This document shows positions 1-32,000 of a DNA stretch of 32,000 nucleotides, piece after piece. The translations under genes were made by a program, and so were the position numbers. This stretch comes from Calothrix sp. 336/3 (lineage in GTDB: Bacteria > Cyanobacteriota > Cyanobacteriia > Cyanobacteriales > Nostocaceae): positions 690,700 to 722,699 of the forward strand of contig NZ_CP011382.1 of the NCBI RefSeq assembly GCF_000734895.2, in the 5' to 3' direction. Below the pieces are notes generated by a model. It ran no database searches, was not told the DNA's origin, and saw nothing but the letters and a program-made list of their open reading frames with translations. Within the stretch, counting starts at the first letter, position 1, and every line of letters starts with the position of its first letter.

Positions 1-41
1 TAGACCCAAAATACGCTTACCAAAAATTCAGGATAAAACCC

Positions 42-302
42 ATGAGAACTAATGTTGTCTTAACAAACCCCTCTGCATTCAGTCCGACGAATGCTGACTT
101 AACAAGTAACTCCGTATTTACCCCTGTTGTTTTCAAAACTAGTTTCAATCACTTTGAGAAAATCAATGCAACTCAAGCCTGGTCACTGCTTTTCACTGGA
201 GGCAAAAAAGATAGGGCGCTGGGACTTAGCCCTATGGTCGGTCGCCTGCTAACTCTCGGCTTGTTCGCGGTTACAAGTATCCCCTTGTTCCAAACTTTCT
301 AA
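42..302 (+). CDS. hypothetical small protein (86 aa) with a hydrophobic C-terminal segment
   Basis: ORF in the track. AGGA lies 7 nt upstream of the ATG. The C-terminal stretch MVGRLLTLGLFAVTSIPLF looks like a TM helix. No family recognised. Confidence 0.3.
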   Translation: MRTNVVLTNPSAFSPTNADLTSNSVFTPVVFKTSFNHFEKINATQAWSLLFTGGKKDRALGLSPMVGRLLTLGLFAVTSIPLFQTF

Positions 303-431
303 GCAAAAGGTTCGTGTTGCGAAATGTTATCGCCAATATGGGTATAGATCACTGGTCATAATTCAGTCATTTTTGTACCCTAACTGTGCCATTCCAAGAG
401 CCAATTAAAATAACTAGATTGGAGAAATATT

Positions 432-590
432 ATGTCAAAACAGAAAAAAGGCAATAGAGAAGTCAAAAAATCTAAAAAGCCATCGGATGGCACTAAGAAA
501 CAAAAGAAAGATCCCAACAGACATGATGGAGTGGTGACACGTATAGTCAAAAGTTCAAATGAACAACGAAACATTGAACCGAAAACATAA
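432..590 (+). CDS. small lysine-rich basic protein (52 aa), absent from the ORF track because it is under 60 aa
   Basis: My own translation gives [52 protein letters not shown], ending at TAA 588-590. GGAG at 421-424 lies 7 nt upstream of the ATG. It is on the same strand as the HLIP gene and immediately upstream of it. The antisense 74-aa ORF at 380..604 is F/L/C-rich, as expected for the complement of Lys codons. Confidence 0.4.
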
Positions 591-622
591 TGATTTCTCG
601 CCAAAAATCTGGAGTATTAACC

Positions 623-802
623 ATGTCAGCAAAAATAAATATGAACTCTTCAATGAAAAATAAACAAAATATTGGGCTTTGGGGATTTACACCTCAAGCT
701 GAACTTTGGAATGGTCGTTTAGCAATGATTGGGTTCATGTCAGCTATCCTAATTGAAGCTTTTTCTGGTCAAGGTTTGCTTCACTTCTGGAGTATTCTCT
801 AA
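623..802 (+). CDS. high-light-inducible protein (HLIP; one-helix CAB/ELIP/HLIP family)
   Basis: Carries the signature chlorophyll-binding helix [22 protein letters not shown] prefer the ATG at 623, which has GGAG at 611-614, over the track start at 590. Confidence 0.85.
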
Positions 803-872
803 ATTAGCGATTGTAGCCCTAGCTATAGAGTCTAATCAAGAAACAACAGGTTAAATTGAACTTGGTTGAGAA

Positions 873-900
873 CTTCACAGAAAAATTCACAACTGTGAAG
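873..900 (+). other. perfect 8-bp stem hairpin (cttcacag / ctgtgaag, 12-nt loop) about 70 nt downstream of the HLIP stop
   Basis: Inverted repeat read directly from the sequence. No U-tract follows it, so it is only a weak terminator or RNA-stability candidate. Confidence 0.3.
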
Positions 901-1384
901 CCACAAAGCTTAATTAAGTCTGCATAAATAATTATGGCTCTTTGGTAATCGATATGCTAAATCTACATAATCAAAAGCTCAAACCGTTTGCTCTACAAGA
1001 AACATCAGTTTTTTATTCAAGTTTTAGAGCTTTTCCGCGCTTGAGAAGCTTTCACCCAATTTGATAGTAGATTTTGAGTTTGAATTAATAGTTTGGCATA
1101 ACACATACTGAAGAACCTTAATTATCAGTGGTTTGTATAGGACTGATGTTTGATTTTTGTATAAAATCTTGCGATACCGTGCATTTCAGAACGGAGCTTA
1201 TACCGTCAAAATCCCTGAAACTGTGCGTTATTCTGTCGCTAATATACCCTATCTATAGATTTAAAAATCAATTAGCAATTCTATATTTGCATTATGTTTG
1301 AGGTCAGGAAAAACCTAATAAATACCTTACACATTTTGCTTCAAAACCTATAAATAAAACCTCTAAAACTATTGAGTGATAGCG

Positions 1385-3292
1385 ATGGCAATTAAAGAAC
1401 AACCAAATCTCAACCCTTCCCGCCTGTTCGGTAATATTTTTCTGGCGCTGTCAGCTTTGTTCTTGTTCATAAATTTCATATTACCTTTCTTCTTAGGTCC
1501 TCAGATTCCTGGTGTTCCCTATAGTCTGTTTATCCATCAGGTGCAGGTAGGGGAAGTTGAGCGAGTACAAATTGGTCAAAACCAGATTCAATTTCAATTA
1601 AAAACAGTTGATGAAACAGCTGGACAAGTATTTTCTACTACACCTATCTTTGATTTGGGATTACCCAAATTGTTAGAAGAGAAGGGTATTGAATTTGCAG
1701 CAGCGCCTTTGCCGAAGAATGCATGGCTTGGAAATGTTTTGGGTTGGGTGATTCCACCATTAATCTTTGTAGCAATTTGGCAGTTTTTTGTCAGGCGGAG
1801 TGGTGGCGGACCCCAAGGTGTTCTCTCCATTGGTAAGAGCAAAGCCAAAGTTTATGTAGAAGGAGAGTCTGGCAAAATTACCTTTGCAGATGTAGCTGGG
1901 GTAGAGGAAGCTAAGACTGAGTTAGTTGAGGTGGTAGATTTTCTCAAGACTCCAGCACGCTATACCCAAATTGGGGCACGAATTCCCAAGGGAGTGTTAC
2001 TTGTCGGACCACCAGGGACAGGTAAAACCTTGCTGGCAAAAGCCGTGGCTGGAGAAGCAGGTGTGCCGTTTTTTAGTATCTCTGGCTCGGAATTTGTAGA
2101 ACTTTTTGTGGGTGTGGGTTCTTCACGAGTCCGTGATTTGTTTGAGCAGGCAAAGAAACAGGCTCCCTGCATCGTGTTCATTGATGAACTGGACGCGATC
2201 GGCAAGTCTCGCAGCAGTGGTGGGTTCTACGGCGGCAATGATGAGCGGGAACAGACACTCAACCAGTTGCTAGCAGAGATGGACGGGTTTTCCGTGGAAG
2301 ATGCCACAGTGATTGTGCTGGCAGCTACAAATCGCCCGGAAGTATTAGACCCGGCTCTGTTGCGTCCTGGTAGATTTGACCGTCAAGTGTTGGTCGATCG
2401 CCCGGAATTATCGGGACGAGAAGCAATTCTCAAAATCCATGCGCGGAAAGTCAAGCTGGGTGAGGATGTGAATCTGAAGGCGATCGCCACTCGTACTCCT
2501 GGTTTTGCTGGGGCAGACTTGGCTAACCTGGTAAATGAAGCGGCTCTGTTAGCAGCCCGCAATCAACGGCAAACAGTGGCACAGTCAGATTTTGCGGAAG
2601 CGATCGAGCGAGTTGTGGCAGGTTTAGAAAAGAAAAGCCGTGTCCTCAACGAGAAGGAAAAGAAAATTGTCGCTTACCACGAAGTTGGTCATGCTTTAGT
2701 CGGTTCTCTGATGACTACAAGTGGTCGAGTTGAGAAGATTTCTATTGTACCAAGGGGTATGGCAGCACTAGGTTATACGCTGCAACTGCCAACAGAGGAT
2801 CGGTTTCTCATAGACGAAGCCGAATTGCGGGGTCAAATTGCTACCTTGCTTGGTGGGCGTTCAGCTGAAGAGATTGTGTTTAACAGTATTACTACGGGTG
2901 CAGCCAATGATTTGCAAAGAGCAACAGATTTAGCAGAGCGAATGGTGACTACCTACGGAATGAGTAAAATCTTGGGACCCCAGGCATACCAACAGGGACA
3001 ACAACCCATGTTCCTGGGTGATGGTATGTCCAATCCCCGTCGGATGATGAGTGAGGAAACAGCGCAGGCAATTGATCGCGAAGTGAAGGAGATTGTAGAG
3101 ACGGCTCACCAACAAGCTTTGGATACACTCAAGCTCAACCGTGACTTACTGGAGGCGATCGCCACTCAACTCTTAGAGACAGAAGTGATTGAGGGTGAGA
3201 AACTGCACAGTTTGCTGAGTCAAGTTCAAGCCGTAAACAATTTAACCATTTCAGATAAACCTAATTTACATCTTTCAGGAGTTAACTTATGA
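1385..3292 (+). CDS. ftsH: ATP-dependent zinc metalloprotease FtsH
   Basis: N-terminal TM region, AAA+ Walker A GPPGTGKT, Walker [12 protein letters not shown] region, and zinc motif HEVGHA. The track starts at GTG 1376; ATG 1385 (MAIKEQ...) is also possible. Confidence 0.95.
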
Positions 3293-3774
3293 GTATTATT
3301 ACAAAGATGATTGTCAATGCAGATGCGGAGGTTCGCTATTTTACTCCTGGAGAAATGGAGCAAATTAAGATATTTGTTCAAAGTAGCGATCGCCGTCTGC
3401 ATCTGGTAAAAGCTTTAACCCAAAGTCGCGATCGCATTGTCAAAGAAGCTGCCAACCAACTATTTCAAAAAAGTCCACGTCTGGTTTCACCTGGTGGCAA
3501 TGCTTATGGCAAAGAGATGACTGCCACCTGTTTGCGGGATATGGATTACTATCTGCGCTTGATTACCTACAGCGTTGCAGCAGGAGATACGACTCCAATT
3601 CAAGAGATCGGGATTGTGGGTGTTCGCCAAATGTACAGATCTTTGGGTACTCCCATTGATGCTGTTGCTGAAGGTGTTCGTGGAATGAAAAGTATCGCCA
3701 TCTCGATGTTATCGGGGGAAGACGCTACGGAAGTTGGTGCTTATTTTGACTACCTAATTAATGCTCTCAATTAG
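3289..3774 (+). CDS. apcA: allophycocyanin alpha-subunit paralog (ApcA-like, orphan copy)
   Basis: 161 aa with phycobiliprotein globin-fold motifs: SPGGNAYG, the chromophore cysteine context [18 protein letters not shown], and C-terminal GAYFDYL. It is collinear with ApcA as I remember it. Its ATG overlaps the ftsH stop (ATGA). Confidence 0.85.
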
Positions 3775-3819
3775 ACGATAGACATCAAGCAAAATTCATT
3801 ACCTTACCCTATACCCTTG

Positions 3820-3855
3820 TAGAGATATTCCAGTGGAACGTCTCTAGTTTTTTTT
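3820..3855 (+). terminator. Rho-independent terminator after the apcA paralog
   Basis: Hairpin tagagatattcc-agt-ggaacgtctcta, followed by g and a T8 run at 3848-3855. Confidence 0.55.
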
Positions 3856-3873
3856 GGAAGCCCTGGATAAAAA

Positions 3874-4278
3874 TTAGGGTTTTTGGGTGGCGATAGCTAA
3901 TTTTGCTCCTGGTACTTGACGCACCTGATCCATCACTGCCACCACTTGCCCATGCTCTACCTTAGTATCGGCATTAATTACTACTATTGGCTCCGAGTTA
4001 CCACCAGCTAAGGATTGAATCTGGGCTTTGAGATTTTCTACCCTTGCAGGTTGCCGATTCACACTAATTTCTCCCCCTTCTTTCACCGTGACAGTAATCT
4101 TGGTGGGGACTTGCTGCTGTTTTGCCGATGCTGCTTTGGGCAAGTTCACAGGTAAACCCTCAGAACGAGTCAAAAACAGGGTAGACATGATAAAAAAGGT
4201 CAAAATCGCAAAAATCACGTCAATCATCGGCACAATATTAATCTGTGCTGGGATATCTGCATCATCTTGTAGACGCAT
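3874..4278 (-). CDS. exbD: biopolymer transport protein ExbD/TolR
   Basis: MRLQDDADIPAQINIVPMIDVIFAILTFFIM... is a typical ExbD N-terminus with a single TM helix. I prefer ATG 4278, which has GGAGGA 8 nt upstream; the track start at 4302 is the alternative. It overlaps the 3' end of exbB. Confidence 0.85.
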   Translation of the reverse strand: MRLQDDADIPAQINIVPMIDVIFAILTFFIMSTLFLTRSEGLPVNLPKAASAKQQQVPTKITVTVKEGGEISVNRQPARVENLKAQIQSLAGGNSEPIVVINADTKVEHGQVVAVMDQVRQVPGAKLAIATQKP

Positions 4279-4918
4279 AGGACTTTTCCTCCCCTCTCTC
4301 ATAGCGACGACGGTAAAGTAACTCTAACTGCCCACCATATTCTTGAATCAAAGCAATCTGCCGTTGATACAATCCTCGAAAGGTATTGGCAAAGAGTAAG
4401 GTAAAAATTGCGACTATCAAGCCGGAAGCTGTAGATACCAGCGCTTCACTAATACCACCTGTTACCCCTGATGTTTTACTTGCCCCCACATCACCAATAT
4501 TCAAAGATGCGAAGGAAGTAATCAAACCTAGCACTGTTCCTAACAAACCTAACAGGGGGGATAAACTAATAATGGTTTCAAAAATATTGTTGAAACGCTT
4601 GATTACGGGGATTTCTGCCTGCGCTTCACTTTCTAAAGCTAAACGAAATTCTTCCGGAGTTGGTTCTTCTAGCTCCAATGCTGCGAGAAAAATTCGGGCA
4701 ATGGGTAAATCCGCATTTTGTTGTAACTTATCTAACGCACCAACCACATTATCCAGACGATAGAGGTTAAGTACTTCCCTCACAACCCGACTTTGGCGCT
4801 GGGTAATCCCGTACCAAAAGCTGATACGTTCCACTATCAATGCTACAGCAACAACGGAAAATACTAACAGGGGCCACATCACCACGCCACCTGCTGAAAA
4901 TAGCCTATTCAGCATCAT
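4262..4918 (-). CDS. exbB: MotA/TolQ/ExbB proton-channel family protein
   Basis: Three-TM topology and the conserved C-terminal block LGLLGTVLGLI...GGISEALVSTASGLIVAI. It sits immediately upstream of exbD. Confidence 0.85.
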   Translation of the reverse strand: MMLNRLFSAGGVVMWPLLVFSVVAVALIVERISFWYGITQRQSRVVREVLNLYRLDNVVGALDKLQQNADLPIARIFLAALELEEPTPEEFRLALESEAQAEIPVIKRFNNIFETIISLSPLLGLLGTVLGLITSFASLNIGDVGASKTSGVTGGISEALVSTASGLIVAIFTLLFANTFRGLYQRQIALIQEYGGQLELLYRRRYERGEEKSYASTR

Positions 4919-5196
4919 GATTTAGAGCCTTGATTTTTAAGCAATATCACACAACCAAAATATTAGCTGAAAAATAATCTCAGAAATTTTTTGCTTTGTT
5001 TTATTGATAAATTACGATGACTGAGAACCAATGTCAAGTATTGTAGAGATTTGCTGACAGTAATTGGCTAAAGCCTGAGTCTAGAAGCCTAGATTTTGAA
5101 GCCGAATCTAGCTTTTAATGATTTGAATTCATCTTTTTTACGACAGCTTGTCTTAGTTGACTTTTAAGACCTGCCATTCTAAGCTAGCAAGCACTG

Positions 5197-6702
5197 GTGA
5201 AAATTAGTAGCAATAACCTTATGAGTGTTTCTAGTATCGCTGAGTCGCAAAGAGAGCAAGAGATAAAATCCCTGAAAACATTTTTAGCTCTCAGTCTACT
5301 AGGTTCTTTTGTATTCCATATTGGTGTACTGGCTTCCGGGATTGGTAACTTTTTGGCAAGAACTCCCGACTTAGAAGAAGAACCCATAGAAATAACCTTT
5401 GTAGAACCGACACCGATAGAAACACAGCCACCAGTAGAAGCAAAATTAGAAAAGCAACCAGAAGTTAAACCGGAGATACGCAAGGAAGAGAAAGTAGTCG
5501 TTGCCACCCCTGAACCTATGCAGAAAGTCCAACCCTTGAAGGTGGAAAGGGTACAACCCGAAAAACCCAGGGAAGTCGAGAGGGTGGAAAGGGTGCAACC
5601 AGAAAAACCTGTGGAAAGAAATATTTCTAGGGAAATACAGAGGGAGAGAACTGTTGTCAATCCCAATCCTGTATCTGTGGCAAAACCCAACCCAGAGAAC
5701 CCCAGCAGTGATAAGTTAGTGGGGAGACTGCGAGGTATCAGGGATAGCAGAGCAACACCGACGGATAATAGTAGTAGTAATGCGATTTCTCCACTGACTT
5801 CTAACTCTGGAAATGGGGTGACTGTAGAAAGTGGAAATGGGAATGGTAACGGTAACGGCAATAGTAATAACAATGGTGGCGATCGCCTAGGAATTCCTTC
5901 AGAACGTCGCTCACGGGGAATCATTTCCAGCGCACCCACCCAACCGAGAACCCCCAATATAGAAAGTGGCGAACCCTCCTCTCAACTCTCCTCTCCTCGT
6001 TCCGGAAATGGGCGAGCCGCCTGTCGGGAATGTAACACCAGCTACCCAGAGCAAGCCAGAAGACGCGGTGTGGAAGGTCGGGTAGAAGTAGCAGTAGATA
6101 CCGACTCCCAGGGAAATGTGACGAATGTTCGTGTGACTAAATCCAGTGGTAGCGAAGAGTTAGATCGGGCACACGCAGAACAGGCAAGACGATGGAAATT
6201 AAAACCTTCGGAAAGCGGCAGACAGGGGGTAAATATTGCCACAGAATACGCCATCCAAGGTTCTCGCCGCCATCGAGAGGTTCGGGAGCGAAGACAACAA
6301 CGTGAGGCAAGGGAAAGAACTAGGGAAGTGGCAACTGATACTAGTAATCAAAGGGAAGAAACACCCAGACGCAGACGTTTAGAAGCTTCCCTAAATAATT
6401 CCGAAGTTGCGACAACCAGACGCAGAAGACGTATTGAAACCACATCCGAGGAAACTCGCCGTTCTGTAGAACGTAGTCAAACCCCAGTCAGGGAGAGATT
6501 GTCACGGAGATTACGCAGAAATACAGAAGCCACCCGTGTTACACGCAGTGAGTCCACACCATCCACACCTATCCGCAGACGCAGGCGAGAAATTAACCAA
6601 TCTAATTCAGATTCTGGCAACAGACTGAGAAACGCTTTGCGTCGTCGTCGAGAGCTTCCAACTGCTGCACCTGTCGCACCTGCTCCACCACAACCGGAAT
6701 AA
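5197..6702 (+). CDS. TonB-like energy transducer with an arginine-rich C-terminal extension
   Basis: N-terminal TM helix LALSLLGSFVFHIGVLASGIG, Pro/Glu/Lys-rich spacer (EPTPIETQPPVEAKLEKQPEVKPE...), and a TonB_C-like block YPEQARRRGVEGRVEVAVDTDSQGNVTNVRVTKSSGSEELDRAHAEQARRWKLKP. It is divergent from exbBD. The start is GTG 5197 or ATG 5221. Confidence 0.75.
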   Translation: MKISSNNLMSVSSIAESQREQEIKSLKTFLALSLLGSFVFHIGVLASGIGNFLARTPDLEEEPIEITFVEPTPIETQPPVEAKLEKQPEVKPEIRKEEKVVVATPEPMQKVQPLKVERVQPEKPREVERVERVQPEKPVERNISREIQRERTVVNPNPVSVAKPNPENPSSDKLVGRLRGIRDSRATPTDNSSSNAISPLTSNSGNGVTVESGNGNGNGNGNSNNNGGDRLGIPSERRSRGIISSAPTQPRTPNIESGEPSSQLSSPRSGNGRAACRECNTSYPEQARRRGVEGRVEVAVDTDSQGNVTNVRVTKSSGSEELDRAHAEQARRWKLKPSESGRQGVNIATEYAIQGSRRHREVRERRQQREARERTREVATDTSNQREETPRRRRLEASLNNSEVATTRRRRRIETTSEETRRSVERSQTPVRERLSRRLRRNTEATRVTRSESTPSTPIRRRRREINQSNSDSGNRLRNALRRRRELPTAAPVAPAPPQPE

Positions 6703-6844
6703 AGCACAATCGGGTTCAGTTAATGAGATTTGGTTTTTGAAACATAGCCTGGAACCCTTGATAAAGTGATCAACCGCTTCCTATATTGAGAAACTGTTAT
6801 GATGAGGAAAAATCAGTATAATCTCTGAATATTCTTGTTAAGTT

Positions 6845-7279
6845 ATGGAACCAGTAACCTTAACAGCCGTAGGAACTGCGATCGCTACTATAGTTTTAAC
6901 TAAGGCTTTAGAAAAAACAGGCGAAAAGCTGGGAGAAGCTGCATTAGAAAAAAGTAACGAGTTAATCGCAAAGCTACGCCAGAAAAATAAAGTACCTTTG
7001 TTAGCGAATGCGCCAGAGGGAAACGTACAGGAAGCGTTAGATTATGGTCAAGCTGTGTTGGAGTTGAAAGCCGCAGCCGATACAGATACCGAAATTGCTC
7101 AATCGGTGCGGGAAGTAGAAGCAGCCGCAAATGCTGACCCCCAAGTAGCACCGAAAGTTCAGGCTTTAGCAAATGACCTCAACTCACAACCAGCAGGTGT
7201 GATCAATAATGCAAAGTTAGCTGAATCTATTGAAAAATTAGTTCAGGTGGGTACTAACTATGGTGGTATTCACATTTGA
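6845..7279 (+). CDS. helical N-terminal module of a STAND/NLR-like protein, ending at an in-frame TGA
   Basis: 144-aa ORF with a hydrophobic first helix VTLTAVGTAIATIVLTKAL, then an Ala/Glu/Lys-rich sequence that looks predicted-helical. It is in the same reading frame as the NB-ARC ORF downstream, and only one stop (7277-7279) separates them. Confidence 0.6.
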   Translation: MEPVTLTAVGTAIATIVLTKALEKTGEKLGEAALEKSNELIAKLRQKNKVPLLANAPEGNVQEALDYGQAVLELKAAADTDTEIAQSVREVEAAANADPQVAPKVQALANDLNSQPAGVINNAKLAESIEKLVQVGTNYGGIHI

Positions 7280-7351
7280 CTAAAGTCGCCCGAACAGGAA
7301 CGGGTAAAGTCAAATCCTGAAATACCGCAAAATTTACCCCTGAGTGGGGTA

Positions 7352-9283
7352 GTGAAATTTGTCGGACGTGATGAAGAACTGGAAGAACTCCATAAACTTT
7401 TGCAAGAAAATAACCAAGTAGCCATTGCAGCTATTTTGGGAATGGGTGGACTGGGTAAAACAGAACTCGCCTTGCAATATGCCATGACTCAGCGCGAAAA
7501 CTACAAAGGTGGACTGTGCTGGTTACAGGCGAAAGTTGAGGATTTTGGCGTTCAAGTGGTGCAGTTTGCCAGAACTCAGCTTGATTTAAAGCCACCAGAA
7601 GATTTTGATTTACCTACACAAGTACAATACTGCTGGCGGAATTGGCGTGAGGGTAATGTGCTGCTGGTTGTGGATGATCTCACAGATTATCAGCAAATCA
7701 GACCTTACCTACAGGGCGCATCTTCCCGATTTAAAGTGTTGATGACTACCCGCAAAAAGTTGGGTGCAGGCATCAAGCAATTATCTTTAGATGTATTACA
7801 ACCAGATGCAGCGTTGGAGTTGTTACGGTCTTTGCTGGCAGAAACACCAGGGCGAATTGAGAGAGAATTAGATGTAGCAAAACAGTTGTGCGAATGGCTG
7901 GGGTATTTGCCTTTGGGTTTAGAGTTGGTGGGGCGATATCTGGCGCGGAAACAGGATTTATCCCTCTCGAAAATGATGCAGCGTTTAGAGAAAAAGCGAT
8001 TAGAACAAGATGCACTGGACAAGCCAGATGCTGATATGACAGCACAACGCGGAGTGCAAGCCGCCTTTGAGTTGAGTTGGGAGGACTTAGCAGAGGATGA
8101 TCAGTTATTAGGCTGTGTACTCAGTTTATTTGCAACCGCACCCATACCCTGGAACTTAGTAGAACAGTGCCTACCAGACAAAGACGAGGAAGATTTAGAA
8201 AAAATTCGAGATAATAAGCTGCTGTATCTGCATCTACTCCAGCGCAAAGGTGAAGGAATTTATCAACTACATCCCCTACTGCGGGAATTTTTCCAATCTA
8301 AGTTTACAGGTTTAGAGCAAGCAGAGGAATTTAAGCGATCGTTTTGTCAGGTAATGGTAGCAGTTGCTAAAAAAATTCCTGAGACTCCTACCCTTGAAGA
8401 AATTAACGCTGTTTCCCTTGCCATACCACACATAGCTGAAGTAGCAAACAATCTCATTCAATATGTCAGTGATGAAGATTTAATTTGGCATTTCGTTGGC
8501 TTGGCTAACTTCTATGAGGGACAAGGGTTATATACCCAAGCCGAACCTTGGAGAAAACAGTGTTTATCAACAGTACAAAACCGCTTGGGAGACAATCACT
8601 CCGATGTCGCCTCCAGCCTTAACAATTTGGCATATCTCTACAATTCCCAAGGAAAGTACGATCAAGCCGAACCTTTGTTTTTCCAAGCTTTAGAACTCAG
8701 ACAACGCCTGCTGGGAGAAAATCATCCCGATATCGCCTCCAGCCTTAACAATTTGGCATTACTCTACAATTCCCAAGGAAAGTACGATCAAGCCGAACCT
8801 TTGTTTTTCCAAGCTTTAGAACTCAGACAACGCCTGCTGGGAGAAAATCATCCCGATGTCGCCACCAGCCTTAACAACTTGGCATTACTCTACTATTCCC
8901 AAGGAAAGTACGATCAAGCCGAACCCCTGTTTCTCCAAGCGTTAGAACTCTATAAACGTCTGCTGGGAAACAATCATCCCCTTGTCGCCACCAGCCTCAA
9001 CAACTTGGCATATCTCTACAATTCCCAAGGAAAGTACGACCAAGCCGAACCCCTGTTTCTCCAAGCTTTAGAACTCAGACAACGCCTGCTGGGAGACAAT
9101 CATCCCCATTTCGCCCAAAGCCTTAACAACTTGGCATTACTCTATAATTCCCAAGGAAAGTACGACCAAGCTGAACCCTTGTTTCTCCAAGCTTTGAATA
9201 TTTTAGAGCGAAGTTTAGGAGAGAATCATCCTAATACTGTGAGAGTGCGTGAGAATTTAGCAGATTTACGCGATCATCTCTAA
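7352..9283 (+). CDS. NB-ARC (STAND) NTPase with C-terminal TPR repeats (NLR-like)
   Basis: FVGRDEEL lead-in, P-loop GMGGLGKT, Walker B LLVVDDL, LMTTR, and a GLPL-like motif YLPLGLELVG. Six 42-aa kinesin-light-chain-type TPR units follow (NLAxLYxSQGKYDQAEPLFxQAL...LGxNHP). The only available start is GTG 7352, right at the NB-ARC boundary. Confidence 0.9.
   Translation: MKFVGRDEELEELHKLLQENNQVAIAAILGMGGLGKTELALQYAMTQRENYKGGLCWLQAKVEDFGVQVVQFARTQLDLKPPEDFDLPTQVQYCWRNWREGNVLLVVDDLTDYQQIRPYLQGASSRFKVLMTTRKKLGAGIKQLSLDVLQPDAALELLRSLLAETPGRIERELDVAKQLCEWLGYLPLGLELVGRYLARKQDLSLSKMMQRLEKKRLEQDALDKPDADMTAQRGVQAAFELSWEDLAEDDQLLGCVLSLFATAPIPWNLVEQCLPDKDEEDLEKIRDNKLLYLHLLQRKGEGIYQLHPLLREFFQSKFTGLEQAEEFKRSFCQVMVAVAKKIPETPTLEEINAVSLAIPHIAEVANNLIQYVSDEDLIWHFVGLANFYEGQGLYTQAEPWRKQCLSTVQNRLGDNHSDVASSLNNLAYLYNSQGKYDQAEPLFFQALELRQRLLGENHPDIASSLNNLALLYNSQGKYDQAEPLFFQALELRQRLLGENHPDVATSLNNLALLYYSQGKYDQAEPLFLQALELYKRLLGNNHPLVATSLNNLAYLYNSQGKYDQAEPLFLQALELRQRLLGDNHPHFAQSLNNLALLYNSQGKYDQAEPLFLQALNILERSLGENHPNTVRVRENLADLRDHL
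8486..9241 (+). repeat. tandem 126-bp (42-codon) TPR-coding repeats: one diverged unit plus five near-identical units (8612, 8738, 8864, 8990, 9116)
   Basis: Direct reading of the sequence. Units 8612-8737 and 8738-8863 differ at 3 of 126 nt. Confidence 0.9.
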
Positions 9284-9363
9284 TGAGAACAGGAAAATTT
9301 ACCTTTTCCAGCCTACGTGATTGTGGTTGAATTTAGTACACCCCTTTGTTTTGTGGCGAGAAA

Positions 9364-9756
9364 ATGAGTCAAATTCAAGAAAAACACACTACTGCAATGG
9401 ATTTGGCAGAAGCTGCGATAGTCGCCAAGCTTCGGGGTGACTTAGAACAAGCGTCCTTGCTTACCCGACAAGCATTTGAAAATGAACTAGCCGCAGCAGA
9501 ATTAATTGTTAATCAATTAGATGCTGAACCCACTCGCTCGATTTTGCATCGTAGTGCGGCAACTCTGGCGATCGATTGTGGAGAGTTGAAAATAGCGGAA
9601 CGTTTGATTGCAACAGCTTTATCTGGAAATCCTCCTGAAGAAATTGCCTCCCAATTGAAGGATTTGTTTATACAAATTAATTTACACCCTTACTTACAGC
9701 GTCGCGGCATAAATATTGATGACGAGCAAATAAGGGAATTCCAAATAAAAAAATAA
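9364..9756 (+). CDS. hypothetical helical protein (130 aa) directly downstream of the NLR-like gene
   Basis: ORF in the track; I prefer ATG 9364 (MSQIQEKH...) over TTG 9346. Ala/Leu/Glu-rich, with no recognised family. Confidence 0.5.
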   Translation: MSQIQEKHTTAMDLAEAAIVAKLRGDLEQASLLTRQAFENELAAAELIVNQLDAEPTRSILHRSAATLAIDCGELKIAERLIATALSGNPPEEIASQLKDLFIQINLHPYLQRRGINIDDEQIREFQIKK

Positions 9757-9770
9757 ACAATTGCTGTGTA

Positions 9771-9804
9771 AGCAGGGGAGCAGGGGAGCAGGGAGCAGGG
9801 AGCA
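9771..9804. repeat. short tandem repeat AGCAGGG(G), about 4 units (STRR-like)
   Basis: agcagggg agcagggg agcaggg agcaggg agca, read directly. Confidence 0.8.
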
Positions 9805-9933
9805 TTTTGGATTCCGCGTAGCGGTGGTGTAACGCAGGAATAAATGTCATGATATTGCTAGTACGTCAATACTGGAGATAAAACTACGGTTTACGCACGT
9901 CCCTTAGCAAGATTAATTGAGCAGTTACAACGC

Positions 9934-10482
9934 TTGCCGGGAGTTGGTCCAAAAACTGCTCAGAGATTAGCATTACATATTCTCAAGCGTCCTGAAGCGG
10001 AAATTGAAGCTTTAGCACAGGCTTTAATTGATGCTAAACAACAAATCGGTTTGTGTCAGGTTTGTTTTCATCTATCTGCCGAACCTGTATGTGAAATTTG
10101 CCGTAATCCTAGCCGCGATCGCAGTACTATGTGCGTAGTGGCAGACTCCCGTGACTTAATAGCTCTAGAGAAAACCAGAGAATTCAAAGGTAAATATCAC
10201 GTTTTAGGTGGAGTCATCTCCCCAATCGATGGTATTGGTCCAGAACAGTTGACAATTCAAGCATTAGTCAGACGGGTGAGCAAGGAACAACCCAGGGAAG
10301 TAATACTAGCAATTACTCCCAGCGTGGAAGGGGAAACCACCACCTTATATATAGGTCAATTATTAAAACCCTTTACCAAAGTGACTCGCATCGCCTTTGG
10401 TTTACCAGTGGGTGGTGATTTAGAATATGCAGATGAGATAACTTTGGCACGAGCTTTGGAAGGAAGACGGGAATTAGATTAG
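9934..10482 (+). CDS. recR: recombination protein RecR
   Basis: HhH motif [18 protein letters not shown]4 zinc finger [18 protein letters not shown], and Toprim and C-terminal regions. The track starts at TTG 9934, but the conserved N-terminus ([15 protein letters not shown]) is encoded in frame upstream, from about 9889, with no canonical start codon. Confidence 0.9.
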
Positions 10483-11084
10483 GGATTAGTCAACACCTTT
10501 ACAGGTAAGACTTCCTCTAAACCTTGCTCCCCTACCAATCGTTGATAATGCTCGCGATCGCGGTATTTCAAAATTCTCATCGGTTGATTGCCGGCGATCG
10601 CCAAGGGTTCAACATCCCGACTCACAACCGTACCTGCTGCAATAATTGCCCCATCCCCAATTGTCACCCCCGGAACAATCAGAACATTACTACCAATCCA
10701 CACATTCCGACCAACAATGACGGGTTTATGAATATAAACATTATGCTCGTAGGGCAAAGCATTACTCTGATAATCGTGGTTTGCAGATAAAATCACCACG
10801 TTACAACCAAGAGTCGTATTATCTCCAATGGTAATCCCACCACGACCATCTAACAAAACATTGGGACCAACATAAATTTTCTCTCCCAGAGATACATTTT
10901 CTGGATGCTCAATGCGCAACTCCCGTTTAAACCGCACACCCACACCACAAAACTTCAATCGTCCTTTGATTTGTTGATGTTGATAGCGTCTAATCTTACC
11001 TTGCCACTCCTCCAACCACTGCACTAAACGCGGTATCAAAAGTTGCTCGAATTTATGGGCAATTTTATGACGAATTCCTCTCAT
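10479..11084 (-). CDS. hexapeptide-repeat (left-handed beta-helix) acyl/acetyltransferase
   Basis: Repeated [LIV]-G-x4 hexapeptides: [28 protein letters not shown]...[33 protein letters not shown]. Its 3' end overlaps the 3' end of recR by 4 bp (convergent). Confidence 0.8.
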
Positions 11085-11311
11085 AGATTTTTCTCAAGAT
11101 ATTATTCATATATTAATTGTTACTTAAATTTAGCCAGACATTACGGATGTTGTGTCAGTGAATACCCTGCTTTTCTGAATTGCTGGCAATATTTTTTACC
11201 ACTGTCTTGATTCTGCCTTCTACCCTCGATATTGGTGCAGGTTGTTTTCCCTTGTCAATAAATACTTGGTAGCCTTATAATAAGCGAGCTAAGTAATTTA
11301 TCTCGAATTTC

Positions 11312-11851
11312 ATGAAAAGATTAACGGTTAAGCAAAGAAACTGGTTGTTATCTTTCCATATCGCTTTTGGGGGAATTTGGTTAGGAACTGCATTATGTAT
11401 GGTGTTACTTGCTTGGAATAATCGTTACACCAGCAATGGAGATGAGCTATATACAATCAATCGCATATTAAAATTGCTCGATGATTTTGTGATTATCCCC
11501 GCAGCCAACTTATCCTTACTAACTGGTGGTTTATTATGCTGGTTAACCGCTTGGGGATTTTTCAAACATTACTGGGTAATTACAAAGTGGGTAGCAACCA
11601 TCACTCTGATTACAGTTGGTACCATTTGGTTAGGACCTTGGGTCAACGCCATGACCGCAATTTCCGCAACAGATAGGATAAAAGCACTACAAAATCCCTT
11701 GTATGTATTTGATAACCAGGGAGTTTTCTATGGTGGAATGGTGCAAACTGCTTTTGTATTGGCAATTGTGGTGATTTCCGTTGTCAAACCTTGGGGTAAG
11801 CGAAAAGTAAAACAGGAAGAACAGAAACCAGCGACAGTATCTGAGAGTTAA
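11312..11851 (+). CDS. integral membrane protein, about 4 TM helices, unknown function
   Basis: Four hydrophobic segments (e.g. WLLSFHIAFGGIWLGTALCMVLL, VATITLITVGTIWLG). No family confidently recognised. Confidence 0.6.
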   Translation: MKRLTVKQRNWLLSFHIAFGGIWLGTALCMVLLAWNNRYTSNGDELYTINRILKLLDDFVIIPAANLSLLTGGLLCWLTAWGFFKHYWVITKWVATITLITVGTIWLGPWVNAMTAISATDRIKALQNPLYVFDNQGVFYGGMVQTAFVLAIVVISVVKPWGKRKVKQEEQKPATVSES

Positions 11852-11986
11852 ACCTGCTCACAAGTAATTTGAAATAAATACCATACAAAAAATATGGCAG
11901 AAATCAAGGGCAATTCCCTGTAGAGTTAGGGTATGCTGACGAGACTTTACAGGGATTTACCAATGGTAAGCAAACAATAGAAAAAC

Positions 11987-12277
11987 TTAATCAGCGTTGA
12001 GAATTTTTGGTACTTTGAAAAACTCCCCTTCCTGTTCCGGTGCGCTTTGCAGAATTGCTTCCCGTTCGGGGTAGGGTTTTAAATCATCCCTACGGGTAAT
12101 ATTACTCACATCAATTGCTCGTGTAGTCGGTTCGACATTACTAACATCTAACTCATTCATTTGCTCAACGTAATCCAAGATACTCACCAACTGAGTAGTA
12201 AATTGCTCCTCTTCCTGGGAAGTCAATTGTAAACGTGCTAAGTGGGCGACTTTTTTTACTTGTTCGCGGTCAATCAT
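11987..12277 (-). CDS. gatC: Asp-tRNA(Asn)/Glu-tRNA(Gln) amidotransferase subunit C
   Basis: 96 aa with the typical GatC N-terminus [26 protein letters not shown] and the C-terminal F.VPKIL motif. Confidence 0.9.
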
Positions 12278-12327
12278 GGGATATGGGTAATAAGTAATAG
12301 GTAATGGGTTTGACTAGCCACTACTGA

Positions 12328-12849
12328 CTAAAAGAATATATCAACTTGCATTCTACCTGTGGTTTTTAACCAGTTTTGGGCTTCGATGTAGTTATTAGGA
12401 GCCATACGAATTGCTCGAATCCAATAGTCAGCAGCTTGATCTAACAGTGCTTCCCCTCCATCTGCATCACCCTCTTCCTTGGCTTTTTCACCTTGGTAAT
12501 GATAAATCACAGCGATATTATTTAACGCTTGGGGAAGACGAGGATTTGACTCTATAGCTTGATGGTACAACTCTAAAGCTTTGGTATGGTCGCCGTTACT
12601 AGCATATATTAGCCCCATGTTGTAGAGAATATAACTGCGATCGTTGCTGTCTTGCTCCAATGTCAAAGCTTCATTGTAATAATCTAAAGCTTCTGCATAC
12701 TCACCCTCGGTTTGCGCTGACATCCCATCCCGATAATAGACAAAAGCTTCCTTCGCTTTTTTGTTTGTCGGTAGCAGTTTGAGAATCAAATCTGCCATGA
12801 CGGTAAAAGACTTATCGATAAAATTATCGTTTTTCTGGGTTCTTGGCAT
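12328..12849 (-). CDS. ycf3: photosystem I assembly protein Ycf3 (TPR)
   Basis: [27 protein letters not shown]..., three TPR units, and C-terminal [14 protein letters not shown]. This closely matches the Ycf3 sequence pattern. Confidence 0.95.
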
Positions 12850-12906
12850 GACTTTGATGTAAATAAATGTAACTAAATGTTCTTATTTAGGGCTGTCATT
12901 GGCGAT

Positions 12907-12993
12907 CGCCGCTTCGGGGGAGCGTAGCTCTATCGCCACTTCGGGGGAGCGTAGCTCTATCGCCACTTCGGGGGAGCGTAGCTCTATCGCCAC
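12907..12993. repeat. 27-bp tandem repeat, 3.2 copies (cgccRcttcgggggagcgtagctctat)
   Basis: Units at 12907-12933, 12934-12960 and 12961-12987, plus a partial unit at 12988-12993. Copies 2 and 3 are identical and copy 1 differs at 1 nt. There are no spacers. A HIP1 site flanks it. Confidence 0.9.
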
Positions 12994-13034
12994 AATTAAC
13001 TATTACCCATTAGTTAATTTAACTGATTTATGCC

Positions 13035-13709
13035 TTAATTTTCCGTTCCCAAGGGTGCAATACAATCTGCACTATTATGTTTAGGGCTATTTACCAGTTT
13101 ACTAACTGGATAAGCAATCATCTCGGAGGTGGGATAGGGCTGCAATAATGATTGGAGAGTCTCAAGACTTGTTATCTGGGGGTCTAACCAGAGAGAGTAA
13201 TCCTCTGGGGGGATAATTACAGGCATCCGGTGATGCACTGGCTTTAATAATTCGTTAGCTTCCGTGGTAACTATGGTGCAAGAAAAGACCTCTTCCTGCG
13301 TTGGAGATGTCCACTTCTCCCATAATCCCGCAAAAGCAAAGGGTTGTTGTCCCGACAGATGAAAATAATAGGGTTGCTTTGTACCTGCTTGCCATTCATA
13401 GAACCCATCCGCAACTACTAAACAGCGACGACGCTGAAACGCAGTCCGAAAAGATGGTTTTTCTGTTAGGGTTTCCCCCCTAGCATTAATCAACCTTGTT
13501 CCGATAGTTCTGTCCTTTGCCCAAGCAGGTATTAACCCCCAACGTAAATATTTAAATTCTCGTTGATTATTATCTAAATTATACACAATTGCTAATAGCA
13601 TTTGCGTAGGTGCAATATTATATTGTGGCGTAAAATTAACTGTTTTTGCTATTCCCAAAACCTGAGAAATAGTGACAGGACTTACACTTAAAGTGAATCT
13701 TCCACACAT
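13035..13709 (-). CDS. SOS response-associated peptidase (SRAP/YedK, abasic-site processing)
   Basis: Diagnostic N-terminus MCGRF with catalytic Cys2, the NIAPTQ motif, and ADGFYEW. Confidence 0.9.
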   Translation of the reverse strand: MCGRFTLSVSPVTISQVLGIAKTVNFTPQYNIAPTQMLLAIVYNLDNNQREFKYLRWGLIPAWAKDRTIGTRLINARGETLTEKPSFRTAFQRRRCLVVADGFYEWQAGTKQPYYFHLSGQQPFAFAGLWEKWTSPTQEEVFSCTIVTTEANELLKPVHHRMPVIIPPEDYSLWLDPQITSLETLQSLLQPYPTSEMIAYPVSKLVNSPKHNSADCIAPLGTEN

Positions 13710-13927
13710 TCTTAATACCCCCTAATTGCGCTATACCAAACGTCAAAATTGAGATATAAATAATACACTTATGGCTTAATCGATTTTTTTCTGATTACAA
13801 ATAATTCTGATATTTCTCAAAAAATATGTATTTATCAAAAAATGATTTCACAGATTCGTTTTCTTGAACTATTATTGTATTTTAATTCATCATGATGATT
13901 GACAACCCTCATCTCCAAAAAATTAGC

Positions 13928-14563
13928 ATGGAATCCCTCCGATTGTACGATTTTTTACCTTCTGGCAATGGCTATAAAATTCGTCTTTTGCTAACACAAA
14001 TTGGTGTACCATTTGAGAGAGTAGAGGTAGATATACTCAAGGGAGAGAGTCGGACACCGGAATTTTTAAGTAAAAATTCTAACGGTAGAGTTCCAGTTTT
14101 AGAAATAGAACCAGGAAAATACCTGTCAGAATCGAATGCTATTTTGATATACCTGAGCGAAGGTACAGAATTTCTACCCTATGAACCTTTCTTGAGAGCG
14201 CAAGTGTTTCAATGGTTGTTTTTTGAACAGTACAGCCATGAACCTTACATTGCCACATCACGATTTTGGACATCGATTCTAGCAGAACCAGATAAATATC
14301 AAGATGCGCTGATGCAAAAACGTGAACCCGGTTATGCAGCTTTAAAAGTGATGGAGTCCCATTTAAAAGTTCATAATTTTTTTGTAGCAGAACGTTATAC
14401 TATTGCGGATATTGCATTATTTGCCTACACCCATGTTGCAGATGAGGGTGGTTTTGATTTAACGCAATTTCCAGCCATTGAAGCGTGGATAGCTAGGGTA
14501 AAATCACAACCAAGCTATATCAGTATTACTGAGGATATTTTATCAGCAGTGGAATATGCTTAA
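13928..14563 (+). CDS. glutathione S-transferase family protein
   Basis: N-terminal thioredoxin-like domain (LRLYDFLPSGNGYKIRLLL...NSNGRVPVLE...LSESNAILIYL) and a helical C-domain. I prefer ATG 13928; the track start is 13892. Confidence 0.8.
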   Translation: MESLRLYDFLPSGNGYKIRLLLTQIGVPFERVEVDILKGESRTPEFLSKNSNGRVPVLEIEPGKYLSESNAILIYLSEGTEFLPYEPFLRAQVFQWLFFEQYSHEPYIATSRFWTSILAEPDKYQDALMQKREPGYAALKVMESHLKVHNFFVAERYTIADIALFAYTHVADEGGFDLTQFPAIEAWIARVKSQPSYISITEDILSAVEYA

Positions 14564-14653
14564 TGAATGTAGGAAATTGGCTATAGGATGGAAAATAATC
14601 AATCATGATTTTCATGGATGACTTATTTCTCAGCATCTACCAAAGTCCAAAAA

Positions 14654-14878
14654 TCATTCGATATCTATTTCCACTAACTTTATCCGGGATGCAGTTCCTA
14701 ACTTGATATGAACATGAGATTTGGGAACAGAAAACTTTTCTGCCAGGATTTTAATTAGTTCTGCATTGGCTTTACCATCAACCGGTGATGATTTTAAATG
14801 AACCGTTAGACTCCCATCAGCAGCTTCTTGAATTTTCTGAACTTTGGAGTTTGGCTTAACTTTTACTTGTTTTTGCAT
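14654..14878 (-). CDS. DUF167 (YggU/UPF0235) family protein
   Basis: Motif [40 protein letters not shown]. Confidence 0.75.
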
Positions 14879-15272
14879 TTGCCTGTGGGGATAACATTCG
14901 TAACCACAACCAACCTAAAATACATCCTATAAGATAATGGGGAAAATCCCACCAAGTAAAGGTTGTTCCGAGTAATGTTTTGCCAATAAATGTAGCACGA
15001 AATTGTTGTAATAATGGGAGATGCCAGAGTTGTAAAAATTCGATGAGAGCAGTAGCGATGAATACCCATATAGGGATAGTAATTATTGCTCGTTGACTAC
15101 GAAAAAAACAAAAGGCGAATAAACACCAAAATATTTCATAAAAAATAGCTGCTCCAGAATTATTGAACCATTCCTGGGCAAAACCATTGTAGTACTTCAA
15201 GGCAAAGCCCAAAATTGTGACAAATAGTAAGGAAATGGCAATGTAAATATTTTGGCGAGATTTGGCACTCAT
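14856..15272 (-). CDS. small integral membrane protein (DUF2809-like)
   Basis: Four hydrophobic helices and a C-terminal [15 protein letters not shown] motif. It overlaps the downstream DUF167 gene by 23 nt. Confidence 0.55.
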
Positions 15273-15511
15273 ATTTCTGGCAATGTAGGGTTAATCGATG
15301 TTTTGTTGAAAGATGATTAGAGACACATAATGGAATGGAATAAATCGCTTCATGTTAATAGTGTCCACAAAATTTGATTTACTATTTTAGCTGTGCTAGC
15401 ACAGTGGAGTAAAAGGAATGATGCATAAATAGACTATTGTGAAGTTGCCTGATAAATTGCTCTGGGCAGGTAATATGGTTAATTCATAAGCAAAGTCTAA
15501 TCGACAAAATT

Positions 15512-15559
15512 AGCTGTGTCATCGTAGTCGAAGGTGTTAGCAGCACACAGCTTTTTTTT
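15512..15559 (+). terminator. orphan terminator-like hairpin followed by T8
   Basis: agctgtgt (15512-15519) pairs with acacagct (15545-15552), and a T8 run follows at 15552-15559. The loop is long (25 nt). No plus-strand ORF lies upstream of it. Confidence 0.4.
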
Positions 15560-15900
15560 AGGATGTACTGCGCTCCGAAAATCTCACCTATTTAGTATGG
15601 CAATTAATCCTACCTGATAACGATTCCGAGAATTATTGCCACCCACAAATCTGTCAAGATATTCTGACAGTAAATTGCAACGGTTTAAATAAAATACAAA
15701 TTAGGGCAAACCCTTCATTATCCTCGCACCCCAGATGTATTTGACTCAAATGAGAACTGCTATATCTTTGTCAATTGGTATTGATAGCAAGTTGCCTTCT
15801 GTCGTAGTAGTTTCAGGATAATGAGATTGCTTCCCTCCGGAGAATACTAACTCTGACAGCAAATTAGTATGAGTTGTGAAAATACTTACCCAAACCCTTC

Positions 15901-18228
15901 ATGGTACAGCAACTAAATTCTTTTCCCCCCGCTTCAGTTCCAGATTCAAAAATTCCGACTTTGCGACAGTTTCATCATTTTCCCGATGATTGGCCCGATG
16001 AAAGTAGAATTGACTTGAATATTCATGATTTGCCCCATAATTCATCAACCTTAGAGTGGTGGTATGTAAATAGTCATTTCACAAGGGTTGATGGTAGAAA
16101 ATTCTCCTTATTTGCCTCCTTTTTTCGGATGATGATCAGCAAGGAGGAGGAAACAAAAGCAGCAAAATATGCCCATGCAATTATTTGGGGAATTAGTGAT
16201 GTTGAGCAAAAAAAATATTATACAGGTTCCTTACTAGATGCATCGGCTCCCGAAATTATCTTGAAAATCATTAATAGTGATAATTGTAAAGCAGATGGGA
16301 TGCTACGACGTGCTTTGCGGGAGGTATTAGAACAGGGAAAAATTCCCCAACCAGATGGCATTCTGCAAAGAGAAGTGTTAGTGAATTTGCAGAAGTTAGA
16401 GCTAGATTTTGATGGTAATCGCTTTGTCAAAATTCATGGTTGCGAGGATGAAAGAGAGTCAAATCATAGCTACCATTTGACTTTATTAGATAGGGAACAG
16501 GGGATTGAGTGTCAACTCTATTTCCATCCCCAGAAAGCAGCTGTGCGCCATGGGGATCAGGGTGTGGTGCGTGGGATTGCGGGGGAAGATATGTTTTACT
16601 ATTTTATCCCCCAGTGTCAGGTGGAAGGGATGGTAGTCATTGAGGGTGAAGCTCTTGGGATTACGGAAGGGGTAGGTTGGTATGATCATGAGTTTGGTAA
16701 GGGTGCTGCGGACACTTCCCAGTTAGATACTAAGCATGATATTGCCTGGAACTGGATATCAGCACAATTAAGTAACGGCTATCAGATAAGTGCTTTTGAC
16801 TTATTTGATCAAGAGAATCATGGTAAGAGTCATGGACGTTGGGCAGTAGTAATCGATACCAAGGGCAATTGGCAAACCTATGAAGAGTTTACCTTTCAGC
16901 CTGTGAATAGTTGGGTGAGTACACGGACTTTTAGTAGTTATCCAGTCAGATGGCAGTTGGAGATTCCCTTGGCAAATGTGAGTCTCGATATCACTGCGAC
17001 TTTTCCCAATCAGGAGTTTGTGACGATTATTTCCCGACCAGCATTTTGGGAAGGACGGGTGGATATTGTCGGGAATATTGGTGGTGAGGTAGTGGAGGGG
17101 CTAGGGTTTGTCGAGCGGACTGGTTTTGATGCGGTGGAAACCCTGGAAGGTTTTTTGCGTGCGGTGAGTCGGGAAACTCAAAAATCCATGCAGGAAATTT
17201 TGCCCCTAAATCCGACACAGGAGCAGCTGTGTCAGTTGGTAGCAAGTCCGGGGTATGAGCATTATCTGCAAGGTTTGGATACACAGCAATACTCCCAAGC
17301 GTTGATACAACCGATTCGAGAGATGAGCGATCGCGGTGGAAAATCTTGGCGTTCCTATGCTGCTCTTGTCTGTTTGCAACTTGTTGGTGGTAATTCCCAG
17401 GGATTAACCCATTGGTTAGCATGGCCCGAATTATTACACATTGGCTCTCTGATTGTTGATGATGTTGAAGATGGTTCGACTGTGCGTCGGGGGGGAGCAT
17501 CCTGTCATAGTATCTACGGGGAAGCTTTGGCAATTAATGCGGGTAATGCAAGTTACTTTTTGGGACAAATACTGTTACTGAATTCTCACCTGTCAGAGGC
17601 AGAAAAATTACAAGTCTATGAATTATATTTTACCACTTTGCGAGCTGCCCATGCAGGTCAAGCCATTGATATTCATGGTTTCCAGCACTTGATGTCTGGG
17701 ATGATTGAGCAGGGTAAGGGTGAATTGTTACAGGAAAGGGTTTTGGCAGTGCATCGCTTGAAATCGGCGGTTCCAGCTCGTTCTGTTGCGGAATTAGGCG
17801 CGATTTTAGGGGGGGGTACAAAGACTGAGATTCAAGCATTGGGGAACTTTTTTGAGTCCCTGGGGCTAGCTTTTCAAATTATCGATGATGTTCTCAATCT
17901 CAAGGGATTTGCGAATAATTTGAAATCCCAGGGGGAGGATATTTCCTGTGGCAAAATTACCCTACCCGTTGCCAAGGCAATTTCTAGATTACCTCTGCAA
18001 GAACAGCGTCTATTGTGGGAAACCATTGCAACTCAACCCAGGGAACCGGAAATTATTGCGGATGTGATTGGCAAATTAGAAAATTGTGGGGCGATCACTG
18101 CTTGTGAGCGACAAGCTGAGGAACTAGTTGAATCTGCTTGGCAACAACTTAATCCTCTATTTTCTGACTCAGATATGAAGGTAAGACTACGTGCTTTTAG
18201 CTGGTATGTTCTAGCTCGCCATTATTAG
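15901..18228 (+). CDS. fusion protein: N-terminal AttH/CrtC-like (lipocalin-like, carotenoid-hydratase family) domain plus C-terminal polyprenyl (GGPP-type) synthase domain
   Basis: The N-terminal half carries LEWWYVNSHFTRVDGRKFSLFASFFR and GVGWYDHEFG, which are AttH/CrtC hallmarks. The C-terminal half carries LHIGSLIVDDVEDGSTVRRGGASCHSIYGEALAINAGNASYFLG (first Asp-rich motif), AHAGQAIDI, LGLAFQIIDDVLNL (second Asp-rich motif) and EDISCGKITLP. It is collinear with eukaryote-type GGPP synthases. Confidence 0.85.
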   Translation: MVQQLNSFPPASVPDSKIPTLRQFHHFPDDWPDESRIDLNIHDLPHNSSTLEWWYVNSHFTRVDGRKFSLFASFFRMMISKEEETKAAKYAHAIIWGISDVEQKKYYTGSLLDASAPEIILKIINSDNCKADGMLRRALREVLEQGKIPQPDGILQREVLVNLQKLELDFDGNRFVKIHGCEDERESNHSYHLTLLDREQGIECQLYFHPQKAAVRHGDQGVVRGIAGEDMFYYFIPQCQVEGMVVIEGEALGITEGVGWYDHEFGKGAADTSQLDTKHDIAWNWISAQLSNGYQISAFDLFDQENHGKSHGRWAVVIDTKGNWQTYEEFTFQPVNSWVSTRTFSSYPVRWQLEIPLANVSLDITATFPNQEFVTIISRPAFWEGRVDIVGNIGGEVVEGLGFVERTGFDAVETLEGFLRAVSRETQKSMQEILPLNPTQEQLCQLVASPGYEHYLQGLDTQQYSQALIQPIREMSDRGGKSWRSYAALVCLQLVGGNSQGLTHWLAWPELLHIGSLIVDDVEDGSTVRRGGASCHSIYGEALAINAGNASYFLGQILLLNSHLSEAEKLQVYELYFTTLRAAHAGQAIDIHGFQHLMSGMIEQGKGELLQERVLAVHRLKSAVPARSVAELGAILGGGTKTEIQALGNFFESLGLAFQIIDDVLNLKGFANNLKSQGEDISCGKITLPVAKAISRLPLQEQRLLWETIATQPREPEIIADVIGKLENCGAITACERQAEELVESAWQQLNPLFSDSDMKVRLRAFSWYVLARHY

Positions 18229-18386
18229 TAGTCGTTTCATTACTGATGTTGATAAATTCCCAACTTTTTGAAAAAAGCTAGGGTTTTAATGTGGTGCGTT
18301 ATCAAGTTCTACTGAGGTTTTGGACTTGGTACATTTTCAAGAATTAAAAATTCATGCAGCATCTTTTCTTTTAAAAAATAATCCAT

Positions 18387-18442
18387 TCCTCACTCCTCAC
18401 TCCTTACTCATTGTCCCTTACTCCTTACTCCTCACTCATTAC
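18387..18442. repeat. heptanucleotide STRR-like tract, 8 units (TCCTCAC/TCCTTAC/TCATTAC)
   Basis: Read directly. The tract ends 5 nt before the ATG at 18448. Confidence 0.85.
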
Positions 18443-18447
18443 TAACT

Positions 18448-19581
18448 ATGAAAATAGATATCCTATATTTTGATGCTGGTTCGGGACATCGTTCTGCGGC
18501 AATGGGATTAAAATCGGCTTTGCTACAAGAGCGTAATGACTGGCAGGTGAGAGCAGTTAATATTGTGGATATTTTTGATGTTCATCCCCGATGTAGTCGT
18601 ACTGTTCGTAGGGGAATTGACCATTTTAATGGACAATTGCAAAGGGAAAAAGTCTTTGACCTGAAGGGTTTAATTAATCTGTCTTTATTATTTCATGATT
18701 TGTTATCTGTGCGAGATATCAAACAAATCAGTCAGTTTTGGGCAGAATCTCCTGTTGATGCAGTGGTGTCAGTCACTCCCATATATAATCCAGTGTTGTA
18801 TCGTAGTGTCCGTCTGATTAAACCAGAGACGATTTGTGTGACGATTCCCGTTGATTTTGCAGAGGTAAAACCACGGTATTGGTTCACCCCCAAGGTAGAG
18901 CAGTATTATTTAAATGGTACAGAAATGTTATGGCAACAAGCAAAAAAAGCCAAGATTGCAGATGAGTTTAATCATCGCATTTCTGGAATGATTATTGAAC
19001 CAGAATGTTATGAAAATTCACCGATTAATATTTACGACGAAATTACCAAGTTAGGACTTGATCCCACCTTACCAACGGGTTTAGTTTCCTTCGGAGGACA
19101 GGGTTCTATATTGCTTTCTCAAATTGCCCATGAGTTAGTTAAATCTCCTGTTCCAGTCAATATGATTTTCCTCTGTGGGCGCAATCAAGCTGTATTTGAG
19201 GAATTAAATAATTTACCGACACCCTATAATAAATTGGTTTTAAGTTATCTCAAAGAAACACCAATTAAATACTTACAACTTGCAGACTTTGCCATTGGGA
19301 AACCGGGAGCCATGACGATTACCGAATCGATGATAGTTGGTGTTCCCCTAATTATGCTGAAAAGTCGAGGTTTACGACCAGTGCAAAGGGATAATGAGGC
19401 ATGGGTAATCGAGCATGGTGTGGGCAAGATTGTCGATCGCCCTAAAAATGTCCCAGCTGCGATCGTCACTGTTCTCAATTCTCCTACCTATCGCCAAAAC
19501 GCCCAAAACCAATACCATCGAGGAGTATTTGAAGCTGCCAAAATTTTGCGATCGCTCGTGGAAGGAAAGAGTCATAAGTAG
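18448..19581 (+). CDS. MGDG-synthase-like / GT28-family glycosyltransferase
   Basis: N-terminus KIDILYFDAGSGHRSAAMGL (MGDG_synth/MurG-like) and the C-terminal GT-B nucleotide-sugar motif GKPGAMTITESMIVGVPLIM. Confidence 0.75.
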   Translation: MKIDILYFDAGSGHRSAAMGLKSALLQERNDWQVRAVNIVDIFDVHPRCSRTVRRGIDHFNGQLQREKVFDLKGLINLSLLFHDLLSVRDIKQISQFWAESPVDAVVSVTPIYNPVLYRSVRLIKPETICVTIPVDFAEVKPRYWFTPKVEQYYLNGTEMLWQQAKKAKIADEFNHRISGMIIEPECYENSPINIYDEITKLGLDPTLPTGLVSFGGQGSILLSQIAHELVKSPVPVNMIFLCGRNQAVFEELNNLPTPYNKLVLSYLKETPIKYLQLADFAIGKPGAMTITESMIVGVPLIMLKSRGLRPVQRDNEAWVIEHGVGKIVDRPKNVPAAIVTVLNSPTYRQNAQNQYHRGVFEAAKILRSLVEGKSHK

Positions 19582-19830
19582 AGGCGCTTTGCGACTCAGT
19601 TCTCCAGAAGGGAGAAGGGAACAGGAGACTATATCGTGTCTGTAATCAATGATGATTTTTGACCTTTCTCTCATCCCATACTAGCTCCCCTATAATCCAC
19701 TAAATACACTATTTGCTTACTATGATGCAAGTATAGTGAGTCCAGTTGGTCGATGTAACGCTATGGTGGAAGAAATTATAATGTTATAATCACTTAGAAT
19801 CGTGACCTACAATCTCTAAAATCTACTGTT

Positions 19831-20244
19831 GTGTCAGCGAAAGATATATTCCACAATGCGGCAAGATCTGCTTTAGAGAATGATGGCTGGACAGTTACAG
19901 AGCCATTATATTTAAGGTTAGGAGACGACCAGTTACGAATAGATTTGGCTGCTGAACGTATAATCACAGCAGAGCGCGCGCAAGAAAAAATAGCAGTAGA
20001 AGTAAAGAGTTTTCTAGGAGCATCGGCGATTACAGATTTCCATACAGCGTTAGGGCAATTTCTTAACTATAGGGCAGTACTACGTATACAACAGCCAGAG
20101 CGTCAACTATATTTGGCTGTGACAACAGAAATATATCGAACTTTTTTTCGTAGAGATTTACCCAAATTAAGTGTTCAAACTTACCAAATAAAATTATTAA
20201 TATTCGATCCAGTAACTGAGGTGATTGAACAATGGATAAATTAA
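19831..20244 (+). CDS. xisH: XisH family protein (fdxN-element excision controlling factor homolog)
   Basis: (GTG)SAKDIFHNAARSALENDGWTVT...IDLAAERIITAERAQEKIAVEVKSF...QWIN is collinear with XisH as I remember it. Confidence 0.9.
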   Translation: MSAKDIFHNAARSALENDGWTVTEPLYLRLGDDQLRIDLAAERIITAERAQEKIAVEVKSFLGASAITDFHTALGQFLNYRAVLRIQQPERQLYLAVTTEIYRTFFRRDLPKLSVQTYQIKLLIFDPVTEVIEQWIN

Positions 20245-20567
20245 ATCACTACCGTCAACTGATTCGTGAATGCCTGTTACCATATTTGGAAATGAAACCA
20301 TCAGGTGGAGAAATAGAAGTTTATAAAATGTTTGATACTGAGGACGACCACTATCAAATATTTCATGCTGGTTGGGATGGTTTTCAAAGAATATATGGTG
20401 CCGTGATACACATAGATATAATTGATGATAAGATTTGGATTCAATACGATGGCACAGAAGATGGTGTTGCGAATACTTTAGTGGAATTAGGTGTACCCAA
20501 GCAAGATATTGTATTAGCTTATCACTCAGCTTTTTTGCGCCAATATGATGGGTTTGCCGTTAGATAA
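20232..20567 (+). CDS. xisI: XisI family protein
   Basis: MDKLNHYRQLIRECLLPY...GEIEVYKMFDTEDDHYQIFHAGWDG...KIWIQYDGTEDGVANTLVELGVPKQDIVLAY. It overlaps xisH by 13 nt. Confidence 0.9.
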   Translation: MDKLNHYRQLIRECLLPYLEMKPSGGEIEVYKMFDTEDDHYQIFHAGWDGFQRIYGAVIHIDIIDDKIWIQYDGTEDGVANTLVELGVPKQDIVLAYHSAFLRQYDGFAVR

Positions 20568-20593
20568 GTAATCAGTAATGAGTAGTTTGTAGG

Positions 20594-20618
20594 ATGGGTT
20601 ACGCTACTGCTAACCCAT
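20594..20618. repeat. perfect 8-bp stem hairpin (atgggtta / taacccat, 9-nt loop), with gtagg ... cctac lying outside it
   Basis: Read directly. It lies between the convergent genes xisI and chlB and resembles the GTAGG-TGGGTT...AACCCA-CCTAC palindromic repeats common in Nostocales intergenic regions (recalled from memory). Confidence 0.4.
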
Positions 20619-20838
20619 GCGGGCGTTAGATTTCATACTTCAACCGAACCTACCCCATCTTAGTATTTAATCCACCCGGCTACTTAGTTTGGCGAATCGG
20701 TGAGTAATATTGCCACAGTCACACCTGAAAAACCGTACAACAAATAGTAATACTGAGCAGTTCGACGAGTTCACTATGCCACCTGTCGAGATGCTCAGTA
20801 CAAGTTTTGAATTTTTAATTTTCCCACAGGGGTGGGTA

Positions 20839-22365
20839 CTAGGCTCCTACAGCTTCTTTGGCTGCGTAAAGAACTTCAGCGCTAATTTCCTGGAATCCGC
20901 GTTCACGGGCAAATTTTTCGGTGTTGCGCTTGACTTTACCACGGACAAAACCGGGGATTTTATTCAATTCTGCCAAACCATCCTTTGTCCAACCCAAGTC
21001 AGAACCAGCAGAAATCCCCTTAGTAATGACTTCCTTGGTATCATGTCCGCCAAAGATTTCTAACAGATGGTCTTCCATTCCTAAGGTAAAGGAATTGTAT
21101 ACTAAATCCACAACTTGGTTTGTACCTTCATAGCCCAGGAAGGGTTTATAACCGATGGGGAAGTTTTGAATGTGGATAGGTGCAGCGATGACACCACAGG
21201 GAATATCTAGACGTTTGCCGACGTGACGTTCCATCTGAGTGCCAAAAATTGCTGAGGGTTCCACACGGGCGATCGCGTCCCCAATTGCCCCATGATCGTC
21301 TGTAATAATTACTTCATCACAATACTCACTTACCTGCTCCCGGAACCAATCACCATCATACTTGCAGTAGGTTCCTGCCCAAACCACATGAATTCCCATT
21401 TCCCGCGCTAAAATCTTGGTCATGGCTGCGGCGTGGGTATTGTCACCAAAGACAACTGCCTTTTTCCCTGTCAGGTTTTGGCAGTCGATGGAGCGGGAAA
21501 ACCAAGCTGCTTGGGAAACGTGCAAGGTTTGCTGATTAATAAATTCTTCGTAATCAACTTCTGCACCTTGAGCATTAATTACCTGCTGAATCTTCCGCAC
21601 ACACCGAGCCGTTTCTACTACACCCATGGGTGTGATATCTACCCAAGGCGTACCAAATTCTGCTTCTAAATACTGAACTGTCATCAAACCCAGTTCCCGG
21701 TAAGGACAAAGGTTAAACCAAGCACGGGGTAAATTCTTTAAATCATGGACAGAGGCAGCATCAGGAATGACTGCGTTCACTTCAATACCTAAGTCTGCCA
21801 TCAACCGCTTTAACTCAGTGCAGTCATGCTGATTGTGGAAACCCAGACTGGAAATACCAATAATATTCACCGAAGGTTTTTCGCTTTTCCCCTGGGGAAG
21901 TTCGCCTTTCTTCCGTGCTTTCTCGATATAGTACTGTACTATTTGATGTAATGTGCGGTCGGCAGCTTGCAACTCATTCACACGGTAATGGTTGACATCA
22001 GCTAACATGACATCACCCTTCGCTTCTAATTGTGCCCGTTCGACGAAGTTGGCGAGGTCTTCTTGCAAGATACTAGAAGTACAGGTGGGGGTGAGAATAA
22101 TTAGGTCAGGAGTTTCTTCCTTATCCTTACGGGTAATATTATCTACCACCTTTTCCTGGGAGCCACGAGCCAAAACATGGCGATCGACGACACTGGTAGT
22201 TACTGGTGTAAAGTTCCGCTCTCTTTCCAACATGGAGCGCATAACGTTAAAATAATCATCGCCAAGGGGCGCGTGCATAATGGCGTGAACATTTTTAAAA
22301 GAGCTGGCGATTCGTAGAGTGCCAATGTGAGCAGGACCAGCATACATCCAGTAAGCCAATTTCAT
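20839..22365 (-). CDS. chlB: light-independent protochlorophyllide reductase subunit B
   Basis: [58 protein letters not shown]... is the canonical ChlB sequence; 508 aa. Confidence 0.97.
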
Positions 22366-22667
22366 TCTGGTTCTCCCTGTGCTTGAGGTGGACAGTTTTC
22401 CTGGGGGAAGGGTGAAAGATGGGGTCTTTTCCCCTTAACCAAGTTCGATTGAGGTGCTTGCTTTTTGATTCTCTCAAAGCTTACAGGACATCAAAAGTAG
22501 GGTGTTTTTCCTGAGAATGGTGTTCATAATCCTGGGAATGATTATGGTGTAAGGAATTCAGCCTGTAAATACCCCTAGGAGCGTGTTTTAAAGTTATAGA
22601 ATTCTTAAAGTTTCGCAAACTTGGTCAACCAGTACCAAAATGATTTATAAAGTAAAACTTAAATTTT

Positions 22668-22754
22668 AGGGTGTGTTTTGGCAACGGTGATTATTCTGCG
22701 TTACGGCAATTGATACTGTGACTCAGACTCAAATCCTCACACGTAACACACCCT
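22668..22754. repeat. long-range inverted repeat (10-bp arms agggtgtgtt / aacacaccct, about 67-nt spacer)
   Basis: Arms at 22668-22677 and 22745-22754, read directly. It lies between the stop of the HDO-cupin gene and the chlB upstream region. Confidence 0.45.
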
Positions 22755-22791
22755 TGTATATTTACTGGATAAATAGGCTCTCAAATTAGTA

Positions 22792-24000
22792 TCACGTTGA
22801 TTTATTGCTATTCATCCGAGTTTGGCGATCGTAGTTACCCAACACTTTTGATGTGAGTCCAAAATCGGTGACAGCTAGAATTTTCATTTCGATATCGCCA
22901 GTATTTTGTGACTGGTGAATACACCATCGGGGAATAAACACCACATCTCCAGCAACCACTGAAATTAATTCATGGTCTATAAGTACTTGACCAGAACCTT
23001 GCAGGATATAAAATAGCGTTTCATGGGCATGGCGGTGCTTTTCATTATTTTTACCCGCAGGAATACTCACAAGCCGGGGATCTAAAACTTGGGTTGTGGG
23101 GAAGGAGAATCCGGCGACGGCAAACTCAATATTCAGATGAGGTACAGTATTATTATAGATTTTAGTCTCAGCTTGGGTAATATTACCCTTTAAATTACTA
23201 ATATCTCCTACTTGTTGCGCGAGAGATTTACGGTTTTTAATTGTACTAACTAGGGATGAATTAAAGCCTCCTGTTATCTGTTCATAGAGAGATTCAAAAA
23301 AATTAGCACGAGCGATTAAAGCGCGATCGCTAGCTTGTAGGCAAGTATCAAACCATTCTGGTATATCTTGGTAAGAACACATCATTTCTGTGAGAGTGGC
23401 TGCGTGTTCGTCATCACAACCGATGTGGATATGGAAAAATTCCAGTTCACTATCTGCAAACCCAGCTTGTCGCATTCCTGTTACCATAATTTGATACATA
23501 CGAGAGACAATCCCCTCTGTCCCTAGGGATAGCCATGCACAACCCCATAGTGGATCCGCTTGGATAGTATTTTGCAGATATAAATCGACAAATTCTTGAG
23601 TGAAGCTTTTAAATTTAATCTGAGTCAAATCATTGATAAACAGAGAGTTTTTCATAAAATTCCGAAAAATTTCGGCATGACTGACTCCACCATTTTCCCC
23701 ACTTTCTTCCCAGAGATTTTGAGTGAGTTTGGCACGAAATTGATCGCGATCGCAATTAGCCATGACTCCCGCAACATAGCGAGTAAAGTTTTTAGAATAG
23801 AGATAATACTGGGAAAAAATTTCGATAAAATCCTGTTTGGTTAATTCTCCTTGCAGACAAGCAGTGAAGAAACGATTTTGCCAAAAAGGATGATTCTCTA
23901 CAAAACTATGGAGTTTGTCTAATTGATGGTTGGTTTGCTCTGTAGTATTGAGTGAGGTTGACAGATGTAACATAAAATTTCTAGCTCCAAAATTTTCCAA
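22792..24000 (-). CDS. heme-oxygenase-like diiron oxidase (HDO) domain fused to a C-terminal cupin domain
   Basis: HDO ligand pattern NLWEESGENGGVSHAEIF (E...H), LGTEGIV (E) and HIHIGCDDEHA (H-x3-D-x2-H). Cupin motifs HRHAHETLFYILQGSG and GDVVFIPRWCIHQSQNTG. The track start is TTG 24000; ATG 23973 is the alternative. Confidence 0.75.
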   Translation of the reverse strand: MENFGARNFMLHLSTSLNTTEQTNHQLDKLHSFVENHPFWQNRFFTACLQGELTKQDFIEIFSQYYLYSKNFTRYVAGVMANCDRDQFRAKLTQNLWEESGENGGVSHAEIFRNFMKNSLFINDLTQIKFKSFTQEFVDLYLQNTIQADPLWGCAWLSLGTEGIVSRMYQIMVTGMRQAGFADSELEFFHIHIGCDDEHAATLTEMMCSYQDIPEWFDTCLQASDRALIARANFFESLYEQITGGFNSSLVSTIKNRKSLAQQVGDISNLKGNITQAETKIYNNTVPHLNIEFAVAGFSFPTTQVLDPRLVSIPAGKNNEKHRHAHETLFYILQGSGQVLIDHELISVVAGDVVFIPRWCIHQSQNTGDIEMKILAVTDFGLTSKVLGNYDRQTRMNSNKST

Positions 24001-24148
24001 ATTTTTTCAAGGTTTTCAAATAGCACGATTTTTTTGCACACCTGTAACTGTGAGAGATAGTGAATTATCCTCGCTCTCCCAAATATCTGATTTTTCTTGA
24101 GTAATACCAATTTGAAAAAACAATACGACACATGAAACCCCTCCCCAA

Positions 24149-24170
24149 CCCTCCCCGAAATCGGGGAGGG
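24149..24170. repeat. perfect hairpin ccctccccg-aaat-cggggaggg inside a G/C-tract repeat element
   Basis: 9-bp stem and 4-nt loop, read directly. It is flanked by cccctccccaa and ggcgggtggggt tracts, typical of cyanobacterial intergenic repeat elements. Confidence 0.6.
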
Positions 24171-24715
24171 TGCCCGATAGGGCGGGTGGGGTATCTCCCG
24201 TAAACATTTTTTGAATCGGTATAAGTTAGCAACATCAGCCGTAAAATCACTTATTCTCAAAGTATTTTTACTTCCATATGCCGTTACATGGGTTTTTGCG
24301 TGGTTACTTACCTATACCTATGTATCTCTAGTACCGGATGGGGGTATGCATTTTTTGGAGTACCCCATATACCAGGCACGATATCAGCGAAAAAGCTTTG
24401 GTTTAACGTTGTTTAGCGCCCATATTCCAGGAAGACGCACCAGGGAAAAGCCAAAAATCATTTCGGAAGTCAGGGAATTTTAGGATAGTAAAAACCGCAA
24501 TAACGGTGGTATGAATCCGTCATAAGTCTGGTGACAAAGTACTTTGTTTCCGGATTCAACTTCCGTAATCACCGATAGTAACAATTAAGGGTGGGCAAAA
24601 TTCGCCGATAGATATAACCCTAACCTTGGCGATCGCCCATAACAAGAGATACCATCCTTTGGTAAGAAACCCCTTGGCTTCACAACCGACTATCTTTTAT
24701 ATGTGTTTTACAAAA

Positions 24716-24789
24716 TCGGAGCGGCGGGATTCGAACCCACGACCTCCACTACCCCAAAGTGGCGCGCTACCAAGCTGCGCTACGCCCCG
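24716..24789 (-). tRNA. tRNA-Pro (anticodon GGG), no encoded CCA
   Basis: Cloverleaf folded by hand on the minus strand: acceptor CGGGGCG/CGCUCCG, D arm GCGC-AGCUUGGUA-GCGC, anticodon arm CCACU-UUGGGGU-AGUGG, variable loop AGGUC, T arm GUGGG-UUCGAAU-CCCGC, discriminator A. Confidence 0.92.
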
Positions 24790-24911
24790 GAAACCCGGCT
24801 TTGTTGCTAATTTTAGATTTGAGGTTTGGTGTTTTGACCAATTAATTATCTAAAACTGTTTAGGCAACTTTCAGAGTATGACATAAATAGACTCTACAAA
24901 GCAAGTATTCT

Positions 24912-25289
24912 CTAAAAAACTTTTAAAGTTTCTAATGCTTGACGAAGTTGAGGTACTACCCCAGCTTCCCATGCTCCCTCAACACCCCGCTCACAGGAGA
25001 GGATAAAACGTAAACTGTAAGCATGGGCATAGCCAGAAACTTCCATCCACAACAAATCACTTTCCGCTTCACAGGTGATTTTCTCTTCTGCCATTAATTC
25101 CGCAGCTATTTGCTGTATTGTTTCTGTGAGTTGTTGTAGCAGGCGACAAAAATCTGCTAATTCTGCTTCTGTTAACTCAATTGCCCAGTCATCATTTCCC
25201 AGTAAAGCTTGATATTTGACAGCAGAGGGATTCCAACCAACTCGCCAACCCTTACCACTTTTAATTAAACGTTCCATTTCATGAATCAC
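24912..25289 (-). CDS. conserved cyanobacterial hypothetical protein (possibly DUF1818-like)
   Basis: 125-aa ORF with coding-like composition. The family assignment is from memory only. Confidence 0.55.
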   Translation of the reverse strand: MIHEMERLIKSGKGWRVGWNPSAVKYQALLGNDDWAIELTEAELADFCRLLQQLTETIQQIAAELMAEEKITCEAESDLLWMEVSGYAHAYSLRFILSCERGVEGAWEAGVVPQLRQALETLKVF

Positions 25290-25372
25290 AACGGTAAGCT
25301 TTGAATATAGTCTATTTTTCTGTGGTGTCTTTTTCCTCCTAATTTTGCATTTGGAATTGTGAATTGTTTACC

Positions 25373-26926
25373 ATGCCCCTATCCCGTATAGTCACACTCA
25401 TTGTTGGACTGATTGTTATTTTGGGACTGAGTCTATGGTTAATTGACTCATTGTCTCGCTTGTATTGGCAATTATCCTATTCTCCCCTATTAGGGAATTT
25501 ACTGTTATTACTGTTAGTGGTACTAATTGGGGCGTTAATTGCAGCATTTGTCTATTATGTCTTGGTAATGGGTGGGGGAGGAATCAAAGGTAAACGACGT
25601 AAGGTTTCCCCACGACGACAAGTACAAATCCCAGAGGCGAAATCAGAAGCTGCTTCGACAACCCTGCAAGCAGTACGACAGCAAGTTTCCCAAATTCAGG
25701 ATGAAGTAGCACGACAAGCTCTGCTGAGTAAGTCACGGGAAATTGAGGCTAATTTGGCACGGGGGGAAATTCAGGTAGTGGTATTTGGTACGGGGAGTGC
25801 GGGCAAAACTTCCTTGGTGAATGCAGTGATGGGAAGAATGGTAGGGAGAGTTGACGCACCGATGGGAACAACAACGGTGGGTGAGACTTACTGTCTGCGG
25901 TTGAAGGGTTTGGAAAGGAAGATTTTAATTACCGATACTCCGGGGATTTTAGAAGCAGGGGTGGCGGGTACTGAGAGAGAGCAGTTAGCTAGGGAACTAG
26001 CAACATCCGCAGATTTACTTTTATTTGTAGTTGATAATGACTTAAGACGTTCAGAATACGAGCCTTTACAAGCTTTAGCAGCCATTGGCAAACGTTCAGT
26101 TTTAGTATTAAATAAAACTGACTTGTATACGGAAACAGACAAAGAAGCAATTTTAGCAAGGTTGCGGCAACGGGTACGGGGCTTTATTTCCACAAACGAT
26201 GTGGTGGCGATCGCGGCTAATCCCCAATCAATAGAATTAGAAAATGGAGAACTTGCCCAACCAGAACCAGAAATTTTACCCCTATTACGACGGATGGCGG
26301 CAATTTTACGGGCAGAAGGGGAAGATTTGGTGGCAGATAATATTTTGCTGCAATCCATGCGTCTAGGAGAAGAAGCACGCAAATTAATTGATGCCCAACG
26401 CCGTCGCCAAGCTGAGAAAATTGTCGAGAGGTTCCAGTGGATTGGGGCGGGTGTGGTATCGGTGACACCCTTGCCGGTGGTAGACTTACTAGCTACGGCG
26501 GCGGTAAATGCCCAAATGGTGGTGGAAATTGGCAGAATTTACGGCTGTGAGTTGAATATGGAGCGGGGGCGAGAATTAGCCCTATCCTTGGCGAAAACCA
26601 TTGCCGGCTTGGGAATTGTCAAGGGTGCTTTGCAGCTACTATCCACAGCTTTACAACTCAACGTCGGTACTTTTATTCTTGGGCGAGCCATCCAAGGAGT
26701 CACTGCTGCCTATTTAACCAGAATTGCTGGTAAAAGTTTTATTGAGTACTTCCGCAATGATCAAGACTGGGGTGACGGAGGAATGACGGAAGTTGTACAG
26801 CGTCAATTTCAACTCAACCGTCGAGATGAATTTGTCAAAGCATTTATTCAACAGGCGATCGCCAAGGTTGTCAAACCCCTAGCTGAGAAAGTTGAGGCAA
26901 TGGAACAGGAAGAGACAGAAAAATAA
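25373..26926 (+). CDS. membrane-associated GTP-binding protein with a C-terminal DUF697 (YcjF-like) domain
   Basis: Two N-terminal TM helices; G1 GTGSAGKTS, G3 DTPG, G4 NKTD. The C-terminal block IGAGVVSVTPLPVVDLLATAAVNAQMVVEIGRIYG is typical of DUF697. I prefer ATG 25373 over TTG 25364. Confidence 0.8.
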   Translation: MPLSRIVTLIVGLIVILGLSLWLIDSLSRLYWQLSYSPLLGNLLLLLLVVLIGALIAAFVYYVLVMGGGGIKGKRRKVSPRRQVQIPEAKSEAASTTLQAVRQQVSQIQDEVARQALLSKSREIEANLARGEIQVVVFGTGSAGKTSLVNAVMGRMVGRVDAPMGTTTVGETYCLRLKGLERKILITDTPGILEAGVAGTEREQLARELATSADLLLFVVDNDLRRSEYEPLQALAAIGKRSVLVLNKTDLYTETDKEAILARLRQRVRGFISTNDVVAIAANPQSIELENGELAQPEPEILPLLRRMAAILRAEGEDLVADNILLQSMRLGEEARKLIDAQRRRQAEKIVERFQWIGAGVVSVTPLPVVDLLATAAVNAQMVVEIGRIYGCELNMERGRELALSLAKTIAGLGIVKGALQLLSTALQLNVGTFILGRAIQGVTAAYLTRIAGKSFIEYFRNDQDWGDGGMTEVVQRQFQLNRRDEFVKAFIQQAIAKVVKPLAEKVEAMEQEETEK

Positions 26927-26959
26927 ACATGGGTAGTAGTAGTCTGTCAAATTTGAATT

Positions 26960-27030
26960 GGGGGATAAGGGAGACAAGGGGGATAAGGGGGATAAGGGGG
27001 ACAAGGGGGACAAGGGGGACAAGGGGGAGA
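26960..27030. repeat. 9-bp tandem repeat GGGGGAYAA, about 7.9 copies
   Basis: Units read directly: gggggataa, gggagacaa, gggggataa x2, gggggacaa x3, and a partial unit. Confidence 0.9.
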
Positions 27031-27290
27031 TATCCCTCAAATTAACCTTGACAGTGTAGTAGTCAATGCCAGTAATTTTGATAGTTGACTGTAGTACAGC
27101 TAAATTATATAAATCAAAAACGCAAAATGATTATGAAAATCCACGCATAGGCTAGTTGTCTCACAGTTTTTCCAGAAATAAGGGTATAAATCCAGCCATA
27201 TCCACTCTGAGCCGGGTTGTTGAATTTGTGAAGTTTTAGTTACATTGTCTGAAAGTATACCCAAAGTCTGCTCAAGCAGACTACCTATTA

Positions 27291-27803
27291 ATGACTCAAA
27301 GAAACATCTACAGCATTGCTGTTGCAGCTTTTGCATTTATGGGTGGGGCAACTGCGCCTTTCACACCAGTTCAAAGTACTACACTCAAACCCTTGCAACT
27401 GGCACAATCAACTCCTACCATTGCTGCCATTGAAAATTCCGTTCATCAGCAAATAAACCAGTTGCGGAGTTCTCAAAGTCTACCACCCTTAACGCGCAAC
27501 TCAGCCATAGACAATCAAGCCAGAATACATAGCCAGAATATGGCTAGTGGAAAAGTTCCATTCAATCATACCGGTTTTTCACAACGAATTCAGGCAACCC
27601 GTATTTCCTACAGTTCAGCTGCCGAAAATATTGCCCGCAACTCTGGATATAGCGATCCTGCTACCCAAGCAGTGCAAGGTTGGCGCTTTAGTTCTGGACA
27701 TTTCCAGAATATCAGAGGTAATTACAACCTCACAGGTATTGGTGTTGCCAGAAATAACAAAGGTGAATATTTCTTTACCCAAATATTTATCCGTAGCCGA
27801 TAA
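27291..27803 (+). CDS. secreted CAP/SCP/PR-1-like domain protein (YkwD-like)
   Basis: Signal-peptide-like N-terminus IAVAAFAFMGGATAPF. CAP motifs HSQNMA, AENIA and GHFQNI. Confidence 0.75.
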   Translation: MTQRNIYSIAVAAFAFMGGATAPFTPVQSTTLKPLQLAQSTPTIAAIENSVHQQINQLRSSQSLPPLTRNSAIDNQARIHSQNMASGKVPFNHTGFSQRIQATRISYSSAAENIARNSGYSDPATQAVQGWRFSSGHFQNIRGNYNLTGIGVARNNKGEYFFTQIFIRSR

Positions 27804-27957
27804 ATTTATGGCGATCGCAATCTGATCTTGAGCAAAGCCAAGATTCGTCTGATTCTTTCAAATATGTTGATTTTTTCGGGGTTGCACTACCATTTCCCCA
27901 TATAAATATTTTCTGACTAAATAGAATATCGGTGTTACTTGTTAACACATCAGCAAC

Positions 27958-27977
27958 AAAAGGAGCATTATTGCTCC
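27958..27977 (-). terminator. candidate terminator for the 849-aa gene
   Basis: On the minus strand, ggagca-auaa-ugcucc is followed by UUUUGUUG, about 45 nt after the stop. The stem is short (6 bp). Confidence 0.4.
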
Positions 27978-28022
27978 CCTGCTACCTTTAATTATTAAGT
28001 ATTCAACCGGACATGATATAAC

Positions 28023-30572
28023 TCACTTCACTTGAGAAAGCCAAGACTCCCTATCAATACGCTCGGCTATCGGGTGTTTAGTTGTTGCTCCAACTTCAGA
28101 TGTATCCATATGCCATCCTTGCCAAGTCTGCGCAGCCAGTTGAGAAAACTCACCTTTGACTTGGAAACAAGTAGGATTATCTTCTCTACTCCACAAACGA
28201 CAAAGCAAGTCTAATACTTTGTCCGAGGTATGATTACCCATGGGGTTAAGTTTGTCCTTGTTGGATTCAATTAATTTATCTTCTTCCTTAAACAACTTAC
28301 CCAGTCTCTGCTTAATACTGAAGTTACCTAGCTTATTGGAACATCTGCCAATATTGAAAAGTGCATCACAGATGCGGCGATTTAATCCTAAATATATTGC
28401 TCCTTTCAGTGCCTCTAGAAAATGTTCTAAAGCTTTGTTCGGCTCATTTTCAATTAGCAGTAAATATTCTCCATTTAGCAGGGAAATCTCCGAGAGAACC
28501 GCTTGGCAAAAACTTTGGCTGTGACCAAAGGTTAAATCAGTTTTCGCCAGTTGATCAGCGAATTTTAATGCCTGTTGTGGCAACTTATCTTCTCCTAGTC
28601 TCACCCAAACTCTTCCTGCTAAGGCTAACCAGCGAGATGCTCTGCGAGTTAAGCCAATACGTAAAGCGTAATGGGCTGCCCTAATAAAATATTCTGCGGC
28701 TTGCTCTAAGGTATCCCTATCATCACTCAGATAGAACTCAATTCGCCCAACATTCCCATAAATTTCAGACAAGGCTTGATAAATATCCAAACCAGGGTCT
28801 TTATAGCAAGAACCTAGTTTAATAACACGTCTAATTTTCTCATCCCATTCTTTTAATCCTAGCCACTGACTTCTCTTACTAGCTACAAATAAATCGGGAT
28901 TATGCCCACAGGAAAGCTCATATAAATACACTTCTGAGCGAATTAGAGCAAGTATGGGGATAATCTCTTCTTCTATTTCCTTATCCTTATCAATTTCTTG
29001 TTGAATTTCTTTAATTAGTAGTCGGGCATTACTAATATTGCCTTGGGTATTATAAAGTCTGAGTTCCAGGCGTTTTGCAAGAAAATAACAACGGTAGAAG
29101 TTAAGTCGATAGGAAAAATAAATCTTCTCTTGGGGGATTTTTTTTAATTCCTCCCTAGCTGTATCTGCAATTCTTTTAATTTCCCTAGAATTACATTCAT
29201 CACCCAGAAACTGAAATTTTTGAAAAGCTCTTCTGGCTCTAGTTAATTGTGCTCTTAATCCACAAAGAGCTTTAAATGCGGAATTATATACTTCTAAATC
29301 AAGTTCACCACTCCAGCTTTTATCTGCTAGCCATGACTTGGCACCACAAACTATGGCTTGCAAAATCGTAATCATGGAATCTCTATCAACCCAAATTCCT
29401 TGATAATGTCGTTGATGTCCTAGAATAACTGTGGTTTCAACTAGGGAATCAATACTGCTATCTAAGGTTTTTGTGAATAGAGTAATTTTACCTACCTCCT
29501 TGGTTAATCCCATATGGAGACTACAAGCACCAATGGCATTCTCAATCATTGTGTTGTTAGAGGTATACATCCATTCCAGATATTCAGTTGGTTTGTCATT
29601 ATGGCTAAAGCTACAGGTAACTACAGCCATCATTATGGGACTGCGGGAGTCAAAGGACTGCACTTCTGGTTGCGTTGTCAAGTAGATATCAGAAGTATTT
29701 AGTTCCCACTCTGCTTGATTTGCAATCTTGACAAAGAGGTCATAGACTGCTCCATATTCTGCTTGTTTACTAATAGACTGGGATAAAATTTGAAATTCTA
29801 ATTTTTCCACTCTCAGGTGTAGGTTAGTCGGATATTTAGGCATTTGCTCTTTAATTGCAATGCTCAGAAACAGTCCGATCGCCTCTTGCTGAGTGAAGTT
29901 TGTCTTACCTCCTGCTTTCAATCTGCTCCAGGTTCTTTGTAGTTTGTCAATGACTTCGAGTCGGAGCTTTAAACCCAACATGACGCTGAAACTGGAACTT
30001 GTCATCGGGTCGGATTTGCGCAGATTATCAATTAAATATTCGAGAAAATCATCCTCTTGATTCTCTCCAAAAAATTTTTTACTGGCAATGGCTATTTTAT
30101 TGCTGGCGATCGCCAAGAATTCTTGGGTTGTGGGCAGAAAATCTTCAAAACGCAAAAACTCCAGCAAGGCAACGACTTGAGCTACTTGAAAGAATCTTTC
30201 TGGTGTTATCCTAATAATATTATTGTTCTCTGGCAAAAAGCCCGCAGACTCCAGTAATTCATCAGAACCAATCTTTCCTAACAACTTCCGCAGTTCATCA
30301 GGAGTCAGATCTATTTCTCCTCTGGTTTTTTCACCATCGTTTTTAGACTTCCTTTTAGATACCTGACGACTTTGCAATTTGTTCCACAGTTCAATCAAAC
30401 CTTTTCTATCAACTGGCAATCTTTCCTTTTCCTTATTCAGAAAATCAATTACCACTGGTCGGCTAACATTCATCCCCTCCGAGAGTTCCACCTGGGTTGC
30501 TCCCATCTTGTCGAGAAAGAAGCGGAGCATCTCCCTCAGGGCTTCTTGATCTCCCACGTTTTCCCTGCTCAT
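28023..30572 (-). CDS. large (849 aa) orphan protein: N-terminal XRE-type helix-turn-helix, a central unknown domain, and a TPR-like helical C-terminal half
   Basis: HTH segment MGATQVELSEGMNVSRPVVIDFLNKE. The C-terminal half contains TPR-like helix pairs (e.g. EQAAEYFIRAAHYALRIGLTRRASRWLALAGRVWVRLGE and ALEHFLEALKGAIYLGLNRRICDALFNIGRC). There is no P-loop. The gene is visibly more AT-rich than the neighbouring core genes. Confidence 0.7.
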   Translation of the reverse strand: MSRENVGDQEALREMLRFFLDKMGATQVELSEGMNVSRPVVIDFLNKEKERLPVDRKGLIELWNKLQSRQVSKRKSKNDGEKTRGEIDLTPDELRKLLGKIGSDELLESAGFLPENNNIIRITPERFFQVAQVVALLEFLRFEDFLPTTQEFLAIASNKIAIASKKFFGENQEDDFLEYLIDNLRKSDPMTSSSFSVMLGLKLRLEVIDKLQRTWSRLKAGGKTNFTQQEAIGLFLSIAIKEQMPKYPTNLHLRVEKLEFQILSQSISKQAEYGAVYDLFVKIANQAEWELNTSDIYLTTQPEVQSFDSRSPIMMAVVTCSFSHNDKPTEYLEWMYTSNNTMIENAIGACSLHMGLTKEVGKITLFTKTLDSSIDSLVETTVILGHQRHYQGIWVDRDSMITILQAIVCGAKSWLADKSWSGELDLEVYNSAFKALCGLRAQLTRARRAFQKFQFLGDECNSREIKRIADTAREELKKIPQEKIYFSYRLNFYRCYFLAKRLELRLYNTQGNISNARLLIKEIQQEIDKDKEIEEEIIPILALIRSEVYLYELSCGHNPDLFVASKRSQWLGLKEWDEKIRRVIKLGSCYKDPGLDIYQALSEIYGNVGRIEFYLSDDRDTLEQAAEYFIRAAHYALRIGLTRRASRWLALAGRVWVRLGEDKLPQQALKFADQLAKTDLTFGHSQSFCQAVLSEISLLNGEYLLLIENEPNKALEHFLEALKGAIYLGLNRRICDALFNIGRCSNKLGNFSIKQRLGKLFKEEDKLIESNKDKLNPMGNHTSDKVLDLLCRLWSREDNPTCFQVKGEFSQLAAQTWQGWHMDTSEVGATTKHPIAERIDRESWLSQVK

Positions 30573-30804
30573 ACCCTTGGTTTTACGCGATTATGTAAAT
30601 TATATTGACAGTAAAATGATGCTTTTTCTTTTTCTGTCACAAAAAGTACTAAAAAACATATTAGAGTGTTTTTTATTTTGACAGTGTAATTATTGAATAC
30701 AAATTTTCTCCACTTTATCCATTTTTAGTATAGCAAGATACTGTTTTTTGGCAAAACTGTAAATATGCTTAATAGCACATCCCAATTTTAAAGGATAATG
30801 AATT

Positions 30805-31191
30805 ATGCCTCCTCAAAGGGTTGAGGCTTTTCTCAACTACTGCGAACAGAGGATAGCTAGGTTTCAACAAGCTAACAACACTGGACTTCTAGAGATTTTA
30901 TGCAGTCTTGATTATCGAGGTTACGGCAAAGTCGAGTGTCGCTGTGGGGATTTCCAACATTTCCTGATTTCGCCAGAAGACTTAGCTATCTGGAAAACAC
31001 ATCCGTTGTCTCGACAAAGGGAAAACTTAGAAACCATAGAACAGGTTCTGGCAAAGCTTGATAGTGCATTGTTCGAGACTTTTTGTCTGCAACAAGGTTA
31101 TGCAACTATATTAGCGTGGTATCGTGGGCAGGATGGTCTATATGGTTTTCAGTTTTCGCCATCAATAGTCCATGGAATTAAGCCTTGTTGA
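30805..31191 (+). CDS. hypothetical protein (128 aa), divergent from the 849-aa gene
   Basis: ORF with AAGGA 8 nt upstream of the ATG. No family recognised. Confidence 0.5.
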   Translation: MPPQRVEAFLNYCEQRIARFQQANNTGLLEILCSLDYRGYGKVECRCGDFQHFLISPEDLAIWKTHPLSRQRENLETIEQVLAKLDSALFETFCLQQGYATILAWYRGQDGLYGFQFSPSIVHGIKPC

Positions 31192-31428
31192 GAGTTTTAG
31201 AGGTGATGACAGCACAGCTGCTCCACCTAAGTAATTAGCTACTAATCGCGCCTTGTGTGAGAGTGATTTCTAACAACTGCATAAATTTCCGCTCACAGAA
31301 TATCATCACATCGATGGGAATAACCACGACGGATGTTGCTGAAGTTTCGGCTTGGCACATCCATTTTTGCATTTCTGGGGTGGAATAAATTTCTCAGTCA
31401 TGTACGAATAAATATCTACACTACAGTT

Positions 31429-31665
31429 ATGACAAAAAGTAAACCCAGTCATTACAGTCGTCTATTTCAATTGACTGTGAGGTTCTTCAAGTATCTCTTA
31501 CTAGCAATATTTGGGCTAACGATCGCCTATATTCTTTCCATGAGTTTTGGGGTTTTTAGTCTTTTTGCGGCACTATTACCCTTTCTAGGAGATTTATTTG
31601 GCAAGCTAACAGTGATTCTGTTGTGCTTGATCACAGTCACAGTCATTCTAGAATCTCTGCGTTAA
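31429..31665 (+). CDS. small membrane protein (about 78 aa, two TM helices)
   Basis: LLLAIFGLTIAYILSMSFGVFSLFAALLPFLG and LTVILLCLITVTVIL. The track start at 31333 is the alternative. Confidence 0.45.
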   Translation: MTKSKPSHYSRLFQLTVRFFKYLLLAIFGLTIAYILSMSFGVFSLFAALLPFLGDLFGKLTVILLCLITVTVILESLR

Positions 31666-31756
31666 GTCTGATCACTTCTGGCGATCGCCTATATTTGCAA
31701 GAGCGATCGCTCACCCCTACACCCACACAGCCCTTCCCTCCCACAGGCTAGATATT

Positions 31757-32000
31757 ATGATTAATAGTGCATATGTTGTGACAGTACTACCATATTTAGT
31801 TGGACTAACTCTTGGCATTGTTTACCGTAAACCTATTTCATATTTCCTGACTCGTTTGAATAGGGCAAAACTTTCGAGCAGTGGAGTTGAACTAGAAACC
31901 CACAAACAACTTGGTAAACTTAGTAGTCAAGGTCAAGAAATGGCATCAATTCTCAAAGAAATTAGGAATGATATAGAAAGAATTGTCCATCATGAGAAGC
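31757..32000 (+). CDS. partial ORF running off the window end (N-terminal TM helix, then a helical region)
   Basis: My own translation from ATG 31757 gives MINSAYVVTVLPYLVGLTLGIVYRKPISYFLTRLNRAKLSSSGVELETHKQLGKLSSQGQEMASILKEIRNDIERIVHHEK..., with no stop before 32000. Confidence 0.35.
   Translation, partial: MINSAYVVTVLPYLVGLTLGIVYRKPISYFLTRLNRAKLSSSGVELETHKQLGKLSSQGQEMASILKEIRNDIERIVHHEK

What the first reader, a model, noticed from the sequence alone, without database searches (positions are those of the whole stretch)
6845..9283. NLR/STAND-like gene split by a single in-frame TGA between the N-terminal module and NB-ARC
ORFs 6845-7279 and 7352-9283 are in the same frame. Reading through the TGA at 7277-7279 gives ...VGTNYGGIHI*LKSPEQERVKSNPEIPQNLPLSGVVKFVGRDEELEEL..., and the 72-nt gap contains no other stop. 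From memory, the post-stop peptide (IPQNLPxSGxxxFVGR) is the linker that usually precedes the P-loop in cyanobacterial NB-ARC/TPR proteins, so it looks like coding sequence. The downstream ORF has only a GTG exactly at the NB-ARC boundary and no obvious SD. Four explanations are possible: a very recent nonsense pseudogenisation of a defence or cell-death NLR; a sequencing error; regulated UGA read-through (the stop is followed by C, a reportedly weak termination context); or a true two-polypeptide arrangement. A conditionally read-through executioner-sensor fusion would be a novel control mechanism for a potentially suicidal protein.
Basis: partly seen in the sequence, partly recalled or inferred. 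Interest (0 to 1): 0.7.

Follow-up and report, generated by a model that had tools for sequence, protein, structure and literature searches.

The report
Conserved leaky stop joining effector and NLR
The in-frame TGA is not damage or a sequencing error: the same stop, followed by a small conserved RNA pseudoknot, joins a small cell-death-type protein to an NLR-like sensor in over 130 cyanobacterial loci, and most likely lets a few ribosomes read through to make a fused sensor, a control mechanism I found described nowhere for bacterial chromosomal genes.

Summary
ORF 6845-7279 (144 aa) and the NB-ARC/TPR ORF share a frame and are separated by one TGA (7277-7279).

This is not a pseudogene or a sequencing error:
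- In 76 loci from different Nostocales species, the homologous small ORF always ends in TGA (72 of 76 followed by C). The downstream STAND NTPase, NB-ARC or NACHT, is always in frame with no further stop.
- A frame-agnostic DNA pattern search found 79 more cassettes, all with the same arrangement.
- A 5-bp stem starts 8 nt after the UGA, and a 4-bp loop-to-downstream helix forms with it an H-type pseudoknot. Both helices show compensatory changes across 133 distinct sequences.
- No conserved start codon follows the UGA.
- One lineage carries a +1/-1 compensated frameshift across the pseudoknot that restores the frame into the NB-ARC.
- Four related classical two-gene loci use TAG, TAA or TGA-T, a different frame, their own ATG and a second copy of the C-terminal motif.

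Best explanation (about 0.7, inferred): programmed UGA read-through. It would yield abundant effector-plus-motif protein and rare effector-motif-NLR fusion from one mRNA. I found no paper describing this.

The parts
6758..6787 (+). Sigma-70-like promoter match (TTGATA-18-TATATT) upstream of the small ORF. There is no comparable site between the two ORFs.
   Evidence: This is a consensus match only (10 of 12) and is weak evidence.
6845..7276 (+). Small ORF of 144 codons. It encodes an all-alpha, Bell-like putative membrane-targeting cell-death effector with an N-terminal hydrophobic helix (MEPVTLTAVGTAIATIVLTKAL; Glu at position 2).
   Evidence: 187 homologues, and 366 clusters at 50% identity, nearly all 120-160 aa and stand-alone. 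AlphaFold2 gives 7 helices at pLDDT 70. There is no Pfam, PADLOC or PDB match.
7229..7276 (+). Variable C-terminal motif of about 16 aa, rich in Gly, Asn and Gln (EKLVQVGTNYGGIHI). It is a candidate amyloid signalling motif and is encoded only once in this locus.
   Evidence: the N-terminal domain is conserved while the tail falls into several discrete motif families. Relatives L063 and L161 have the matching motif repeated at the N-terminus of the NLR. L064 has a BASS7-like motif in front of the same cassette.
7277..7279 (+). In-frame UGA, the proposed recoding (read-through) site. It is followed by C7280, giving UGA-CUA.
   Evidence: The stop is TGA in 76 of 76 genome loci and in all 79 pattern matches. 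The +4 base is C in 72 of 76. The next codon is CTA 39, CTG 33, CTC 2, CCA 1, TTG 1. The background frequency of TGA-C is 5 of 149.
7280..7287 (+). 8-nt spacer (CUAAAGUC) between the UGA and stem 1.
7288..7305 (+). Stem-loop. Stem 1 pairs 7288-7292 (GCCCG) with 7301-7305 (CGGGU). The loop is 7293-7300 (AACAGGAA).
   Evidence: RNAalifold predicts it independently. 97.7% of cells are paired, against at most 43% for slid controls, and 43 cells changed on both sides against 13.7 in shuffles (0 of 500). In 133 distinct cassettes 98.8% are paired, with CG/UA, CG/UA/GC and GC/CG exchanges.
7296..7318 (+). Pseudoknot stem 2. Loop bases 7296-7299 (AGGA) pair with 7315-7318 (UCCU). The A-rich connecting loop 7306-7314 (AAAGUCAAA) is nearly invariant.
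   Evidence: 92-94% of cells are paired. The compensatory pair sets are GGGA/UCCC 71, AGGA/UCCU 9, GAGA/UCUC 8, GGCA/UGCC 2, CGGA/UCCG 2 and GGAA/UUCC 1. No shuffle reached the observed value (0 of 500 and 0 of 2000).
7280..7351 (+). 24 post-stop codons (LKSPEQERVKSNPEIPQNLPLSGV) with no ATG, GTG or TTG. They would form the linker of the read-through product.
7352..9283 (+). NB-ARC/TPR NLR-like ORF as annotated, from the GTG. The P-loop GMGGLGKT is at 7439-7462, NB-ARC spans about 7370-8008, and the TPR_12 array includes 4.8 tandem 126-nt units at 8586-9195.
6845..9283 (+). Predicted full read-through product: 812 residues (144 + 1 + 667) in the order effector, motif, linker, NB-ARC, TPR.
   Evidence: This is inferred and has not been shown experimentally.

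Best explanation
The locus is one translational unit with a programmed, leaky UGA.

What I propose happens:
- Most ribosomes terminate at 7277-7279 and release the 144-aa protein, which is a Bell-like helical effector plus a short C-terminal amyloid-type motif.
- A minority decode the UGA and continue in frame through a 24-codon linker into the NB-ARC/TPR sensor, giving an 812-aa effector-motif-NLR fusion. The decoding tRNA is presumably tRNA-Trp.
- Read-through would be favoured by the weak UGA-C context and by an H-type pseudoknot starting 8 nt downstream.

The functional logic is inferred. In classical Bell/NLR pairs the sensor carries its own N-terminal copy of the effector's C-terminal motif. 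Here the single motif upstream of the UGA would serve both products. Ligand-induced oligomerisation of the rare fusion would cluster the motifs, nucleate the amyloid fold and template the abundant free effector, which then kills the cell.

Shown here: conservation of the UGA, its context, the frame and the pseudoknot; the absence of a conserved start; and the contrast with classical pairs.

Inferred, not shown: that read-through occurs, which residue is inserted, what the ratio of products is, and that amyloid templating and cell death follow.
For: 1. The stop is conserved as UGA specifically. It is TGA in 76 of 76 genome loci, followed by C in 72, and never TAA or TAG, although neighbouring synonymous sites differ by 0.2-0.4. 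In the same loci the background is TAA 78, TGA 39, TAG 32, with TGA-C only 5 of 149.
2. The downstream NTPase is always in frame 0 with no further stop. This holds when it is NB-ARC, and also when it is a NACHT with a 300-1100-codon ORF.
3. A frame-agnostic DNA pattern search found 79 more cassettes. Every P-loop found (65 of 79) was in frame 0, across 19 different UGA-to-P-loop distances. The upstream ORFs include not only Bell-like proteins but also ones with TIR-like and alpha/beta-hydrolase-like sequence motifs.
4. The pseudoknot 8 nt after the UGA has compensatory changes in both helices. One covarying pair links a synonymous Pro third position with an Arg/Gln second position, which points to constraint at the RNA level.
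5. There is no in-frame ATG, GTG or TTG in the first 19-23 codons, apart from L036, where TTG directly follows the stop. The first candidate start varies between loci. In NACHT group A it is codon 71, although codons 13-70 have pN/pS 0.11.
6. L091, L109 and L148 carry +1 nt in the pseudoknot loop and -1 nt about 24 nt later. The peptide between changes frame, but the frame into the NB-ARC is restored.
7. Controls: four classical relatives (L063, L061, L160, L161). The junctions read in three of them (L063, L160, L161) have stops TGA-T, TAG-G and TAA-C, spacers of 4-68 nt and a different frame. All four NLRs have their own ATG and a second motif copy at the N-terminus.
8. The window's cassette matches the consensus pattern with 0 mismatches, and both ORFs are intact.
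Against: - There is no direct evidence of a read-through product. I had no proteomics, ribosome profiling or reporter data.
- The first ~16 post-stop codons show no peptide-level constraint. This also fits an untranslated RNA element.
- In most NB-ARC loci a GTG or TTG lies at codons 20-26, close to where protein constraint begins, so internal initiation cannot be excluded for those loci.
- No sense-codon variant of the UGA was found. The two apparent 'W' proteins are, or probably are, gene-calling artefacts: the DNA behind P0143 has TGA, and I did not check the DNA behind P0389.
- Both stems are short (5 and 4 bp). The hairpin alone is only modestly more stable than shuffles (z = -1.84).
- Membership of the small protein in the Bell family, and amyloid formation by its tail, are untested. 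There were no fold or profile hits.
- As far as I know, pseudoknot-stimulated read-through has not been demonstrated on bacterial ribosomes.
Confidence: 0.7

Rival explanations
1. This is a genuine two-polypeptide operon without read-through. The NLR starts at an internal GTG or TTG (7352 in this window). The UGA plus pseudoknot is a coupling, pausing, attenuation or mRNA-stability element that sets the effector:sensor ratio. The shared frame is a relic of an ancestral fusion, held in place because the RNA element itself is conserved.
For: pN/pS is about 1 with low synonymous change over the first ~16 post-stop codons. GTG/TTG candidates lie at codons 20-26 in most NB-ARC loci. All annotation pipelines call two genes.
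Against: - The candidate starts are not conserved in position or presence. The first is at codon 41 in L030, 38 in L072 and 71 in NACHT group A, where 58 strongly constrained codons lie upstream of it.
- All length differences between UGA and P-loop preserve the frame, across 19 distance classes.
- The +1/-1 compensated frameshift across the element is unexplained if this stretch is untranslated.
- Coupling does not explain why the stop must be UGA with +4 C, the weakest termination context.
- The NLR would lack the N-terminal motif that its classical relatives carry.
Confidence: 0.17
2. The UGA encodes selenocysteine and the downstream structure is a SECIS-like element bound by SelB.
For: There is an in-frame UGA with a conserved stem-loop a short distance downstream.
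Against: - No homologue has Cys, or any sense codon, at this position.
- The site lies between a variable tail and a linker with no peptide constraint, not in a redox centre.
- The structure is a 5-bp stem plus pseudoknot only 8 nt from the UGA, unlike the longer bacterial SECIS hairpins (my own knowledge). Rfam finds nothing there.
- The cyanobacteria surveyed have SelD and YbbB, and the survey does not count them among Sec-incorporating species (PMC1273633).
- There is no tRNA-Sec in the window.
Confidence: 0.03
3. The TGA is a recent nonsense mutation (pseudogene) or an assembly or sequencing error at 7277-7279.
For: None beyond the single-window view. A few related loci are truly degenerate: L051, L068, L082b, L087, L105 and L128.
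Against: The same TGA is present in about 155 cassettes from independent genomes and metagenomes. It has a conserved context and flanking RNA structure, and both ORFs are intact and under purifying selection.
Confidence: 0.01

Closest known systems
Bell-domain / BASS amyloid-signalling gene pairs next to NLRs in filamentous bacteria (Dyrka et al. 2020, bioRxiv 10.1101/2020.01.06.895854), and the fungal HET-S/NWD2 paradigm
   Same: The small protein is helical, about 140 aa, with a hydrophobic N-terminal helix and an acidic residue at position 2. It has a short variable C-terminal motif and lies immediately upstream of, and collinear with, an NB-ARC/TPR or NACHT NLR. The hosts are multicellular cyanobacteria. 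Close relatives (L063, L161, L160) are classical pairs with the motif duplicated on the NLR. L064 carries a BASS7-like motif.
   Different: Here the NLR ORF has no start codon and no motif copy of its own. The two ORFs are in frame, separated by a conserved UGA and pseudoknot. None of the motif strings from these loci appears in the supplementary tables of that study, whose screen was pair-based, and the paper does not mention stop codons or read-through. Homology of the 144-aa protein to Bell could not be tested.
Programmed stop-codon read-through signals: MuLV gag-pol (stop, 8-nt spacer, pseudoknot), alphavirus and plant-virus 'UGA-CUA/CGG' contexts, and the phage Qbeta coat/A1 leaky UGA (my own knowledge)
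   Same: There is a single in-frame stop between a major short product and a minor C-terminally extended one. The stop identity and 3' context (UGA CUR) are conserved. An H-type pseudoknot starts 8 nt downstream, with an A-rich loop. As with Qbeta, the extended product would co-assemble with the short one.
   Different: This is a chromosomal bacterial immune or cell-death locus rather than a virus. The cassette is modular and is used in front of several NTPase classes and behind several effector classes. The stems are shorter (5 and 4 bp). Activity on bacterial ribosomes is unproven.
All-in-one NLRs with an N-terminal effector domain (Bell-NLR, HeLo-NLR, TIR-NLR)
   Same: The read-through product would have exactly this architecture.
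   Different: A stop codon makes the free effector the main product. True uninterrupted fusions of this small domain are rare, and those seen lack the cassette (P0387, P0328).
Bacterial selenoprotein genes (UGA plus SECIS)
   Same: An in-frame UGA is followed by a conserved RNA structure.
   Different: There are no Cys homologues and no redox context. The structure type and spacing differ, and the Sec trait is not reported in the cyanobacteria surveyed.

Membership tests
STAND NTPase / NLR-like (NB-ARC + TPR) | An NB-ARC domain with a Walker A P-loop, followed by a C-terminal repeat sensor domain. | tested here: met
   Pfam gives NB-ARC at E 1.9e-16 and TPR_12 at E 2.6e-106. The P-loop GMGGLGKT is at 7439-7462.
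Bell/BASS-NLR amyloid signalling pair (Dyrka et al. 2020) | A small (~120-140 aa) alpha-helical protein with a hydrophobic N-terminal helix and an acidic residue at position 2 or 3. | tested here: met
   The sequence starts MEPVTLTAVGTAIATIVL. AlphaFold2 predicts an all-helical protein.
Bell/BASS-NLR amyloid signalling pair (Dyrka et al. 2020) | Sequence homology to the Bell-domain profile. | not testable with these tools
   No Bell model is in Pfam, NCBIfam or PADLOC as searched. There is no PDB sequence or fold hit. The accession is absent from the paper's supplementary tables.
Bell/BASS-NLR amyloid signalling pair (Dyrka et al. 2020) | The same short motif is present at the C-terminus of the effector and at the N-terminus of the adjacent NLR. 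| tested here: not met
   In this window, and in all cassette loci, the NLR ORF has no second motif copy. The feature is met only in the classical relatives L063, L061, L160 and L161.
Bell/BASS-NLR amyloid signalling pair (Dyrka et al. 2020) | The effector gene lies immediately upstream of the NLR gene and is collinear with it. | tested here: met
Bell/BASS-NLR amyloid signalling pair (Dyrka et al. 2020) | The motif forms amyloid or prion-like fibrils and transmits the fold. | not testable with these tools
   This needs fibril assays or a Podospora-type prion assay.
Programmed stop-codon read-through (recoding) signal | A single stop, conserved in identity, between two ORFs that stay in frame across divergent homologues. 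| tested here: met
   plus the compensated frameshift.
Programmed stop-codon read-through (recoding) signal | A conserved 3' context and a downstream RNA structure supported by covariation at about 8 nt. | tested here: met
Programmed stop-codon read-through (recoding) signal | No independent initiation site for the downstream ORF. | tested here: inconclusive
   There is no conserved start, and none before codon 71 in NACHT group A. GTG/TTG do occur at codons 20-26 in most NB-ARC loci, including GTG 7352 here.
Programmed stop-codon read-through (recoding) signal | The extended protein is demonstrated. | not testable with these tools
   This needs a western blot, mass spectrometry, ribosome profiling or a reporter.
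Selenoprotein gene (UGA + bacterial SECIS) | Cys-containing homologues at the UGA position, and Sec machinery in the genome. | tested here: not met
   There are no Cys or other sense variants. I did not search the host genomes for the machinery. The literature does not count the cyanobacteria surveyed among Sec-incorporating species. Rfam has no hit.

The most novel reading that the evidence does not exclude
A modular recoding cassette (UGA-CUR, an 8-nt spacer and an H-type pseudoknot) is the standard junction between cell-death effectors and NLR sensors in filamentous cyanobacteria. The effectors include Bell-like proteins and ORFs with TIR-like or alpha/beta-hydrolase-like motifs, most ending in an amyloid-type motif.

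Pseudoknot-stimulated UGA read-through would make a rare effector-motif-NLR fusion that nucleates polymerisation of the abundant free effector. The sensor and its executioner would then share one copy of the signalling motif, and their ratio would be fixed by translation.

As far as I know, this would be the first conserved pseudoknot-dependent programmed read-through in cellular bacterial genes, and a new way of wiring an NLR signalosome.
Probability: 0.6. Interest if true: 0.92.

Novelty: new variant of a known kind. Interest (0 to 1): 0.85.

Why it matters
- **Recoding in bacteria.** Apart from selenocysteine, release factor 2 (prfB), dnaX and a few phage cases, programmed recoding is thought to be rare in bacteria. 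A conserved stop-plus-pseudoknot read-through signal reused in more than a hundred chromosomal loci would be a new class. It could be tested directly in a genetic model, because the cassette is present in Anabaena/Nostoc PCC 7120-type chromosomes.
- **Immunity and cell-death biology.** It would show how a potentially suicidal NLR system sets a very low sensor:effector ratio. It would also show how an amyloid-type signalling motif can diversify freely, since one copy serves both partners. Pair-based screens missed these loci for that reason.
- **Annotation.** Hundreds of cyanobacterial NLR genes are currently given arbitrary start codons: MKFVGR, MVKFVGR, MPLSGV and so on. At least one pipeline translated the UGA as Trp.

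Tried and rejected
1. **P0143 (198 aa) appeared to carry Trp in place of the stop, suggesting a natural sense variant.** Rejected: its DNA (L081) has TGA, so the W is a gene-calling artefact. P0389 shows the same pattern, but I did not check its DNA.
2. **'The post-stop peptide is conserved, therefore it is coding.'** Rejected for codons 1-16, where conservation is at the RNA level (pN/pS about 1, low pS). It holds only from about codon 17.
3. **An outer helix pairing UGACU (7277-7281) with AGUCA (7308-7312), from the single-sequence minimum-free-energy fold.** Not adopted. All its positions are near-invariant, so no covariation is possible, and the few variants break pairs. It also could not exist while the UGA is in the A site.
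4. **A short hairpin involving GACUNNAGUC at the stop itself.** It is not maintained in the CTG-TAC variants.
5. **The purine-rich loop as a Shine-Dalgarno sequence for re-initiation.** There is no start codon within reach downstream.
6. **Fold and profile searches on the 144-aa protein** (Pfam, PADLOC, PDB by sequence, Foldseek against PDB) gave nothing significant. 'Bell-like' therefore rests on features and context only.
7. **Rfam** found nothing at the junction.
8. **Literature searches** for read-through or stop codons in cyanobacterial NLR or Bell systems found no description of this.
Full report
**1. The observation**

- An ATG ORF runs from 6845 to a TGA at 7277-7279 (144 codons).
- 72 nt follow with no stop.
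- The ORF as listed starts at GTG 7352 and ends at 9283, in the same frame.

Pfam finds NB-ARC and a strong TPR_12 array in the downstream part, and nothing in the upstream 144 aa. The window is Calothrix sp. 336/3, where the two ORFs are annotated as separate proteins.

**2. First hints that this is systematic**

- The 120 best homologues of the NLR, all from Nostocales, are mostly annotated as starting at slightly different points just before the NB-ARC: MKFVGR, MVKFVGR, MPLSGVV, MGRDEEL and so on. This is what gene callers produce when the true ORF is cut just upstream.
- All 187 homologues of the 144-aa ORF are stand-alone proteins of about 140-150 aa. They have a conserved N-terminal domain and a variable C-terminal tail of about 16-20 aa, rich in Gly, Asn and Gln, that falls into discrete motif families.
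- A profile search of 1.84 billion representative proteins gave 366 clusters, again almost all 120-160 aa.

**3. The junction in other genomes**

I examined 80 loci from different GTDB species representatives.

- The small ORF ends in TGA in 76 of 76 usable loci, followed by C in 72.
- The codon after the stop is CTA 39, CTG 33, CTC 2, CCA 1, TTG 1. It therefore does not supply a conserved start.
- In every locus with an NB-ARC P-loop nearby, the P-loop is in frame 0 with no other stop.
- In about 20 loci the downstream protein is instead a NACHT-type NTPase. It is still in frame, with 300-1100-codon ORFs and the same junction sequence.
- Among 149 other long ORFs in the same loci, stops are TAA 78, TGA 39 and TAG 32, and only 5 are TGA-C.

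The stop is therefore under selection to be UGA in the weakest termination context, not merely to be a stop.

**4. A conserved RNA structure**

The nucleotides after the UGA are more conserved than the peptide they encode.

Stem 1:
- RNAalifold, run without guidance, predicts a 5-bp stem starting 8 nt after the UGA. In the window it pairs 7288-7292 with 7301-7305.
- 97.7% of cells pair, against at most 43% when the partner strand is slid.
- Three of the five pairs show double changes: CG/UA, CG/UA/GC and GC/CG.
- One covarying pair joins a synonymous third position of a Pro codon with the second position of an Arg/Gln codon. Protein selection would not produce that.

Stem 2:
- Four loop bases (7296-7299) pair with 7315-7318, which makes an H-type pseudoknot.
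- 92% of cells pair, with GC/AU exchanges at two positions.

Across the union of 133 distinct cassettes:
- Stem 1 is 98.8% paired.
- Stem 2 is 93.8% paired, with the pair sets GGGA/UCCC, AGGA/UCCU, GAGA/UCUC, GGCA/UGCC, CGGA/UCCG and GGAA/UUCC.
- No shuffle reached the observed values.
- The connecting loop AAAGUYAAA is almost invariant.

Rfam has nothing at this position.

**5. Is the stretch after the UGA translated?**

The evidence is mixed.

Against, or neutral:
- pN/pS is about 0.8-1.9 in the first ~16 codons, with depressed synonymous change. That indicates RNA constraint and no peptide constraint.
- pN/pS falls to about 0.26 only from about codon 17.
- In most NB-ARC loci a GTG or TTG lies at codons 20-26.

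For:
- Apart from L036, where TTG directly follows the stop, there is no ATG, GTG or TTG in the first 19-23 codons anywhere. The first candidate start varies in position, falling at codon 41 in L030 and codon 38 in L072.
- In NACHT group A the first candidate is codon 71, although codons 13-70 have pN/pS 0.11, from 46 synonymous and 18 non-synonymous differences.
- All length variation between the UGA and the P-loop preserves the frame: six length classes in the genome NB-ARC loci and 19 distances in the metagenome set.
- L091, L109 and L148 carry +1 nt in the pseudoknot loop and -1 nt about 24 nt downstream. The eight codons between are read in another frame of the conserved nucleotide sequence (QGTGKVKS instead of RERAKLNP), but the frame into the NB-ARC is restored.

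A compensated frameshift across an element whose peptide is irrelevant is hard to explain unless ribosomes must pass in frame from the UGA into the NLR.

**6. Natural controls**

Four related loci have the classical arrangement described by Dyrka et al. They are L063, L061, L160 (whose NLR is 89% identical to the window's) and L161. I read the stop, spacer and frame in three of them; L061 was judged from its ORF list only.

| Feature | Classical loci | Cassette loci |
|---|---|---|
| Stop and context | TGA-T, TAG-G, TAA-C (L063, L160, L161) | TGA, followed by C in 72 of 76 |
| Spacer before the NLR | 17, 4 and 68 nt (L063, L160, L161) | none; the NLR continues in frame |
| Frame of the NLR | different (L063, L160, L161) | same |
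| NLR start | its own ATG (all four) | no conserved start |
| Second copy of the motif on the NLR | present (all four) | absent |

An example of the duplicated motif is ..LAEKIGIVVQGG.. at the effector C-terminus and MAEKIGVVNYGK.. at the NLR N-terminus. After its own motif, the classical NLR joins the same sequence that follows the linker in cassette loci (TPINW.. in NACHT loci, IPQNLPLSGVVKFVGR in NB-ARC loci).

The cassette therefore replaces 'stop, ATG and second motif copy'. This is the main reason to think the motif upstream of the UGA also serves as the N-terminal motif of the sensor.

**7. Breadth**

I searched metagenome contigs with a DNA pattern taken from the cassette alone, with no protein information. 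It found 79 matches.
- Wherever enough sequence was present, the TGA closes a long ORF and opens a long in-frame STAND NTPase ORF.
- Upstream ORFs are mostly Bell-like proteins of 130-160 aa. Judged by sequence motifs only, they also include alpha/beta-hydrolase-like ORFs (L091, L109, L148; another type in L114, L118, L132, L140) and a TIR-like ORF (L111). Most end in a Gln/Asn/Gly-rich motif.
- The cassette also occurs in 6.41-Mb Anabaena/Nostoc PCC 7120-type chromosomes, where two annotations disagree on the NLR start.

**8. Comparison with what is known**

- Context and features fit the Bell/BASS-NLR amyloid signalling systems of filamentous bacteria. The defining 'motif on both partners' is not met here, and homology to Bell could not be tested.
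- That paper, and the Kaur et al. survey of NTP-dependent conflict systems, mention neither stop codons nor read-through. The motif strings of these loci are absent from the Dyrka supplementary tables.
- Further searches found no description of the arrangement.
- Mechanistically the closest analogues are viral read-through signals, namely a stop, an 8-nt spacer and a pseudoknot, and UGA-CUA contexts, together with the Qbeta coat/A1 pair. These comparisons come from my own knowledge.
- Selenocysteine is unlikely. There are no Cys variants and no redox context, the structure type differs, and the cyanobacteria surveyed are not counted among Sec-incorporating species.

**9. Verdict**

The locus is one member of a large, previously unremarked class in which an effector ORF and an NLR ORF are joined by a conserved UGA and pseudoknot.

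The best explanation is programmed UGA read-through giving a major short effector and a minor effector-NLR fusion (confidence about 0.7). The main rival is independent internal initiation with the RNA element acting in coupling or regulation (about 0.17).

The mechanism is inferred from comparative evidence. A reporter assay, tagging or ribosome profiling would settle it.

Noticed in passing
L067 and L076 (about 40-50 codons after the UGA); proteins P0017, P0020, P0023: Some NLR homologues carry an identical in-frame 8-residue insertion (VLTERSRS) just before the P-loop (..QENNQVLTERSRSVAIAAILGMGG..). It looks like a small mobile or repeat insertion that is tolerated in frame.
   Followed up: no
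L081:700-1147: In this metagenome contig the NB-ARC ORF breaks off after ..QENNQ and runs into tandem, proline-rich repeat-like sequence (..PRQIQPSRT.. units) with several stops. The NLR has probably been disrupted by a repeat element.
   Followed up: no
window 8586-9195: The TPR region is a tandem array of 126-nt (42-aa) units, 4.8 copies at 90% identity. Orthologous NLRs range from about 640 to 813 aa, which suggests variation in repeat number in the sensor domain.
   Followed up: partly
P0143 (L081:169-765) and P0389: Public protein predictions for two cassette loci show 'W' at the stop position. For P0143 the DNA has TGA, so the gene caller translated it as Trp. I did not check the DNA behind P0389. 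Such entries could be mistaken for natural fusions.
   Followed up: partly
window 7277-7281 with 7308-7312: The single-sequence fold also pairs UGACU, which includes the stop codon, with AGUCA in the conserved A-rich loop. All positions are near-invariant, so covariation cannot test this. It might be an alternative conformation that masks the stop.
   Followed up: partly
L082 (4004 and 9648); L064 (about 360 and 4400); L001, L033 and L049, all on NZ_KK073768.1: Several genomes or contigs carry two or three cassette loci, sometimes about 5 kb apart and with different C-terminal motif families. This points to paralogous expansion with motif diversification.
   Followed up: no
Calothrix sp. 336/3, outside the window (AKG20974.1 / AKG24489.1): The supplementary table of Dyrka et al. 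lists a separate BASS7 Bell/NLR pair in this same genome, with the two genes 1725 nt apart. Both arrangements therefore coexist in one organism.
   Followed up: no
P0387 (823 aa) and P0328 (700 aa): These are rare uninterrupted fusions of the Bell-like N-terminal domain. P0387 is fused to a different P-loop GTPase-like protein, and P0328 to a truncated NACHT C-terminal region with HEAT-like repeats. Neither has the cassette linker.
   Followed up: no
window 5197-6702 and 9346-9756: The upstream neighbour is a 501-aa protein with a TonB C-terminal domain and a long Arg/Glu/Ser-rich low-complexity tail. The downstream neighbour is a 136-aa ORF (TTG start) with no Pfam or PADLOC match. I could not tell whether either belongs to the system.
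   Followed up: partly

Follow-up and report, generated by a model that had tools for sequence, protein, structure and literature searches.

To our knowledge, the known chimeric prenyltransferase-terpene synthases all pair the prenyltransferase (PT) with an alpha-helical cyclase, and nearly all of them are fungal. In these proteins, among them the fusicoccadiene synthase PaFS, PvCPS and the astellifadiene, stellatatriene and variediene synthases, one polypeptide joins the synthesis of a prenyl chain to a domain that modifies it. Isoprene units are also acted upon by members of the AttH/CrtC fold. The carotenoid 1,2-hydratase CrtC of Rubrivivax gelatinosus and Thiocapsa roseopersicina works on a psi-end whose chemical structure is that of a geranylgeranyl omega-end, and mutagenesis of its H-x-Y-x-D pattern identified Asp268 as essential and as the proposed proton donor to the C=C bond (PMC4717167). 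Kievitone hydratase of Nectria haematococca (7a0q/7a0t) takes a prenylated isoflavonoid as substrate, and the archaeal hydroxy-GDGT synthase Hgs, an AttH-like enzyme, adds water to the double bonds of C20-derived isoprenoid lipid chains, giving tertiary alcohols. AttH itself (NE1406, 2ich) has no known activity.

The window, i.e. the whole stretch of 32,000 nucleotides of Calothrix sp. 336/3 DNA that was analysed, contains a gene in which such a barrel precedes a prenyl diphosphate synthase (Table 1). The ORF is intact from its ATG start to its TAG stop, and the product is 100% identical to the "polyprenyl synthetase family protein" of the strain. Three Pfam domains are recovered, each above its curated cut-off: the CrtC N-terminal lipocalin (PF07143; E 9e-17, 62.7 bits against 22.5), Lipocalin_9 (PF17186; E 7e-24, 84.9 bits against 26.2, aa 282-408) and polyprenyl_synt (PF00348; E 4e-44, 151.2 bits against 27, aa 467-723). 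The sequence-only reading had described the gene as an unusual fusion of an AttH/CrtC-like domain to a GGPP synthase. The fusion is borne out by Pfam, by sequence matches in the PDB and by AlphaFold2 (AF2) and Foldseek, the two barrel profiles support both the AttH/CrtC assignment and the domain boundaries, and the motifs that had been named were all in place on checking. More than 120 full-length homologues with the same three domains exist at 49-63% identity, and relatives were found in 516 species-representative genomes (of Cyanobacteria, Bacteroidota, Myxococcota, Acidobacteriota and others) and in 458 clusters at 50% identity; the family also extends to Streptomyces and diatoms. Because of this breadth, the fusion is far beyond chance, and is neither a frameshift nor an assembly artefact. 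The family is hence uncharacterised yet not rare, which qualifies "unusual"; full-text literature searches found no characterised member, in agreement with the earlier statement that none was known. The AF2 model of the 775 residues reached a pLDDT of 90.6 and a pTM of 0.90, and such a pTM for a two-domain protein indicates a predicted rigid packing with fixed interdomain geometry, a conclusion read from this value only. The leader is probably disordered (pLDDT below 50 for aa 1-20), and no hydrophobic, signal-peptide-like stretch was seen in aa 1-27.

Table 1. Features of the fusion gene and its downstream partner, in window positions.
Feature	Position	Strand	Basis or remark
Complete fusion gene, 775 aa + stop	15901..18228	+	AttH/CrtC-like double beta-barrel, then trans-prenyl diphosphate synthase
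N-terminal leader, aa 1-27	15901..15981	+	Poorly conserved; variable and gapped in homologue alignment
AttH/CrtC/kievitone-hydratase-type double lipocalin-like beta-barrel, aa ~28-410	15982..17130	+	Pfam CrtC and Lipocalin_9, Foldseek, AF2 secondary structure, phmmer
EWWY motif, aa 52-55, first barrel	16054..16065	+	Aligns with AttH EWWYV
W260-Y261-D262-H263-E264-F265 (WYDHEF, aa 260-265)	16678..16695	+	Aligns with AttH WLDREW and kievitone hydratase WYDRQW
Lipocalin_9 second barrel, aa 282-408	16744..17124	+	Pfam, alignments, conservation
Helical connector and N-terminal helices of prenyl synthase fold, aa 415-466	17143..17298	+	Conserved in two homologue alignments
Trans-prenyl diphosphate synthase domain, aa 467-775, type-III-GGPPS-like motif architecture	17299..18225	+	Pfam, PDB matches, Foldseek
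G515-S516 (-5, -4), then FARM D520-D-V-E-D524	17443..17472	+	No insertion; aligns with human GGPPS ASLLIDDIED
S551-Y552-F553	17551..17559	+	Aligns with VYF of human GGPPS
SARM D662-D-V-L-N666	17884..17898	+	Type-III-like DDxxN
Heptamer tandem repeat TCCTTAC, about 8 copies	18387..18443		Tandem Repeats Finder
GT28/MGDG-synthase-like lipid glycosyltransferase, 377 aa	18448..19581	+	Pfam Glyco_tran_28_C; 219 bp downstream of fusion

In PDB sequence searches the N-terminal half matched AttH 2ich (6e-19) and kievitone hydratase 7a0q (3e-8), and Foldseek placed the barrel on the same structures (E 4e-20 and TM 0.83 over the target for 2ich; E about 1e-16 and TM 0.78 over the target for 7a0q/7a0t). 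All residues common to AttH and kievitone hydratase are retained, with shared motifs W-x-D-x-(E/Q)-(F/W), W-x-W, QE, (F/Y)WEG, YP and a C-terminal E; those of the second barrel are W283-N-W285, Q371-E372, F382-W-E-G385 and E405. The EWWY motif is invariant in 102 homologues, with W54 kept in 55 of 56 divergent members, and W54, S340 and E372 are near-invariant across the fusion family. Position 262 is an Asp throughout the 102 sequences and Asp or Glu in all but one of the 56 divergent ones. D262, in the position of the catalytic Asp268 of CrtC, is taken as the putative general acid; this equivalence is drawn through the alignment with AttH and kievitone hydratase and the published H264-x-Y266-x-D268 pattern, without a direct alignment to CrtC. 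The CrtC tetrad could be only partly mapped in this manner, with D268 corresponding to D262 and Y266 to W260. The equivalents of His239 and Trp241 remain unidentified; an invariant F232-Y233-Y234-F235 stretch some 27-29 residues upstream of D262, considered again without a direct alignment to CrtC, is aromatic and has no His. Overall, the barrel is nearer to AttH than to the proven hydratases, with 16% identity to kievitone hydratase.

Because of the conserved acid at 262, and of the gene context described below, a catalytic barrel is favoured over passive sequestration, a role that is inferred and for which there is no assay. A non-catalytic lipid-binding module would accept the product of the synthase and speed its release or pass it to the membrane or a glycosyltransferase, as the fibrillin FBN5 does with plant solanesyl diphosphate synthases. 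The lipocalin/calycin fold is the classic lipid binder, the lipocalin-like FBN5 is a precedent (PMC5507956), for AttH, without demonstrated activity, the structural study goes no further than proposing a function in lipid metabolism (PMC2954199), and rigid domain packing would suit a product hand-over. Such a module is nevertheless improbable in view of the acid at 262 and of the conserved polar and acidic residues in common with kievitone hydratase, the latter being residues that a passive binder would not need.

The barrel is lined by invariant aromatics (W53, W54, Y55, F74, F75, Y233, Y234, W260, Y261, W283, W285, F382 and W383) that could stabilise carbocations. This would be compatible with a protonation-initiated, class-II-like terpene cyclase, in which D262 protonates the terminal C=C of nascent GGPP and neighbouring double bonds capture the cation, yielding a cyclised prenyl diphosphate or alcohol; the protein would then do in bacteria and diatoms what PT-cyclase chimeras do in fungi, with a different fold. 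The domain order, with the modifier N-terminal and a type-III-like PT C-terminal, is that of the fungal chimeric synthases, and P450, glycosyltransferase and methyltransferase neighbours are typical of cyclic terpenoid clusters. The initiating chemistry is moreover that of CrtC, which its authors explicitly compare with squalene-hopene cyclase (PMC4717167). However, terpene cyclisation is not known for any protein of the AttH/CrtC fold, those characterised hydrating or eliminating instead, the partner glycosyltransferase resembles enzymes for acyclic membrane lipids, and a water quench cannot be distinguished from cyclisation on the basis of sequence alone. We therefore consider cyclisation unlikely, albeit not to be dismissed.

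The remainder of the protein (aa 415-775) is helical in the AF2 model, with helices 415-433, 440-447, 450-456 and 461-477 at a pLDDT around 90, and matches many prenyl synthases in Foldseek (TM 0.75-0.89), meeting the all-alpha isoprenoid synthase fold. The FARM, DDVED (aa 520-524, nt 17458-17472), is part of the stretch G515-S516-L-I-V-DDVED; S516 at -4 and G515 at -5 are indeed small, as had been pointed out, and together with the FARM are invariant in 102 sequences. Diphosphate- and IPP-binding basic residues are present in GGKSWRS (479-485) and RRG (529-531), along with conserved K621 and K685. The Asp-rich and basic motifs (FARM, SARM, GGKSWRS, RRG and the two Lys residues) are invariant in the 102 homologues, and FARM, SARM, GGKxxR, RRG and the Lys residues remain invariant or nearly so down to 24% identity; N666 of the SARM is invariant in the close clade, with Asn in 32 and Asp in 22 of the divergent members. 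Judged by this conservation and that of the barrel residues above, which reaches to about 25% identity, both catalytic centres of the fusion are under selection. Chain elongation with IPP is inferred from the intact motifs. S551-Y552-F553 occupies what we take to be the chain-length-limiting position of type-III enzymes; both Y552 and F553 persist in over 90% of the divergent members, and Y552/F553 and H584 match the YF and H..GQG of human GGPPS. By alignment of this type-III-GGPPS-like region, the product is most likely C20 GGPP, and the small residues at -4 and -5 also allow products longer than C20.

When only the FARM and chain-length region was searched against the PDB, every top match was a type-III sequence (animal GGPPS including the human enzyme, yeast BTS1, or the PT domain of a fungal chimeric terpene synthase), and a plant type-II enzyme needs a two-residue gap to align at the FARM. 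With the whole C-terminal domain, plant type-II GGPPS 5e8h came first (1e-21, as compared to 2e-16 for human GGPPS), a ranking with no phylogeny behind it. The best partial NCBIfam matches of the domain were an encapsulin-cargo polyprenyl transferase and the archaeal IdsA, and no NCBIfam equivalog model reached its cut-off for the fusion protein. Because these are the best matches of the whole domain, "eukaryote-type" is a description of motifs and not a phylogenetic placement. The type-III likeness put forward in the sequence-only reading consequently stands at the motif level (no FARM insertion, Gly and Ser at -5 and -4, DDxxN, and the FARM-region matches), and is a statement on the motifs only.

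The downstream glycosyltransferase matches MGDG synthase 4wyi (2e-16) and the processive DAG glucosyltransferase 9wde in the PDB, and no terminator-like site was found in the 219-bp spacer that separates it from the fusion. The TCCTTAC repeat is located in this spacer, just upstream of the glycosyltransferase start codon, and may not belong to the system. A GT28-like gene adjoins the fusion in nine loci (Calothrix and eight others) from two phyla, and its identities to orthologues rise and fall with those of the fusion (67/62, 57/59 and 49-52/52-55%); by these comparisons, the glycosyltransferase is co-inherited with the fusion across phyla. Recurrent neighbours of the relatives are P450 (two copies), UDPGT (GT1), FkbM methyltransferase, LMF1, FAD_binding_4 and an APH-like kinase, in Chitinophagales an HMG-CoA reductase and a mevalonate-type GHMP kinase lie directly upstream, and the diatom Synedropsis and several metagenomes encode GT1-AttH-PT and sulfotransferase-GT1-AttH-PT megaproteins. 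No neighbour is universal: only 17 of the 81 loci have a glycosyltransferase within 10 kb, and the Myxococcota and Flavobacterium loci are without tailoring genes, although the flanks are short in 23 loci. Neither a phosphatase nor a class I synthase recurs in the clusters. Calothrix represents the minimal two-gene version, fusion and lipid glycosyltransferase.

This context also bears on two further explanations of the barrel. Cyanobacteria, Bacteroidota, Chloroflexota and Myxococcota, all fusion-bearing phyla, produce hydroxylated and glycosylated carotenoids, and the Pfam CrtC domain and the adjoining glycosyltransferase could be taken as a Rosetta-stone fusion of carotenoid CrtE and CrtC, delivering a 1'-hydroxy-carotenoid glycoside of the myxol or OH-gamma-carotene glycoside type. 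Cyanobacteria, however, use CruF and CruG for this hydration and glycosylation chemistry, and phytoene synthase, desaturase and lycopene cyclase are absent from the neighbour clusters that occur in at least three of the 81 loci. The NCBIfam CrtE model (NF045685) scores 76.6 bits against a cut-off of 460, congruent with the initial remark that the domain does not resemble cyanobacterial CrtE, and AttH is a nearer relative of the barrel than CrtC or kievitone hydratase. Furthermore, the two steps would be separated by at least three other enzymes, a poor fit with a rigid fusion, and neither the P450, FkbM and sulfotransferase partners nor the diatom megaprotein look like parts of a carotenoid pathway, making a carotenoid product very improbable.

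Alternatively, the barrel may attack the diphosphate terminus, serving as a metal-independent C-O lyase or allylic hydrolase akin to 25-phosphosteroid lyase, converting GGPP to a tertiary allylic alcohol (geranyllinalool-like) or an alkene that is then glycosylated. This would account for the absent phosphatase and class I synthase, and a tertiary-alcohol diterpene with P450s and two glycosyltransferases parallels the hydroxygeranyllinalool glycoside pathways of plants. In Foldseek, the barrel indeed finds 25-phosphosteroid lyase (9fzn/9g4c) among its relatives, and APH/EcKL-type kinases adjoin the fusion in three loci; the steroid lyase itself partners a kinase of the phosphotransferase family, and the two act on a tertiary isoprenoid alcohol (PMC8449060). 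The structural match is however weak, with a target TM of 0.48-0.52 where AttH and kievitone hydratase reach 0.78-0.83. Sequence comparison revealed no similarity to the lyase, and the kinase is a rare neighbour (3 of 81 loci), leaving this possibility rather improbable.

Aggregated, we propose that the fusion is a cytosolic enzyme with two functions, which builds the scaffold in an uncharacterised pathway to terpenoid glycosides or glycolipids, a proposal that we consider evenly balanced between right and wrong, with substrate, chain length and barrel reaction all inferred in the absence of enzymology. The C-terminal domain would perform Mg2+-dependent condensation of IPP onto an allylic primer, as its intact motifs suggest. 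The barrel would take the prenyl chain, D262 would, by homology, protonate a trisubstituted isoprene C=C, and the tertiary carbocation would be quenched by water to a tertiary alcohol; hydration is proposed because the characterised members of the fold that act on isoprene units do so. The MGDG-synthase-like glycosyltransferase would then glycosylate the product hydroxyl, as inferred from its co-inheritance and from the glycosyltransferase fusions in relatives, and in other lineages the same core may be decorated by P450s, GT1, FkbM methyltransferase, kinase or sulfotransferase. Since a lipid glycosyltransferase accompanies the fusion, an undescribed terpenoid glycolipid is a probable product. 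The fate of the diphosphate is unexplained by these steps, which counts against our preferred hydration scheme.

A farther-reaching interpretation, tentative and on balance doubtful, is that the AttH-fold barrel is an unrecognised terpene scaffold-forming domain, either an acid-initiated cyclase or a metal-independent diphosphate lyase/hydratase, wired to a GGPP synthase and defining a widespread cross-kingdom family of chemically undescribed glycosylated diterpenoid lipids; if true, sulfation, methylation or oxidation would further modify the lipids of some lineages. A chimera of GGPPS and AttH/CrtC barrel, conserved in bacteria and diatoms, would bring a new fold into the group of enzymes acting directly on nascent prenyl chains, and would place the AttH family, which is large and for the most part without annotation (COG "predicted secreted hydrolase"), in a concrete biochemical context. 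It points to undescribed terpenoid glycolipids in groups of ecological importance, namely heterocystous cyanobacteria, soil Bacteroidota, myxobacteria and sea-ice diatoms. The Calothrix two-gene module is small enough for heterologous reconstitution, and the hydration of unactivated C=C bonds with regio- and stereoselectivity would interest biocatalysis.

Compared with the known systems, the likening of the protein to fungal chimeras with a different partner domain holds: a type-III-like PT is present in cis at the C-terminus, and no class I cyclase domain (DDxxD, NSE/DTE) was detected, there being no Terpene_synth-type Pfam match and the N-terminal domain being all-beta. The partner is thus an AttH/CrtC double barrel rather than an alpha-helical class I/II cyclase, the hosts are bacteria and a diatom and not fungi, and the interface is predicted to be rigid, whereas the fungal chimeric enzymes are known for flexible linkers. 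With CrtC the fusion shares the Pfam domain, the putative acid and an aromatic residue two positions upstream of it, but CrtC is a stand-alone enzyme of photosynthesis and carotenoid clusters, and no carotenoid genes are found near the fusion among its recurrent neighbours. Kievitone hydratase and AttH have the same two-barrel fold, yet are stand-alone proteins of about 330-350 residues at 16-21% identity, and the fusion barrel carries a conserved two-helix insertion (aa ~116-143) that is missing from AttH. Hgs, with which no sequence comparison was made, is likewise genomically coupled to a substrate-supplying enzyme, but it is archaeal and stand-alone, with a membrane tetraether as substrate. 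The distantly related 25-phosphosteroid lyase acts at the tertiary carbon of an isoprenoid side chain and works with 25-hydroxysteroid kinase, recalling the kinases that adjoin some fusion genes, but belongs to a catabolic steroid pathway and superimposes with a TM of only about 0.5. Finally, with the type-III GGPPS of human (GGPS1, 2q80) and yeast (BTS1, 2dh4) the C-terminal domain shares the DDxxD FARM without insertion, the small residues before it, the DDxxN SARM and collinear HSIYG..IN..N..YFLG and H.GQ..DI stretches; it differs in showing only about 18-24% identity to any solved enzyme, in the DDxxD SARM of divergent members, and in carrying a 410-residue N-terminal barrel.

A single unbroken open reading frame carries both halves of the fusion, and every motif quoted in the sequence-only reading was recovered at its site: EWWY (residues 52-55) and WYDHEF (260-265) in the barrel, DDVED (520-524) and DDVLN (662-666) in the prenyl synthase half, with the small residues reported ahead of the first Asp-rich motif being G515 at -5 and S516 at -4. 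The proposed pairing of an AttH/CrtC lipocalin with a prenyl synthase is supported alike by Pfam, by PDB sequence matches and by Foldseek. The CrtC N-terminal lipocalin domain (9e-17), Lipocalin_9 (residues 282-408, 7e-24) and polyprenyl_synt (467-723, 4e-44) all exceed their curated Pfam thresholds. Among PDB sequences, the N-terminal half matched the AttH protein NE1406 (2ich, 6e-19) and 7a0q (3e-8), the latter named as kievitone hydratase through Foldseek, and the C-terminal half matched many GGPP, FPP and long-chain prenyl diphosphate synthases. The fusion is confirmed, far beyond chance. A database entry named no more specifically than 'polyprenyl synthetase family protein [Calothrix sp. 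336/3]' is 100% identical to it. NCBIfam offers no curated functional name to carry over, as no equivalog reached its cut-off. The GC content of the gene (0.42-0.47) lies inside the range of the other coding regions in the window, and base composition thus provides no evidence for recent transfer.

The AlphaFold2 model, computed from a 102-sequence alignment, reached a mean pLDDT of 90.6 and a pTM of 0.90. It shows disorder at residues 1-20, a nearly pure beta region at ~45-407 interrupted by one conserved two-helix insertion (~116-143), and an all-helical region from 415 to 775. With a pTM this high for a two-domain chain, the model places the domains confidently in one defined arrangement, rigidly packed and unlike beads on a string. 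Foldseek placed the barrel closest to AttH (TM 0.83 over the target) and to the kievitone hydratase of Nectria haematococca (TM 0.78), with 25-phosphosteroid lyase as a weaker match, and the helical half next to canonical trans-prenyl synthases (TM up to 0.89). Separately, the Calothrix protein carries an acidic insertion of ~8 residues, GCEDERES (residues 178-190, nucleotides ~16432-16470), that none of the other 23 aligned homologues shares and that coincides with a local pLDDT dip to ~61.

Both catalytic centres are conserved. Across 102 close homologues (49-63% identity), H46, E52, W53, W54, Y55, F74, F75, Y233, Y234, W260, Y261, D262, E264, F265, W283, W285, Q289, Q371, E372, F382-W-E-G385 and E405 of the barrel are invariant, as are K481, R484, H513, D520, D521, D524, R529, R530, Q587, D590, K621, D662, D663, N666 and K675 of the synthase. 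In a divergent set of 55 cluster representatives (50%-identity clusters) that share only 24-48% identity with the query, conservation of the catalytic residues of the synthase stays at 98-100%, and position 262 is acidic in 55 of the 56 aligned sequences (D 40, E 15, N 1). D262, the putative general acid, lines up with the W-x-D motif, which reads WLDREW in AttH and WYDRQW in kievitone hydratase. In CrtC, Asp268 is essential and the proposed protonator of the double bond, in an H-x-Y-x-D context (PMC4717167), with which D262 is compatible; the His239/Trp241 pair of CrtC has no confidently mapped equivalent. By analogy with plant FBN5, the barrel could instead be a non-catalytic module for lipid hand-over, a role that would leave the conservation of its acid and polar residues unexplained and that we regard as distinctly improbable.

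The synthase half had been described as eukaryote-type (type III) and unlike CrtE. The CrtE equivalog scores 76.6 bits against a cut-off of 460. The type III description stands for the motif architecture only. When the first Asp-rich motif and the chain-length region alone were searched against the PDB, the top matches were all type III, namely human and other animal GGPP synthases, the prenyl synthase domains of fungal chimeric terpene synthases, and yeast BTS1. The human enzyme (LHNASLLIDDIEDNSKLRRG..HSIYG..INSANYVYFLG..LHQGQGLDI) is collinear with the fusion (LHIGSLIVDDVEDGSTVRRG..HSIYG..INAGNASYFLG..AHAGQAIDI), which lacks the two-residue insertion found in this motif of plant type-II GGPP synthases. 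However, the whole domain best matched a plant type-II GGPP synthase in the PDB (1e-21; human 2e-16), the best partial NCBIfam matches were an encapsulin-cargo polyprenyl transferase and archaeal IdsA, and some divergent members carry DDxxD instead of DDxxN in the second Asp-rich motif; hence a eukaryote-type ancestry is not established. Since Y552, F553 and H584 align with positions that we take to be chain-limiting in type III enzymes, C20 is inferred to be the most likely product length, without excluding longer products.

The architecture, which the sequence-only reading called unusual and uncharacterised, proved unstudied but not rare. With each GTDB species represented by one genome, a scan detected an encoded relative in 516 genomes. 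The 80 best loci include ~32 from Myxococcota, 24 from Bacteroidota (Spirosoma, Telluribacter, Chitinophaga, seven Flavobacterium species and Saprospiraceae), 6-7 from Cyanobacteria and 5 from Acidobacteriota, with several being evidently mislabelled metagenome-assembled genomes. Public records of metagenome-assembled genomes that carry the fusion at L031, L037, L047, L048, L061, L062 and L071 bear the implausible labels Enterobacteriaceae, Klebsiella pneumoniae, Bifidobacteriaceae or Rhizobium, yet show a GC content of 0.59-0.70 or cyanobacterium-like proteins at 62% identity, probably reflecting binning or labelling errors. When 1.84 billion cluster representatives were searched exhaustively with HMMER (E <= 1e-30), 458 clusters matched, most of them full-length fusions of ~740-800 residues, down to 26% identity. 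Short matches to the N-domain or the C-domain only were also present and were excluded as evidence, as both stand-alone genes and truncated metagenomic ORFs are possible. Streptomyces virginiae has an annotated divergent member. The closest relatives of the Calothrix fusion are only 62-63% identical, with those of Cytophagales (57-59%) nearly as close as other cyanobacterial ones, suggesting, as far as sequence identity can tell, a sporadic distribution with inter-phylum transfer.

For the gene neighbourhood, ORFs were called in the 80 loci and the window with the fusion ORF as seed and a GC3-GC2 filter, clustered by BLASTP, and the recurrent clusters annotated. No universal neighbour emerged from these 81 regions. 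In the clade closest to the window fusion, a recurrent set is found, consisting of a GT28/MGDG-synthase-like glycosyltransferase, an LMF1-like polytopic membrane protein, an FkbM methyltransferase, two cytochrome P450s, a GT1 UDP-glycosyltransferase, an FAD_binding_4 oxidoreductase and an APH/EcKL-type kinase, with at least one of these genes in 10 of the 11 most similar loci. The window contributes the GT28-type enzyme, downstream of its fusion, and the genes of Telluribacter and Chitinophagaceae run GT28-fusion-LMF1-(FkbM)-P450-P450, glycosyltransferase and fusion being separated by 13-21 bp. Identities to the Calothrix pair (glycosyltransferase/fusion) are 67/62% for Iningainema, 57/59% for Spirosoma and 49-52/52-55% for the Chitinophagaceae loci and Telluribacter; as the one tracks the other, the two genes have been passed on together, as a pair, across phyla. 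The window glycosyltransferase is closest to plant MGDG synthase 1 (4wyi, 2e-16) and to processive diacylglycerol glucosyltransferase, both of which glycosylate a lipid hydroxyl.

Two Chitinophagales loci (L012, 7257-9522, and L017) have HMG-CoA reductase together with a mevalonate-kinase-like GHMP kinase of the GYDIA family directly upstream of the fusion; L016 has the kinase alone there, and the Myxococcales locus L034 the reductase alone. The APH/EcKL-type kinase neighbours, occasional as they are, would be accounted for if the barrel were a diphosphate lyase or allylic hydrolase, as would the missing phosphatase or class I synthase; this reading rests on analogy with 25-phosphosteroid lyase and is very doubtful. 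The carotenoid genes crtB, crtI and crtY (phytoene synthase, desaturase and lycopene cyclase) are absent from the recurrent neighbours, although not all singletons were annotated, and this context, along with the CrtE NCBIfam score, makes it hardly credible that the protein is a CrtE-CrtC fusion for carotenoid synthesis.

Two further clusters of neighbours were observed. In eight high-GC Myxococcota-type loci a ~210-residue protein without a Pfam or NCBIfam match (cluster c5, e.g. L013:12299-12907) starts 0-1 bp after the fusion, a gap suggesting a translationally coupled, lineage-specific partner of unknown function; residual ORF miscalls are possible in high-GC loci, leaving the Myxococcota clusters c5 and c6 less certain. 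Spirosoma, Telluribacter, Chitinophagaceae and one cyanobacterial metagenome-assembled genome have an LMF1/LMF1_C (lipase-maturation-factor-like) polytopic membrane protein of ~760 residues (cluster c7; L005:12254-14548 plus six further loci) as the immediate downstream neighbour of the fusion. We know of no function for bacterial LMF1-like proteins.

The remainder of the window is ordinary cyanobacterial chromosome, including FtsH, TonB and ChlB as well as NB-ARC/TPR and XisH/XisI genes (Table). An Rfam scan returned only a distant tRNA. Around the fusion and the glycosyltransferase, neither a terminator-like site nor an above-background promoter signal was found, leaving their operon status unresolved. 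The heptamer repeat between them, of unknown role, is similar to the STRR-like short tandem repeats of cyanobacteria.

Table. Features of the window, by position.
Feature	Coordinates	Strand	Remarks
NB-ARC ATPase fused to long TPR array	7352..9283	+	STAND/NLR-like
AttH/CrtC-prenyl synthase fusion	15901..18228	+	775 codons
Heptamer tandem repeat TCCTTAC	18387..18443		~8 copies, 76% matches; in 219-bp spacer, directly upstream of glycosyltransferase start codon
GT28/MGDG-synthase-like glycosyltransferase	18448..19581	+	
XisH/XisI overlapping pair	19831..20567	+	Pfam E 2e-52, 2e-42; directly downstream of glycosyltransferase
Haem_oxygenas_2 (iron-containing redox enzyme) with C-terminal Cupin_2	22792..24000	-	402 aa
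ORF without Pfam match at E <= 1e-4	28023..30572	-	849 aa

Longer relatives carry extra N-terminal domains, with the order GT1-CrtC-Lipocalin_9-prenyl synthase in P0159 and P0169, and Sulfotransfer_3-GT1-CrtC-Lipocalin_9-prenyl synthase in four proteins of ~1500 residues (P0156, P0162, P0268 and P0275). A 1528-residue megaprotein with the order sulfotransferase-GT1-CrtC-Lipocalin_9-prenyl synthase (P0272) stems from the transcriptome of the sea-ice diatom Synedropsis sp. CCMP1620 (MMETSP/EukProt), a eukaryote, and the family thus crosses kingdoms. That one and the same core occurs fused to a glycosyltransferase and a sulfotransferase is strong evidence for a hydroxylated lipid as its product, to which a sugar and, in some lineages, a sulfate group are then added.

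The isoprenoid-acting members of the AttH/CrtC family characterised so far, CrtC, kievitone hydratase and the recently reported hydroxy-GDGT synthase Hgs, all hydrate a trisubstituted C=C to a tertiary alcohol by acid catalysis. In the best supported model, which we hold with middling confidence, GGPP would be made by the prenyl synthase domain, an isoprene unit of its chain would be hydrated by the barrel through D262, and the product would be glycosylated by the adjacent lipid glycosyltransferase. The architecture, the conservation of the two centres, their rigid packing and the ties to glycosyltransferases, by co-inheritance and by fusion, are shown. The chain length, the double bond attacked, the fate of the diphosphate and the choice of a water quench over cyclisation are only inferred, and a barrel acting as a class-II-like cyclase is unlikely without being ruled out. 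The fusion and the glycosyltransferase represent a widespread, cross-kingdom and directly testable two-gene module. Its significance is tempered by the absence of product evidence, and the barrel may simply hydrate GGPP; that its chemistry is new for the fold and that the pathway also yields an undescribed lipid class is possible but doubtful.

No report of an AttH/CrtC-prenyl synthase fusion was found in the full-text literature, congruent with the sequence-only reading; subscription journals were outside the scope, and prior characterisation is not excluded. The protein belongs to the trans-prenyl synthase family and the AttH/CrtC fold superfamily, below the CrtE equivalog threshold, and is a new chimeric architecture assembled from two known families. 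Its nearest functional analogues are the fungal chimeras of prenyl synthase and terpene cyclase, with which it shares the domain order and a type-III-like prenyl synthase. The partner, however, is an AttH/CrtC barrel instead of an alpha-helical cyclase domain, a fold so entirely different that the Calothrix fusion is not a member of the fungal chimera family.

Follow-up and report, generated by a model that had tools for sequence, protein, structure and literature searches.

About a dozen heme-oxygenase-like diiron oxidases (HDOs) have been characterized so far, and they oxidize organic substrates with O2. According to a 2026 review, SznF is the only characterized HDO that carries a C-terminal cupin. 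SznF is the N-nitrosourea synthase of streptozotocin biosynthesis in Streptomyces achromogenes (PDB 6M9R and 6VZY), and it provides the precedent for an HDO-to-cupin relay acting on arginine. It is a tri-domain protein in which an N-terminal dimerization domain precedes the HDO, and its dimetal site has a seventh ligand, Glu189, situated on a beta-turn insertion in auxiliary helix 2 to give a 3His/4carboxylate set. Inactive SznF-type HDOs have been described whose role is taken over by a heme N-oxygenase. A published census of SznF homologs, based on BLAST from SznF at 1e-110, recognized three clusters and described none of them as a family of stand-alone proteins about 400 amino acids long.

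Other HDOs use a 3His/3carboxylate set. This set supports C–C fragmentation in BesC, the 4-chloro-allylglycine synthase, and N-oxygenation in HrmI, the lysine N6-oxygenase. It has been proposed that 3His/3carboxylate sites without the extra Glu favor substrate-coordinating, C–H-cleaving HDOs, although the ligand count cannot rule out N-oxygenation because HrmI has just this set and is an N-oxygenase. In CADD (CT610), Tyr27 and Lys152 are essential to the self-sacrificing synthesis of p-aminobenzoate (pABA). HamA, a named member of the DUF3050-type family, forms an N–N bond.

A Solitary HDO–Cupin Gene in Calothrix

The gene considered here lies on the minus strand of a 32,000-nucleotide stretch of the Calothrix sp. 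336/3 genome (the window). A preliminary description placed it at 22792–24000, and the open reading frame of that extent is real, with 402 codons counted from an upstream TTG. The start of the gene is most likely the ATG at 23973, judging from the alignment of homologs, which begin at the same position, and from an identical database protein of 393 amino acids (P0001). The coding sequence is thus 22792..23973, with its stop codon at 22792–22794, and the end coordinate given earlier is about 27 nucleotides too far upstream. The nine in-frame codons at 23974..24000 (minus strand) are probably untranslated. Residue numbers below follow the 393-residue protein, while the Pfam ranges follow the 402-codon numbering. 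A weak promoter-like pattern, TTGAAA-16-GAAAAT at 24019–23992, overlaps the nine-codon stretch; a scan found promoter and terminator patterns around the gene at chance level. Repeats in the same region are unremarkable.

The gene is solitary, as had been described. The chlB gene lies 427 nucleotides downstream on the same strand, and upstream there is a 742-nucleotide noncoding tract (23974..24715, with no strand assigned) and then tRNA-Pro(GGG). The tract holds no recognizable regulator gene, riboswitch, or partner gene. The tRNA is the sole Rfam match there, and no riboswitch or other known RNA was found upstream of the gene in the window or at nine homologous loci. The neighbors within the window are chlB, the tRNA, DUF1818, a DUF697 GTPase, and XisH/XisI. 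The adjacency to chlB was considered as a clue and set aside as coincidence, as it is kept in no other locus examined.

The HDO Domain

The HDO domain spans residues 12–246 (23236..23940, minus strand). Pfam-A Haem_oxygenas_2 (PF14518) matches residues 61–228 above its gathering score at 3e-21, and the AlphaFold2 model is all-helical over residues 7–246 with pLDDT mostly above 90, in keeping with a seven-helix heme-oxygenase-like fold. The six-ligand pattern proposed from the sequence, which in HDOs sits on core helices 1–3, is complete. All of its codons lie on the minus strand. The WEE...H motif supplies E90 (23704–23706) and H99 (23677–23679), LGTEG supplies E153 (23515–23517), and HIHIGCDDEH supplies H183 (23425–23427), D187 (23413–23415), and H190 (23404–23406) in the spacing H183-x3-D187-x2-H190. 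These three histidines and three carboxylates are invariant in an alignment of 34 sequences with 46–80% identity, and they are still invariant after the addition of six stand-alone HDO partners that are only 21–27% identical. The conservation of motifs and ligands is far beyond chance.

The nearest relatives of the domain, as far as sequence comparison can tell, are CADD, NePabS, and BesC. An HDO profile searched against the PDB finds CADD at 1.8e-18, NePabS at 3.3e-17, BesC at 1.7e-15, and HrmI at 2.7e-6, and Foldseek aligns the domain with CADD (1RCW) at an E-value of 7e-9 and a TM score of 0.87 normalized to the target. The domain falls with the dimetal HDOs and not with the TenA/PqqC-type enzymes outside that group; PqqC structures appear in the same profile search at 0.014–0.15 versus 1.8e-18 for CADD, and the Pfam TENA_THI-4 match (E 0.017) falls below the cut-off. 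With the ligands conserved as well, the refuting outcomes named beforehand for fold and ligands did not occur. BesC and HrmI resemble the window protein in being 3His/3carboxylate HDOs, and their substrates are free amino acids; they differ in being single-domain proteins encoded within biosynthetic clusters.

CADD and NePabS are the closest HDO relatives by both sequence and fold, which raises the idea of a self-sacrificing pABA synthase with an accessory cupin. The six ligands are the same, with E90, H99, and E153 falling on CADD E81, H88, and E142 in the phmmer alignment, and second-sphere residues are also held in common (CADD/window Y47/Y56, R71/R80, and N77/N86). The best NCBIfam match is likewise the CADD subfamily, TIGR04305, at 62.2 bits versus a cut-off of 200. 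CADD has no cupin partner, however, and its sacrificial residues are absent; Tyr27 is replaced by F36 (Phe or Leu in the family) and Lys152 by M163 at a position that varies among Met, Phe, and Leu, while CADD Tyr43 aligns to a nonaromatic residue. The loss of the two essential residues effectively refutes a pABA synthase.

The Linker and Cupin Domain

Between the two domains, residues 247–297 (23083..23235, minus strand) form a linker and a set of conserved pre-cupin strands, as drawn from alignments and the secondary structure of the model. Y273, N275, F284, V286, and the D298-x-R300 motif are invariant. In split systems, the pre-cupin segment travels with the cupin gene, and it is present in stand-alone cupin proteins.

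The cupin at residues 298–378 (22840..23082, minus strand) had been recognized as metal binding, and this is borne out. Pfam-A Cupin_2 (PF07883) matches residues 310–377 above its gathering score at 8.9e-14. The predicted ligands H313 (23035–23037), H315 (23029–23031), and H353 (22915–22917), all minus-strand codons, are invariant, as are H317, E318, R349, W350, Q354, and N357. In terms of motifs, HRHAHET supplies H313, H315, H317, and E318, and IHQSQN supplies H353 and N357. The same residues are invariant in the aligned stand-alone cupin proteins, and at the residue level the HRH and PxWxxH motifs coincide with those through which gentisate and salicylate 1,2-dioxygenases bind Fe.

Among the matches listed, the solved structures closest to the cupin are those of gentisate, salicylate, and 5-nitrosalicylate 1,2-dioxygenases (1e-12 to 3e-7), which places it nearest to the gentisate/salicylate group on sequence grounds. 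They share the HRH...PxWxxH metal motifs and differ in being bicupins or homo-oligomers with no HDO, whereas the window protein has a single cupin. The specific family models are far from reached: TIGR02272 (gentisate 1,2-dioxygenase) gives 22.7 bits where 442 are required, and for the 5-aminosalicylate dioxygenase model the figures are 30.7 and 650. In salicylate dioxygenase (2PHD), Arg127 and His162 bind the aromatic substrate. A salicylate-type substrate is unlikely because the aligned positions are Phe and Ser in the window protein.

These relationships bear on the possibility that the enzyme carries out an oxidation unrelated to nitrogen oxides, with BesC/UndA-type C–C or C–H chemistry on an amino acid or fatty acid followed by a cupin dioxygenase reaction. 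In its favor, the HDO profile ranks CADD, NePabS, and BesC first rather than SznF or RohS, which are N-oxygenases; the 3His/3carboxylate site without the extra Glu is of the proposed C–H-cleaving type; and the nearest relatives of the cupin are ring-cleaving dioxygenases. Against it, HrmI shows that a 3His/3carboxylate HDO can be an N-oxygenase, and the gene neighborhoods described below pose a further difficulty. Overall, this explanation is a credible contender that we nonetheless regard as unlikely.

Relationship to SznF

The preliminary description assigned the protein the architecture of SznF-type enzymes and called SznF the best-known protein combining the two domains. The latter agrees with the review and with Foldseek, where SznF is the only PDB entry aligned over both domains (370–378 columns, with an identity of 12–13%). 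The architecture itself stands insofar as both proteins have an HDO and then a C-terminal 3-His cupin in one chain, in the same order and with complete metal sites. The relay logic is likely common as well, with oxygenation at the dimetal site and then rearrangement at the cupin iron.

Kinship is a different matter. SznF is absent at E<=10 from phmmer against the PDB and from the HDO profile search of the PDB, absent among the best 60 of 139 full-length-profile matches at E<=1, and absent among the best 60 of 111 cupin-profile matches at E<=10. The N-terminal dimerization domain is missing in the window protein, where the HDO fold begins within about 12 residues of the N terminus, and the chain is shorter (393 residues versus 450–464 for SznF). 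Its site is 3His/3carboxylate versus 3His/4carboxylate in SznF. The segment corresponding to the Glu189 region, QYYLYSKNFTRY, lies about 26 residues ahead of E90. Neither the fused nor the split forms conserve an Asp or Glu in it, and it aligns gap-free to CADD, which has no seventh ligand; the Glu189 comparison is thus one made via CADD and not via SznF residues. SznF is encoded in the szn cluster with the SznE methyltransferase, while the window gene has neither an SznE-type methyltransferase nor a cluster context, and its family occurs in many phyla, either as a single stand-alone gene or split into a gene pair. The GrbD/ChmM-type proteins, with an inactive HDO and the heme N-oxygenase ChmN, offer a likeness in that the cupin core is constant and the feeding oxygenase is exchangeable. 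They are true SznF homologs inside NRPS/PKS clusters, and the family of the window protein is neither.

These comparisons do not support placing the protein in the SznF family. A true SznF/GrbD-type N-nitrosating enzyme, forming an N-nitrosourea or diazeniumdiolate on arginine for a secondary metabolite, could draw on the shared domain order, the two complete metal sites, the sole two-domain structural match, and a weak Pfam match to the HamA/DUF3050 family. It is very improbable given the undetectable sequence relationship among the matches listed, the missing N-terminal domain and Glu189 equivalent, and the published census, which includes no stand-alone family of this size. The earlier statement that no NRPS, PKS, or methyltransferase partner accompanies the gene also holds; the window contains no such partner, and across about 130 nonredundant loci no conserved one was seen. 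The HDO–cupin family probably represents a fusion of different HDO and cupin lineages that was assembled independently of SznF.

Fused and Split Forms Across Bacteria

Fused HDO–cupin proteins of about 400 amino acids are found in at least four phyla: the Cyanobacteria, Myxococcota, Acidobacteriota, and Planctomycetota. In the Bacteroidota, sphingomonads, and Betaproteobacteria, the two domains are encoded by overlapping or adjacent separate genes, and one locus (L063) has the split pair in inverted gene order. The homologs number roughly 700. In the split forms, the cupin module is 49–55% identical, while the HDO is only 21–27% identical. The pairing of HDO and cupin is obligate. In the literature, no paper was found connecting an HDO and a cupin to cyanobacteria, to the Pfam architecture, or to H-NOX. 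This is an uncharacterized family and a second independently assembled HDO–cupin family.

Several variants were weighed as functional clues. In one relative (P0283), the HDO is degenerate, the cupin is intact, and a P450 is fused to the protein. The P450 itself was dropped as a specific clue, being a generic CYP107/105-like protein with no specific functional relative. A fusion of an HDO with an aminotransferase (P0367) was also set aside; it has no cupin, and its HDO may come from another clade. The globin-like C-terminal tails of P0247 and P0296 show weak Pfam/PDB similarity (36 bits; E 0.0016) with no evident proximal His and were likewise given no weight.

Gene Neighborhoods of the Homologs

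The neighborhoods were surveyed by all-against-all clustering of open reading frames in 80 genome loci and by Pfam counts over 111 immediate neighbors at nonredundant loci. No universal partner, whether NRPS, PKS, methyltransferase, or other, emerged from either set. What does recur are neighbors specific to certain lineages. A PilJ-domain histidine kinase is found beside the HDO–cupin gene at 24 loci (20 clusters); where the arrangement could be resolved, it lies immediately upstream in divergent orientation, and a NarL-type regulator usually adjoins it. These kinases carry the N-box motif, a published predictor of nitrate binding, which is exact in 13 open reading frames and has one S-to-G change in 13. 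A 2Fe-2S ferredoxin of about 110 amino acids is encoded within 2.6 kb at 21 loci (11 clusters), including all 12 of the Planctomycetota genome loci. Genes for H-NOX nitric-oxide sensors adjoin the HDO–cupin gene in two independent clades. The H-NOX proteins are 22–25% identical and the gene orders differ, and the association arose twice independently. The kinase, ferredoxin, and H-NOX families are found nowhere else within the homolog flanks examined. Hemerythrin proteins are adjacent at three loci and NnrU at two. Hemerythrin and NnrU have links to nitrosative or denitrification responses.

Each of these neighbor types is restricted to certain lineages, and most of the 131 clusters show none of them, partly because of short contigs. 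The closest relatives of the window gene adjoin a TetR regulator and a quinone-oxidoreductase-type Zn-ADH. In the Bacteroidota, the contexts include glutathione peroxidase, and an MFS transporter follows the HDO/cupin pair; these neighbors point to oxidative stress or transport. A class III aminotransferase beside a Leptolyngbyaceae homolog was dropped as a clue because it is HemL, a housekeeping gene. Relatives of the TetR, Zn-ADH, H-NOX, ferredoxin, and N-box kinase genes are found nowhere in the window. As the window copy has no partner genes, all evidence from context is borrowed from relatives that are 45–64% identical.

The neighborhoods cut both ways for an oxidation unrelated to nitrogen oxides. 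The TetR and Zn-ADH genes and the glutathione peroxidase and MFS transporter carry no nitrogen signal. H-NOX and hemerythrin sense O2 in some organisms, and on this explanation the sensors would belong to general O2 or redox regulation or stand there by coincidence. It is harder to reconcile with the recurrence of the nitrate-predicting N-box in 20 clusters and with two independent origins of the H-NOX association.

The same neighbors allow the enzyme to be seen as a scavenger that is induced by nitrate or NO via the adjacent sensors and removes NO or related reactive nitrogen species. The dimetal site could reduce them with electrons from the ferredoxin, in the manner of flavodiiron proteins, or the cupin iron could dioxygenate them. 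Divergent N-box kinase/NarL and H-NOX/kinase pairs are what one would expect if the regulators sensed an inducer of the adjacent gene, a ferredoxin suits a reductive reaction, and the hemerythrin and NnrU neighbors fit with their nitrosative links. Among characterized HDOs and cupins, however, none is known to reduce or dioxygenate NO, and the characterized HDOs act on organic compounds. A scavenger also leaves unexplained the strict retention of two different metal domains, the P450 that stands in for a degenerate HDO, and the MFS transporter after the Bacteroidota pair. We consider it rather improbable.

A Possible Link to Nitrogen Oxides

Two domains with intact metal sites, obligately paired, recur beside sensors and ferredoxins. 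Nitrate/NO sensors and ferredoxin adjoin the homologs, and the enzyme therefore probably makes or processes a nitrogen oxide. The reading that we tentatively prefer, at somewhat less than even confidence, is a ferredoxin-supported two-step oxygenase that is tied to nitrate/NO physiology and operates outside natural-product clusters. We infer its substrate class, the order of its steps, its product, and its direction (making versus consuming) as follows. The HDO, a CADD/BesC-like dimetal site of three histidines and three carboxylates, would activate O2, with the small 2Fe-2S ferredoxin or some comparable cellular reductant as the electron donor. The substrate to be oxygenated would be a small, common metabolite containing nitrogen (probably a free amino acid, or an amine or guanidine of related kind), and the intermediate would be handed to the tightly conserved 3-His iron cupin. 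There, a second oxidative rearrangement or cleavage would free a nitrogen oxide (NO or nitrite, finally nitrate). The logic would be that of the SznF relay, reached via an independent fusion of other HDO and cupin lineages. The preliminary suggestion of an N-oxygenating or N–N-forming enzyme acting on a free amino acid is in this way partly retained; nitrogen-oxide chemistry draws independent, circumstantial support from the nitrate/NO-sensor neighbors of homologs, while N–N bond formation is unsupported.

The P450 fusion in P0283 may be counted toward an oxygenase role of the HDO, in parallel with the replacement of SznF-type HDOs by a heme N-oxygenase. Other observations count against the two-step oxygenase. 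Sensors encoded next to an enzyme usually respond to an inducer or substrate, and this would favor a role in consuming nitrogen oxides. The nearest characterized relatives of the HDO, CADD and BesC, are C–C/C–H cleavers and not N-oxygenases, and the TetR and Zn-ADH genes next to the closest relatives have no bearing on nitrogen. The same side gains from the lineage-restricted neighbors, the lack of partner genes around the window copy, and the oxidative-stress or transport contexts of the Bacteroidota.

A bolder and distinctly unlikely version is that the family constitutes a heme- and pterin-independent NO-generating system resembling NO synthase, with H-NOX and the N-box kinases as its cognate receivers or feedback sensors. 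With electrons from ferredoxin, the HDO would N-hydroxylate a common metabolite bearing a guanidino or amino group (arginine, for example), and the 3-His cupin would free NO, which would then be oxidized to nitrite and nitrate. The sensors would read an endogenous signal or a route for nitrogen mobilization. If true, bacteria would have a second way of making NO, widespread across cyanobacteria, myxobacteria, planctomycetes, and acidobacteria.

Before this family, only SznF was known with a cupin, and here the combination is widespread in soil and freshwater bacteria outside natural-product clusters. The placement of sensors and ferredoxin gives a testable hypothesis of an unrecognized bacterial iron enzyme making or removing a nitrogen oxide. 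Whichever direction holds, the known chemistry of HDOs and cupins would gain a new reaction, and bacterial nitrate/NO signaling or nitrosative-stress biology would gain a new component. The family is also experimentally tractable, with split and fused forms, a ferredoxin partner, and cultured hosts that include Leptolyngbya sp. NK1-12 and Polyangium spp.

The HDO–cupin gene and its metal sites

The HDO–cupin gene (HDO, heme-oxygenase-like dimetal oxidase domain) was placed at 22792–24000 in the preliminary description, and this span does hold an open reading frame on the minus strand, of 402 codons if counted from a TTG. However, an ATG at 23973 (MLHLSTSL...), nine codons 3' of the TTG, is the preferred start, and the coding sequence is best taken as 22792–23973 because an identical database protein has 393 aa and the N termini of homologs match this start. 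Pfam-A recognizes Haem_oxygenas_2 (3e-21) and Cupin_2 (8.9e-14), both exceeding their gathering scores. In an alignment of 34 homologs with 46–80% identity, the putative HDO ligands E90, H99, E153, H183, D187, and H190 are invariant (393-residue numbering), as are the putative cupin ligands H313, H315, and H353 and the cupin residues H317, E318, R349, W350, Q354, and N357. Every motif first read from the sequence in the two domains was recovered. An AlphaFold2 model built on the same alignment (mean pLDDT 85) shows a helical domain (aa 7–246) joined by a long linker helix to a beta-barrel, with a pTM of 0.62 that makes the orientation between domains uncertain.

The gene is solitary, just as first described, with chlB in the same orientation 427 nt downstream and a 742-nt non-coding tract upstream that ends at a tRNA-Pro gene. 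The finding in the window is one gene without informative neighbors, and functional inference is borrowed wholly from homologs.

Relationship to SznF and other characterized enzymes

A 2026 review lists SznF, the N-nitrosourea-forming enzyme of streptozotocin biosynthesis, as the sole characterized HDO with a cupin, and SznF is the only PDB entry that spans both domains in Foldseek (370–378 columns, 12–13% identity). The SznF-type reading in the preliminary description stands as far as domain architecture, which is the same, but not beyond it. SznF is missing at E ≤ 10 both from the phmmer matches of the window protein and from those of an HDO profile that includes distant stand-alone HDO partners, and it is not among the 60 matches listed for the full-length family profile or the 60 listed for the cupin-module profile. 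Unlike SznF, the window protein has no N-terminal dimerization domain, and its family has no conserved acidic residue at the position of the seventh SznF ligand, Glu189 in auxiliary helix 2. The HDO and cupin stem from lineages other than those of SznF, which points to an independent fusion. A true SznF-type role in N-nitrosation is poorly supported and very improbable.

By Pfam and HDO profile, the N-terminal domain clearly belongs with the dimetal members of the heme-oxygenase-like fold and not with TenA/PqqC. In Foldseek against the PDB, CADD/CT610 is the best match to the helical domain (TM 0.87, normalized to the target), and the HDO profile matches CADD (1.8e-18), NePabS (3.3e-17), and BesC (1.7e-15), and further FlcD-like entries and HrmI (about 1e-6). 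This affinity raises the prospect of a CADD-type self-sacrificing pABA synthase, a role that was rejected and is hardly credible: the published sacrificial residues of CADD, Tyr27 and Lys152, are replaced in the window family by Phe/Leu and a variable hydrophobic position, and the window protein scores 62 bits with the CADD NCBIfam model against a cut-off of 200. For the cupin module, the top profile matches are gentisate and salicylate 1,2-dioxygenases (1e-12), whose iron ligands align with the HRH and PxWxxH motifs of the window cupin.

A widespread family with fused and split forms

This is a second HDO–cupin family, uncharacterized, widespread, and found outside secondary-metabolite clusters; no published description of it was found. 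A search of 5.8 billion proteins gave 688 relatives, the best 120 of which are all ~400 aa, carry both domains alike, and bear only generic names. When 1.84 billion representatives were searched exhaustively with a profile, 144 clusters matched at E ≤ 1e-30. Genome matches come from Cyanobacteria, Sericytochromatia, Blastocatellia and other Acidobacteriota, Kofleriaceae, Polyangiaceae, and Planctomycetota.

Bacteroidota, sphingomonads, and Betaproteobacteria have a split system, in which an HDO gene (~250 aa) is followed by a cupin gene (165–260 aa), often overlapping by 4 nt. The order is reversed in a Candidatus Sericytochromatia MAG (locus L063, 7878–9535), where a 172-aa cupin gene precedes a 380-aa HDO protein with a cNMP-binding domain fused at its N terminus, which suggests cyclic-nucleotide control of this enzyme. 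Between fused and split forms the cupin module, which takes in ~35 conserved residues ahead of the barrel, keeps 49–55% identity, versus 21–27% for the HDO; a search with this module found no named relative, all matches being listed simply as "cupin domain-containing" proteins. In protein P0283 (798 aa), a degenerate HDO without ligands and an intact cupin are fused to a cytochrome P450, a parallel to the published substitution of a heme N-oxygenase for SznF-type HDO domains that are inactive. The retained cupin identity, the diverged HDO, the P450 fusion, and the SznF-type precedent argue that the cupin would be the constant catalytic core and the HDO an oxygenase feeding it. P0283 is one of the rare family fusions in the representative library, along with P0247 (528 aa) and P0296 (543 aa), where a weakly globin-like tail, lacking any obvious proximal histidine, comes after the HDO and cupin.

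Genes adjoining the homologs

Across 180 loci (131 clusters at 90% identity) fetched from genomes, metagenomes, and contig look-ups, there is no universal partner gene; neighbors recur lineage by lineage. A PilJ-domain HisKA_3 histidine kinase adjoins the HDO–cupin gene in 24 loci (20 clusters), directly upstream and divergently transcribed where this can be resolved. A NarL-type regulator usually adjoins the kinase, and the genes beyond them differ from locus to locus. The N-box [IVL][ND]xAGxQRML[ST]Q, a nitrate-binding motif defined from the McpN–nitrate crystal structure, is exact in 13 of the neighboring kinase ORFs and carries a single S-to-G change in 13. A 2Fe-2S ferredoxin (~110 aa) is encoded no more than 2.6 kb away in 21 loci (11 clusters). 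Among these are 12 of 12 Planctomycetota genome loci, in which the ferredoxin gene is mostly directly downstream and convergent.

H-NOX genes adjoin homologs in two unrelated clades. In Leptolyngbyaceae the H-NOX gene is divergent and has an HNOBA kinase as its partner; in the other clade, a convergent H-NOX gene goes with an upstream kinase and OmpR-type regulator. This association arose twice, because the H-NOX proteins share only 22–25% identity between clades, both keeping the His and YxSxR heme motifs. The PilJ kinase, ferredoxin, and H-NOX families occur nowhere else in the fetched flanks. Three loci have an adjacent hemerythrin or hemerythrin-MCP, and two an adjacent NnrU. Two metagenome contigs (L091, 8897–12859, and L092) have two further genes upstream of H-NOX in the same operon orientation, encoding a Cys-rich protein of 408 aa in which C-x-G-x-C recurs and an 863–904-aa protein; neither has a Pfam match, and both may be part of the H-NOX-linked unit.

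Other contexts differ. Next to the closest relatives of the window gene (76–77% identity), a TetR regulator is encoded divergently and a Zn-ADH of the quinone-oxidoreductase type downstream. In Bacteroidota split loci (L096–L098, 6261–8929, and L079/L080), an MFS transporter gene comes after the HDO and cupin genes in the same orientation, and a glutathione peroxidase gene lies divergently upstream, unlike the sensor-rich context of fused forms.

Proposed function

An intact, conserved dimetal HDO and a 3-His cupin are held together by fusion or adjacency, with a dedicated small ferredoxin in one phylum and repeated linkage to sensor families. The known ligands are nitrate/nitrite for N-box PilJ and NO for H-NOX. 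From these homologs we tentatively propose, as a reading somewhat short of probable, a two-step oxygenase acting on a common nitrogenous metabolite. The HDO, with ferredoxin support, would make the first oxygenation, and a second step at the cupin would yield a nitrogen oxide; the logic of the relay would resemble that of SznF, but not its ancestry. That the system makes NO independently of heme, with the adjacent H-NOX and nitrate sensors responding to its product, is a more specific claim and rather doubtful. The same sensors could instead induce a scavenger of NO or N-oxides, as adjacent regulators usually sense inducers, although this is unlikely. An oxidation with no link to nitrogen oxides is a minority possibility, in keeping with the HDO affinity to CADD/BesC and with TetR, Zn-ADH, and glutathione peroxidase as neighbors. 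An earlier published proposal tied an extra Glu to N-oxygenation, but the number of ligands does not separate N-oxygenation from C–H chemistry, because HrmI is an N-oxygenase with a 3His/3carboxylate set.

Other features of the window

The tRNA-Pro gene (anticodon GGG; 24716–24789, minus strand, as is the HDO–cupin gene) is the sole RNA gene found in the 32-kb window by ARAGORN and Rfam, and Rfam gave no riboswitch. Inside the non-coding tract, a G+C-rich imperfect palindrome (CCCTCCCCGATTTCGGGGAGGGTTGGGGAGGG plus flanks; 24127–24201) has a terminator-like score and looks like the short hairpin repeats that are dispersed in filamentous cyanobacteria; its sole Rfam match, to drz-agam-1, is sub-threshold (E 0.94) and probably due to chance. 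Beyond the tRNA gene, a DUF1818 protein (24912–25289, minus strand) forms a divergent pair with a membrane-anchored 520-aa GTPase (MMR_HSR1 and DUF697; 25364–26926, plus strand), and a CAP/SCP-domain protein is encoded at 27291–27803. ORFs of 849 aa (28023–30572, minus strand) and 128 aa (30805–31191) have no Pfam-A match at E ≤ 0.001. Just downstream of chlB is an overlapping XisH/XisI gene pair (19831–20567, plus strand; Pfam 1.8e-52 and 2e-42), of a kind typical of heterocyst-forming or filamentous cyanobacteria. A 775-aa ORF (15901–18228, plus strand) joins lipocalin domains of the CrtC type, CrtC N-terminal and Lipocalin_9, to a C-terminal polyprenyl synthetase domain, an unusual fusion for a carotenoid/isoprenoid enzyme.

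Follow-up and report, generated by a model that had tools for sequence, protein, structure and literature searches.

One-component regulators are common. The allosteric domain of the LeuA/CimA family is otherwise the feedback sensor of branched-chain amino-acid synthases. Domains of this type (PF08502) have been described as autonomous isoleucine and leucine sensors, and biosensor engineers now make artificial constructs from them (PMC13381585). RRNPP systems have been described only from Firmicutes and their mobile elements (PMC10075063), and the consensus for NtcA is GTA-N8-TAC, with a characteristic position at -41.5 (PMC3898017). Here, we analyzed a stretch of 32,000 nt from Calothrix sp. 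336/3 (the window), which carries a gene for an 849-aa protein, hereafter called the regulator, together with a divergent cassette of small ORFs (Table 1). The architecture of the regulator comprises an XRE-like helix-turn-helix (HTH), a helical linker, a LeuA/CimA-type domain, and a TPR-like superhelix. A PF08502-type domain between an HTH and a TPR superhelix is a combination for which we found no description.

Table 1. Features of the regulator gene, the control region, and the cassette, in positions of the 32,000-nt window
Feature	Position	Strand	Basis or remark
849-aa regulator gene, stop codon included	28023..30572	-	ORF list and translation; ATG start
TPR-like helical superhelix, residues ~421-849	28026..29312	-	AF2 and Foldseek
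Central alpha/beta domain, residues ~251-420, two beta-beta-beta-alpha units	29313..29822	-	Profile-profile comparison, Foldseek, AF2
XRE-like helix-turn-helix, residues ~10-68	30369..30545	-	AF2 model and weak profile matches
Operator-like palindrome TGTAAAT-TAT-ATTGACA	30594..30610		Starts 22 nt upstream of the regulator start codon
GTC-N8-TAC box	30636..30649		On the minus strand, ~41.5 nt upstream of the putative regulator start site
GTA-N8-TAC box (GTATAGCAAGATAC), candidate NtcA-type activator site of the small-ORF operon	30728..30741	+	
Candidate -10 hexamer TATGCT	30764..30769	+	22 nt downstream of the 30728-30741 box
orf128, soluble Cys-containing 128-aa protein, first cassette gene	30805..31191	+	Synteny
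Conserved non-coding element with invariant ATCGATGGGAATAACCAC, long hairpin (31329-31363), and T-run	31310..31369	+	Between orf128 and the membrane ORF
78-aa hydrophobic protein, 2-3 membrane segments, conserved C-terminal ILESLR	31429..31665	+	Hydropathy, synteny
Start of orf276, N-terminal membrane helix and ~240 aa, optional fourth cassette gene	31757..32000	+	Extends past the window

Regulator gene: distribution and composition

The ORF proposed in the first-pass annotation proved to be real, and the gene is present in a single copy in the Calothrix sp. 336/3 genome. The same annotation had regarded the protein as an orphan, which did not hold: its homologues formed 76 clusters at 90% identity in a first search, and an exhaustive search extended the wider family to 166 clusters at 50% identity. 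Nearly all of these 166 clusters have members of 840-990 aa that match end to end, so that the layout is family-wide. The protein was annotated as 'hypothetical protein' in all records examined, and a literature search for the locus tags of the family found no mention of them. These results indicate that the regulator belongs to an unnamed, mostly cyanobacterial, and previously undescribed family.

Full-length homologues with 56-84% identity were identified across Nostocaceae, in 64 of the 389 species genomes and on two plasmids, and decayed remnants of the module were found in a few genomes; the module is therefore accessory. In the tree of the regulator, the Rivularia clade was coherent and named families were intermixed elsewhere, which, given the unstable taxonomy of Nostocales, is only suggestive as to vertical versus horizontal descent. 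LeuRS could not be used to rank the relatives, because its identity to Calothrix sp. 336/3 was 82-88% among the best 150 of 379 matching genomes.

The gene and its neighbours had also been described as AT-rich and, on that ground, as horizontally acquired. The composition did not bear this out: the GC content of the regulator gene was 39.6% compared with 41.1% for the genome (31st percentile of 2550-bp genome windows), GC3 and codon-usage distance lay at the 43rd and 46th percentiles of ORFs of at least 400 aa, and comparable AT-richness was found in other parts of the window. The contrary picture of a core gene, with normal composition, varied neighbours, and a housekeeping domain at its center, agrees with these values and with the central region, which corresponds to a domain of a housekeeping enzyme, but the family is not universally present and its neighbours do not vary.

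Domain architecture of the regulator

The full-length AF2 model (pLDDT 81.8, pTM 0.78) contained four helices at residues 10-68, with a pLDDT of ~80. The family profile matched CylR2 and PbsX-type HTH chains (E 0.009-0.04), a PHROG 'transcriptional regulator' family matched the regulator (E 0.0016), and one distant member of the family matched HTH_31 (E 0.008). The XRE-type HTH of the first-pass annotation is thus supported by the helices and by these matches, all of them weak, but it had no match in Pfam or NCBIfam and fell below every curated threshold; apart from weak HTH matches, nothing significant was found for the regulator in Pfam, NCBIfam, PADLOC, or PHROGs. Both the sub-threshold HTH and the linker, whose residues 115-172 had a pLDDT below 50 in the model, would suit a protein that is not a transcription factor, in which a degenerate HTH is joined to a TPR scaffold or chaperone acting post-translationally on small membrane proteins, and in which the intergenic motifs are recognized solely by factors other than the regulator, such as NtcA. 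A scaffolding role is common among TPR proteins. We consider this reading very unlikely, since S37 and R38 of the HTH are almost invariant in 73 divergent members of the family, and since the TGTAAAT palindrome described below tracks the gene across clades and is unenriched in the genome, as expected of a cognate operator.

The absence of a Walker A motif ([AG]xxxxGK[ST]) was confirmed by a search of the regulator sequence, which also lacked a Walker B motif (hhhhD[DE]); the central fold of the AF2 model consists of beta-hairpins and has no Rossmann or P-loop pattern.

About 350 residues following the linker had been considered unassignable to any family. This gap is now filled in part: hhalign and Foldseek place residues ~251-420 with the LeuA-type regulatory domain, although hmmscan returned no PF08502 match when run on the window protein and 41 close homologues. 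The domain profile of the family aligned with a profile of the C-termini of 25 cyanobacterial LeuA/CimA proteins over 153 columns (hhalign 94.4%, P 8.5e-8), compared with 0.7% or less for all controls (reversed, column-shuffled, and GAF). A second profile-profile run against the LeuA-type domain gave 87% (E 4.1e-6) for residues 340-413, hhalign with the close homologues alone reached only 39%, and the distant member P0149 matched PF08502 itself with an E of 1.2e-4 and 22.5 bits against a cut-off of 24.9. Foldseek matched the central domain to LeuA of M. tuberculosis (3hps and 3hpz, probability 0.97 and 0.93, 161 columns). The domain had a pLDDT of 85-96 within the full-length model, compared with 46 for residues 196-432 folded alone, a model that was unusable. 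A GAF identity of the domain was tried and rejected (hhalign 0.5% against 40 GAF domains of the same genome). Judged from these sequence and fold comparisons, residues ~251-420 are a distant homologue, by a remote match, of the LeuA/CimA allosteric regulatory domain PF08502. The regulator is not an enzyme of the LeuA/CimA family: the HMGL-like catalytic TIM barrel is absent, and no other Pfam domain was found in the protein. In a limited literature search, no paper on PF08502 within a DNA-binding protein was found.

The LeuA/CimA domain binds leucine or isoleucine at the dimer interface. In the alignment, the GxGPVDA loop motif of LeuA is replaced by S-x-x-T-x-x-E-N in the regulator, so that the ligand is not necessarily leucine or isoleucine. 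The equivalents of the LeuA ligand loops (S338, T341, G392, and W394) rank with the most strongly conserved positions in the family.

The C-terminal part of the model, from residue ~399, consisted entirely of helical repeats with a pLDDT mostly above 90, and R658 and H833 were invariant in 73 diverse members. Foldseek returned TPR proteins as the best fold matches, namely MalT domain III (1hz4), RapF (4i9c), AimR (5y24), NprR (5dbk), and LGN (5a7d), with probabilities of 0.9-1.0, target TM scores of 0.4-0.49, and E above 0.05; the values for 1hz4 were 1.0 and 0.45. The TPR-like repeats that had been noticed at the C-terminus are therefore upheld, as is, at the level of the fold, the resemblance of the HTH-plus-TPR layout to RRNPP and MalT proteins. 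The top matches of the whole model were to human separase (E 5e-3, query TM 0.27, rmsd ~19 A); we judged them to reflect helical repeats, and separase has a different domain order.

Small-ORF cassette and its control region

The regulator gene diverges from the pair of small ORFs that had been reported, a soluble 128-aa ORF and one coding for a membrane-embedded protein of 78 aa. The latter was called as 31333-31665 (110 aa), with conservation starting at M33, and it has a CDS annotation on both plasmids. These neighbours are conserved: of 52 loci, 45 carried an ORF for a two-TM membrane protein and 43 a small soluble ORF. The flanks are otherwise unrelated, with no other gene common to more than 10 loci. 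In Nostocaceae, the 78-aa membrane protein is the partner found most constantly with the regulator, which forms a conserved unit with the divergent small ORFs; in Nostoc-type cyanobacteria, the regulator probably controls the tiny membrane-protein genes that accompany it.

The product of orf128 was syntenic in 20 named loci, with 52-77% identity, and had only 16 homologue clusters, every one in taxa that carry the regulator. It had no family match in Pfam, NCBIfam, PADLOC, or PHROGs; two matches to the PADLOC candidate family PDC-M06A were found at an E of 0.02. In the Rivularia clade, its position is occupied by an unrelated 118-aa protein (orf118), and no kinship between the two was detectable (hhalign 0.2%). 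The fourth position, filled in six of 52 loci, is occupied here by orf276, which encodes 276 aa in the genome; it had 19 homologue clusters, hypothetical in every annotation, and no match in Pfam, PHROGs, or PADLOC. Additionally, the non-coding element between orf128 and the membrane ORF showed 79-91% nucleotide identity in 17 loci and was folded by RNAalifold with 18 pairs, four of them with compensatory changes. No Rfam match was found for it, and in sequence it appears terminator- or attenuator-like.

In 17 of the 52 loci, the cassette contained a further ORF of ~67 aa with an N-terminal hydrophobic segment that closes with an AxA-like site, and with the conserved C-terminal-type motif C-x-I-D-P-x-L-P. 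Such a signal-peptide-like product, together with the HTH and TPR layout and the fold matches to RapF, AimR, and NprR, would suit RRNPP-like cell-cell communication, in which the TPR half binds a processed peptide from this ORF. However, the ORF had no counterpart in the window or in the Calothrix sp. 336/3 genome by tblastn and was undetectable in over half of the loci, the 849-aa receptor is twice the RRNPP size and has an extra metabolite-type domain, the searches revealed no kinship with RRNPP families in sequence, and the restriction of RRNPP systems to Firmicutes also counts against this reading, to which we give little credence.

In the control region, the motif GTAAAT-N3-ATT(T/G)AC was located beside the regulator start in 41 of 43 loci (palindrome consensus, TGTAAAT-N3-ATTKACA). 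The palindrome is kept in the Rivularia clade, where the identity of the regulator is only 56-58%, and TGTAAAT half-sites were found upstream of distant members at two loci (L130 and L134, family members with 25-42% identity). A genome scan allowing at most one mismatch gave six sites compared with 4.3 expected, and the palindrome is therefore module-specific, with no wider regulon. An exact palindrome was observed upstream of a 231-aa ORF at C1:6031159, which may be due to chance. The second palindrome that relatives have near the cassette promoter is degenerate in the window.

On the cassette side, 16 of 19 Nostoc-type loci have an exact GTA-N8-TAC box whose distance upstream of the orf128 start codon is 54-71 nt, and 19 of 24 Rivularia-type loci have an equivalent box before orf118; in 25 of 43 loci, a GTA-N8-TAC box is followed after 20-24 nt, mostly 22-23 nt, by a TAnnnT hexamer. 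The regulator-side box reads GTC-N8-TAC in the window, and roughly half of the Nostoc-type relatives have GTA-N8-TAC there (exact, 67-72 nt from the regulator start, in nine of 19 loci); this box coincides with a column block, 'TTTGT..T.....ATAC', conserved among 30 aligned loci. The promoter geometry of the regulator-side box is what we infer from the sequence. The GTA-N8-TAC boxes could also be bound by the regulator itself instead of NtcA.

The cargo behind the conserved regulator varies, as shown by orf128 and the unrelated orf118, and distant relatives retain a divergent cassette with different cargo: the cassette position holds a Gln_amidase toxin and Imm35 on two contigs, whereas other members have paired ORFs of 54-80 aa or an operon of six genes. 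These findings raise the alternative that the regulator acts as sensor and switch within a module of the abortive-infection, toxin, or defence type. It would keep small membrane proteins that are toxic, or in other lineages a deamidase toxin and the cognate immunity protein, silent until its TPR or LeuA-type domains detect a phage- or stress-derived signal. Membrane-disrupting effectors are typically small and hydrophobic, and the patchy distribution, the decayed remnants, the two plasmid copies, and the proximity of some distant members to GmrSD, AAA_21/DUF3696, a DUF4011 helicase, or Uma2 would all be consistent with such a conflict system. On the other hand, neither the regulator, nor the cassette proteins, nor the cargo of distant members had a PADLOC-DB 2.0 match at E <0.01, no relative was found in IMG/VR viral contigs, and a search of BFVD gave only a generic repeat protein. 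The 51 Nostocaceae loci were flanked by ordinary genes, with no excess of defence genes, transposases, or integrases; the module was present in 23 of the 27 genomes of one genus, whose clade was coherent, which fits vertical inheritance there; and the NtcA-type boxes indicate nutrient control over infection sensing. We therefore regard a conflict system as unlikely.

The regulator-plus-effector module suggested in the first-pass annotation accordingly stands as far as the conserved unit, the operator-like palindrome, and the toxin and immunity genes of a distant relative are concerned, but no PADLOC match speaks for defence, and the peptide-like ORF is absent here. The toxin-immunity cargo of the distant branch makes a regulated conflict system possible. 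In a further reading that we find doubtful, the locus represents a metabolite-gated cyanobacterial switch for conflict or signalling, in which a LeuA-type sensor, an HTH, and a TPR clamp release interchangeable effectors. Its inputs would be the nitrogen or amino-acid state, or a peptide derived from phage or neighbours, and its effectors would be small membrane proteins that form pores, a deamidase toxin together with its immunity protein, or a secreted peptide. If true, such a switch would establish a new type of module for regulated abortive infection or kin signalling, and it would be the first case in nature of the LeuA allosteric domain serving gene regulation.

Proposed mechanism and comparison with known systems

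With confidence that is about evenly balanced, we propose that the protein is a one-component, ligand-sensing, and autoregulated regulator controlling a swappable small-protein cassette, with stress adaptation or defence as its candidate physiological role. The regulator would dimerise via its LeuA-type domain, like LeuA, and would repress itself by binding the palindrome, which would overlap the -10 element and the transcription start predicted for the regulator gene; it would also control the divergent cassette, here orf128, the 78-aa membrane protein, and orf276. DNA binding might be altered by a small metabolite on the LeuA-type domain, with an amino acid or related acid as the candidate, and/or by a peptide or protein in the TPR groove. 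Given the GTA-N8-TAC boxes, both promoters, with predicted transcription starts at ~30601 (minus strand) and ~30776 (plus strand), may be under NtcA or another CRP-family factor, in which case an imbalance of nitrogen or carbon would induce the cassette. A set of small membrane proteins would form the output.

Were the regulator to bind a metabolite, it would represent a natural counterpart of the LeuA-domain biosensors that have been built artificially (PMC13381585), and it would offer filamentous cyanobacteria a new way to couple gene expression to their amino-acid or nitrogen status. The system is compact and directly testable, given its conserved operator, its NtcA-type boxes, and a cassette that is small and swappable.

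Among known systems, the RRNPP receptors (Rap, Rgg, NprR, PlcR, PrgX, and phage AimR) resemble the regulator in their TPR superhelix and in the small ORFs adjoining the receptor gene. They also have an N-terminal XRE-type HTH, absent in Rap, to which the weakly supported HTH of the regulator would correspond. They are ~300-450 aa, or by wider limits ~250-500 aa, in length, whereas the regulator has 849 aa and an extra LeuA-type domain of 170 residues, and they belong to Firmicutes, whereas the regulator is cyanobacterial and a propeptide gene is absent from its genome. MalT/LAL/STAND proteins are likewise large one-component proteins with a TPR-like sensor superhelix; however, they have a P-loop NTPase with Walker A and B motifs, which the regulator lacks, and a C-terminal LuxR-type HTH in place of its N-terminal XRE-like HTH. 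The PF08502 domain ('LA domain') of LeuA/CimA has the same two beta-beta-beta-alpha units, with a profile homology of 87-94%, but is carried there on an HMGL-like catalytic barrel, whereas the regulator has no barrel and its domain is below the Pfam threshold. Lrp/AsnC (HTH and RAM) and CodY (GAF and HTH) follow the logic proposed for the regulator, an HTH combined with a small alpha/beta domain for amino-acid binding and oligomerisation, but with another sensor fold, and the regulator is far larger, with an added TPR half. Finally, the sequence before the cassette resembles NtcA-activated class II promoters in having GTA-N8-TAC, then 22-23 nt, then TAnnnT, at conserved positions; the regulator-side box in the window is imperfect (GTC-N8-TAC).

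Architecture of the regulator

The 849-aa regulator gene was confirmed with an ATG start (coordinates of this and other features are given in the table). The regulator had no significant match in Pfam, NCBIfam, or PADLOC, and a motif check confirmed the lack of a Walker A motif stated in the first-pass annotation and revealed no Walker B motif either. Its ColabFold model, which used 42 homologues as input, was confident (mean pLDDT 81.8, pTM 0.78). G222-K223 (window positions 29904-29909, in the sequence AGGKT) is kept in most of 73 divergent family members and E230 is invariant in them; both lie inside a predicted helix-loop-helix and thus have no P-loop context.

Features of the regulator module (window positions unless stated otherwise)
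Feature	Position	Strand	Remarks
Regulator gene	28023-30572	-	849 aa, ATG start
Four-helix segment	residues 10-68		ColabFold model
Linker	up to about residue 250		Lys-rich and helical, poorly ordered (ColabFold model)
Alpha/beta domain	residues 251-396		ColabFold model
Helical-repeat region	residue 399 to C-terminus		unbroken (ColabFold model)
Palindrome TGTAAAT-N3-ATT(T/G)ACA	30594-30610		starts 22 nt from regulator start codon
Regulator-side box GTC-N8-TAC (GTA-N8-TAC type)	30636-30649		about 40 nt beyond palindrome
Cassette-side box, exact GTA-N8-TAC	30728-30741
TATGCT (TAnnnT hexamer)	30764-30769		after cassette-side box
Non-coding element	31310-31369		between orf128 and membrane ORF; invariant ATCGATGGGAATAACCAC, long hairpin, T-run
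orf276	from 31757	+	runs off window; next cassette position, occupied in 6 loci
Gln_amidase + Imm35 cassette	L127:4607-5462, L128:468-1323 (homologue loci)		regulator there is a distant 927-aa member

The TPR-like nature of the C-terminal half was upheld by PDB fold matches to MalT domain III, RapF, AimR, NprR, and LGN (Foldseek probability 0.9-1.0, target TM 0.4-0.49, all E at least 1e-3), and R658 and H833 in this half are likewise invariant in the 73 divergent members. The proposed XRE-type HTH stood in part, with weak sequence matches and four predicted helices but no significant Pfam or NCBIfam match for the regulator. The family profile weakly matched CylR2 and PbsX-type XRE chains in the PDB (E 0.009-0.04), a PHROG "transcriptional regulator" family matched (E 0.0016), and one distant family member reached HTH_31 (E 0.008). 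Two residues of the predicted recognition helix, S37 and R38, scarcely vary among the 73 divergent members. That the regulator is instead a scaffold that does not bind DNA appears improbable to us.

About 350 central residues had been described as unassignable; part of this span, though not all of it, can be assigned to a LeuA-type domain. One of ten distant members scanned against Pfam matched PF08502, the LeuA allosteric/dimerisation domain, just under the gathering score (E 1.2e-4), and M. tuberculosis LeuA (3hps and 3hpz) appeared in the whole-model Foldseek list with probabilities of 0.97 and 0.93 over 161 columns. Comparison by hhalign of the domain columns of the 73-member family alignment with the C-terminal 185 residues of 25 cyanobacterial LeuA/CimA proteins gave a probability of 94.4% (P 8.5e-8, 153 aligned columns), and the controls, consisting of a reversed template, 20 column-shuffled templates, and 40 GAF domains of the same genome, remained clean (probability at most 0.7%, P at least 0.08). 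A GAF identity of the domain was rejected on the same comparison. The full-length profile pair placed regulator residues 306-414 on LeuA 421-535 of 549 (79%), a span that coincides exactly with its regulatory domain, and a second profile comparison repeated the match (87%, E 4.1e-6, residues 340-413). With close homologues only, the hhalign probability was just 39%, PF08502 was not found by hmmscan of 41 close-homologue domain fragments, and the isolated central domain folded with low confidence (pLDDT 46). In the ColabFold model, strands and helices follow the order of two beta-beta-beta-alpha units, the first strand being followed by an inserted long helix; this is the order of the LeuA regulatory fold.

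PF08502 domains are the leucine/isoleucine feedback sensors of LeuA and CimA and function autonomously in recognition (PMC13381585). The LeuA loop motif GxGPVDA aligned to S338-x-x-T341-x-x-E344-N345 of the family, and a second conserved LeuA-domain loop aligned to Y390-Q-G392-x-W394-V. Both positions are among the best-conserved in the family yet chemically unlike LeuA, and it is plausible that the domain would bind a ligand there.

The divergent cassette and its variable cargo

The divergent small ORFs, one of them membrane-embedded, had been noticed as a pair and, by tblastn against the fetched homologue loci, accompany the regulator almost everywhere; the downstream CAP-domain gene and the genes past the cassette are not its companions. 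When all ORFs of 52 loci were clustered, a hydrophobic protein of about 75-80 aa was present in 45 loci, 43 loci had a small soluble protein immediately across from the regulator, and 17 had a protein of about 67 aa with a signal-peptide-like N-terminus, while flanking genes beyond the cassette were common to at most 10 loci each. A small membrane protein with an Asn/Gly-rich tail was found in 12 loci of the Rivularia clade; this extra protein (L073-L096) has about 66 aa, an N-terminal membrane helix, and an NGN-repeat tail, and lies about 2 kb upstream of the regulator (e.g., L076:2274-2474). The membrane ORF is conserved only from M33 of a 110-aa ORF, indicating that the real product has about 78 aa.

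Nostoc- and Tolypothrix-type loci have orf128 as the soluble partner, a place taken in the Rivularia clade by the 118-aa orf118; a relationship between the two was rejected (hhalign 0.2%). Just 16 homologue clusters of orf128 were found, every one in carrier taxa. In one Nostoc-like group (L030, L032-L035, L037, and L038), orf128 is reduced to a fragment of about 42-60 aa beside an intact regulator and 80-aa membrane ORF, and the soluble partner therefore seems dispensable. All 19 homologue clusters of orf276 are hypothetical.

The ORF of about 67 aa (e.g., L048:4956-5168, L056:4965-5159, and L076:4402-4587, all on the minus strand) has an AxA-like site at the end of its signal-peptide-like N-terminus and, near the C-terminus, a conserved C-x-I-D-P-x-L-P, and its product could be a secreted peptide. 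An RRNPP-like peptide-signalling system is nevertheless doubtful, being weakened by the lack of this candidate propeptide gene in the present genome; the ORF was also undetectable in more than half of the loci.

In seven divergent members looked up, a divergent upstream cassette is the rule and its content changes. Two contigs encode a Gln_amidase papain-fold toxin (PF15644) with an Imm35 immunity protein (PF15567), both above Pfam thresholds, and other cargo comprised a six-gene operon of unknowns, pairs of 54-80-aa ORFs, and a single 212-aa unknown. GmrSD, AAA_21/DUF3696, DUF4011 helicase, or Uma2 genes occur near some of these loci. The swappable cargo and the toxin-immunity case in a distant relative would suit a regulated conflict or abortive-infection system, which we consider unlikely, although less so than peptide signalling, given that the flanks are ordinary and that PADLOC defence models gave no match to the cargo of divergent members. 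Specifically, a Pfam survey of 119 flanking ORFs returned ordinary and diverse genes (response regulators, DM13, LysR, ABC transporters, Hsp20, and ferrochelatase) with no excess of transposases, integrases, or defence genes. Hsp20 genes lie a few kb from the module on both plasmids that carry it (L099:12347-12763 and L100:5525-5977) and at three chromosomal loci (3 of 119 flanking ORFs), which could be a loose stress-gene association or chance.

Control region and non-coding element

The aligned intergenic DNA of 30 loci has 26% GC and is otherwise unconserved apart from four blocks, and the same layout occurs in the Rivularia clade, whose regulators share only 56-58% identity with this one. 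With up to two mismatches allowed, 41 of 43 loci have GTAAAT-N3-ATT(T/G)AC at the palindrome's place beside the regulator start. Of 19 Nostoc-type loci, 16 have an exact GTA-N8-TAC whose distance to the start codon of orf128 is 54-71 nt, and 19 of 24 Rivularia-type loci have an equivalent box ahead of orf118. In 25 of 43 loci, a TAnnnT hexamer follows a box of this type, at a distance of 20-24 nt (22-23 in most). NtcA-activated promoters canonically have GTAN8TAC centred near -41.5 (PMC3898017). By its sequence, the cassette-side box with TAnnnT is a putative promoter of this canonical geometry, which predicts a cassette transcription start near 30776; the same rule applied to the regulator-side box predicts a regulator start near 30601 on the minus strand. 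With transcription starting there, the palindrome would overlie both the -10 region and the start site, as the operator of an autorepressor does.

Genome-wide, sites with at most one mismatch to the palindrome number 6 versus 4.3 expected, so there is no enrichment outside the module. The sole exact TGTAAAT-N3-ATTTACA outside the module (G000:C1:6031159-6031175, in the genome of this strain) is intergenic, and 10 nt separate its end from the 231-aa ORF that follows; with about 0.1 such sites expected by chance, it may be either coincidental or a second target. TGTAAAT half-sites recur upstream of distant family members, with one locus carrying GTGTAAATTATATTGCT (42% protein identity) and another a perfect ACATTTACAA-N4-TTGTAAATGT (25% protein identity). 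Such a module-specific palindrome with distant half-sites is the pattern that a cognate operator would show.

The non-coding element inside the cassette keeps 79-91% nucleotide identity in 17 loci, above the flanking genes, with some compensatory changes in its hairpin. It had no match in Rfam and looks like a terminator or attenuator.

Distribution and relation to known regulators

The regulator is not the orphan it was first taken for, as a word-indexed search found 76 clusters at 90% identity (about 840-890 aa, 56-84% identical over the full length) in Tolypothrix, Desmonostoc, Calothrix, Fischerella, Chlorogloeopsis, Scytonema, Nostoc, Rivularia, and others. When 1.84 billion representatives were searched exhaustively with a profile, 166 clusters at 50% identity emerged, nearly all of 840-990 aa and nearly all matched end to end, indicating a fixed architecture. 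The claim that the gene is AT-rich and hence acquired also fails, because its GC content is 39.6% against 41.1% for the genome (31st percentile of 2550-bp windows), its GC3 and codon-usage distance fall at the 43rd and 46th percentiles of the long ORFs of the genome, and several other window regions are as AT-rich.

The gene is single-copy in this genome. When each species of the same GTDB family was represented by one genome, matches were found in 64 of 389 genomes and 21 of 68 genera, including 23 of 27 genomes of one genus (Rivularia and marine Calothrix, by named loci) and sporadically a Nostoc-like genus; several genera represented by 7-20 sampled genomes gave no match. In the order outside this family, only 7 of 300 sampled genomes had weak, distant relatives, and none were found in IMG/VR viral contigs. 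Fischerella sp. NIES-4106 plasmid3 (75% identity) and the Nostoc sp. C057 plasmid p057_I (68%) carry the regulator. Short decayed remnants (genome:contig:positions G403:C15:925296-925472, G385:C1:9388643-9388858, G466:C57:9973-10822, and G609:C27:7200-7547), three of the four with internal stop codons, occur in genomes without an intact copy, suggesting that the gene has decayed and been lost there. The Rivularia clade formed a coherent group in a maximum-likelihood tree, and elsewhere rows of different named families interleaved; this fits vertical descent with loss and some transfer, but the taxonomy is not stable enough for a decision. Among the best 150 of 379 matching genomes, LeuRS was 82-88% identical to that of this genome, leaving no close relative for an empty-site search.

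Taken together, the family has a fixed three-part architecture of an XRE-like HTH, a LeuA-type regulatory domain, and a TPR superhelix, around which stand a conserved head-to-head cassette, a module-specific palindrome, NtcA-type boxes, a patchy and partly plasmid-borne distribution, and variable cargo. We infer, at roughly even odds for the reading as a whole, that the regulator would dimerise through its LeuA-type domain, bind the palindrome, repress itself and control the cassette in response to a small metabolite and/or a TPR-bound partner, and that nitrogen control would act on the promoters as well. The module is compact enough for direct testing. In a limited literature search, we found no paper on this family or placing PF08502 in a DNA-binding protein.

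We class the regulator among one-component sensor regulators. It is unrelated to GAF-type sensors and is not a LeuA enzyme. Its working resembles that of the amino-acid-responsive regulators Lrp and CodY and of RRNPP and MalT-type sensors, although it is a member of none of these: it lacks the NTPase of the MalT type, and its size and taxon, together with a genome that has no propeptide gene, do not fit RRNPP.
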